In this document: positions 1 through 32,765 of the stretch, in pieces | How positions within the stretch are numbered: position 1 is the stretch's first letter | Layout: each line of letters starts with the position of its first letter | From: Nitrospirota bacterium | GTDB lineage: Bacteria; Nitrospirota; UBA9217 | DNA: 32,765 nt | Direction: 5' to 3' | Assembly (NCBI GenBank): GCA_035291685.1 | Contig: DATDRO010000293.1 | Location: 1 to 32,765 of the forward strand | Notes under the pieces: model-generated | What the model was told of the DNA's origin: nothing | The model's database searches: none | Seen by the model: the letters and a program-made list of their open reading frames with translations, nothing else | Made by a program: the position numbers and the translations under genes

Positions 1-303
1 TCCTTATTTTTTTGGGCGGCTCATCGCTCAGCCGCCTCTGCATGCCCGATAGAGTACTTGTTTTTCAATAGGTATCTCGCATTCTGAAGAAGCATTATTG
101 TATTCGACCTTCGGAGGGGGCATGCTCAACGACGGCCTTCGCGTCAGAGCCGCCCGGCACAGGGGAACGTCAGAAGCATTGACCTTGTGCTTTTTCCCAA
201 AATCCGCTGCACCCCGGTCTTCGCCAACGAATAACCGATGATAGGCATGGAAACCTTAACCTGTCAGGCTGATGAAATATTTAGCATAATAATAAAAAAA
301 CCA

Positions 304-332
304 TTGCCTCCGGCGTTCTCTTGGAGTAATAT
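304..332 (+). promoter_or_regulatory. sigma70-like promoter upstream of the ABC-F gene
   Basis: TTGCCT (304-309), a 17-nt spacer, then TAATAT (327-332), about 48 nt upstream of the ATG at 380. An SD-like GAGGGGG lies just before that ATG. Confidence 0.4.
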
Positions 333-379
333 GCAAGGCTTGTTATCAAAAGGAAGCTTTGCTTCATTCGAGGGGGAAC

Positions 380-2026
380 ATGCTGCAGGTCACGAACATA
401 GAAAAGAATTACGGCAAACAGACGCTCTTCGACGGCGTCAGCTTTACCATCAACCCGCGCGAGCGCGTGGGCCTTGTCGGCAGGAACGGCCACGGCAAGT
501 CAACGCTCTTTCGCATGATCCTGGGAGAAGAACGGCAGGACTCCGGAACGATCACCGTGCCTTCGGGATACACCATCGGCCACCTGTCCCAGCACATTCA
601 CTTTACGGAAGATACGGTCCTCAAAGAGGCTTGCCTGGCCCTTCCGGTGAACGAAGACTACCTCGACGAGACGTACAAGGCGGAGGCCATCCTGCATGGT
701 CTCGGGTTCACGAACGATGACTTTGACCGCTCGCCCTCGTCGCTGTCCGGTGGTTACCAGGTGCGCCTGAACCTTGCCAAGGTGCTCGTGTCGGAGCCGA
801 ACCTCCTGCTGCTCGACGAGCCCACGAACTACCTCGACATCATCTCGGTCCGCTGGCTCACCCAGTTCCTGCGCGCCTGGAGGAACGAGCTGATCATAAT
901 CACCCATGACCGGGACTTTATGGACGGCGTCACCACCCACACCATGATAATCCACCGCTGCAAGATGAAAAAGATCGCGGGGGGCACGCAGAAGCTCTAC
1001 GACCAGCTCCTTGTGGAAGAGGAGATCCACGAAAAGACGCGGCAGAACGACGAGAAAAAGCGCAAAGAGGTCGAGCAGTTCATCAACCGCTTCAGGGCCC
1101 AGGCGACCAAGGCAAGCGCGGTCCAGTCCCGCATCAAGGCGCTCGCTCGCCACGAAAAGCTTGAAAAGCTCGATGAGATCAGGAGTCTCGACTTTTCCTT
1201 CCGGTCGGCGCCCTTCTCCGCCAAGTGGCTCCTGAACGCGGAAGATATTTCCTTCTCTTTCTCGGGCAATGGGCCGAAGCTGATCGACGAGCTGAGTGTC
1301 GCCGTGGGCAAGAAGGACCGCATCGCCGTGATCGGCAAAAACGGCAAGGGCAAGACCACGCTGCTGAACCTGCTCTCGAACGAGCTTTCCCCCACATCCG
1401 GCGAGGTGAGACTGCATCCCAATGTCAAGCTGGCATATTTCGGCCAGACGAACATCAACCGCCTGAACCCCGCCATGACGGTGCTGCAGGAGATCATGGC
1501 CGTGCATCCGGAACACAACCACGGCATGGCGCGCGCCATCTGCGGGGCCATGATGTTCGAAGGGGACAACGCGCTCAAGAAGGTGAGCGTGCTGTCCGGG
1601 GGAGAGAAGAGCCGCGTGCTGCTGGGCAAGCTTCTGGTCTCGCCGGCCAACCTGCTGCTGCTTGACGAACCCACGAACCACCTCGACATGGAATCCATCG
1701 ACTCGCTCGTCGAGGCCATCGAGGTCTTCGACGGCGCGGTCATCATCGTGACCCATAGCGAGATGATCCTGAACGCCGTGGCTACGAAGCTGATCGTGTA
1801 CGACAACGGGATTGTCAGCGTGTTCGACGGCACATATCAGGAATTCCTCGAACGGATAGGTTGGAACGACGAGGGAGGCGTGCGCGTAAAAAAGGCAAAA
1901 AAGCAGGGCAACAACAAGGGCCTGAGCAGAAAAGACCTCAGCAAACCGCGTATTGAGAGTGTTTCTGACAGATCAAGGGTCCATGGCATGACCGCGGTCA
2001 TCGAGGAAGAGGTCGCGGCCCGATAA
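380..2026 (+). CDS. ABC-F family ATPase (two tandem ABC domains, no transmembrane domain)
   Basis: Two Walker A motifs (GRNGHGKST, GKNGKGKTT), two ABC signatures (LSGGYQ, LSGGEK), two Walker B motifs (LLLLDEPTN twice) and a charged inter-domain linker. I chose the start at MLQVTNIEK (380) over the track start at 359 because of the SD. Confidence 0.93.
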   Translation: MLQVTNIEKNYGKQTLFDGVSFTINPRERVGLVGRNGHGKSTLFRMILGEERQDSGTITVPSGYTIGHLSQHIHFTEDTVLKEACLALPVNEDYLDETYKAEAILHGLGFTNDDFDRSPSSLSGGYQVRLNLAKVLVSEPNLLLLDEPTNYLDIISVRWLTQFLRAWRNELIIITHDRDFMDGVTTHTMIIHRCKMKKIAGGTQKLYDQLLVEEEIHEKTRQNDEKKRKEVEQFINRFRAQATKASAVQSRIKALARHEKLEKLDEIRSLDFSFRSAPFSAKWLLNAEDISFSFSGNGPKLIDELSVAVGKKDRIAVIGKNGKGKTTLLNLLSNELSPTSGEVRLHPNVKLAYFGQTNINRLNPAMTVLQEIMAVHPEHNHGMARAICGAMMFEGDNALKKVSVLSGGEKSRVLLGKLLVSPANLLLLDEPTNHLDMESIDSLVEAIEVFDGAVIIVTHSEMILNAVATKLIVYDNGIVSVFDGTYQEFLERIGWNDEGGVRVKKAKKQGNNKGLSRKDLSKPRIESVSDRSRVHGMTAVIEEEVAAR

Positions 2027-2060
2027 GGGCTTCTATTACAAGGCACCGTATAATGAATAA

Positions 2061-2117
2061 GGATCGGGGACCCAGACAAACCCTTTTCAGTAAATTCACG
2101 ATCCCTTTTCTTTTTTT
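2061..2117 (+). terminator. possible rho-independent terminator after the ABC-F gene (weak)
   Basis: GGATCG (2061-2066) pairs with CGATCC (2099-2104) around a long loop, followed by CTTTTCTTTTTTT (2105-2117). Confidence 0.3.
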
Positions 2118-2350
2118 GCAGTCCTGATTTGTAAATCCTCCTTGCCTTTTACTCCCGTTTATACTATCTTTTCAATCAAGATGCAAAGAGCGCGAAATTT
2201 CAAGGCTGAAAGTTAACTCCTTGTTTTTTTCGTGCACTCCGGTCCCCTCGTGAGAAGTCAGGATTTCCCAGGGGTACGGTTGCGGTAAATTTCATTTCCT
2301 GTTCGGCAGACAATTATTCTGGAAGGTGCTGGATTTTCGGAGCTGATCAC

Positions 2351-3652
2351 ATGAAAAAATATTTCGAATTCGCGAAATACCGCACCAGCTACAAGCAGGA
2401 GACCCTTGCCGGGCTTACGACCTTCCTCACCATGGCCTATATCATCATCGTGAACCCGGCGATCCTCGAGGCGGCCGGCATTCCGAAAGGTCCTTCGACC
2501 ACGGCCACCATTCTGGCCGCGGTGTTCGGCACGCTGATGATGGGCTTCTACGCCAGACGCCCGTTCGCAATCGCTCCCTACATGGGAGAGAATGCCTTTA
2601 TCGCCTTCACCGTCGTCAAGGTCCTCGGATATTCCTGGCAGATGGCCCTGGGCGCTATCTTTATTGCCGGGGCGGTCTTTACGGTCCTGACGGTTTCGAA
2701 GATACGTGGCTGGCTTGCCAGCACCATCCCGCTGTCGCTGAAATACAGTTTCGCCGTCGGCATCGGCCTGTTCCTGGCTTTCATCGGGCTGAACGAAACA
2801 GGGATCGTCTCGATCGGGGTCCCGGGCGCTCCGGTAACGCTGGGAAGACTTTCCCAACCATCGGTACTGCTCGCCGTGCTCGGGTTTTTCATCATGGTGT
2901 TGCTCATCATAAAAAAGGTCAGGGGCGCCATCCTTTCAGGCATCCTTGCTACAACGTTCATCTCTATTATCCTCGGGGTCAGCCCGGCCCCTCACGCGCT
3001 GGTGAGCCTGCCTCCGGATCCGGGTCCGATATTGATGCAGCTGGATATCGCAGGGGCGCTGAGTCTCAAAAACCTGCCGATCGTCCTGATCATCTTTGTT
3101 ATGGCATTTGTGGACACGGTCGGGACATTGATCGGTCTTTCCGCGAGGGGAGGATTTTTGGACGGGAAGGGGAACCTTCCGGAAATAGAAAAGCCGATGC
3201 TGGCCGATGCCGTGGCCAATCTGGTAGCGCCGGTACTCGGCACGACGACGACCGGGGCATTTATCGAATCAGCGGCCGGAATCGAAGAGGGGGGAAGGAC
3301 CGGGTTTACTTCGGTCGTCGTGGCAGGCCTTTTTCTGCTCTCCCTGTTCTTTGCCCCGGTCCTTACCGCGGTTCCACAGCACGCGTACGGGGCCGCCCTG
3401 GTCGTCATCGGCGTCTTCATGATAGGCCCGATCATCAGGATAGACTTTACGGACTACACGGAACTGGTCCCTGCCTTTCTCACGATCGTGCTGATGGGCT
3501 TTACGTTCAATATTGGTGTCGGAATGACTGCCGGCCTGCTCGCCTATCCGCTGCTCAAAACATTCGCCGGTAAACGCCGGCAGGTTTCGGGCGGCATGTG
3601 GATCTTCGCTGCGTTGTCTCTCCTGTTCTATGTTTTTTATCCGTATAAATAA
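2351..3652 (+). CDS. NCS2 family purine permease (AzgA/PbuG/AdeP-like adenine/guanine/hypoxanthine transporter)
   Basis: The N-terminus MKKYFEFAKYRTSYKQETLAGLTTFLTMAYIIIVNPAILEAAGIP is typical of this family. The protein is polytopic and hydrophobic throughout. GGAG lies 8 nt upstream of the ATG. Confidence 0.9.
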   Translation: MKKYFEFAKYRTSYKQETLAGLTTFLTMAYIIIVNPAILEAAGIPKGPSTTATILAAVFGTLMMGFYARRPFAIAPYMGENAFIAFTVVKVLGYSWQMALGAIFIAGAVFTVLTVSKIRGWLASTIPLSLKYSFAVGIGLFLAFIGLNETGIVSIGVPGAPVTLGRLSQPSVLLAVLGFFIMVLLIIKKVRGAILSGILATTFISIILGVSPAPHALVSLPPDPGPILMQLDIAGALSLKNLPIVLIIFVMAFVDTVGTLIGLSARGGFLDGKGNLPEIEKPMLADAVANLVAPVLGTTTTGAFIESAAGIEEGGRTGFTSVVVAGLFLLSLFFAPVLTAVPQHAYGAALVVIGVFMIGPIIRIDFTDYTELVPAFLTIVLMGFTFNIGVGMTAGLLAYPLLKTFAGKRRQVSGGMWIFAALSLLFYVFYPYK

Positions 3653-3934
3653 GGGATCATCTCCAAAATGAGAGGGCGCGCCCTCAGATTCAGTTCGGAG
3701 TTCCCCCGATACGAGTATTCGAGGGCAGGCTGGGTTCGGAGTGGTGAGTGAAAAAAACAAGCATCGTGATTATCTATGATGATCGTGATTGTTTTTCTGC
3801 ACCGCCGTACACAGGTCCCCGTCCCGCCAAGGCGGGATTCACGAAATGCAGAGGTTCTGGAAAAGCAAAAGATTCAAACGATTTTGGATTTGCCCCTGCG
3901 TTCGAAAGAACACGGGAAATCCCTTCCGTTCTAT

Positions 3935-4384
3935 TCATTTTCGTTCATACAAACCTATGAGCTCCGCCTTGTCGAGGATGTGCCCTTTCATGGCAGCCTC
4001 GAGAGCGGCCCTGGTTGCGTCCGGTCCGAGAGTCAGCGCGGTGTCGAGGGCATAAAGCTTGAAGAAATAACGATGCGTGCCTGATGGCGGACAGGGGCCT
4101 CCGTAGCCGCGATTCCCGAAATCGTTCATTCCCTGTGCTGCGCCTGTCGGGATGGACTGTTCCTTAATCTCTCTCGTTCCCGGATCGATGTTCCACGCAA
4201 CCCAGTGTACCCAGGTGCCGCGCGGCGCATCAGGGTCATCGACGATCAATGCGAGGGACTTTGCCCCGGCTGGAATATTTTCGATCGTAAGAGGGGGATT
4301 CACATCTGCGCCGTCGCATGTGTATTTTGAAGGCAGGTATGCGTTATTTTTGAATGCCGAACTCGTTATCTTTATCCCAGCCAT
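3935..4384 (-). CDS. YbhB/YbcL (PEBP, Raf-kinase-inhibitor-like) family protein
   Basis: Family motifs DDPDAP...WVHW and GYGGPCPP.G.HRYFFKLYALD are present. I chose the start at MAGIKITSS (ATG 4384) because GGAGG lies 8 nt upstream. The track start at 4426 is a GTG without an SD. Confidence 0.9.
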   Translation of the reverse strand: MAGIKITSSAFKNNAYLPSKYTCDGADVNPPLTIENIPAGAKSLALIVDDPDAPRGTWVHWVAWNIDPGTREIKEQSIPTGAAQGMNDFGNRGYGGPCPPSGTHRYFFKLYALDTALTLGPDATRAALEAAMKGHILDKAELIGLYERK

Positions 4385-4738
4385 GTCTATCGCCTCCGTA
4401 TCAAAGCGTACACGAATAATAAACACACCACAACGACCCCGACACGACGAAACTCATAATTGAATCTCCTTGCAGTCCCGCTCCGGCGGGACAGGAAATC
4501 CCGATTCTTAAGGTAAGAACATAATCGTATCAAGCTACGGGGAATGCGCTCACTCCAGAATTCAATATATCCACCTCGGCTCAGGAAATTCACATTTTTA
4601 GCCTAACATATTTTTTGACTGATGTCTAATTACGCGAGGAAATCGTAAATATGATCACTTAGCAGGATATGAAAAAGTCGGGAACAATTCGGACATACTA
4701 CTTAAGTGTCCATCATCTTTGAGGTTGCTAAAGGGGGG

Positions 4739-4789
4739 GACGCCAGCGCGTCTTCAAGGCCAAATACTCCTTAGAGACGCGCGGGCGTC
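4739..4789 (-). terminator. strong stem-loop immediately 3' of the chemoreceptor gene (terminator or mRNA stabiliser)
   Basis: GACGCCAGCGCGTCT (4739-4753) pairs with AGACGCGCGGGCGTC (4775-4789) at 14 of 15 positions around a 21-nt loop. It starts 12 nt after the TAA at 4801-4803. No clean U-run follows on the minus strand. Confidence 0.35.
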
Positions 4790-4800
4790 GGGGGGGTATG

Positions 4801-6702
4801 TTATGCGGCCATTGCAACATCCGCCGTATCTTTTATCTGGAAGCGACCGACGGTTTCGCGAAGCTTCTTGGACTGTGTTGCAAGCTGGTCTGCCGAGGCG
4901 GAAAGCTCCGTTGAGCCTGAAGCATTCTGCTGGATCATGTCGCGTATTCGCTCGATGGACTTTACGACCTGTTCAACGCCGGCGGACTGCTCTTCAGACG
5001 AGGCGCTGATATTTTGCGTCAGATCGTTCAGCGTGGAAATGGCCTTGATGATCTGATCGCCTCCTGCCGATTGTTCGCTCGTGGCGATCCCGATCTCAGC
5101 GCTGTACTTGGCCACTTCTTCGACGGATTCCTCGATATGCGCGAGCGTGGACGCCACTTCTTTGCGGCCCTGGTCGAGCTCGTTCTGGACGCTCTGAAGG
5201 CTGGTATCCATGTGTTTGACGGCATTCTGCGCTTCTTTCTGAATGCCCCTGATGAGGTCGTTGATCTCCTTTGTGGAGACGGCAGAGCGCTCGGCAAGTT
5301 TGCGGACCTCATCCGCAACCACGGCAAAGCCGAGGCCCTGGTCACCCGCTTTTGCCGCCTCGATTGCCGCGTTGAGTGCGAGGAGGTTCGTCTGCTCGGC
5401 GATATCATCGATCACCTCAACGATGCGGCCGATGTCTTCTATCCTGACACTCAGGGTGCTGACGGTGTCCGCAACCCGGGTAATGGCGCTATTGATCTCC
5501 TCCATTCCTGCGGCGGATTTGTTCACCGCAAGCCTGCCCTTGACCACGGCATCGCGGGATTTTTGTGAGATATCGACGAGCCGTTTTACGTTTTCCGCAA
5601 CGCGCTTAATGGACACGATCATCTGTTCGATGGAGGAGGACGTTTCGTTCACTGAAGACGCCTGTGACATGGTGTTTTTGGCCACGCTCGACGTGTTTGC
5701 CGCCATCTCGTGCATGGTGGCGGTTATCTCTTCGATCGCCGCGGCCGCGCTTTCATTGTTCTTGGAAGCCTCTTCAGCCATGGAAGCAAGCTGGCCGCTG
5801 GCGGCGGAAATTTCCTGTGAGTTTTGGCGTACGCGCGACACGATATTCTGCAGGCCGGACATCATTTTCTGGAATGACTCGCCGAGGTAGTCGTGCTCAG
5901 ACCGCCTCGTCACTTCCCTGCGGAGCTCGCCCTGCGATATTTCGCCGGCGGTTTCTCCGATGTTCTTCAGATACCCTGACATATCTCCGAAGCTTTCCAT
6001 GAGTTTGCCGATCTCATCATGCGACGAGACCTCTATCTTCTGGAAGATCTCTCCCTGCGCGATCCGCCTTGAAAGCTCGGTCAGTTTTGCGATCGGGCCG
6101 AGGATGATCTTTTTCGATGAGGCATAGAGTGCCCCTCCGAGCAGGAACGCAACGACGAGATTTACGGCAAGAATATATGAGACGGTCATGGTGATCTGAC
6201 GGTTGATCTTATGATCTGACATGCCCATGGTGATAGTGCCGAGGACATCCCCCTCTATCACTATCGGAACGGCATAGTCCACCACGATGCCGGATTTTTT
6301 GATCGCCGCGATAAGTTCCGGCAGCTCGCTGTTCTTGGGCGCTGTCGCTACGGCGGCCTTGAGCCCGGGTACCTGATAGTTGATGCTTGCATAAAGAGAG
6401 GTAAGCACCTTTCCATCCGCGTCCTGGACCGTGGCGTATGCCACTTCGGGGTCCTTCGTAATATCTTTGACGATAGCATCCAGCTGGATATAGTCTTTCA
6501 TGATGAGCGGGTCCTTGCTGAGCTTCGCTATGTAAGAACCAAGGCTTTGACCCTTGTCGAGGAGGGACTGCTTGAGCATCTTTCGCTCATTCTGCGCAAT
6601 GAAGGCGCTCGCCGCGAAAGCGGTGATAACCATGATGACAAACATCACGCTCAAAAATTTGAACTGGATACTCTCGGTGAACTTTTTTTTGAATCTGAAC
6701 AT
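4801..6702 (-). CDS. methyl-accepting chemotaxis protein (TM, periplasmic sensor, TM, HAMP, MA domain)
   Basis: Conserved signalling hairpin [33 protein letters not shown], a HAMP segment ([16 protein letters not shown]...[10 protein letters not shown]) and two hydrophobic segments flanking a sensor of about 150 aa. Start set at ATG 6702 (MFRFKKK) with GGAGG 5 nt upstream. Confidence 0.93.
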
Positions 6703-6732
6703 ACGCACCTCCACCCCGCCTTCTGCATACCC

Positions 6733-6831
6733 CTATTCGATCACCCGGGTCGCCGCCTTCAGGAAAGCCGGCGGGACATCAATATGTCCTGCTTTTGCCG
6801 CTTTCATGTTTACGATCACATCGAGCTTCTT
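6733..6831 (-). pseudogene. 3'-terminal remnant (32 codons plus stop) of an ABC_sub_bind (PF04392-like) solute-binding protein gene
   Basis: Hand translation of the minus strand gives KKLDVIVNMKAAKAGHIDVPPAFLKAATRVIE*. The C-terminus of the intact gene at 11371..12330 is KDLEVVINMKTARASRIDVPSAFLKTATKVIE*, which is 21 of 32 identical and shares the same stop position. Similarity vanishes upstream of 6831. Confidence 0.6.
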
Positions 6832-7179
6832 CAATAATGAATACAGTTGCGACACCCGCAAATAATCTCCCCATGGTTCTCATTTTTCTTCCATTTTTAT
6901 TATGCAATGGATTGCATCCAGGTTTTTTATTAACACATCATCATATTAAAGCAAAACGTTTGCCATTGTATTTTTTCGTTAATATACAACATGTTAGCAT
7001 TTTGCGCGATATGAGAGCATGTCGATTTCTGAACGGGATATCGTTTAATATTCCTATGAGTATGGACCTAACAAATTGAAAAACATAAGTTATCACAGTG
7101 TTGTATTTTGGACTGTCTTAACACGTGTTAGCCTGACAGAAGCCTCGTTTTGCCCTTTCCTCGCACATATGCGGGGTTC

Positions 7180-8268
7180 TTATGGCCTTGATAATCGCAG
7201 CGGGGGGCTGATAAACCTGTTCTTTTCTAGCTGTGCAATGATATGCGCGGACCACCCCGCTACCCTGCCTGCCGCGAATATCGGCGCACAGAGCCCGGTC
7301 GGCACGCCGAGCATATGGAGTATCTGGCCGGCGTAGAGGTCAAGATTGCAGCGCAGACCTTTTTCCCTGAGCATGATCTCCTCTATTTTTTCGCAAAGGG
7401 TATGCCGGCCATTATCACCCATTTGATCTGCAAGCCGCTTACTCAGTTTTTTCATGATCCGTGCTCGTGCATCACCCTGTTTATGAACCCCCTGGCCAAA
7501 TCCCATGATACGTTCTTTTCCCGCGAGTGCGAGCCTGATCCATTCCTCCGCCCGGCCTGTTTCCTTGATCTCCAGCAACCTCCGCAAGGCCTCTTCATTC
7601 GCGGCCCCGTGCTGTTTTCTCTTGAGCGAACCGATCTCGGCGGTGATCGCCGAATGATAATCCGTGAACGAGGATGCGGCAACCCGGGCCGCAAGGCTTG
7701 AGACACCAGACTCGCGTTCTGCATACAGAATGAACACGGCGTCAAGGGCGGTTACCGCATCCTCATCCGGGCCATAACCTGAGAGCATGTAAAGAAAATT
7801 TCGCGCGTGACCAAACTGTCGCATCGGGCTTATCGGCTCCTGGCGCTGCGATATCCGATAGCTCGCTGCGATTACCGTCGGCAGCTTTGCGATCGTTCTT
7901 ACCGCTTTTCTCAGAAGCGCTTTTTTCGAATTGTCCTTTGCCTCCGGGTCAACAATGCCCAGGAACGCCATGGCGGTCTGCAGGACGTCCATCAGGTGCG
8001 CCTTCGGCGATCTCTGCTTGAATATTTCTCCTGATTCAGCCGGAAGCTCCCTGCTTTCTGCAAGGTTATTTGAAAAGTCCTGGAGTTCCCCGGCGTCCGG
8101 GAGTGTCCCGAACAGCAAAAGATAGCAAACCTCTTCATACGTTGATCGTTGCGAGAGCACCTGGATATCATGCCCGCGATATGCAATGTTGCGGTTTTTC
8201 GGCCGTATATCGCTTGTCGATGTTATGGCGGTGCGGTATTCGCAATCAGGATAGTAAAGAACGCTCAT
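7180..8268 (-). CDS. citrate synthase family protein, divergent (active-site motifs substituted)
   Basis: Family landmarks are IAYRGHDI...YEEVCYLLLFGTLP, HGAANEEA (for LHGGANE), ERIMGFGQGVHKQGDAR (for GFGHRVYK..DPR) and NLDLYAG (for NVDFYSG). GAGGA SD lies 7 nt upstream. Confidence 0.85.
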   Translation of the reverse strand: MSVLYYPDCEYRTAITSTSDIRPKNRNIAYRGHDIQVLSQRSTYEEVCYLLLFGTLPDAGELQDFSNNLAESRELPAESGEIFKQRSPKAHLMDVLQTAMAFLGIVDPEAKDNSKKALLRKAVRTIAKLPTVIAASYRISQRQEPISPMRQFGHARNFLYMLSGYGPDEDAVTALDAVFILYAERESGVSSLAARVAASSFTDYHSAITAEIGSLKRKQHGAANEEALRRLLEIKETGRAEEWIRLALAGKERIMGFGQGVHKQGDARARIMKKLSKRLADQMGDNGRHTLCEKIEEIMLREKGLRCNLDLYAGQILHMLGVPTGLCAPIFAAGRVAGWSAHIIAQLEKNRFISPPLRLSRP

Positions 8269-8294
8269 ATCACCATCCTCACATCCAAGGTGAT

Positions 8295-9932
8295 TTATCG
8301 GTTACTCTTCTGTTTTCGGTCAGGACTCGGGCTGATGTCGATTATCTTGGGTGATGACCGGATTGGCGAGGAACTCGCGTCCTTTGCCAGGTCCGCCGTT
8401 CTGTGGGGTCTGTGATGAGAATCACCGCCGCCGGTCAGGGGAGCTAAACGATTTTTTGCCTCCAGCAGAACGCGAGCTTGACGCGCTTCACCTGCGTCCC
8501 GGCGACGCTGCATTTTTTCATCTTCAACGTCTTTATCGGCGGAAAGCACATAGCCGATCTGATTATACCGGCGCAGCGCCGCAGTGTCTTTGCTCAGCGC
8601 GAGCCGCCCAGCCGACATTTCGGCTGCTAAACGCAGAGTACTCTCAAAGTCCCTTTCTATATATTGCTGGTTGGTTATTTCTCCGTCCTGAAGGTATCCG
8701 ATCATTGGCTTTGCCATGATAGACTGATGACGCACAAAGGATGTCAGCATACGCATTGGTATCAAGCGATAACCGCCCGGTCCTTCAAGAACAAGCGGCG
8801 CTACCATGATGTCGTTCCAGATATAATCGGCACGCCGCAAGTAGCGGGTGCGCTCGATGAACGACTGGTAATTCGAACCCGTGGTCGTTCCGTGCAATGA
8901 CACATAGACCGGAACAATCAAGTCATGATAGAGAAACTTCTGGTGAAGCTCCGGCAAACTATCTGCCTTAATAGCGCAGCGATATTCCTCATCACGGCCG
9001 ATATGCGTAGGGCAGATGTCGCAGGCAATACAGCGATTGATGCGTTGACCGGTCAAATTGACCACGGTTGAATGCATGTCGGGCTTGAACCGTGCCACAA
9101 GTCGGTCTACCTCGCGTGCCCCGATATTGTCTGAGTCATGTAATATGAGGAAAAGAGTTTTCGGCTTATCATGCAGCCTGTGTCCGGACCGTATCTGCTT
9201 CAACACCCGCGAAATACGCCGTCCGGTTCCCATGGACGTATCAATGCCGTATGCATCTTTATGCACTGTGCCTACGTCCCCCGCTTGACCGGTTCCTCCG
9301 TATTGGGCAGTCGAGTCACTGTCGTTACCCACGCCCAACAACCCCAGGTTCACCATATCGAACATTTGATACATCAGCGTCGTTTCCTGGCCGCCGTTGC
9401 GTTTTGATCCGACTGAAAGTCCGCCGTAAACACTGCCGCGCATGGCCGATTTCAGCTCGGAATCACCGGCGATGAATTCAATCAGGCTTTCCACAGGGCT
9501 GCTGCGATCACCAAAATAAACCGGGCTCGAGATTATTAAGCCGTCGGCCTCGAGCAATTTGGCGCGAAGGATTTCAGGATTGCGTTGCTGACCAGTAGCA
9601 GTAAAATGTTCGGAAAGGGACAAATGATCTATATCGGCGCCTTCTTTGTGCGCAGCCCACAACGCCGCAGCGAGTAATACCTCGGAATTGCTCAAACCCG
9701 AATCACCGCGGTTCTTCATTAGATTATCATATATTTCAAGAAAGTTTTTCCCTTCTTTTCTGCCCGCCTCGAGGTAGTTCTCGATATGCAATTGCGACTC
9801 GCGTGCAAAATATGCTGTGAGATCTTCCTGCTTGTCTATTTGCTTCAGTTGATCGATCAGGCTGCGATTGCCGGCGCCCCAACGCGCGTTGCGCAAGCTT
9901 GCTGCAATACCGATAATCTTTTGTGATTTCAT
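8295..9932 (-). CDS. two-domain flavodoxin-like / NADPH-dependent FMN-reductase-family protein (tandem domains)
   Basis: The N-terminal domain has IIGIAASLRN...ADGLIISSPVYFGDRSSP...GGLSVGSKRNGGQETT. The second domain has KTLFLILHDSD...CIACDICP...HDLIVPVYVSLHG. Start set at ATG 9932 (MKSQKIIG) with AAGGAG upstream. The gene ends 26 nt from the downstream citrate-synthase-like gene. Confidence 0.7.
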   Translation of the reverse strand: MKSQKIIGIAASLRNARWGAGNRSLIDQLKQIDKQEDLTAYFARESQLHIENYLEAGRKEGKNFLEIYDNLMKNRGDSGLSNSEVLLAAALWAAHKEGADIDHLSLSEHFTATGQQRNPEILRAKLLEADGLIISSPVYFGDRSSPVESLIEFIAGDSELKSAMRGSVYGGLSVGSKRNGGQETTLMYQMFDMVNLGLLGVGNDSDSTAQYGGTGQAGDVGTVHKDAYGIDTSMGTGRRISRVLKQIRSGHRLHDKPKTLFLILHDSDNIGAREVDRLVARFKPDMHSTVVNLTGQRINRCIACDICPTHIGRDEEYRCAIKADSLPELHQKFLYHDLIVPVYVSLHGTTTGSNYQSFIERTRYLRRADYIWNDIMVAPLVLEGPGGYRLIPMRMLTSFVRHQSIMAKPMIGYLQDGEITNQQYIERDFESTLRLAAEMSAGRLALSKDTAALRRYNQIGYVLSADKDVEDEKMQRRRDAGEARQARVLLEAKNRLAPLTGGGDSHHRPHRTADLAKDASSSPIRSSPKIIDISPSPDRKQKSNR

Positions 9933-10036
9933 TCTAAATCTCCTTTTCGGTGCAAAATAAGCAATCAATACTTCTCTCGTGAAACTGCTTCAGAGAGCAA
10001 ATATTTTTGAAGAAAATGCACCTTTGTCGACAAATA

Positions 10037-10052
10037 AGCAATTTACATGCCT
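10037..10052 (-). promoter_or_regulatory. sigma54-type -24/-12 promoter candidate for the flavoprotein / citrate-synthase-like pair
   Basis: The minus strand reads AGGCAT-GTAAA-TTGCT, with GG-to-GC spacing exactly as in TGGCAC-N5-TTGC (9 of 11 consensus positions). It lies about 105 nt upstream of ATG 9932. The predicted start site falls in the perfect palindrome TTTGTCGACAAA (10023-10034). Confidence 0.4.
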
Positions 10053-10275
10053 GCTACCACGATAAATAATGAAGTTGTTGATTATCCGCGCTATATTTCC
10101 ACGTTGCGCAATAAAATGCATTTTGTCTCATACACTGGTAGAAGTTTCCAAGAGATTATTTGTCCAGAATTTGGGCGAAAGAGTCGGATTACGTCTTTAT
10201 TATTACTTAAGGAGACAACTTAAGGAGAGAATTTGCGTATTTGGAAAGAAAGAGTTTGTTGATCGACGCAGCTAT

Positions 10276-11046
10276 TTATTCATTTTTACGGCAGGTACTA
10301 TTTTTTTCAGGCATCTTGCTTTTAAGATATCGCAGCCCGGTCCAGATCAGCACAGTTGCGAAAATGATCCGTAAAACGGTTTCCGAAAGTACATGCGCCA
10401 GCGTTCCGCCAAGATAAGTACCGAACAGAATCCCGGGAATGAGTCCCATCAAAAGATTTGTTTTGACATTCCCGAGTTTCCAGTGTGTATGCGCGCCGAC
10501 AGCGCCCGCCGGTACCATTGCAAAAAGCGAACTGCCTTGTGCCAGGTGCTGTTCAAAGCCAACAAGCAGCACCATAGCCGGAACCATGATCGATCCGCCT
10601 CCGACGCCCATCATACCGGAGAGAAAACCGGTGAAAACGCCGGTTAAGAGCAATACGAGGATTTTTGGCAAACCCGATTCCATGCCATGAACATGCGGAA
10701 GATAAGGTTTGAGAAGCAAAAGGAGAGACACGAAGAGGAGAAAGCCGCCAAAGGACTTTTTTAACATCCACTCAGGTAATGCATGGGCATATCGAGCTCC
10801 CGCCCGTGCGGTCACCGTGGCTGTTGTAGCCAACAGAATTGCAGCGGTAACATCGACGCTGCCCTGCATCCCATAAGCAACGGTACCCGCAACGCCGGTA
10901 AAGACGAGGGTTACGAGACTCGTACCATGAGCTTTGATTTGATCCATCTTCAAAATATCGACCATGAAGAGGATTATGATGACGCCGCCGCCGAGTCCGA
11001 CGAGGCCTCCGAACATACCGGCTAAAAAACCGATGAGAAAACTCAT
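10276..11046 (-). CDS. TauE/SafE family sulfite/anion exporter (DUF81)
   Basis: Polytopic membrane protein with the duplicated glycine-rich motifs typical of the family (GMFGGLVGLGGGVII and GFLSGMMGVGGGSIMVP). Confidence 0.88.
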   Translation of the reverse strand: MSFLIGFLAGMFGGLVGLGGGVIIILFMVDILKMDQIKAHGTSLVTLVFTGVAGTVAYGMQGSVDVTAAILLATTATVTARAGARYAHALPEWMLKKSFGGFLLFVSLLLLLKPYLPHVHGMESGLPKILVLLLTGVFTGFLSGMMGVGGGSIMVPAMVLLVGFEQHLAQGSSLFAMVPAGAVGAHTHWKLGNVKTNLLMGLIPGILFGTYLGGTLAHVLSETVLRIIFATVLIWTGLRYLKSKMPEKNSTCRKNE

Positions 11047-11370
11047 AGTGTTGTCATGATAAGTTCGCTATCCAGAGACTTTGTTCGTCTGCAAGTGTAA
11101 TCACAGTATAACATGAGGTTGGCGGGAAAGTAAATCCTCTTTGCGAAAAAGTCCTTGCGCAGTAACGGCCCTTAAGGTATACTTTTATGCATCGTTGTTG
11201 TTAGAGTGTTTCTGGATTTGCCCGATAGATAGAAATGACAAATCCGCATAAATGGCGGAACGCCGTTCGCTATCGCATAAAATGGGAAATCTGCTGTCAA
11301 GCAATGCGATAAGGCGCTTAGCTGAGCAAACGAAACAATTTTTAAATCCGAAACGAAAGGAGAAAAAGCA

Positions 11371-12330
11371 ATGTTGATTGTTAAAAAAGGTTATTTTATT
11401 GCATTGGTTTTCATTATCGCCGTGTTTGCGACAGAGGCCATGGCCAAAAGCAAGATAGGGATACTCATCTGGAGTGAAGAGAGCCGCTATGCCGAGGCCA
11501 ACCGAGGCTTCATGGAACAGCTCAAGAATGATGGTTTTGCGGAAGCACAGGTTGATTTCACGATAGAAAATGCGAAGGGAAACAAAGTAAAGGCGTCGGA
11601 ATTGGCGCAAAAATTTGCTTCACGCGGGATGGATATGGTCGTAGCGATCGGCGCGAGCGCAGCGATTGCTGTTGCTAAAGAGATCAAGGACGTGCCGGTT
11701 ATCTTAAACTTTGTCTACGACCCTGTTGATGCAAAAATTGCCCAGTCCTGGCAGAGTTCAGGCAACAACACTACAGGGACAACCCCAAAATATCCAGTGT
11801 CGAAACTGGTGAGTTACCTCAAACAGCTCGCGCCGGTAAATAAATTAGCCGTCCTGTACACGTCGGGTGAGAAGAACTCAGAGGCTCAGTTAAAAGAGTT
11901 TCTGGCAATACAGGCTGATTCTCAAATCACCATTGTACCGGTCGACTTGTCCCGGAAAGAAGAGGTGAGTTTGACCATACCTGATGTCTGTCAGCGAGTG
12001 GATGCGATATATTTTTCCGGCAGCAACATTGTGTCGCAGACAGCCGCTGAGATTGTGGACATAGCGGCCAAAGCGAAAGTGATTACCGTAACACATCTCG
12101 ATGACCTCGTAACGAAAGGCGTGCTCTTGGGGGTCTATGCAGATCCGCTTTTAGTAGGTAAGCTGGCGGGAAAGAAGGCAGTAAAAATTTTGAAGGGTGC
12201 AAAGCCCTCATCCATTCCCATAGAATCCATGAAAGACTTGGAGGTTGTTATTAACATGAAGACGGCAAGAGCGAGCCGCATCGATGTGCCGTCGGCTTTT
12301 TTGAAGACAGCAACGAAGGTGATCGAATAA
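11371..12330 (+). CDS. ABC transporter substrate-binding protein, ABC_sub_bind (PF04392-like) family, orphan
   Basis: N-terminal signal-like hydrophobic segment, then KIGILIWSEESRY...MDMVVAIGASAAIAV...AVLYTSGEKNS, typical of this periplasmic binding family. AAGGAG SD is present. No permease or ATPase gene is adjacent. Confidence 0.8.
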   Translation: MLIVKKGYFIALVFIIAVFATEAMAKSKIGILIWSEESRYAEANRGFMEQLKNDGFAEAQVDFTIENAKGNKVKASELAQKFASRGMDMVVAIGASAAIAVAKEIKDVPVILNFVYDPVDAKIAQSWQSSGNNTTGTTPKYPVSKLVSYLKQLAPVNKLAVLYTSGEKNSEAQLKEFLAIQADSQITIVPVDLSRKEEVSLTIPDVCQRVDAIYFSGSNIVSQTAAEIVDIAAKAKVITVTHLDDLVTKGVLLGVYADPLLVGKLAGKKAVKILKGAKPSSIPIESMKDLEVVINMKTARASRIDVPSAFLKTATKVIE

Positions 12331-12401
12331 CACGCCTGGCAAGGTTATATTGCAGCGAGCTTGCAATTCGGGGCCAAAATTAAATAAACATTAGTCCATA
12401 A

Positions 12402-12441
12402 AAAAGCACGGGGCACAAATATAGCCCGTGCTTTTTTTTAC
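12402..12441. terminator. bidirectional rho-independent terminator
   Basis: AAAAAA-GCACGGG (12408-12414), an 11-12 nt loop, then CCCGTGC (12427-12433)-TTTTTTTT. A-run and T-run flanks allow it to work on both strands, between the convergent genes 11371..12330 (+) and 12641..13591 (-). Confidence 0.75.
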
Positions 12442-12640
12442 AAAATGGGGACTCATGATGTCCCCCCGCCGATGCCGCAATGCCTCCAGGTAAACCGGCA
12501 AGACAGCCGATCAGAAGACTTATAGTCATATTCATATAGACTCTTTCCAAGCTTGTCTTCGCGAAGAGTTCACGAAGACAGCAACCTGCCCAGGACAGAA
12601 CACATATTATTTTGATTTATTCATAAAGAGCTGACAGTGC

Positions 12641-13591
12641 CTATAATGTCTCGGACAACTCTATAATTGCTGCTGCGAGGAGCGGAAACATGATCTCGTG
12701 GTGGCCGGTGAGCGCGTACCCCTTGCCGCCTTCCTTCGTGGGGCGGTGTACAACGTTCGCATTTGGTCGATAGTGCTGAATGAAATCCATGTTGACCGTG
12801 GTAAAGTGCCGAAGCGGGTATCCGAGGTTTCGACAGAGCGTCACGGCCTTGAGGAAAATTTCCGGCAGGAGCACCGCTGACCCGAGATTTATGTAAACGC
12901 CTCCCTCGAGATCGGACACCAGCGAGCAGAACGTTCGGAAATCCTTATGAGCGGCTGCGCCGGTTGACCGGCCGTCGAACGACGGGTGCATGTGGATGAT
13001 ATCGGTCCCCAGTGCTATATGGACCGTCACGGGTATCCCCAGACGCTCACCGGCAGCGAGCAGACTCCGGTCCTTATACGGGAAGCTGCCCGCGCTGATC
13101 ATGTTGCCGACTGCCTTGCCGATCCCCTTGTCTTCGTCGGAGCTTTCCGCAGCAGCATGAACAGCCTGATTTAGCATGCTGCCGGTTTCTTCCGCCATGC
13201 CGAAAGCGCCGCTCAGGATCTCCTTGTCCACGTCTTCTGATGTCTGCCCGATAAAAGCAAGTTCAAAATCATGGATGATCCCGGCGCCGTTGAGCGAAAG
13301 GCTCGTGATGATACCCCGTTCCATCAGGTCTATGATCACCGGGCTCAACCCTACTTTGATGGGGTGGGCGCCCATCCCGAGCATGACGGGCTTCTTGTTT
13401 CTGCGAGCCTGGACCACGGCGGATGCAACTTCCTTCAGGTTTTTCGACGCGAGGATGTCCGGAAGGGCGGAAAAGAAATCTTTAAAACTCCTCCCCGGCT
13501 GATGAGGTTTGGAAAAATGATCGATCCTGACCTTACTCGGCCGATCCTTGAGGGAGTAGCGTTTTATGTGAGAGATGTCTATCTTTTTCAT
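12641..13591 (-). CDS. conserved protein, tentatively deoxyhypusine-synthase-like (DHS-like NAD-binding fold); function unknown
   Basis: A clean 316-aa ORF sits 18 nt downstream of gmhA. By eye, LGMGAHPIKVGLSPVIIDLMERGIITSLSLNGAGIIHDFE and GIPVTVHIALGTD resemble the DHS segments LGYTSNLISSGIRE...VTTAGGVEED and IPVFCPALTDG. The coding call is solid. The family call is weak. Confidence 0.55.
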   Translation of the reverse strand: MKKIDISHIKRYSLKDRPSKVRIDHFSKPHQPGRSFKDFFSALPDILASKNLKEVASAVVQARRNKKPVMLGMGAHPIKVGLSPVIIDLMERGIITSLSLNGAGIIHDFELAFIGQTSEDVDKEILSGAFGMAEETGSMLNQAVHAAAESSDEDKGIGKAVGNMISAGSFPYKDRSLLAAGERLGIPVTVHIALGTDIIHMHPSFDGRSTGAAAHKDFRTFCSLVSDLEGGVYINLGSAVLLPEIFLKAVTLCRNLGYPLRHFTTVNMDFIQHYRPNANVVHRPTKEGGKGYALTGHHEIMFPLLAAAIIELSETL

Positions 13592-13609
13592 GGAGACGGG
13601 GGTGTCGGC

Positions 13610-14188
13610 TCAGTGAGGCCTGCCAAAGAGTTCTTCATCCACCATCTCGCAGATAGTGTGGCCGAGCGTGATGTGGGTTTCCTGTATCCTCGGGGTATGC
13701 TTCGTCGCAACAATGAATGAATAATCGGCTGACTGTGCTAATTTTCCACCGGACCCTCCGGTAATAGCGATGATCTTCATGCCGTTCTTTTTCGCCACCT
13801 CAACCGCCTTGAGGACATTGGGCGAGTTGCCGCTCGTGCTTATGGCGATCACGATATCGCCTTCGTGACCGAGCGCGGCAAGCTGCTTCGAAAACACCTG
13901 AGAATAGTCGTAATCATTGCTGATGCTCGTCAATACGGCCGGATCGGTGTTCAGGGCGATCGCAGGGAGCGGCGGGCGCTCCATAAGAAAACGGTTCACG
14001 AATTCAGCCGCAATATGCGAGGCGTCGGTGGCGCTGCCCCCGTTTCCGAAGAGGATCACTTTTTTCCCCTCGCGGAACGCCTGCGCGATCAGTCGGACGA
14101 CATCTACGATCTTTTCCGCGTTTTCCCTGACGAATGCGGTCTTAACGCGAGCGCTCTCTTCGAAAATTTTTATTATACGATCCCGCAT
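13610..14188 (-). CDS. gmhA: SIS-domain phosphoheptose isomerase (GmhA/DiaA family)
   Basis: Motifs LFGNGGSATDASHIAAEF, ALNTD...LTSISNDY.Y..VF and DIVIAISTSGNSPNV. The likely start is MRDRIIKIF (14188). The track start at 14227 adds 13 residues. Confidence 0.85.
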   Translation of the reverse strand: MRDRIIKIFEESARVKTAFVRENAEKIVDVVRLIAQAFREGKKVILFGNGGSATDASHIAAEFVNRFLMERPPLPAIALNTDPAVLTSISNDYDYSQVFSKQLAALGHEGDIVIAISTSGNSPNVLKAVEVAKKNGMKIIAITGGSGGKLAQSADYSFIVATKHTPRIQETHITLGHTICEMVDEELFGRPH

Positions 14189-14258
14189 GTTCTTTCCCTT
14201 TTTTAATGCTCCGGTATTATATTCCAAGCCTCATAAATGTCAAGGCAAAAGGGGATGA

Positions 14259-14348
14259 CGGCGCATAGGGCGGATAGCAGAGGGCAGGGCGCAAAGAGCG
14301 TTCAGTAAAATCCGCGTTCCATATCCTGTGCCCAATGCCCTTTGCCCA
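14259..14348. repeat. G-rich imperfect-palindromic intergenic element (REP-like), related to the one at 19329-19400
   Basis: Shares GCGCATAGGGC (14261-14271 and 19341-19351) plus nearby AGAGGGCA and GCGCAAAG motifs with the second copy. Internally it pairs AGGGCAGGGC-type units with GCCCAATGCCCTTTGCCC. Confidence 0.35.
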
Positions 14349-14349
14349 C

Positions 14350-14394
14350 AAAAAAGAAAGGGCCCCGGTATATACCTAAAATATAATACCGGGG
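14350..14394 (-). terminator. rho-independent terminator downstream of rsmA
   Basis: CCCCGGTAT (14363-14371) pairs with ATACCGGGG (14386-14394). On the minus strand the hairpin is followed by CCCTTTCTTTTTT (complement of 14350-14362). Confidence 0.7.
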
Positions 14395-14528
14395 CTTTCG
14401 GGGGGGTAATCTACAGCCCAGCCCGGTTCCTTCGTGAGAACCCGGCCGGCCCGTAAATTGAAAGGCTTTATGTGAACTAAATTTAACATATTTTTATTGT
14501 TCTGTCAAGTTTTTTAAGTTACAGCTAA

Positions 14529-15362
14529 TTAACTTGTTTTTACAGCATGTTGACCCTGCAAAAAATCAGCCAGCGCCCCAAAATCGCCAATGCTCAGGGT
14601 CTCTGCCCGCCGGCCGAGGTCAATGCCTGTCGCGGACAGGACCTGGTCTGTCCGTTCCTTCGGAATACCGAGTTGGCGGATGGCATTTCGGAGTGTCTTC
14701 CGGCGCTGGGAGAAGGCGGCCTTTACGAGGAGAAAAAAGAAATGCTCGTCCCGCACCACAACAGCAGGCGCGTCCCGGACCCGGAGAGTGATGACTGCTG
14801 ATTCGATCTCGGGCTGGGGCGTGAAGGCGCCCGGAGGCACGATGAATTCCATCCTCGCTTCGGTATAGAACTGTACCAGCACCGAGAGATAGCCATACTC
14901 CTTGCCGCCGGGCGGCGAGGCGATGCGTTCCGCTACTTCTTTCTGGAGCATGAGGGTGAGCGATGAAAACTTTTCCCGGACTTGGAGAAGCTTCCGTATG
15001 ATGGGCGTTGAAATATAGTAGGGAAGATTGGCAACGACTTTCCATTTGCCGGGCAAGGTCTCGTACTGATACTCGAGCGCATCGGCATGGACGATCTCTC
15101 TGTTCGCCGTTCCCGAAAATTGTTCCCGAAGGCGGGGAATAAGCCGCTTGTCAAACTCGATAGCAATGACCCTTTTTGCCCTGGCCGCGAGTTCCCGCGT
15201 GAGATGGCCGAGTCCCGGGCCGATCTCGAGCACCTGATCGTCCGGATTGATCCGGGCAGCCTCAGCTATTTTTTTCAGATAATACGGCTCTTTTAAAAAA
15301 TGCTGACCAAGCGATTTTTTTGGCCGTATAGGTCCGCCCTCGTCCATCGAATCCTCTCTCAA
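14529..15362 (-). CDS. rsmA: 16S rRNA (adenine1518/1519-N6)-dimethyltransferase RsmA/KsgA
   Basis: KKSLGQHFL, the SAM-binding motif VLEIGPGLGHLTREL, and NLPYYISTPII. An alternative start lies at 15347. Confidence 0.93.
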   Translation of the reverse strand: MREDSMDEGGPIRPKKSLGQHFLKEPYYLKKIAEAARINPDDQVLEIGPGLGHLTRELAARAKRVIAIEFDKRLIPRLREQFSGTANREIVHADALEYQYETLPGKWKVVANLPYYISTPIIRKLLQVREKFSSLTLMLQKEVAERIASPPGGKEYGYLSVLVQFYTEARMEFIVPPGAFTPQPEIESAVITLRVRDAPAVVVRDEHFFFLLVKAAFSQRRKTLRNAIRQLGIPKERTDQVLSATGIDLGRRAETLSIGDFGALADFLQGQHAVKTS

Positions 15363-15368
15363 CCGTTT

Positions 15369-16205
15369 CTATACGCGCAGTCGCGGGTCCAGCCTGTCCC
15401 GCAAGAAGTCGCCTAACACATTAAAACTGATCACGGTCACGCTGATCGCGAGGCCCGGGAAGATCACCATCCACGGAGCGGAACCAATGTAGGCGCGATT
15501 GAGACTGATCATCGAGCCCCACGTGGGGGTCGGGGGCTGCACGCCGAGGCCGAGGAACGATAGGGCGGCCTCGAGCAGGATGAAACCGCCGACGCGGAGA
15601 CTGCCGGCCACGAGAAGAAGAGGGAGTGCGTTCGGAAGAATGTGTTTATAAAGAATTCTCGCGGATGAAGCGCCGAGCGCACGGGATGCCTCGACATAGG
15701 TCTGCTCTTTGAGAGAGAGAGCAACGCCGCGAACGAGCCGGGCGAAGCCGGCCCAGCCAACAAGCGTGATGGCGAGCATTGCCGAGGTGAGTCCCGGCTG
15801 CATGACCGCGCTGATGCCTATGGCAAGCAAAAGACTCGGAAAGGCAAGGAAGATGTCGAACATTTGTGAGAGAAATATATCAACTTTTCCGCCGAAATAG
15901 CCGGCGCAAAGTCCTAAAACGATGCCGATGCAGAGAGAGAGCGCGGATGCGGCAATGCCGACCGTGAGTGATACCCGGGCGCCGGCGACGATGCGCGAGA
16001 GGATGTCCCTGCCTTTGCTGTCCGTGCCGAAAGGATGGGCTGCGCTCGGCGGCTGTCTGAGACTGTCCAGGTCCATGTCGCGCGGCCCATAGGGCACAAG
16101 AAAGGGCCCTATGATCGCGGTGAGCACGAGCAGCACGATGAGCAGAGCAGCAATCGCGGCCGGCGTGGACGCGGTAAGGTCTTTATAAAAAAAAGTCTTC
16201 AACAT
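15369..16205 (-). CDS. ABC transporter permease, OppC/DppC family
   Basis: N-terminal segment ...PFGTDSKGRDILSRIVAGARVSL and a BPD_transp_1-type core (ASRALGASSARILYKHILPNALPLL). Confidence 0.9.
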   Translation of the reverse strand: MLKTFFYKDLTASTPAAIAALLIVLLVLTAIIGPFLVPYGPRDMDLDSLRQPPSAAHPFGTDSKGRDILSRIVAGARVSLTVGIAASALSLCIGIVLGLCAGYFGGKVDIFLSQMFDIFLAFPSLLLAIGISAVMQPGLTSAMLAITLVGWAGFARLVRGVALSLKEQTYVEASRALGASSARILYKHILPNALPLLLVAGSLRVGGFILLEAALSFLGLGVQPPTPTWGSMISLNRAYIGSAPWMVIFPGLAISVTVISFNVLGDFLRDRLDPRLRV

Positions 16206-16406
16206 GATTTTTATGATGCGGGGTAACCACCCCGGTCGTCCGCTCGCTCTGTCGATTAACCTGCTGATAATCCAACTTATAACTGATGACTAGTAACTAT
16301 CAACAGGTATGAGTTACCGGTTGTAAGTTATAGGTCCGCAACGCGGTGCACGCTTACACCACGCCAACGGCGTGGTCGCGGCCGGCCTGTGCGCCTGAGC
16401 GGTTAC

Positions 16407-16430
16407 GATGCAGGATGCACGATACAGGAT
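16407..16430. repeat. short tandem heptamer repeat inside the inter-permease spacer
   Basis: GATGCAG GATGCAC GATACAG GAT, about 3.4 copies, read directly. Confidence 0.5.
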
Positions 16431-16498
16431 TTAATCACGCGCCTTTCTTCATACATCGGGAATCGCATTATCAGGGTCAATCCGCTTCGAAAAAAGTT

Positions 16499-17428
16499 CT
16501 ACTTTTTCAACCGTACGCGCGGGTCGATAGCGTGGTACGAAAGATCCACGAGAAGGTTCATGGAAACGAAGACCACCGCGCCGAACAGGACCACTCCCAT
16601 GATGACGGGGTAATCTCTTTTGAGGATCCCGTCAAGCGCGTAGCGGCCGAGACCGTCCCAGCCGAAGATCGTTTCGGTAAGGACCGCTCCGTTCAGGTAC
16701 GAACCGAGGTCAAGGCCGATGAGCGTAATGACGGGGATAAGAGAGTTTTTCAGGGCATGCTTCAGAACCACACCGGTCTCGGAAAGACCTTTGGCCCGGG
16801 CCGCCGCGATATACGGCTGCGAGAGCGACTCGATCATGGACGCGCGGGTCACACGCGCGATGTAGGAAAGGGAGAACGTACCGAGCGTCACCGCCGGCAG
16901 AATGATGTAGACCAGACTGCCGTTACCCATGCCTGAGGGAGGGAGCCAGCGGAGGTGCAGCGAGAACAGGAGCATCAGCGTGAGCCCGAGCCAGAAGATC
17001 GGCACCGATATGCCGCCCACGGAAATAAGCGTTACGATCCTGTCCTGCCATGCCCCGCGCTTTACCGCCGCGTACACGCCGAGGGCAATGCCTCCTGTTG
17101 AGGCGAACAGTATGGCTGCCAGGGCGAGCCTGAGCGTGTTCGGGAATTTTTCGATGAGGTCGTCCGCTATTTTTCTGTTCGTGTAGTTCGAGCGGCCGAG
17201 CTCTCCCGTGGAGATCAACTTTAAGTAGCCGATGTACTGGAGCGGCAACGGCCGGTCCTGGCCGAGCTCGGCCCGAATCCTGGCTATGGTCTCCGGATTT
17301 GCCCGATCACCGGCCATCCCCTGAACAGGGTCTCCGGGCAAGGCCTGCATCAGAATAAACGTGATGAGCGTGATGCCGAGGAGGGTGGGGATGAAGAGTA
17401 AAATCCTTTTTACGATATAGCGCGCCAT
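16499..17428 (-). CDS. ABC transporter permease, OppB/DppB family
   Basis: N-terminus MARYIVKRILLFIPTLLGITLITFILMQALPGDP is the family signature, with an EAA-like core AARAKGLSETGVVLKHALKNSLIPVIT. Start set at ATG 17428. Confidence 0.9.
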   Translation of the reverse strand: MARYIVKRILLFIPTLLGITLITFILMQALPGDPVQGMAGDRANPETIARIRAELGQDRPLPLQYIGYLKLISTGELGRSNYTNRKIADDLIEKFPNTLRLALAAILFASTGGIALGVYAAVKRGAWQDRIVTLISVGGISVPIFWLGLTLMLLFSLHLRWLPPSGMGNGSLVYIILPAVTLGTFSLSYIARVTRASMIESLSQPYIAAARAKGLSETGVVLKHALKNSLIPVITLIGLDLGSYLNGAVLTETIFGWDGLGRYALDGILKRDYPVIMGVVLFGAVVFVSMNLLVDLSYHAIDPRVRLKK

Positions 17429-17491
17429 GACTATAACGAATCTTACACAATCCGGCGGCAAACTGCAAGGCGCAAGTTGCCTCGCGATTTA

Positions 17492-18535
17492 TTAAGACGG
17501 TTCGATAATCCCTCCGCCGACGACCGTGTCGCCGTCATAAAATACCGCTGCCTGGCCTGGGCACACGCCCGCAACAGGCCTGTCGAATGCGACGTGTACC
17601 CGCTTCTGCGGGAATGGCTCGATCACCGCGGAAACAAAAGGGGACCGATAGCGTATCTTCACGTCAACAGCCATCGGTGTTTTCAATTCATCAAAAGGGA
17701 TGAAGTGCGGCTCGGATACCGCCATCTCCTTCGTGAGAAGAGCGTCATGCTGTCCCAGGACGAGCCTGTTCGTACTTGGTTCCACCCGGACGACATAGAG
17801 CCGCTCACCGGCGGCAACGCCGAGCTTTCTCCGCTGGCCTACGGTAAAGAATGCAATGCCGTCGTGCCTTCCCACCGTCGTGCCGTCCATCAAAATCATA
17901 TCGCCGGGTCGCAGCGTTTCCGGAGCATGCTCTTTTAAAAAAGAGCGGTAGTCGTTGTCCGGGACAAAACAGATCTCCTGACTTTCCGGGCGTTCCGCCG
18001 CAGAAAGCTTAAGCCTCTGTGCGAGTTCCCGTACTTCGGTTTTACGATATCCTCCCAGGGGAAAGAGCACATGCTGCAACTGCTCCTGCGTCAACCGGTA
18101 TAAAAAATAACTCTGGTCCTTGCCGGCGTCGACACCTTTTTTGAGCAGCAGGCGGGAAGAGGCGGGCTCAGAATCGATCCGCGCGTAGTGCCCGGTTGCC
18201 AGATAGTCAAATTTGTTCGACCGCGCGTATAAGAGCAGCACGCGGAACTTGACGAGATCATTGCACCTGATACACGGGTTCGGAGTGCGGCCGCGACGGT
18301 ACTCGGAGATGAAATCCCCGACGATACTCTGCGAAAACTCGGCCTGTGCGTCGAGCAGGCGGTGCGGGACTTTGAGGTGATCGCAGACCGTGCGGGCAGA
18401 ATCGATGTCACAGCAGAGCCCAGGCGACAGCTTCAGGGTGACGCCTTCAACGGCATACCCCTTCTGCTGCAACAGGGCAGCGGTCACCGAACTGTCGACG
18501 CCGCCGCTCATGGCCACGAGAACGCGCTTTTTCAT
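17492..18535 (-). CDS. mnmA: tRNA 2-thiouridine(34) synthase MnmA
   Basis: PP-loop motif VAMSGGVDSSV, CC pair LSPGLCC, NPCIRCN, and ATGHYAR. Confidence 0.95.
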   Translation of the reverse strand: MKKRVLVAMSGGVDSSVTAALLQQKGYAVEGVTLKLSPGLCCDIDSARTVCDHLKVPHRLLDAQAEFSQSIVGDFISEYRRGRTPNPCIRCNDLVKFRVLLLYARSNKFDYLATGHYARIDSEPASSRLLLKKGVDAGKDQSYFLYRLTQEQLQHVLFPLGGYRKTEVRELAQRLKLSAAERPESQEICFVPDNDYRSFLKEHAPETLRPGDMILMDGTTVGRHDGIAFFTVGQRRKLGVAAGERLYVVRVEPSTNRLVLGQHDALLTKEMAVSEPHFIPFDELKTPMAVDVKIRYRSPFVSAVIEPFPQKRVHVAFDRPVAGVCPGQAAVFYDGDTVVGGGIIEPS

Positions 18536-18601
18536 AGTGTTAAAATGCTACCATCGATCCTTTTCCTGCCCGGTGCGCATCAGCATCTACCTGCGGCAAT
18601 A

Positions 18602-19318
18602 TTAGCGCTGTTTCCACTTCAGCACGAGGAGGGCAGCGGAACCGAGGACGAAGAGGATTCCTCCCGTGAACGCCCAGGCTGTGCCGGGGTCCCTGGTGAT
18701 CATGAGCAGGGCAACGGGCCGGGGATCAAGTTCGAAGCTCTTGAGGTAGATCCCCGCGCCCTGGTAAAAGAGCGGCTTGTTCGGGCCGAGCGTGCCCATC
18801 GCGACCCGCTCGTTGTTCTCGAAGAGCAGAACATCGGCGGACCAGTCCTTCGGGAAACCCCTGTCGTCGGCCTCAACGCGAATATCACGAAGATACAATG
18901 CCCTGTTCTCCGGCAGGCGCGCAAAGGTGCCTTTCAACATGCCCCCGGAAATCTTGTATCCCCACGCGGCGCCGAGAAGATGCGCGAAGAGAATGAAAAG
19001 GAACCCGGCGTGTACGACCTGCGGCGAGATGCGGCGAAGAAAATCGGCACGGGACCATCGGATTTTTATCGCCTGGATGCTGCAGACGATCGTATTGATG
19101 GCAAGCAGTACAAGGGCCGCGAGCGAGAGAAAGAACCACCATGTCTGGAACGGATTTTCTGCCGCCACCCCGGCGACCCACTGAAAGAGCAGAAGGTCGT
19201 TCATCGGCTGGAAAATATTCCGGTGGACGGGCATCAGGTATGAGCCGATGAAGAAGAGGACCACCAGTCCCAGCAGAGTCCAGACGGTCGTTTTGAGGGA
19301 GAGAAAAAAGTTTTTCAT
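18602..19318 (-). CDS. short ResB/CcsB-like membrane protein
   Basis: The N-terminus MKNFFLSLKTTVWTLLGLVVLFFIGSYL resembles ResB N-termini. The protein has only about 238 aa and lies directly downstream of a CcsA-family gene. Start set at ATG 19318. Confidence 0.55.
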   Translation of the reverse strand: MKNFFLSLKTTVWTLLGLVVLFFIGSYLMPVHRNIFQPMNDLLLFQWVAGVAAENPFQTWWFFLSLAALVLLAINTIVCSIQAIKIRWSRADFLRRISPQVVHAGFLFILFAHLLGAAWGYKISGGMLKGTFARLPENRALYLRDIRVEADDRGFPKDWSADVLLFENNERVAMGTLGPNKPLFYQGAGIYLKSFELDPRPVALLMITRDPGTAWAFTGGILFVLGSAALLVLKWKQR

Positions 19319-19328
19319 AAGATACGCC

Positions 19329-19400
19329 GCAGAGGGCATAGCGCATAGGGCAGAGGGTTTTTCTCTTACGCTTTGCGCTCTGCTCTATGCTCCGTGCGCT
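19329..19400. repeat. REP-like imperfect palindrome in the ccsA-like / resB-like intercistronic spacer
   Basis: CATAGGGCAGAGGG (19344-19357) pairs with CGCTCTGCTCTATG (19376-19389) at 12 of 14 positions. It shares GCGCATAGGGC and AGAGGGCA with 14259-14348. Confidence 0.4.
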
Positions 19401-19402
19401 TC

Positions 19403-20161
19403 CTAAAACTCATGCGAGCTCTTCATCAGGAGTCCCACGCCTACATAGGTAAACAACACAATGACGAAACCCGCGATGCCCATCCATGCCACCGGCTTTC
19501 CTGTCCAGCCCTGCACGAGTCTCGCGTGCAGATAGAGGCCATAGAAAAGCCAGACGATCGTGGTCCAGAGTTCCTTCGGTGTCCAGAGCCAGTAAGTGCC
19601 CCAGGCCAGGTACGCCCAGATAGCGCCGAAGAACATGGCAAGAGAAAAAAGAACATAGCCCAGGAGCACGACGCGGTACTGGTGCGTTTCCGCGGAGCGC
19701 TCTTTCGTGGCGAGCGACAGAACGCCGAACACAGCACCCAGCGCGAAGAGCGCATAGGCGATAAAAGAAAGGATAACATGGAGCTCGAACCATATGGTCT
19801 TGAGTACCGGCGGCAGCGGCCCGGCCATAACCGGCGAGACGACTGAGCCGGTGAGAAATACCAATAGAACAGGAATGGTAATGTATGAAAACAGACCACG
19901 CTTCCGGTTCCACCCCGCGATCGCGAACGATGCACCAATCGAAAAGGCGAGAAAACCGAGTGTATCGTGAAGGCCGATGAGCGGTATTCTGCCGTACTGA
20001 ATCGCAGCCGCTCCGATGAGAACGCCGTGAAGACCCAGCGCCGGCAGGATCATCCGCGGACGATACAGGGCGATGGGATAGAGTATGAAGAGCGCTATTT
20101 CCATAGAGAGAAGACACAAAAGGCATCCCGATTGTCCGAGATGCCTCTGTTTATGATACAT
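19403..20161 (-). CDS. cytochrome c assembly protein family (CcsA/ResC/HemX/YpjD-like) membrane protein
   Basis: Trp-rich WWD-like motif FGAIWAYLAWGTYWLWTPKELW in a polytopic protein. An alternative start lies at 20104 (MEIALFILY). Confidence 0.8.
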   Translation of the reverse strand: MYHKQRHLGQSGCLLCLLSMEIALFILYPIALYRPRMILPALGLHGVLIGAAAIQYGRIPLIGLHDTLGFLAFSIGASFAIAGWNRKRGLFSYITIPVLLVFLTGSVVSPVMAGPLPPVLKTIWFELHVILSFIAYALFALGAVFGVLSLATKERSAETHQYRVVLLGYVLFSLAMFFGAIWAYLAWGTYWLWTPKELWTTIVWLFYGLYLHARLVQGWTGKPVAWMGIAGFVIVLFTYVGVGLLMKSSHEF

Positions 20162-20185
20162 GGGTGATAATGGAACGTTCGAAAA

Positions 20186-20473
20186 CTATTTTTTCCCGAG
20201 GATTGCCTCTTTTGCGGCCTTGGCAACGCGGAACTTTACGACCTTCTTGGCAGGGATCTTGATCGCCTCGCCTGTCTGGGGATTTCTGCCCATGCGAGCC
20301 TTGCGGTTCACGAGGACGAGTTTTCCCAGGCCCGGAAGCGTGAAGGCGTTCTTTGCCTCTTTGTACGCGAGCGCTGCCATGTCTTCCAGGATCTGTACCG
20401 CTAATTTCTTCTTGATGCTTGCCTTCTTCGCAATGTGGTCCGCAATCTGAGACTTCGTCATGGCTTTTGCCAT
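20186..20473 (-). CDS. HU/IHF family nucleoid-associated DNA-binding protein
   Basis: RKARMGRNPQTGEAIKIPAKKVVKFR arm motif. AAGGAGG lies 7 nt upstream of ATG 20473. Confidence 0.93.
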   Translation of the reverse strand: MAKAMTKSQIADHIAKKASIKKKLAVQILEDMAALAYKEAKNAFTLPGLGKLVLVNRKARMGRNPQTGEAIKIPAKKVVKFRVAKAAKEAILGKK

Positions 20474-20550
20474 AAACTTACCTCCTTTAATAAAATGAAA
20501 TTGAGAATTTCCGACCGCCTGAGGCAGGTTATCTGCACCCTTCGAAACAA

Positions 20551-20579
20551 AGTATATACAGTCCCAGGGAAAATAGCAA
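20551..20579 (-). promoter_or_regulatory. sigma70-like promoter of the HU gene
   Basis: The minus strand reads TTGCTA (20579-20574), a 17-nt spacer, then TATACT (20556-20551). An AT-rich UP-like tract lies upstream (20580-20615). Confidence 0.5.
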
Positions 20580-20654
20580 GCAAAATTTTAATAAAAGTTT
20601 TTTATTTTATCAGATAACATCGGACAGGACTGCGTGAAGGGGTCCTGTGAGAAA

Positions 20655-20706
20655 AGAGCACCGTGATTTTAACCCTCGAAAAGCAAGCCGGCCTGGTGCT
20701 CTTTTT
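20655..20706 (+). terminator. orphan terminator-like hairpin with no upstream + strand gene
   Basis: AGAGCACC (20655-20662) pairs with GGTGCTCT (20695-20702), followed by a T-run reaching 20706. It is preceded by a second hairpin, ACAGGAC (20624-20630) with GTCCTGT (20642-20648). Confidence 0.3.
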
Positions 20707-20917
20707 CCTGCGCATGCCAGCCGGCAGAAAAACAAAACCGCCTGTTCCTCCGAAGCAATTATTCGATCTCAGTCGCGAAGGGTGAACGTTCAGTACAAAA
20801 AATGAACAGACGGGTGAATATCTTGCCTTACTATGATGTCTTTCCCGCCGCGCGATGGGAGAAAATCTCATGACGTACCTTGCGGCGAAGAGGTATCCGC
20901 AGCCCCAAGGTTTTCCG

Positions 20918-20947
20918 TTGACTTTGGCGGCCAATTTGTGTGATAAT
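20918..20947 (+). promoter_or_regulatory. sigma70-like promoter (extended -10) for the 41-codon gene
   Basis: TTGACT (20918-20923), an 18-nt spacer ending in TGT, then GATAAT (20942-20947), about 58 nt upstream of ATG 21006. Confidence 0.5.
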
Positions 20948-21005
20948 TCAAAACTCCAGCAGGAGCAGGAAATTACCATTCTTTATTTAATCAGGAGGCA
21001 TGGTC

Positions 21006-21131
21006 ATGGCCACAAAAACAAATTTCATCCTTAAAGTTGCGGAAGCGAAGCTTGCAGATGTCCAGAAGGCGCTCAAGGACGCAAATATCAACGTGGTGAG
21101 CATTATGGAGATCCATAAGGAAGGGGCATAG
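21006..21131 (+). CDS. small protein, 41 aa (MATKTNFILKVAEAKLADVQKALKDANINVVSIMEIHKEGA), unknown function
   Basis: Below the ORF-track cutoff and translated by hand. AGGAGG (20993-20998) lies 7 nt upstream of the ATG. It has its own promoter and a hairpin plus T-run overlapping the stop codon. Confidence 0.5.
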   Translation: MATKTNFILKVAEAKLADVQKALKDANINVVSIMEIHKEGA

Positions 21132-21150
21132 TTTTACGCCCCACGTTTTT
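21123..21150 (+). terminator. weak rho-independent terminator after the 41-codon gene
   Basis: GGGGC (21123-21127) pairs with GCCCC (21138-21142) around a 10-nt loop, followed by ACGTTTTT. Confidence 0.35.
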
Positions 21151-21293
21151 CGATCAACGGGATGCTTCCCAACGAGCGCCGGAGGACCATGCGAGCGTAG
21201 GACCGGACGTTCTGCAGTTCAGGACACGGCATACGATCACAGTCCCCAATCCTGTAATCTGCTATACTTGGCTTATACACTCCACGCGAAATC

Positions 21294-21554
21294 ATGAAAA
21301 TTACACTTGCTGAACTCGAACGTGTCGCAGAGGCCCTTTCGGTAAAGGTGTCGTATGACGACCTTAAGACGTCGAAAGGGGGTTCGTGCCGGGTGATGGA
21401 ATCCCGCAGGATCATCATCAACAAACACCTCGCGGCCGGTGAAAAGATAAATCTTCTGGCGCGGGAACTTGCAGGGTTTGACCTGGGCGGACTGGCTGTT
21501 CCGGAGAACGTGCTGAAAAAGATACGGCACGAAGCGGAGCGTTGTTCCGCGTGA
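21294..21554 (+). CDS. hypothetical protein, 86 aa
   Basis: An ORF on the same strand as the downstream Slp genes, with coding-like codon usage. No SD was seen. The competing 282-aa antisense ORF also runs antisense to a recognisable Slp gene. Confidence 0.4.
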   Translation: MKITLAELERVAEALSVKVSYDDLKTSKGGSCRVMESRRIIINKHLAAGEKINLLARELAGFDLGGLAVPENVLKKIRHEAERCSA

Positions 21555-21616
21555 CGCCTCGCGTGTAAAAAGCACAGAGGCAGCGCCGGCGATGCAGCAT
21601 AACCGAGGAGTCCGCT

Positions 21617-22129
21617 ATGAATAAAGCAGTGCTTCTCATGGTGATCGCGCTTTGTATAGAGGGGTGTACGTATGCCATCTCCCGCGATATGGCGGGGAAG
21701 GCGGATAAGACCATTACCTTCAATATGATCATGACGGACCCCGAGGCGTTCACAGGAAAGCTCGTTATCTTCGGCGGGACCATTGCTTCCGTCAAAAATG
21801 CCAAAGAAGGAACCTTCATTGAGGTGATCCAGAAGTCCCTTGACTATTGGGGAAAGCCCAAGCGCACGGATAAAAGCAGCGGCAGATTTCTGGTCTTCTA
21901 CCGGGGCTATCTCGACTCCCTGGTCTATTCTCCGGGGCGCGATATTACCGTAGCCGGAGAGGTGGCCGGCACCCGGCAGCAAACGCTGGGAGCAATAGAC
22001 TTCAGCTACCCGCTCCTCTTTTCAAAAGAGCTCAAGCTCTGGGAGAGACCGGAGATGTCCGCACGAGAGCCCAAGTGGTGGGACCCGCTTTATGATCCCT
22101 ATGGGCCTGAGACCGGCATAAGGCCATGA
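21617..22129 (+). CDS. Slp family outer-membrane lipoprotein (paralog 1)
   Basis: Signal peptide with Cys (ALCIEGC), then ...GKLVIFGGTI......EGTFIEVIQKSLDYWGKPKRTDKSSGRFLVFY.GYLD..VY.PGR.ITVAGEV. GAGGAG SD is present. Confidence 0.82.
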   Translation: MNKAVLLMVIALCIEGCTYAISRDMAGKADKTITFNMIMTDPEAFTGKLVIFGGTIASVKNAKEGTFIEVIQKSLDYWGKPKRTDKSSGRFLVFYRGYLDSLVYSPGRDITVAGEVAGTRQQTLGAIDFSYPLLFSKELKLWERPEMSAREPKWWDPLYDPYGPETGIRP

Positions 22130-22239
22130 TTGCGTAAGCCCGCGTTCCTTCTCCATCGTTCGCTCCCTCCGCGACCTGATGCTGAGACTTCAGCGGCAAA
22201 CTTTCTATTTATTGCATCGCCTCTTTTAAGGAAGCAATT

Positions 22240-22740
22240 ATGAAAAGGGTGAGATATACAGGGCAGATCATAGCGCTCCTTGCCGCAGTCGTCGGGGCGG
22301 TCAGTTGCGCTCCTCCGTTTCCGAAAGAGGTCCTCGAAAAGACTGACCGGAACATCTCGTTTCGAGACCTCCGGGAGAACCCCGAAAAATATAAGGGCAC
22401 ATGGGTCATGGTCGGCGGCATTATTGTCGATGCCAAAAGCATGAAGGAGGGCTCATACCTGGAGGTTCTTCAGAAGGCACTGGACAGCCGGGGGAGGCCG
22501 CTTCGGACGGACGCAACGGAAGGACGGTTCCTGGTCTTTTCCGAAAAGTTTCTGGACCCCGCCGTGTATCCACGTGGGCGGGCGATCTCGGTTGTGGCCG
22601 AGGTGGCCGGCAAAAGAGTCCTTCCCCTGGGCGATATCGAGTACCAGTATCCCCTGCTTAATGCCAAAGCAATACGCCTGTGGGAGCCGTACACCGGACC
22701 GACATTTCATTTCGGCATCGGCGTGTTCCATCAGTTCTAA
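22240..22740 (+). CDS. Slp family outer-membrane lipoprotein (paralog 2)
   Basis: Lipobox AVSC. The protein is colinear with paralog 1 (GTWVMVGGII...EGSYLEVLQKALDSRGRPLRTDATEGRFLVF...GRAISVVAEVAGKR). AAGGAAG SD is present. Confidence 0.82.
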   Translation: MKRVRYTGQIIALLAAVVGAVSCAPPFPKEVLEKTDRNISFRDLRENPEKYKGTWVMVGGIIVDAKSMKEGSYLEVLQKALDSRGRPLRTDATEGRFLVFSEKFLDPAVYPRGRAISVVAEVAGKRVLPLGDIEYQYPLLNAKAIRLWEPYTGPTFHFGIGVFHQF

Positions 22741-22766
22741 AGGAATTTCATGAACGAGGAGTTCCC

Positions 22767-24590
22767 ATGAAAAAAGGCCAACAACTCATTTTCTACATAC
22801 TGATGTTCTTTGCGTTCATCAGTTTGTTCCGGTTCTTTTCCGCTCCACAACCGGAAGATATTTCCTACGACAAATTCAAGACCCTGCTCGCGGAAAAACA
22901 GGTAAAGGATGTTGTCGTCAACAAGGACCAGATCAGGGGCGTGCTCCTCCCCGCGACGACGACGGAGAAGGGAAAACCTTTCTCGGTCGTGCGCGTTGAT
23001 GATCCGGATATCGTCAAGGACCTCCAGCGCGCCGGCGTGACCTACCGGGGCGAGATATCGGACAACTGGGTCAGAGACATCCTGCTCACCTGGGTGCTTC
23101 CGCTCATTCTGCTTCTCGGTCTCTGGAGTTTCATCTTCAGAAAAATGGGAGCAGGAGGCCCCGGTGAAACCTTCATGAGCTTCGGGAAATCCCGCGCCAA
23201 GATCTACGGTGAGAGCGACGTGAAGGTCACGTTCAACGACGTGGCCGGCGTTGATGAGGCCAAGGAAGAGCTCATGGAAGTGATCGAATTCCTCCGCCTC
23301 CCCGAGAAGTTCACGAAGCTTGGGGGCCGCATCCCCAAAGGGGTGCTGCTCGTCGGCCCGCCGGGGACCGGCAAGACGCTCCTGGCCAAGGCAGTGGCCG
23401 GTGAGGCTAAGGTCCCGTTCTTTTCCATGAGCGGCTCGGAGTTTGTCGAGATGTTCGTGGGCGTGGGCGCGTCACGCGTTCGCGACCTGTTCCAGCAGGC
23501 CGTGCAGAAAGCGCCGTGCATCATCTTCATTGATGAACTGGACGCAATCGGCCGCGCGCGCGGTGTGGGCATGGCGGGCGCTCATGAAGAGCGTGAGCAG
23601 ACCTTGAACCAACTTCTTGCCGAGATGGACGGCTTTGACCCGCGCAAGGGCGTGATCATCATCTCAGCAACCAACCGGCCGGAGATACTCGACCAGGCCC
23701 TGCTCCGCCCGGGACGCTTCGATCGGCACGTGCTCGTGGACCGGCCGAACATCAAGGACCGCGAGGATATTTTGAAGATCCACATCCGCGGCGTCAAGCT
23801 CTCGAAGGACGTGGACATCGCCGTGATCGCGGCGCGCACACCCGGGTTTGTGGGCGCGGACCTCGCGAACATCGTGAACGAGTCCGCGCTGTTGGCCGCA
23901 CGCAAGAACAAGACCGAGGTGGACATGACGGACTTCGAGGCTGCAATCGACCGCATTGTCGCCGGCCTTGAGAAAAAGCGGCGTGTCATGAACAAAAAGG
24001 AGAAGGAGATCGTGGCATACCATGAATGCGGCCACACGCTCATGGCCGAACTTCTTCCTACGACCGACCCGGTCCATCGGGTGTCCATCATCCAGCGCGG
24101 CATCGCAGCGCTCGGCTACACCCTGCAGCTCCCGACCGAGGACCGGTATCTGATGACCAAAACCGAACTTCTCGACAAGCTGTGTGTCATGCTCGGCGGC
24201 CGCGTGGCCGAGGAGATCGTCTTCAAAGAGATCTCGACAGGCGCCCAGAATGATCTTCAGCGCGCCGCGTCCATCGCGCGCAGCATGGTCACGGAATACG
24301 GCATGACCGAACGCTTCGGCCCGTTGACATTCGAAAAAGAACGACGGTCCCTGTTCCTCGATATCGGTCTGCCCTCGGGAGTCAAGGAGTACAGCGAGGA
24401 CACGGCCCGTGAGATCGACCAGGAAGTAAAACGTCTTATAGACGACGCCTACAAGAAAGTCAAGTCTACACTCACGACCAACCAGGACAAGCTCAAGACC
24501 CTTGCCGTCGTGCTCCTGGAAAAGGAAACGATCGAGGGGGATGAGATCAGAAAAATATTGGGATTGCCGGAGAAGAAGAAAGAGGGGTGA
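22767..24590 (+). CDS. ftsH: ATP-dependent zinc metalloprotease FtsH
   Basis: Two N-terminal TM segments, Walker [19 protein letters not shown], Walker [10 protein letters not shown], the SRH region and zinc motif HECGH. Start set at ATG 22767 with GAGGAG upstream. Confidence 0.96.
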
Positions 24591-24641
24591 GAATAACGAC
24601 GCACGATGCATGATGCAGGAACCGTGATCATCCGAAACAAT

Positions 24642-24675
24642 GAAAGAGCGCCCTTGCAATTAAGGGCGCTCTTTC
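24642..24675. terminator. bidirectional terminator between convergent ftsH and parC-like genes
   Basis: Perfect 14-bp stem GAAAGAGCGCCCTT (24642-24655) with AAGGGCGCTCTTTC (24662-24675) and a 6-nt loop. T-rich sequence lies at or after the stem on both strands. Confidence 0.75.
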
Positions 24676-24705
24676 TATACGTACACGGTTTTGAGACGTC
24701 GATTC

Positions 24706-26991
24706 CTACACGAACCGTACCGCCTTCACCGCCTTGAACCCTACGGCGCCGCGTTTCATGACGCCGTAGTCCTTGAGGTCTATGACCTTCTCTCTGTCCT
24801 TCTCGTCGATCACCTTCACCTGCTCGCCTTTGCGCACGACCCTGAAGAGCGCGATCTCGCCGTTCCTCACGTTCACGAGCTTCACGCCCTTGCCCGCGCC
24901 GCTCAGGAGGGGAACGTCCTTCGCTGCGATGACGACGGCCTTGCCCTCGGAGGTGAGGAACAGGACGTGGGTGAGGTCGATGATATCCACACCCATGATA
25001 CTGTCTCCGGGTTTCAGGCCCGCGAATTTTTTCCCCGCCCGCGTGGTAACGGTATTGAACATCGACAGGTCGAACTTGAACCCGACGCCCCTGGCAGAGA
25101 CAGAGATCCCCATTATGGTCGCAGGTTTCCCTGCTGCTTCTTTTTTCTTCCCCTTCTTTTTCTCCTTTTCCTCTTCTTCGACGAGAGGGGCCGCTGCTGC
25201 ACCCGACAGCAGCGTTGTCAGGTTCATGGCGGTCACCGGCCGTTCGCCGTCGCCGAATTTGAACAGATGCTGCACCGGCTCGCCGAAGCCGGAGCCGGCG
25301 GGCAGATCATAGGCCTTGATCACATAGGCCTTGCCTGCGGACGAGAAGATGGCGATGTTGTCCCTGGTATTTGCCGGGATGAGCGCAAGGAGCGTGTCTC
25401 CCTCCTTGAACCGAAGGTTCTCCCCCACGGTCTTGGCGCGCCTGATCCATCCCATCTTCGTCAGGATCACGGTCACGTCCTCGTGGACGATGAAGTCCTC
25501 CTGCGTGAACTCCATCTCTTCCACCGCCTTGATGACGGACTTGCGCTTGTCGCCATATTTCTCCTTGATCTCGAGAAGCTCTGTTTTTATCAGGACCCAG
25601 ATCTTTTTCTGGTTCGCGAGGATGGCCTCGATCTCTTTTTTCTGCTTTGACTTCTCGGCCTTTTCTTTGAGTATCCGTTCGATCTCAAGGCCGACGAGCT
25701 TGTAGAGCTGCATCTCCAGGATGGCCCTTGTCTGTTCGTCGTCAAGCTTGAAGTGCTTCTTGAGTTTTCCCGCCGCTTCCTCGCGGGATTTTGCCTTGCG
25801 GATGATCTTGATGGCGGTGTCGAGGTTGTCGTAAAGCACCTCGAAGGCCTTGAGGAGATGGAGCCTGGCCTTGAGCAGTTTGAGGTCGTAATTGAGCCGC
25901 TTGGTCGTGACCTCGTACCGGAAGTCAAGGAAGTACTGAATTACCTCTTTAAGGGACAGCCGCTCGGGCTCCATGTTTGGCTTGAGGGCCGTGAAGTTAA
26001 TGGGGAAGGAAGCCTCGAGGTCCGTGTGCTTGAACACGTAGGCCATCACCAGCTCGGGATTCGCCTCGGCCTTTAGCTCCAGGACAAGCCTCACCTCGGC
26101 CGTTGACTCGTCGCGCACTGTTGATACCTGCGGGAGCTTGCGCTCTTCCACCAGGCCGATGATCTTCTCGAGCAGCTTCGCCTTGTTCACCTGGTACGGG
26201 ATGGACGTGATGACGACCGCCTGCTTTCCGCGGGGAAGGTCTTCCAGGGCGTACTCGCCGCGGATCCTGACGGCGCCGCTTCCGGTCTGATAGATCTCCT
26301 TGAGCTCTTTTTTCGAGTTCAGGATCTGGCCGCCCGTGGGGAAGTCGGGCCCCTTGATGAACTTGAGGAGGTCCTTGACTTCGATGTTGGGATTATCGAT
26401 CGCTGCCGCAAGGCCGTCGATCACTTCGGCGATGTTGTGCGGCGGAAAGGAGCAGCTCATGCCGACGGCGATTCCTGATGTGCCGTTCACCAGAAGCTGA
26501 GGGAAACGGGCGGGGAGTACGGCCGGTTCCTTGAGCGAGTTGTCGTAGTTCGGCCTGAACCCGACGGTCTCCTTGTCTATTTCAATGAGGAGCTCTTCCG
26601 CTATTTTTGAGAGCCTCGCCTCCGTGTAACGCATGGCTGCTGCCGGGTCTCCGTCGAGACTGCCGAAATTGCCCGAGCCCTCAACGAGCGGGTAGCGGAG
26701 GGAAAAATCCTGCGCCATTCTGACCATGGCATCGTAGGCGGCCTGGTCGCCGTGGGGATGAAATTTTCCGAGCACCTCACCCACGACCGCGGCGCTCTTC
26801 CGGAATTTTGCCGTGGGCCCGAGGCCCATCTCCCACATGGCGTAAAGAATGCGCCGGTGGACCGGCTTGAGCCCGTCCCGCACGTCGGGGAGCGAGCGCG
26901 ACACAATGGTCGAGAGCGCGTAGGTGAGAAACCGGTTCTCGACCTCCGAGTGCAGGGCGGTGGTTATGATAGAGTTTTCCTTTGTCGGCAT
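24706..26991 (-). CDS. parC: type IIA topoisomerase A subunit, ParC-type (topoisomerase IV subunit A-like)
   Basis: [19 protein letters not shown] and active-site [10 protein letters not shown]. At 761 aa it is shorter than GyrA. No GyrA box (QRRGGKG) was found. The segment MGWIRRAKT...LRFKEGD resembles E. coli ParC MGWVRSAKG...LNYKAGD. Confidence 0.82.
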
Positions 26992-27149
26992 GTAATACCC
27001 CTTTCTTTGGTCACGGGCCGCGGAACGTTATGAATCGAAAATGATGGAAAAAGCTTCTCCGGTTCGCGTCCCCGTTCGGTCGCTATTCTACCACAAACGG
27101 AACGCAATTTTCAAAGTGAGTTTTTTTAAAAGTCGTGTATAATAAGGGC

Positions 27150-27965
27150 ATGGTCGATATTCTCACCCATCAAGCGGAGTCCTACAGTCTTGAAACCTTC
27201 CACTGCGGGAACTGCGATCGGGATTTCCAGGCCAAGGTGATCACGTGGATCGACGTCTCCCGGGCGCCGCAGGCGCGGAAGGCGCTGCTCCGCTGGGAGT
27301 TCAATAATATTGAATGCGCCCACTGCGGGTGCCGCCACTTTGCCGGGGCCCCGTTTTTCTATGAGGATTTTGAAGAGGGGCTCCTTGTCGCCGTGTTCCC
27401 CCGGATACCGGAAAACCGCGCGAAGATCGAGGCGACCATAAAGGAAAAGTACGGCTACTACCCGGTGCTCGAGTATTTTTATGATATGACGCAGATATGG
27501 ATGCTGCTTTACTTCCAGGAACATTACAAGGCGAACAAAAATCTGCGCGCCCTCTCGAGGATCGGGAAAGGGGAGGACCGGCTGCGCAGGTTCCTTCAGT
27601 TCCTCAAAGAGGACCCGATGATGATCGACATACGAGAGAAGCTTACGGAATGTTTTTTTGGAGACGCCTCGGACGATGAGCTTATGGATATCCTGAACCA
27701 GGCAGTCTATACGCTGGAGGGAATGCTCCCCTGGCCGAAGGACAGGAGGTGCCTGTGCGGTGCGGACCTTTCGAAAGAGTTCAAATGCTGCGGCAAGCAG
27801 GTGGACATCGACAGCCACGACCATCTGCTCTCCCAACACTACATCATTTACTGTCCTCTCTGCAAAGAGTCGCTCGCGGGGGCATCGTGCGAGGCCTGCG
27901 GCCGGGTTTACACATGGAAGCTCGGCGCCGTGGAATCGTATGCAACAGCGAGTCAGGAGCGCTGA
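27150..27965 (+). CDS. CpXC domain-containing zinc-ribbon protein
   Basis: CGNC...(38 aa)...CAHCG with the intervening WIDVSRAP...ALL pattern typical of CpXC. Extra C-terminal Cys pairs are present (CLCG, CCG, CPLC, CEAC). The start is taken at ATG 27150 and is uncertain. Confidence 0.75.
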   Translation: MVDILTHQAESYSLETFHCGNCDRDFQAKVITWIDVSRAPQARKALLRWEFNNIECAHCGCRHFAGAPFFYEDFEEGLLVAVFPRIPENRAKIEATIKEKYGYYPVLEYFYDMTQIWMLLYFQEHYKANKNLRALSRIGKGEDRLRRFLQFLKEDPMMIDIREKLTECFFGDASDDELMDILNQAVYTLEGMLPWPKDRRCLCGADLSKEFKCCGKQVDIDSHDHLLSQHYIIYCPLCKESLAGASCEACGRVYTWKLGAVESYATASQER

Positions 27966-28154
27966 TGCCTGTGCGGTCGTCCCCGAAGGTCAATCCGTAC
28001 CCAGAGCGCGGCCCGGCACCGGTATGCGAATAAATACAACAGGTTGGTCTCTCCTTGAATAACCTCCTGCATTCTTTCCCGCTCTGTCCTTTTATGTTGT
28101 ACCGTGATTATGACATGAATTAACGTCACAAATGGAGGGATTCTACTCCAATAC

Positions 28155-28170
28155 GGGGTGATTTCACCCC
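28155..28170. promoter_or_regulatory. perfect inverted repeat, candidate activator (bEBP) site upstream of the sigma54 promoter
   Basis: GGGGTGA-tt-TCACCCC, centred about 70 nt upstream of the -24 element. Confidence 0.3.
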
Positions 28171-28231
28171 ACTATCATGACGCAGCTTCCCCCCTGTTTT
28201 TCAACTCATTATTAGATTGAGGAAAATTTTC

Positions 28232-28247
28232 TGGCACTCTGATTGCA
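28232..28247 (+). promoter_or_regulatory. sigma54 (RpoN) -24/-12 promoter
   Basis: cTGGCACtctgaTTGCAt compared with the consensus YTGGCACG-N4-TTGCW. All invariant positions and the spacing match. It lies about 300 nt upstream of ATG 28545. Confidence 0.6.
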
Positions 28248-28544
28248 TATTCTTATTCCGGCTAATAGTCTGCCGATGCTTCAGCATAATTATTATGAGC
28301 ACTCTTGTTGCCGAGGAATCCGCTTGACGCATTGTGCATTTTGTGATAATTTCGTGCCGTAATCAGCAGTCTGTTGAATTCATATCCTCTTGCCGGGTCC
28401 ACGATAAACAACGCATGGCAGGCATGACGGCAGGAGCGTGGATTGGGCGGGCAGCGTTTTAAAGGCCCTCGATGATCAGAGTTGATCCGGACGCTGATTT
28501 CCCCGCTTTTACCCAGCCTACATTTTTTGAACAACTAAGGAATC

Positions 28545-30632
28545 ATGGGTGCACATTCGGCTCCATTCCAGTCCGACGATATATCTCTACGCAAGGCAAG
28601 AGGGATTGTGCTTAACGCAAACAAGGCAGGCTATCTGCGAGACCTTTTCTCGAGGGAGAAATGGAAGGGTCAGTTAACGGCCCTTTCCGACACGACCGGG
28701 TTCACGCTCAGCCTTTATTCCGGAGAGGGGGGGGCCATCTTTTCCACGGCAGAACGGAACCCGCCGTGCCGGGGCCTGCTCTCATCTCCGTATTTTAAAT
28801 CACAATGCGAAACGTACTGCCGCGCCCCGCTGACGGACGTCATTCAGCAGGGAAAGCCGAAAATTTTCAAATGTTATGCGAAGATCGTGAGTTTCGCCCT
28901 GCCCATTGAATATATGAACGAGAAGGCGGCCATTCTGGGGCAGGGGTCCTTCGCCAACTACCAGGATTTTCGAGAATTCACCAGTTACCTGAGCGCCTCC
29001 GAGATGCAAGATCTTTCAGTAACAGCCCCGCTCAGTTTTACGAACGTCCGGCAGGCAAAGAATGCCTGCAGCCTCGTGGACAGCTCGTTCAGTCAGCTCC
29101 TGAAAAACACCCAGGAAACCATTACCCTGCAACAGAAGATAGACAGCCTGAAAAACCTTATCGGCAGATGGGGCGTTGATGCCCAGGACGAATTAGAGAC
29201 TTCCTACGAACACATGGCGGCCAATCTGCTCTCGCTGCTTGATGTTCACTCGATCACCATCCTTTCGCTCGACAAACTGCGGGGGGTCTATACACACCAT
29301 TACAGCCTGAAGAAGAACGGCGTCGCAACGGAGCTGTTCACGATCAGCGAGCAGGACAACATTGTTGCAGAGTTCAACAGGGGCAAACCGTTCATTGCCT
29401 CTTCGGAAGCTGTTCTCGCCTCCCGGCCGGATTTCCCGGCCGGCGTCAAGACCTTTTATTTATTTCCCATCATGGTCAACAAAAAGGTGGAGAGCATCCT
29501 CGGAATCTTTGACAATGTGCTCAAAGAGAGCGATATCTCTGTTGTCACCGCGTTCTGCAAGCAGACGGCGCTTTCCATAGAGAACCAGCGGCTGCATCGG
29601 GACCTCTACGATAAATTCGACCGGTTCGCCGCTGTTTCGGAGCTGACACAGTCAATAACCTCGATCCTGGATTATGAGACGCTGCTCAAGACGATCCTTG
29701 AAAAATCCGCCGAGCTGCTCAAGGCCGAACAGGGCTCTCTCATGCTTATCGACTATGAGACCAACGGGCTGCTCCTTGAGGCGAAGAAGGGCATGACCAA
29801 CGGCAGAACGGAAAAACTGAGAATTCGAAAGGGCGAGGGGATAGCCGGAAGGGTAGCGGAACTCGGGGAACCGTTCCTCGTCGAAAATGTCGAGATCGAC
29901 CCGAGGATCAAGCAAAAGAACCGGCTTCACTATAAGACATTGTCCTGTGTCAGCGTGCCGCTCAAGATAGAAGAACGCGTTATCGGCGTGCTTAACCTGT
30001 CGGACAAGATATCCGGAGAGGTTTTTGATGAAGAGGACCTGAAGCTCATTCAATCCTTTGCAACCCATGCCGCCATTGTTATGGAGAGAAATGTTCTGTA
30101 CAGTCAGACGGAGAAGCTTAAAAAGCTGTCGATAACGGATTCTCTCACCGGTTTGCTCAATCGAAGATACTTTCACGAGAGGCTGGAGGAAGAGGTCTCT
30201 CGTTCCGGGAGGCATGGCCGCAACCTGTCCCTTTTGATGCTCGATATAGACGGTTTTAAATATTATAATGACACCTTCGGGCACCGCATCGGCGACAAGG
30301 CGCTTAAGGTCATCTCCGATATCATATTAAATTCTGTGCGGTCAATTGATATCGTGGCCCGGTACGGGGGCGATGAATTCATGGTGATCCTGCCCGAAAC
30401 GGACAAGGCGCTGGCGATCCATATCGCCGAACGGCTGCGGACCGATGTGGCGAAGATCGTCCTGCCCACAAACAGCATGCCGGATGCGCCGCCGGTTGCC
30501 ATTACCCTGAGCATCGGGATGGTGTGCTATCCCGAGCACGGGGGAACGGCCGAGCTGCTCCTTGAGCATGTCGACAAGGCGCTCTACCTTGCGAAAAAGA
30601 GAGGGAAGAACAGGATCGAGGAGTTCTCCTAG
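28545..30632 (+). CDS. diguanylate cyclase with PocR-like, GAF, GAF and GGDEF domains
   Basis: C-terminal GGDEF domain (DSLTGLLNRRYF...RYGGDEFMVILPE) with I-site RSID five residues before GGDEF. A canonical GAF domain (LLKAEQGSLMLID...GEGIAGRVAELGEPFLVENV...VIGVLNLSDK) follows a more degenerate GAF. The N-terminal Cys-containing domain resembles PocR (tentative). Confidence 0.9.
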   Translation: MGAHSAPFQSDDISLRKARGIVLNANKAGYLRDLFSREKWKGQLTALSDTTGFTLSLYSGEGGAIFSTAERNPPCRGLLSSPYFKSQCETYCRAPLTDVIQQGKPKIFKCYAKIVSFALPIEYMNEKAAILGQGSFANYQDFREFTSYLSASEMQDLSVTAPLSFTNVRQAKNACSLVDSSFSQLLKNTQETITLQQKIDSLKNLIGRWGVDAQDELETSYEHMAANLLSLLDVHSITILSLDKLRGVYTHHYSLKKNGVATELFTISEQDNIVAEFNRGKPFIASSEAVLASRPDFPAGVKTFYLFPIMVNKKVESILGIFDNVLKESDISVVTAFCKQTALSIENQRLHRDLYDKFDRFAAVSELTQSITSILDYETLLKTILEKSAELLKAEQGSLMLIDYETNGLLLEAKKGMTNGRTEKLRIRKGEGIAGRVAELGEPFLVENVEIDPRIKQKNRLHYKTLSCVSVPLKIEERVIGVLNLSDKISGEVFDEEDLKLIQSFATHAAIVMERNVLYSQTEKLKKLSITDSLTGLLNRRYFHERLEEEVSRSGRHGRNLSLLMLDIDGFKYYNDTFGHRIGDKALKVISDIILNSVRSIDIVARYGGDEFMVILPETDKALAIHIAERLRTDVAKIVLPTNSMPDAPPVAITLSIGMVCYPEHGGTAELLLEHVDKALYLAKKRGKNRIEEFS

Positions 30633-30633
30633 C

Positions 30634-32316
30634 ATGTCATTCGGTACGCTCAACGAAAAAGATTTTTTCGGCAGAGGGGAAGAGCTGTCTGACCTGTACC
30701 GCCGGGCCCTCCAGGCTGAACAGGGCGCCGGACAGAGCGTCTTTCTGTCGGGCACCAGGGGCGTCGGCAAGACGGAACTCCTTAAACAGTTCTTCAGCCA
30801 TCTGTTCTGGAAACAGGACCGGGTGGTCCCTTTCTACTACTCGGTCAATAACGCGCTCCTTTCCGCGGAAGATTTTTCGAGGGACTATGTAACGCGTTAC
30901 ATCTGCCAGAGACTCGCTTTTGAAAAAAAGGAGCAGGCCCTTTTACATCTCGACGGATTATCGATCGAAGGGCTGTCTTCGCTCGTGGAAGGAAGCAGGG
31001 CCGCGTGGGCGCGCGATATCCTTGACCGATATGCCCGGAACTCCGGCAAGCCCGTCGATTCACTCCGCGTCGCGCTCGGCGCGCCGCACCAATCAAGCCT
31101 CTCGAGCGGAAATCCCGCGGTGGTCCTGATAGACGAGTTTCAAAAGCTGAAAAATCTCCATATCAGCGGCGCCGTTGACCCTCAACTGGTCTCGCTGTTC
31201 GAGGTCCCGCTCTCGTTCAAAGGGGCGCTGCACGTGATCACGGGAAATGAGGCCGAGATCGAGGAGATGCCCGTCTCAGGAGGTCTCTCGCGGGTAACGG
31301 TTCCTCCGCTCGGGTCCGAGGATGCCGCTCAGCAGTTTCTCTCGCTGCTCCGCGCATTCGGGATATCCGTGAATGCCGTGCCGGACGCGGTTGTTCAGCA
31401 TCTGGGGGGAAATCCGTTCTACCTGCGGTGCCTGGCGACGGCCGCGGGACTCAAGAAAAGCCGCGAAGAAAAAGAGTTCTGGCTTGCCTACCTCCAGGAA
31501 ATCACGAACGGGAATATGTATCTCTATTGGTCATCGGTCCTGAAGAACTTTTTTCCCGATATGGGCCTGAGGAGAAACGTTGTCGAAATAACGTACAAGA
31601 TGTTCCATACCCGGGAGTCATTGACCCAGGAGAAAATCACCGAGGCCTTTCCCGCGGGCGGTATGCATGCCGAGGCGATCGTTCGCGCCCTTCACCGCAC
31701 GGGTTTCATCCAGGGCGAGTTCGGGGTTTTCAGGGCGTCCGAGGACAAGGTGGTAACGGATTTTATCAACTGCCTGTACATGAGAGTGATCCTCGGGATG
31801 GCCCCGTATGACATCGAGAAGGGGTTCCTTGAACAGCAGTCGGGAGAGACGACCGAGAGAAGGACGGCGTTCGAAATGGTCCTGCCGATGACCAGAGAGG
31901 CGGAGCTTGTAGCCGCGCGGTGTCTCGAACAGATCGGCAAGAACCTGCGGATCCATGAAGAAGCGATCGGCCAGCTTCAGATAGCGGTCATCGAGGCCTG
32001 TATCAATGCCCTTGAGCACAGCAAGGGGGGGGAGAAGAAGATCTATTTGAGCTTTGACGTTGCGGAAGACCGCATGGAGGTTTCGATTGAAAGCTCCGGA
32101 CGGGAATTCGTGGTACAGGAGACGGGGGAACCCTTCATCGGGAAGAAACTCAGGGAAGATTTCGGGAGGGGATGGGGCGTAAAGCTCATGAAGCGTTTTA
32201 CGGATTCCGTACGATTCGAAAAGACCGGCCGCGGGACAAAAGTGATCCTGGTGAAGAACCTTCCGAAAACGGAAACGGCTGGTGTTTATAAGGAGGGCGG
32301 GGCAAACGGTGAGTAA
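30634..32316 (+). CDS. fusion protein: AAA+ ATPase (Arch_ATPase/AAA_16-like) plus RsbW/SpoIIAB-type serine kinase (HATPase_c_2) domain
   Basis: The N-terminus has FFGRGEELSDL...GTRGVGKTELL (Walker A, nt 30751-30774) and VVLIDEFQKL (Walker B). The C-terminus has N-box IAVIEACINALEHS, IESSGREF and GRGWGVKLMKRFTD. The ATG lies 1 nt after the cyclase stop, with GAGGAG upstream. Confidence 0.85.
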   Translation: MSFGTLNEKDFFGRGEELSDLYRRALQAEQGAGQSVFLSGTRGVGKTELLKQFFSHLFWKQDRVVPFYYSVNNALLSAEDFSRDYVTRYICQRLAFEKKEQALLHLDGLSIEGLSSLVEGSRAAWARDILDRYARNSGKPVDSLRVALGAPHQSSLSSGNPAVVLIDEFQKLKNLHISGAVDPQLVSLFEVPLSFKGALHVITGNEAEIEEMPVSGGLSRVTVPPLGSEDAAQQFLSLLRAFGISVNAVPDAVVQHLGGNPFYLRCLATAAGLKKSREEKEFWLAYLQEITNGNMYLYWSSVLKNFFPDMGLRRNVVEITYKMFHTRESLTQEKITEAFPAGGMHAEAIVRALHRTGFIQGEFGVFRASEDKVVTDFINCLYMRVILGMAPYDIEKGFLEQQSGETTERRTAFEMVLPMTREAELVAARCLEQIGKNLRIHEEAIGQLQIAVIEACINALEHSKGGEKKIYLSFDVAEDRMEVSIESSGREFVVQETGEPFIGKKLREDFGRGWGVKLMKRFTDSVRFEKTGRGTKVILVKNLPKTETAGVYKEGGANGE

Positions 32317-32662
32317 TTTTTCTCTTTCTTTCAAGACGGATCAGGATGTCGTGGTCATGGCCCCGAAGGGATATGTCAACGACCTCGGGGCCGTGAGCCT
32401 CGAACAGGCAAGCGAGCAGGTCCTCGACCATGGGCTCAAAAAACTTGTTGTAAACTTTTCGGATATGCAGTATATAAACAGCATCGGGGCCTCCGTTTTC
32501 ATCGGTATCGTCCAAAGGACCATTGAGAACGAAGGGCAGCTCTGTTTTACCAATATGAAAAAGGTCCATCAAGACGTCTTTGAGATGCTGGGCATTACAA
32601 AACACGTAAGGGTCTTTAAGGACGAACGGGACGCCCTCAGTTTTTTGAATGAGAATGGTTAA
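32309..32662 (+). CDS. STAS domain anti-sigma-factor antagonist (SpoIIAA/RsbV family)
   Basis: VVVMAPKGYVN......LVVNFSDMQYINSIGASVFIGI...FTNMKKVHQDVFEMLGITKHVRVF, with the conserved phosphorylatable Ser context (INSIG). The GTG start at 32309 overlaps the upstream stop by 8 nt. AAGGAGG lies at 32290-32296. Confidence 0.85.
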   Translation: MSNFSLSFKTDQDVVVMAPKGYVNDLGAVSLEQASEQVLDHGLKKLVVNFSDMQYINSIGASVFIGIVQRTIENEGQLCFTNMKKVHQDVFEMLGITKHVRVFKDERDALSFLNENG

Positions 32663-32765
32663 CTGCTCAGGTCAGCCGTTCGCTCAGTCGCTTAGCGTGC
32701 TATAAGTCCGTGAAATTCGAGAGGGTCGGAGTTTTTGTCCATAGCGCTTACATTGGTAAAGCATT

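Follow-up and report, generated by a model that had tools for sequence, protein, structure and literature searches.

A predicted kinase/STAS phospho-switch without a sigma factor, linked to c-di-GMP enzymes in Nitrospirota

What does an RsbW-type kinase with a STAS partner act on when no sigma factor gene lies beside it? The question arises on contig DATDRO010000293.1 of a Nitrospirota bacterium (GCA_035291685.1), whose forward strand, positions 1-32,765, we analyzed as a window of 32,765 nt. Three genes stand at its end, encoding a multi-sensor diguanylate cyclase (g1), a P-loop NTPase fused to an RsbW-fold kinase (g2) and a single-domain STAS protein (g3). A preliminary description had read them as a three-gene unit in which the kinase/STAS pair gates the cyclase. 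We find that they are the first three members of a four-gene operon conserved in Nitrospirota, and sequence comparison indicates that the cluster is a kinase/STAS phospho-switch without a sigma factor, linked to a predicted c-di-GMP-degrading HD-GYP enzyme (g4). The window lineage appears to add a second link, in which a c-di-GMP-making cyclase is joined to the same switch.

Gene content, domains and junctions

Direct reading of the open reading frames gave a 1-nt gap between g1 and g2 (TAG at 30630-30632, c at 30633, ATG at 30634-30636) and an 8-nt overlap between g2 and g3 (GTG at 32309 against TAA at 32314-32316), both as the preliminary description had them. Relatives repeat these junctions, typically with the same gap and the same overlap, so the packing is conserved and not due to chance. 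Two observations support GTG as the start codon of g3: the first strand of SpoIIAA aligns with residues 5-16, and orthologues match from residue 1-3 onward. The g1 start could lie ~21 codons further downstream, where some gene calls place it.

Table 1. Features of the cluster and its upstream region, in window coordinates
Feature	Position	Residues	Strand	Basis
Two palindromic elements, GGAGGGATTCTACTCC (28134-28149) and GGGGTGATTTCACCCC (28155-28170)	28134-28170		+	Direct reading
Sigma-54-type -24/-12 element, TGGCAC-N5-TTGC	28232-28246		+	Sole zero-mismatch match in the 32.7-kb window
g1, multi-sensor diguanylate cyclase	28545-30632	695 aa	+	ORF read directly
g1 PocR domain	28641-29003	33-153	+	Pfam, E 1e-8
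g1 divergent GAF	29193-29594	about 217-350	+	hhalign profile-profile, 96%, E 4e-9
g1 GAF	29670-30086	376-514	+	Pfam, E 1e-22 to 9e-25
g1 GGDEF domain	30132-30614	530-690	+	Pfam, E 1e-48
g1 I-site RSID (RxxD)	30339-30350	599-602	+	Motif read
g1 GGDEF active-site motif	30366-30380	608-612	+	Motif read
g2, P-loop NTPase and RsbW-fold kinase fusion	30634-32316	560 aa	+	ORF read directly
g2 P-loop NTPase, helical and winged-helix module	30634-31848	1-405	+	Pfam, AlphaFold2, Foldseek
g2 Walker A	30751-30774		+	Motif
g2 Walker B	31120-31137		+	Motif
g2 RsbW-fold GHKL Ser kinase domain	31861-32268	410-545	+	Pfam, Foldseek
g2 N box	31993-32019		+	Motif
g2 E-S-S-G	32089-32100		+	Motif
g2 G2 box	32164-32178		+	Motif
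g3, single-domain STAS protein	32309-32662	117 aa	+	ORF read directly
g3 Ser58, putative phospho-acceptor	32480-32482	58	+	Aligns with SpoIIAA Ser58
Lineage-specific 178-nt insertion between g3 and g4, first 103 nt	32663-32765		+	Alignment with L080 and L081

The domain assignments made for the three proteins from the letters alone held up under profile and structure searches. For g1, Pfam, NCBIfam (TIGR00254, E 1e-53), hhalign and motif conservation agree on a PocR-like/GAF/GAF/GGDEF protein. Its RxxD motif sits five residues before GGDEF (RSID-IVARY-GGDEF, residues 599-612), and both motifs are kept in 41/41 g1 orthologues, which is the sequence signature of a predicted active diguanylate cyclase with an I-site. 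Against the NCBIfam SiaD model g1 scored 162 bits (cut-off 290), with the match confined to the GGDEF domain.

The fusion of an NTPase to a kinase in g2 was recovered by Pfam as AAA_16/ATPase_2 at residues 11-205 and HATPase_c_2 at residues 427-541 (E 6e-16), with neither a Response_reg nor a PP2C domain. In Foldseek searches with an AlphaFold2 model (pLDDT 83), the N-terminal part matched the archaeal ATPase_2 structures 2qen and 2fna, Cdc6/Orc1 and NLR NB-ARC, and the C-terminal part matched RsbW (6m36, TM 0.9, rmsd 1.6-2.0). As modeled, g2 joins an Orc/STAND-like P-loop NTPase to a kinase of the RsbW fold, with neither a C-terminal repeat sensor (TPR, WD40, LRR) nor a DNA-binding output attached to the N-terminal module, and with no meaningful match among PADLOC defense families. 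The Walker A (GxxGxGKT) and Walker B (hhhhD[ED]) motifs are invariant across g2 orthologues, as are the N box and G2 box wherever STAS is present. The canonical G1-box Asp (RsbW 'ADEG') aligns with the variable S487, and an invariant Glu lies one residue earlier; with the Asp displaced, it is not certain that g2 binds ATP or acts as a kinase.

Both Pfam (E 1e-12) and TIGR00377 identify g3 as a STAS protein. The phosphorylatable serine attributed to it is Ser58, and all 49 aligned sequences (the window and 48 orthologues) have Ser or Thr at the acceptor site, as expected of a single-domain STAS antagonist with a putative phospho-acceptor in a conserved loop.

Extension of the contig revealed g4, a 411-aa GAF-like/HD-GYP protein whose gene starts 179 nt after g3 and 76 nt past the window end. 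Its translation contains LLHDIGK and HHERMDGSGYP, and it matches Pfam HD_5 (E 6e-37) and, over the HD-GYP domain, also an NCBIfam family of c-di-GMP phosphodiesterases. The HD-GYP catalytic set (H, HD, HHExxDGxGYP, D) is intact and its motifs are kept in 47/47 sequences, marking g4 as a predicted HD-GYP c-di-GMP phosphodiesterase. In relatives, including the two nearest (L080 and L081), 1 nt separates the g3 stop from the g4 start, and g4 is predicted to be translationally coupled to g3 there. The window lineage carries a 178-nt insertion at this point with a 15-bp terminal inverted repeat, whose left arm begins at 32665.

Gene linkage across related loci

We compared 65 species-representative g2 loci, counting neighbors at the locus, so that a missing cyclase or STAS gene may be encoded elsewhere in the genome. 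A STAS gene follows g2 in 50/65 loci, and in 48/49 judgeable cases the gene after STAS encodes an HD-GYP protein. Four more distant relatives (590-850 aa) all keep g2-STAS, with HD-GYP after STAS in 3/3 that have an annotated next gene. The flanks are housekeeping genes that differ by lineage (FtsK/LolA/TsaD, fumarase/alanine racemase or ParC/CpXC/ABC), suggesting that the module moves as a unit. Mining genomes for GGDEF/AAA-RsbW/STAS clusters, as the preliminary description had proposed, thus found the cluster conserved as a unit, but as a tetrad with an HD-GYP gene beyond 32662 rather than the triad originally described.

No sigma-70-family gene is a conserved neighbor across the 65 loci, and none lies beside the cluster in the extended window contig; the exception is a single lineage (L007, L024 and L040) with an RpoD-like gene 1.2 kb upstream, which has region 1.2 and is not SigB/SigF-like. 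No PP2C gene was found in the 32.7-kb window or the extended contig. A Stp1-type PP2C gene is adjacent in 8/65 loci on two separate branches, and a PP2C partner probably exists. The reported lack of an adjacent sigma factor or PP2C gene therefore survived contig extension, with neither a conserved neighbor, and the module appears to be sigma-less and wired to c-di-GMP. g2 might instead be the anti-sigma factor of an unlinked sigma factor, with the c-di-GMP genes in the operon for co-expression only: its C-terminal domain resembles RsbW and SpoIIAB in sequence and fold, sigma and anti-sigma genes are sometimes non-adjacent, and one lineage does have the upstream sigma-70-family gene. We consider this very improbable, as the other loci have no adjacent sigma gene and the one found is RpoD-like, we know of no anti-sigma factor carrying a 400-residue NTPase module like that of g2, and tight, conserved translational coupling to HD-GYP and cyclase, which holds over 28-90% identity, speaks for a physical complex.

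The same counts bear on whether the STAS protein acts on the cyclase, as originally proposed. Unphosphorylated STAS would then bind the GGDEF enzyme g1 and activate or inhibit it, and the HD-GYP enzyme would merely be co-transcribed. Consistent with this, g1-g2-g3 are translationally coupled in the window and about 31 related loci, published STAS-like proteins bind cyclases (PMC5085249, PMC8457831), and a predicted helical linker between GAF and GGDEF in g1 could serve as a docking stalk. However, 14 judgeable loci and the more distant L078 have kinase-STAS-HD-GYP with no adjacent cyclase, whereas 10 loci have cyclase-g2 without STAS and with a decayed kinase domain. Because cyclase-g2 loci persist without STAS, STAS seems dispensable for the g2-cyclase link, and its constant neighbor is the HD-GYP gene. 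Linkage thus turns against the cyclase as the STAS target and favors HD-GYP, leaving gating of g1 as a doubtful reading.

Across the loci, the kinase boxes covary with STAS. The N box (E..N..H/Y), E-x-x-G and G-x-G are kept in 48/48 aligned loci with STAS, and decay was found in exactly the 10 STAS-less cyclase-g2 loci, which have lost the N-box Asn/His and the entire G2 box and kept Walker A/B. This covariation suggests one tie between the kinase domain and STAS and another between the NTPase half and the cyclase, and the persistence of g2 with a decayed GHKL domain points to a kinase-independent role for the rest of the protein. Together with the off-position G1-box Asp and an operon without a phosphatase gene, it would also suit a g2 that is an inactive kinase, a nucleotide-dependent scaffold or pseudokinase assembling cyclase, STAS and HD-GYP, with STAS acting by binding alone. 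Yet the N-box E/N/H, E486, G489 and the G2 GxG are strictly kept wherever STAS is present, the STAS acceptor alternates between Ser and Thr only, and PP2C is adjacent in 8 loci, all as expected for real phosphotransfer, and we regard an inactive g2 as quite unlikely.

A proposed switch on c-di-GMP turnover

From the observed gene content, motif integrity, fold assignments and comparative linkage, we infer the phosphorylation, all protein-protein contacts and the direction of regulation in the following model. We propose that the four genes form an operon for c-di-GMP turnover controlled by a phospho-switch without a sigma factor, with HD-GYP as the conserved output and g2 as the hub, and give this reading an even chance of being right. 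The RsbW-type kinase domain of g2 would phosphorylate Ser58 of g3, and a PP2C encoded elsewhere (adjacent in some relatives) would dephosphorylate it. The phosphorylation state of g3 would then set the phosphodiesterase activity of g4: free STAS may bind g4 in the way that HsbA and SiaC engage their cyclases, or STAS may release g4 from the kinase domain, much as RsbV frees sigma-B from RsbW. Gene linkage fits a contact of HD-GYP with either STAS or the kinase domain. The Orc/STAND-like NTPase of g2 would act as a nucleotide-dependent input or assembly module and, in the window lineage, would also be coupled to the PocR/GAF/GAF cyclase; g2 may regulate g1 or g1 may feed signals to g2, and the linkage fits both. 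One complex would coordinate c-di-GMP synthesis and breakdown, and the operon in the window organism would be transcribed from a sigma-54 promoter. Counting against the four-gene model, the 178-nt insertion uncouples g4 from g3 in the window lineage.

Known systems and the promoter region

We found no description in the literature of a sigma-less kinase/STAS switch linked to HD-GYP (and a cyclase). The precedent named in the preliminary description, HsbR-HsbA-HsbD of Pseudomonas aeruginosa, is apt in that a STAS/kinase pair acts on a c-di-GMP enzyme, but SiaABCD of the same species, which went unmentioned, is equally close. The SiaC family is DUF1987, different from the Pfam STAS of g3. HsbR, which receives its input from the HptB phosphorelay, fuses response-regulator, PP2C and kinase domains, and HsbA acts on FlgM and RpoS circuits in addition to the cyclase HsbD (PMC5085249; PMC6482189). 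As there, phosphorylation of a STAS protein of the anti-sigma-antagonist type would be set by an RsbW-type kinase, with the output on a c-di-GMP enzyme rather than only on a sigma factor; unlike HsbR, the g2 kinase is fused to an Orc/STAND-like NTPase without a receiver or PP2C domain, and the conserved STAS neighbor is an HD-GYP phosphodiesterase, not a cyclase. In SiaABCD, the kinase SiaB, the phospho-acceptor SiaC and the cyclase SiaD are encoded in one operon, and unphosphorylated SiaC binds and activates SiaD (PMC7647112, PMC8457831). Kinase, small phospho-acceptor and cyclase likewise share an operon here, without a sigma factor, whereas the Sia operon includes the PP2C SiaA, which the g1-g4 operon lacks, has a stand-alone kinase in SiaB and encodes no phosphodiesterase.

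With RsbW-RsbV and SpoIIAB-SpoIIAA of Bacillus (6m36, 1th8), the proteins share the kinase fold and most of its motifs, the STAS fold and the aligned Ser58, but there is no sigma target, the kinase forms the C-terminal part of a 560-aa fusion with an NTPase and has a displaced G1-box Asp, and the g3 STAS motif is N-[ST]-I-G versus D-S-S-G. Stressosome-linked diguanylate cyclases, among them one of Moorella thermoacetica, resemble the cluster in having a STAS phospho-module whose genes sit next to those for c-di-GMP enzymes rather than a sigma factor. In Vibrio brasiliensis, too, such a module lies beside a c-di-GMP enzyme and not a sigma factor (PMC4976288). Stressosomes use multi-STAS RsbR/RsbS/RsbT, whereas this cluster has a single small STAS protein without an RsbR/RsbS pair, and its kinase carries its own oligomerization-type NTPase. 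Classical STANDs have a C-terminal sensor repeat array, whereas the effector of g2 is a GHKL protein kinase domain with no repeat sensor array. In the NBD, helical and winged-helix layout and intact Walker A/B of its N-terminal 405 residues, g2 is like STAND, Orc-Cdc6 and archaeal ATPase_2 proteins (2qen, 2fna, 2qby, NLR NB-ARC).

Sigma54-dependent expression, also claimed at the outset, is supported for the immediate lineage and does not generalize. The perfect element precedes the g1 start by about 300 nt, and its GG and GC are kept in L080 and L081 with a variable spacer; among more distant relatives, even a relaxed match occurs in only 6/40, at varying positions. The palindromes GGAGGGATTCTACTCC and GGGGTGATTTCACCCC lie 62-98 nt upstream of the -24 element and are candidate enhancer-binding-protein sites; both are kept in L080 and L081 while the flanks diverge.

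A phosphodiesterase gene completes the operon

The exact g2 protein (the NTPase-kinase fusion) is found on 20 metagenome contigs, six of which extend the window, and the extensions contain a further 411-aa gene, g4, beginning 179 nt after the STAS gene g3. The g4 product joins a GAF-like N-terminal half to an HD-GYP c-di-GMP phosphodiesterase domain (LLHDIGK and HHERMDGSGYP motifs; HD_5, E 6e-37), and on the extended contig it is followed by convergent ABC-transporter genes. The operon consists of four genes, not three. In the two nearest relatives, L080 and L081, which share this synteny and have g2 proteins 91% and 86% identical, a single nucleotide separates the g3 stop from the g4 start. 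In the window lineage exactly this junction is interrupted by a 178-nt insertion, absent from both relatives, and the window ends inside it. With its terminal inverted repeats and a predicted fold into a long stem (-63 kcal/mol, z -2.3), the insertion resembles a small mobile element or repeat that uncouples g4 translation. No second copy was found in the window, and the g3-g4 spacer gave no Rfam match at E <= 1.

Read directly from the sequence, the other three genes were present as first described, junctions included: the TAG of g1 (30630-30632) is followed by a single C and the ATG of g2 (30634), and the GTG of g3 (32309) opens an 8-nt overlap with the TAA of g2 (32314-32316). This GTG is the correct start: residues 5-16 of g3 line up with SpoIIAA's first strand, and the matches to orthologues begin at residue 1-3. 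Pfam and NCBIfam place g3 among STAS proteins of the anti-sigma-antagonist superfamily and assign PocR (33-153), GAF (376-514) and GGDEF (530-690) domains to the cyclase g1. The second GAF domain claimed for g1 is real though divergent, with the 185-368 profile matching the canonical GAF profile at 96% probability (E 4e-9). The GGDEF motif (608-612) and RxxD I-site (599-602) are intact and kept in 41 of 41 orthologues.

Features of the locus and related loci
Feature	Location	Strand	Description
g1	window 28545-30632	+	695 aa
g2	window 30634-32316	+	560 aa
g3	window 32309-32662	+	117 aa
178-nt insertion	window 32663-32765, continuing in L003:4860-5038		15-bp terminal inverted repeats GCTCAGGTCAGCCGT...ACGGCTGACCTGAGC
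Two palindromes	window 28134-28170		GGAGGGATTCTACTCC and GGGGTGATTTCACCCC, 62-98 nt upstream of the sigma-54 element
Sigma-54 element	window 28232-28246		perfect TGGCAC-N5-TTGC
ORF in g1 leader	window 28262-28534	-	90 aa
ORF without Pfam family	window 12641-13591	-	316 aa
Shortened g1 orthologues	L014:5473-6999; L029:5460-6998		~510 aa
Truncated STAS gene	L018:8703-9348		74 aa
DSP/PTP-type phosphatase gene	L047:5694-6812		directly upstream of g2
Second STAS genes	L078:5182-5505; L079:1689-2012		107 aa
g2 paralogues without STAS	L054:8748-11676; L060:8744-11514		altered G2 box
Kinase-decayed g2 orthologues (form C)	L046, L048, L059, L062, L064, L066, L067, L069, L070, L073		

Conservation of the locus

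Scanning a single genome for each species gave 65 loci (g2 identity 28% to 61%), in which ORFs were called and searched with the four proteins g1-g4. They are mostly from Nitrospirota, including Thermodesulfovibrionia, with some from Syntrophus, Desulfobacteraceae and other 'delta' lineages. Form A (g1-g2-g3-g4; about 35 loci, g2 identity at least 40%) has uniform junctions of a 1-nt gap, an 8-nt overlap and a 1-nt gap, with flanks unrelated from lineage to lineage. Form B (17 loci, 33-37% identity) is g2-g3-g4 alone, flanked by housekeeping genes (FtsK-LolA and TsaD, for example), and form C (10 loci, 28-33%) is g1-g2 alone, with fumarase on one side and a convergent alanine racemase on the other. 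STAS comes after g2 in 50 loci, and HD-GYP after STAS in 48 of 49 that could be judged. A g1-type cyclase lies upstream in 31 of 33 judgeable form-A loci, none of 14 judgeable form-B loci and all 10 form-C loci. An exhaustive search for distant g2 relatives gave 1130 matches, 125 of them at E < 1e-30; relatives of 590-850 aa likewise occur in the order g2-STAS-HD-GYP, one with a PocR-GAF-GGDEF gene upstream, and the ~200-aa insert of those of 730-850 aa contains no PP2C or any Pfam domain.

Our best reading of these arrangements is a phospho-switch without a sigma factor. Its conserved output would be the HD-GYP phosphodiesterase, and the cyclase would be joined through the NTPase half of g2. 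The preliminary description proposed that the kinase/STAS pair gates the upstream cyclase without a sigma factor; its observations are confirmed and its interpretation is partly supported, in that the sigma-less kinase/STAS switch is retained and the cyclase gives way to the phosphodiesterase as the favoured conserved output. An action of STAS on the cyclase would have precedent in HsbR-HsbA-HsbD (PMC5085249) and SiaABCD (PMC7647112, PMC8457831), where partner-switch-type cyclase control is established; here STAS persists in form B without the cyclase, and the cyclase in form C without STAS.

Several loci depart from these forms. The sole judgeable STAS locus without HD-GYP is L018, of form A, where STAS is truncated (matching residues 14-69) and the convergent ABC genes follow with no HD-GYP gene in between; the second half of the operon has apparently decayed. 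The form-A cyclases of L014 and L029 lack the first, divergent GAF domain, aligning to g1 residues ~23-219 and 358/377-695, and g1 of L011 is reduced to a 113-aa remnant. L078 and L079 carry a second STAS gene ~500 nt upstream of a distant 588-aa g2 relative, on top of the downstream STAS-HD-GYP pair. In L054 and L060 the genes after a g2 paralogue encode a HAMP/HisKA histidine kinase and a response regulator of the sigma-54-activating type, which suggests an NTPase-kinase hub re-wired to a two-component system.

The NTPase-kinase fusion and its proposed partners

Profile searches (Pfam, NCBIfam) place AAA_16/ATPase_2 at residues 11-205 of g2 and HATPase_c_2 at 427-541, with weak matches to the RsbW and SpoIIAB equivalogs. 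An AlphaFold2 model built from 39 homologues (mean pLDDT 83) and compared with the PDB by Foldseek divides into two parts. Residues 1-405, laid out as nucleotide-binding domain, helical domain and winged helix, are similar in structure to two archaeal Walker-type ATPases (PAB2304 and SSO1545), to Cdc6/Orc1 and to NB-ARC modules from NLR/STAND proteins. Residues 410-545 overlay the structure of B. subtilis RsbW (TM 0.9, rmsd 1.6-2.0 A). The STAND-like NTPase raised the possibility of an anti-phage defence system, which we rejected, as PADLOC matched g2 only marginally (E 3e-4) and gave g4 no more than generic HD matches.

Walker A (G40xxGxGKT), Walker B (D167), the N box (E454, N458, H462) and the G2 box (G513xG515) are all invariant, and the kinase boxes are retained in every aligned STAS-bearing locus. 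The ten form-C proteins have the N-box Asn/His replaced and the whole G2 box lost, with Walker A/B intact and the cyclase still adjacent; judged by these motifs, they are a naturally kinase-dead version of the hub. On the STAS side, every one of the 49 sequences aligned has Ser or Thr at the acceptor position, which lies in a conserved I-N-[ST]-I-G motif. This co-variation and the conserved acceptor make the strongest indirect case for the g2 kinase domain acting on g3, and the form-C pattern and acceptor conservation indicate that the NTPase half is related separately to the cyclase. Alternatively, though less probably, g2 may be a pseudokinase scaffold: the Asp of the RsbW 'ADEG' G1 box aligns with the variable S487, and an invariant Glu (E486) lies one position earlier. 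The retention of the kinase boxes alongside STAS is what an active kinase would be expected to show.

From sequence and gene context, we infer the following mechanism for the phosphodiesterase-directed switch. The kinase half of g2, via phospho-STAS, would set the HD-GYP phosphodiesterase, with free STAS either binding the enzyme as in HsbA/SiaC or displacing it from the kinase domain as in RsbV/RsbW; the cyclase may be a target of g2 or a sensor for it. More tentatively, g2 could be a nucleotide-gated hub. Its NTPase half would then act directly on the cyclase, or the cyclase on it, without phosphorylation, as is implied by the cyclase-g2 loci whose kinase domain is dead, and its kinase half would control HD-GYP through phospho-STAS, so that c-di-GMP synthesis and breakdown are switched oppositely in one complex.

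Much less probably, an unlinked sigma factor could instead be the kinase target. Pfam searches of two genes either side of each cluster (223 proteins) found no recurrent sigma factor, with an RpoD-like gene 1.2 kb upstream in three loci of one lineage. Contig extension bore out the reported lack of a sigma factor or PP2C gene near the window's cluster and ruled out either immediately downstream of g3. PP2C genes, all of Stp1/IreP type, are present in 8 loci, five of them 'delta' form B (convergent or divergent) and three form A (same strand, after g4), and a jackhmmer search seeded with the adjacent PP2C of L055 found none in the window. A phosphatase thus probably exists and is usually unlinked. 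One form-B locus, L047, has a dual-specificity phosphatase gene beside g2, which could be an alternative phosphatase partner.

Specificity among one cell's many cyclases and phosphodiesterases is a central open question of c-di-GMP signalling, and only a few systems, from Pseudomonas, are known in which phospho-dependent partner proteins control a cyclase. In contrast to HsbR-HsbA-HsbD, SiaABCD and the stressosome modules that adjoin cyclases (PMC4976288), here an Orc/STAND-like NTPase and the kinase form one protein, STAS has an HD-GYP phosphodiesterase as its constant neighbor, and the module has no built-in PP2C or receiver domain. The open-access literature searched held no description of this gene combination (STAS with HD-GYP; HATPase_c_2 with STAS and GGDEF; partner switching with a phosphodiesterase) and no HD-GYP phosphodiesterase under phospho-dependent partner-protein control. 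If true, the hub arrangement would be the first partner switch targeting a c-di-GMP phosphodiesterase and the first STAND-type-NTPase-driven protein kinase in bacterial second-messenger control. The module would also extend the effectors of Orc/STAND-like NTPases by a new type, namely a protein kinase. The module is compact and conserved, widespread in Nitrospirota and found in some Desulfobacterota-type lineages, and pairs a c-di-GMP maker and breaker with a single kinase/STAS switch. With its natural variants (kinase-STAS-HD-GYP only; cyclase-NTPase with decayed kinase), four purified proteins would allow a direct test of the wiring.

Expression and the g1 leader

The sigma-54 element upstream of g1 is the sole perfect match in the window; L080 and L081 retain its GG and GC with a variable spacer. 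Both also keep the two palindromes, candidate enhancer-binding-protein sites, and no enhancer-binding activator gene was identified among the annotated window ORFs. Relaxed matches occur in 6 of 40 more distant loci at differing positions, ruling out a family-wide sigma-54 promoter; the sigma-54 control first proposed is thus likely in the window lineage and not a property of the family. The 580-nt leader (27900-28620) gave no riboswitch or known RNA, with no Rfam match at E <= 1. Within it, the opposite-strand 90-aa ORF, called as a gene in the L004 metagenome annotation, has no Pfam match and is probably spurious. Elsewhere in the window, a 316-aa ORF for which Pfam gave no match at E <= 1e-5 has ordinary chromosomal genes around it, encoding a SIS-domain protein, rRNA adenine dimethylase and an ABC substrate-binding protein.

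Follow-up and report, generated by a model that had tools for sequence, protein, structure and literature searches.

An AAA+ ATPase module fused to an RsbW-type GHKL domain, encoded in a conserved cassette with c-di-GMP enzymes

The inputs known for partner-switching modules are PP2C phosphatases, stressosomes and phosphorelays. A kinase joined directly to an AAA+/ORC-like nucleotide switch would work on another input principle, and gene T of a Nitrospirota bacterium (30634..32316, forward strand) raises the question of whether such a protein exists and what it might control. The window analysed here is the whole contig of 32,765 nt. T encodes a 560 aa product comprising an AAA+ domain, a lid, a winged helix and an RsbW-like GHKL domain.

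We asked first whether this product is real. The open reading frame runs from an ATG at 30634 to a TAA at 32314-32316. A Shine-Dalgarno sequence (GAGGAG, 30618-30623) lies 5' of the ATG, and 1 nt separates the ATG from the TAG stop of the upstream gene U (30630-30632). We rejected a TTG at 30562 as start codon, since all full-length homologues begin at a Met equivalent to ATG 30634. The sequence-only reading that drew attention to this DNA had called the fusion unusual. It is no singleton but belongs to a large conserved family: T has matches at E≤1e-30 in at least 239 clusters (50% identity), and the best 120 homologues listed share 51-91% identity with it, at lengths of 544-563 aa except for one fragment. 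The family exists in a short form of ~555 aa in Nitrospirota and a long form of ~740 aa in Thermodesulfobacteriota. A gene-fusion artefact was also rejected, because the same full-length ORF is present on hundreds of independent contigs. An NCBIfam search did not find a full-length family for T, literature searches (AAA_16 with HATPase_c_2; AAA+, RsbW and STAND) found no description of the fusion, and among curated families and the literature we found no characterised member. T is a real, conserved and previously unstudied protein in which a predicted ATP-driven switch module is joined to an anti-sigma-type kinase domain.

Residues 1-225 (30634..31308) form an AAA+ nucleotide-binding domain of the ATPase_2/AAA_16 type. 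Pfam matched AAA_16 (PF13191) to residues 11-173 (41.8 bits, cut-off 32.6) and ATPase_2 (PF01637) to residues 11-205 (36.4 bits, cut-off 33.2). The Walker A motif (G40-T47, including K46; nt 30751-30774) and the Walker B motif (V163-F169; nt 31120-31140) are conserved among homologues, where the GxxGxGKT and hhhhD patterns are invariant; G43, G45, K46, T47, E48 and D167 never change, while E168 varies (D, N or G). R/K221 of this domain occupies a box-VII-like position. In the AlphaFold2 model (pLDDT 84) a helical lid follows (residues 226-309; 31309..31560) that bears a conserved GGNP motif (258-261), with G259 invariant and N260 and P261 near-invariant. The winged helix (residues 310-370; 31561..31743) consists of three helices (310-326, 332-337 and 342-356) and a beta-hairpin (359-368) with a conserved GEFG motif (361-364), of which E362 and G364 are invariant. 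Nothing in our analysis points to DNA binding. Two linker helices (residues 371-410; 31744..31863) complete the N-terminal part and mark the site at which long forms carry an insert of ~190 aa. Pfam gave no match for this insert, and a Foldseek search with the long-form model, whose matches were dominated by GHKL and AAA+ domains, did not identify it.

The top two Foldseek matches of the T model were 2qen and 2fna, both composed of AAA+ domain, lid and winged helix, with which residues 1 to ~410 superimpose at a TM-score of 0.62-0.63 (target-normalised) over 409-416 columns. The two Pfam matches and this fold thus bear out an N-terminus that had been called Arch_ATPase-like from its sequence, and the winged helix, until then putative, is supported by the agreement of predicted secondary structure and Foldseek alignment.

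Nucleotide-binding domain, lid and winged helix are also the three-part layout of Orc1/Cdc6 and STAND switches. Could T be a STAND-like conflict or anti-phage defence NTPase that uses its GHKL domain as effector? Foldseek also matched the NBD-HD-WHD modules of NLR, Apaf-1 and Avs3, and there were weak, sub-threshold Pfam matches to NACHT and NB-ARC. The likeness to the NLR/Apaf-1 fold is real but weaker than that to the ATPase_2 structures, and the C-terminal repeat sensor (TPR, WD40 or LRR) that STAND NTPases combine with NBD-HD-WHD is missing from T. PADLOC gave no significant match (best E=3e-4, no qualifying stretch). Furthermore, the gene cassette of T, described below, resides in a stable housekeeping context (gyrA, ftsH, lpxC and an opp-type ABC transporter) and is vertically conserved, being neither patchy nor located on an island. 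We therefore regard a defence function as very improbable.

Residues 411-545 (31864..32268) form an RsbW/SpoIIAB-type GHKL domain. HATPase_c_2 (PF13581) matches residues 427-541 with 59 bits (cut-off 27.4; 6.4e-16), and with this PF01637, PF13191 and PF13581 all score above their cut-offs within one protein. The domain matched RsbW (6m36) at 1e-6 with the single sequence and at 1.7e-11 with the family profile. Structural comparison with RsbW (6m36/6m37) yielded TM-scores of 0.82-0.91 (target-normalised) at an rmsd of 1.8-3.7 Å, and further Foldseek matches were 1l0o, 1til and 8ih8. The C-terminus accordingly has the anti-sigma-type GHKL fold proposed for it, in an architecture that no curated family or paper describes. 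Within the N-box (E454-H462; nt 31993-32019), E454 never changes, and N458 and H462 change rarely or not at all; the G513-W514-G515 stretch of the G2 box (G511-G515; nt 32164-32178) is constant in 17 sequences and almost so in 67. The Walker A, Walker B, N-box and G2 motifs picked out by the sequence-only reading are hence all present and conserved in homologues. Both NCBIfam equivalog models, for RsbW and for SpoIIAB, match T but at scores well under their cut-offs, which makes it an orthologue of neither. RsbW-like domains fused to other modules, such as HsbR, SypE and Rv1364c, are known. The claim that a fused RsbW-type domain is unusual as such was therefore too broad, while the fusion to an AAA+ module is indeed undescribed.

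One motif departs from the canonical pattern. The G1 box of T (E486-S487-S488-G489; nt 32089-32100) does not conform to D-x-G-x-G: the Asp of 'ADEG' in RsbW and 'RDEG' in SpoIIAB aligns with S487, and the motif of the T family is E-S-x-G. Across the superfamily this position is occupied by Ser, by Asn in most long forms and by Asp in only a few. In GHKL ATPases the G1 Asp contacts the N6 of adenine. Because S487 replaces it, the sequence suggests that ATP binding or kinase activity of T may be altered or lost.

Which partners might such a domain have? T takes second place in a conserved four-gene cassette, U-T-S-H. Gene U (28545..30632, forward strand) encodes a diguanylate cyclase of 695 aa with the Pfam domains PocR, GAF and GGDEF, and among 53 U orthologues both the GGDEF active-site motif and the RxxD I-site are conserved. 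Gene S (32357..32662, forward strand) begins ~40 nt downstream of T and encodes a single-domain STAS protein (Pfam STAS) of 101 aa, its start being set by orthologues of the same length. The putative phospho-acceptor Ser42 (nt 32480-32482) resides within the motif I-N-[S/T]-I-G, and the corresponding position is Ser or Thr in 64/64 orthologues. NCBIfam models for anti-sigma-factor antagonists match S, under their cut-offs. The window ends inside the spacer between S and H and comprises the first 103 nt (32663..32765) of its ~186 nt; positions 32665-32679 form the left arm of an inverted repeat (15 nt, perfect). These 103 nt differ from the sequence of contig L085, from its position 8030 onward, by a 2-nt indel only. 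L085 and the other contigs with an identical T protein (L085-L090) hold the full U-T-S-H cassette and place gene H ~85 nt beyond the window end. We could thus reject that the fourth gene is absent or rearranged in this genome, since the HD-GYP gene follows the ~186-nt spacer on these contigs. Homology to another locus, L001, stops at the stop codon of S. H encodes a GAF-HD-GYP phosphodiesterase with a GAF-like N-terminal domain, an HD_5/HD-GYP domain and an intact HHExxDGxGYP motif. Rfam gave no matches over 27000-32765, and a promoter and terminator scan revealed nothing beyond chance.

The cassette is also found in relatives whose T shares 52-91% identity with ours, and around the long form of T in Thermodesulfobacteriota. 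In 51 of the 72 loci with enough flank, U directly precedes T, and most loci share the 1-nt gap from the stop codon of U to the start codon of T. Among 66 genome loci with full flanks, 37 contain the complete U-T-S-H order and a further 15 contain T-S-H without U. Of 64 S-containing loci with enough flank, 61 also contain H. Since some lineages keep just T-S (L057, L058) or U-T, the U and H enzymes are accessories of a T-centred core. When all flanking ORFs of ~84 loci were clustered, U, T, S and H were the only recurrent families besides antisense shadow ORFs. Our literature search on PocR, GGDEF, HD-GYP and STAS found no description of this cassette.

Measured against a canonical partner switch, adjacent kinase and STAS genes are present in the module, but a PP2C/SpoIIE-type phosphatase and a target sigma factor are not. 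Neither is conserved in the flanks of the ~84 loci, and none of the scanned window genes encodes a PP2C or sigma domain; a phosphatase may be encoded elsewhere in the genome. T could nevertheless be a classical anti-sigma factor for a sigma factor encoded elsewhere, with S as anti-anti-sigma factor and the c-di-GMP genes co-regulated rather than targeted. Its closest C-terminal relatives by sequence and structure are indeed RsbW, SpoIIAB and UsfX, and at one locus (L002) a sigma-70-family gene is found 1.3 kb upstream of U. Among ~80 loci, however, sigma genes do not recur in the vicinity of the cassette, the window holds gyrA and a CpXC-domain gene upstream instead, and the link to GGDEF and HD-GYP genes is tight and conserved in two phyla. 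We consider an anti-sigma role unlikely. As GGDEF and HD-GYP genes flank T, the likely output is c-di-GMP metabolism, and it is probably the level of c-di-GMP, not a sigma factor, that the cassette controls.

Whether T acts on S as a kinase can be approached through the loci in which S is missing. Wherever the N-box and G2 box of T are intact, a STAS gene lies directly downstream (67/67 loci), and wherever these motifs have decayed it is absent (12/12 loci, in at least two clades), an association that is not phylogenetically independent and stems from a few loss events. Walker A is kept in every clade. The GHKL domain might still be a pseudokinase or an alternative-nucleotide sensor, which would bind the STAS protein stoichiometrically or hold GTP or c-di-GMP in its pocket and leave the AAA+ domain as the only ATPase. 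The loss of the G1 Asp from nearly the whole superfamily fits this proposal, as does a cassette in which no phosphatase is conserved and in which the neighbouring genes all handle GTP or c-di-GMP; UsfX of M. tuberculosis is reportedly an example of an RsbW-like anti-sigma factor that does not phosphorylate. But the G1 position has not drifted freely and remains polar and hydrogen-bonding, E454 and N458 of the N-box and RGWG of the G2 box hardly vary as long as STAS is present and decay upon its loss, and the acceptor of S swaps between Ser and Thr only, as expected of a phosphorylated residue. We treat a pseudokinase or sensor as a possible but doubtful alternative, and to judge by its motifs kinase activity of the GHKL domain is plausible.

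Our preferred reading, to which we assign a probability of roughly 0.55, is that T stands at the centre of a self-contained cassette of four genes, and that this cassette controls c-di-GMP through an AAA+-gated partner switch. Residues 1 to ~400 would serve as a switch of conformation or oligomeric state that depends on ATP. The GHKL domain (411-545) would pair with S and most likely phosphorylate it at Ser42; its minimum role would be nucleotide-dependent binding of S. The state of S would then set the activity of the co-encoded enzymes. Because the H gene nearly always travels with the S gene, the phosphodiesterase H is the enzyme most tightly linked to S and a candidate target, and the cyclase U would be translationally coupled to T. 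The data establish the domain architecture, the conserved motifs, the synteny of the cassette in two phyla and the link of intact kinase motifs to the presence of STAS; kinase activity, its control by the AAA+ module, the target enzyme of S and the sign of regulation are what we infer here. A point against this reading is that the cassette and its surroundings encode no phosphatase that could reset S. A more speculative version, which we think improbable, is a phosphatase-free c-di-GMP toggle: the GHKL pocket, in which Ser or Asn replaces the adenine-reading Asp, would be altered to read or use GTP or c-di-GMP, and the AAA+ and winged-helix switch would gate the hand-over of S to H or U. As a partner switch, such a toggle would take its input from the very messenger pool under its control. 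The pairing of a cyclase and an HD-GYP phosphodiesterase around a kinase/STAS pair suggests a local circuit for protein-protein switching of c-di-GMP making and breaking, and this pairing is conserved in Nitrospirota and Thermodesulfobacteriota.

How does T compare with known systems? Its N-terminal module resembles ATPase_2 proteins (PABY2304, 2qen; SSO1545, 2fna) in the Walker A and B motifs, the GGxP-type lid motif and the C-terminal winged helix, and more distantly Orc1/Cdc6 and the NBD-HD-WHD modules of STAND proteins. The 2qen and 2fna proteins have no known function and end at the winged helix, whereas in T the GHKL domain comes next. To our knowledge, no function has been established for the ATPase_2 'archaeal ATPase' family as a whole, and the T fusion therefore offers a way to approach it, since its AAA+ module would be tied to a readable output, the state of S and the c-di-GMP level.

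The C-terminal 135 aa of T share the fold, the N-box (EACxNAxxH) and the G2 box with RsbW, SpoIIAB and RsbT, but the domain sits behind a 410-aa AAA+ and winged-helix module. Unlike RsbW and SpoIIAB, T has Ser in place of the G1 Asp, and its operon contains neither a sigma factor nor a PP2C phosphatase. The immediately downstream single-domain STAS gene with a Ser/Thr acceptor resembles RsbV and SpoIIAA, with N-[S/T]-I-G in place of D-S-S-G.

SiaABCD, HsbA-HsbD and BgrV-BgrR are established kinase/STAS switches that regulate diguanylate cyclases; in SiaABCD, HptB-HsbR-HsbA-HsbD and BgrSTUWV-BgrR whether the STAS protein binds and activates the cyclase depends on its phosphorylation state (PMC8457831, PMC5085249). 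On the enzyme side, the architecture of H is that of PmGH-type GAF-HD-GYP proteins (10.1101/2021.11.05.467447). The term 'anti-sigma' does not occur in that survey, and our literature search found no description of STAS-protein regulation of HD-GYP enzymes. As in the Sia, Hsb and Bgr systems, a kinase and a STAS-type protein are encoded beside a GGDEF enzyme in the T cassette, here known from the genes. A PP2C phosphatase belongs to each of those systems (SiaA, HsbR, BgrU), with kinases that are either small or joined to REC/PP2C, whereas T is fused to an AAA+ module and its cassette also holds an HD-GYP phosphodiesterase, the gene most tightly linked to STAS.

The open reading frame at 30634–32316 (+) is a real gene and encodes a protein of 560 aa, here called T. 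Its ATG at 30634 lies 1 nt past the stop codon of the upstream gene and is preceded by a ribosome-binding site (GAGGAG, 10 nt 5'). A longer reading from a TTG at 30562 is possible on paper, but every full-length homologue begins at a Met matching ATG 30634. Using Pfam, matches above the curated cut-offs were obtained for AAA_16 (residues 11–173), ATPase_2 (residues 11–205) and HATPase_c_2 (residues 427–541, E=6e-16). The Walker A motif with K46, the Walker B motif VVLIDEF, the N-box EACINALEHS and the G2 box GRGWG, all cited in a sequence-only reading of this region, were found and are invariant or near-invariant across homologues. Long antisense ORFs overlap T (31618–32334 (-), 238 aa) and the upstream gene (29652–30284 (-)); in relatives they recur only as shadows of the sense genes, and they do not count as evidence of genes.

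The same reading had proposed that T fuses an Arch_ATPase-like AAA+ domain, a putative winged helix and an anti-sigma-type Ser kinase. An AlphaFold2 model of T (67 homologues as input, mean pLDDT 84, pTM 0.68) comprised a Rossmann-type core that ends near residue 225, then a helical lid (226–309), a winged helix of three helices and a beta-hairpin at exactly the guessed place (310–368), two linker helices (372–402) and an alpha/beta sandwich (411–542). The best PDB matches in Foldseek were 2qen (P. abyssi PABY2304) and 2fna (S. solfataricus SSO1545), with about 410 aligned columns and TM-scores of 0.62–0.63 normalised to target, followed by Orc1/Cdc6 and then NLR and Apaf-1 modules. Both top matches are ATPase_2-family proteins built, like the N-terminal module of T, from AAA+ domain, lid and winged helix. 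The N-terminal 400 residues are one complete ATPase_2 module rather than an AAA+ domain with an unrelated middle segment. The C-terminal domain matched RsbW (6m36/6m37, TM-score 0.82–0.91 normalised to target) as well as SpoIIAB and UsfX; in the PDB, relatives by sequence are RsbW and SpoIIAB only. Since the model and the Foldseek and sequence matches agree with each domain, the three-domain reading is correct.

Among the best 120 listed homologues in a 90%-clustered database, identity to T was 51–91%, length 544–563 aa (except one fragment) and the Pfam pair the same; the databases annotate them simply as 'ATP-binding protein' or 'RsbW/anti-sigma regulatory factor'. When 1.84 billion representatives were searched with a profile, at least 239 clusters matched at E<=1e-30. 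The family has a short form (~550 aa) and a long form (700–850 aa), the latter with ~190 aa inserted after the winged-helix module and ahead of the GHKL kinase domain (for example L083 2418–4640 and L084 1782–4016; proteins P0153, P0269, P0270 and many of P0137–P0262). This insert, for which Pfam gave no match and Foldseek no clear assignment, is a well-predicted alpha/beta domain (strands 462–509 and 538–566 in P0270) in which LPQ and W...GF motifs are conserved; its modelled topology gives only an impression of a PD-(D/E)xK fold. Nearly all genome loci belong to MAGs labelled Nitrospirota or Thermodesulfovibrionia, and the source of the long form examined is Thermodesulfobacteriota. The number of independent contigs with T excludes a fusion artefact.

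T belongs to a conserved four-gene cassette, in which it is the second gene. Directly 5' lies U (28545–30632 (+)), a PocR-GAF-GGDEF protein with intact GGDEF motif and RxxD I-site; the third gene, S (32357–32662 (+)), encodes a STAS protein of 101 aa, and the fourth, H, encodes a GAF-like domain and an HD-GYP domain in which HHExxDGxGYP is intact. The 32,765 nt of the window make up an entire contig, which ends 103 nt past the STAS stop codon, and in contigs with an identical T protein a spacer of ~186 nt and then the HD-GYP gene follow. The gene order was also found in relatives at 91%, 86% and 52% identity and, in another phylum, around the long form. It is complete in 37 of the 66 genome loci with full flanks, T-S-H without U occurs in 15 more, and most loci share the 1-nt gap between U and T. 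STAS and HD-GYP genes occur together in 61 of 64 loci. Two Dissulfurispiraceae loci hold T-S alone; this makes T plus STAS the core, with the two enzymes as modular partners. Clustering of all flanking ORFs revealed no further recurrent family and, in the cassette flanks, neither a conserved PP2C phosphatase nor a conserved sigma factor; the lack of a sigma gene argues against T being a classical anti-sigma factor. A defence-type STAND role is likewise argued against by the absence of significant PADLOC hits, the lack of a repeat sensor in T and the stable, housekeeping neighbourhood.

The spacer between the STAS and HD-GYP genes (window part, 32663–32765) contains in this lineage a unit of 147 nt with a perfect 15-nt inverted repeat at its ends, GCTCAGGTCAGCCGT and ACGGCTGACCTGAGC (left arm at 32665–32679; full element at 8032–8178 of contig L085). 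L001, a relative at 91% identity, lacks this unit, and there the HD-GYP gene begins 2 nt past the STAS stop. Candidates for the unit are a MITE-like insertion and a long-stem RNA, and because the contig ends inside it, a repeat-induced assembly break is suggested. In the PocR domain of U (residues ~75–110), C75, C88, C92 and C110 are conserved across orthologues, a quartet that points to metal, Fe-S or redox sensing as the input. Some genomes hold two paralogous whole cassettes (L023 and L045 in one MAG, L011 and L028 in one MAG), whose T proteins are ~50–56% identical to that of the window. Polysaccharide export is a typical c-di-GMP output; such a cluster (Poly_export/SLBB, Wzz/GNVR, ParA-like; L002 13929–17365) has the cassette ~2.7 kb upstream in one distant relative, an association not conserved at other loci.

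The sequence-only reading overlooked a deviation in the G1 box. Both HMM alignments set the family motif S-I-E-S-x-G against V-A-D-E-G of RsbW and V-R-D-E-G of SpoIIAB. In GHKL ATPases the G1-box Asp reads adenine N6; by these alignments S487 takes its place in T, directly after the invariant E486. In the 150 representatives listed for the wider family, short-form Nitrospirota proteins have Ser at this position, most long forms Asn and a handful Asp, and the N-box and RGWG motif are near-constant throughout. The position is thus confined to a small polar residue, yet is non-canonical, and we therefore consider the putative kinase activity of T plausible. That T is instead a pseudokinase or alternative-nucleotide sensor is the serious rival, given the substituted G1 box and the missing phosphatase.

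The STAS gene was lost in two groups of loci, and the kinase motifs decayed in both. In a deep clade, U-T is followed by a convergent housekeeping gene, without STAS or HD-GYP gene; here the N-box, G1-like motif and G2 box are decayed or deleted and HATPase_c_2 is no longer detected by Pfam, with Walker A kept. Two Nitrospira-type loci without STAS have a degenerate G2 box. Where the motifs are intact, STAS lies downstream in 67 of 67 loci, and where they are decayed, it is missing in 12 of 12 (Fisher p = 2e-14, for loci that are not phylogenetically independent, with at least two loss events behind the pattern). At the place of SpoIIAA Ser58, 64 of 64 STAS orthologues have Ser or Thr (I-N-[S/T]-I-G). 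In the U-T-only clade (L050, L053, L064, L067, L069, L071, L072, L074, L075, L077; T orthologue mostly at ~7001–8630), the C-terminal domain keeps its length and has lost N-box, G1 and G2 motifs. This looks like a natural 'dead-kinase' form that remains paired with the GGDEF protein, a hint of an additional, STAS-independent interaction between T and the cyclase.

The best-supported reading is that T and STAS form a partner-switch-like module controlling c-di-GMP turnover. The GHKL domain would act on STAS, most likely by phosphorylating Ser42 or, alternatively, through nucleotide-dependent binding, and STAS would then control turnover. From the fusion and the known conduct of Orc1/Cdc6 and STAND switches, we infer that the AAA+ module gates the kinase domain. 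A binding-driven switch seems to fit better than a fast hydrolytic motor, because the second acidic residue of Walker B varies among homologues (E, D, N or G).

No curated NCBIfam model spans the whole protein, and full-text searches found no paper on the fusion or the U-T-S-H cassette; each component is of a known kind, and it is their combination, as well as the cassette, that appears to be undescribed. Functionally, the nearest precedents are SiaABCD, HsbA-HsbD and BgrV-BgrR, in which a STAS-type protein binds a diguanylate cyclase or not depending on its phosphorylation state (PMC8457831, PMC5085249). In contrast to these systems, no phosphatase is linked to the T module, the cassette includes an HD-GYP phosphodiesterase, whose architecture corresponds to PmGH (10.1101/2021.11.05.467447), and a fused ATPase_2-type AAA+ and winged-helix switch serves as input domain.
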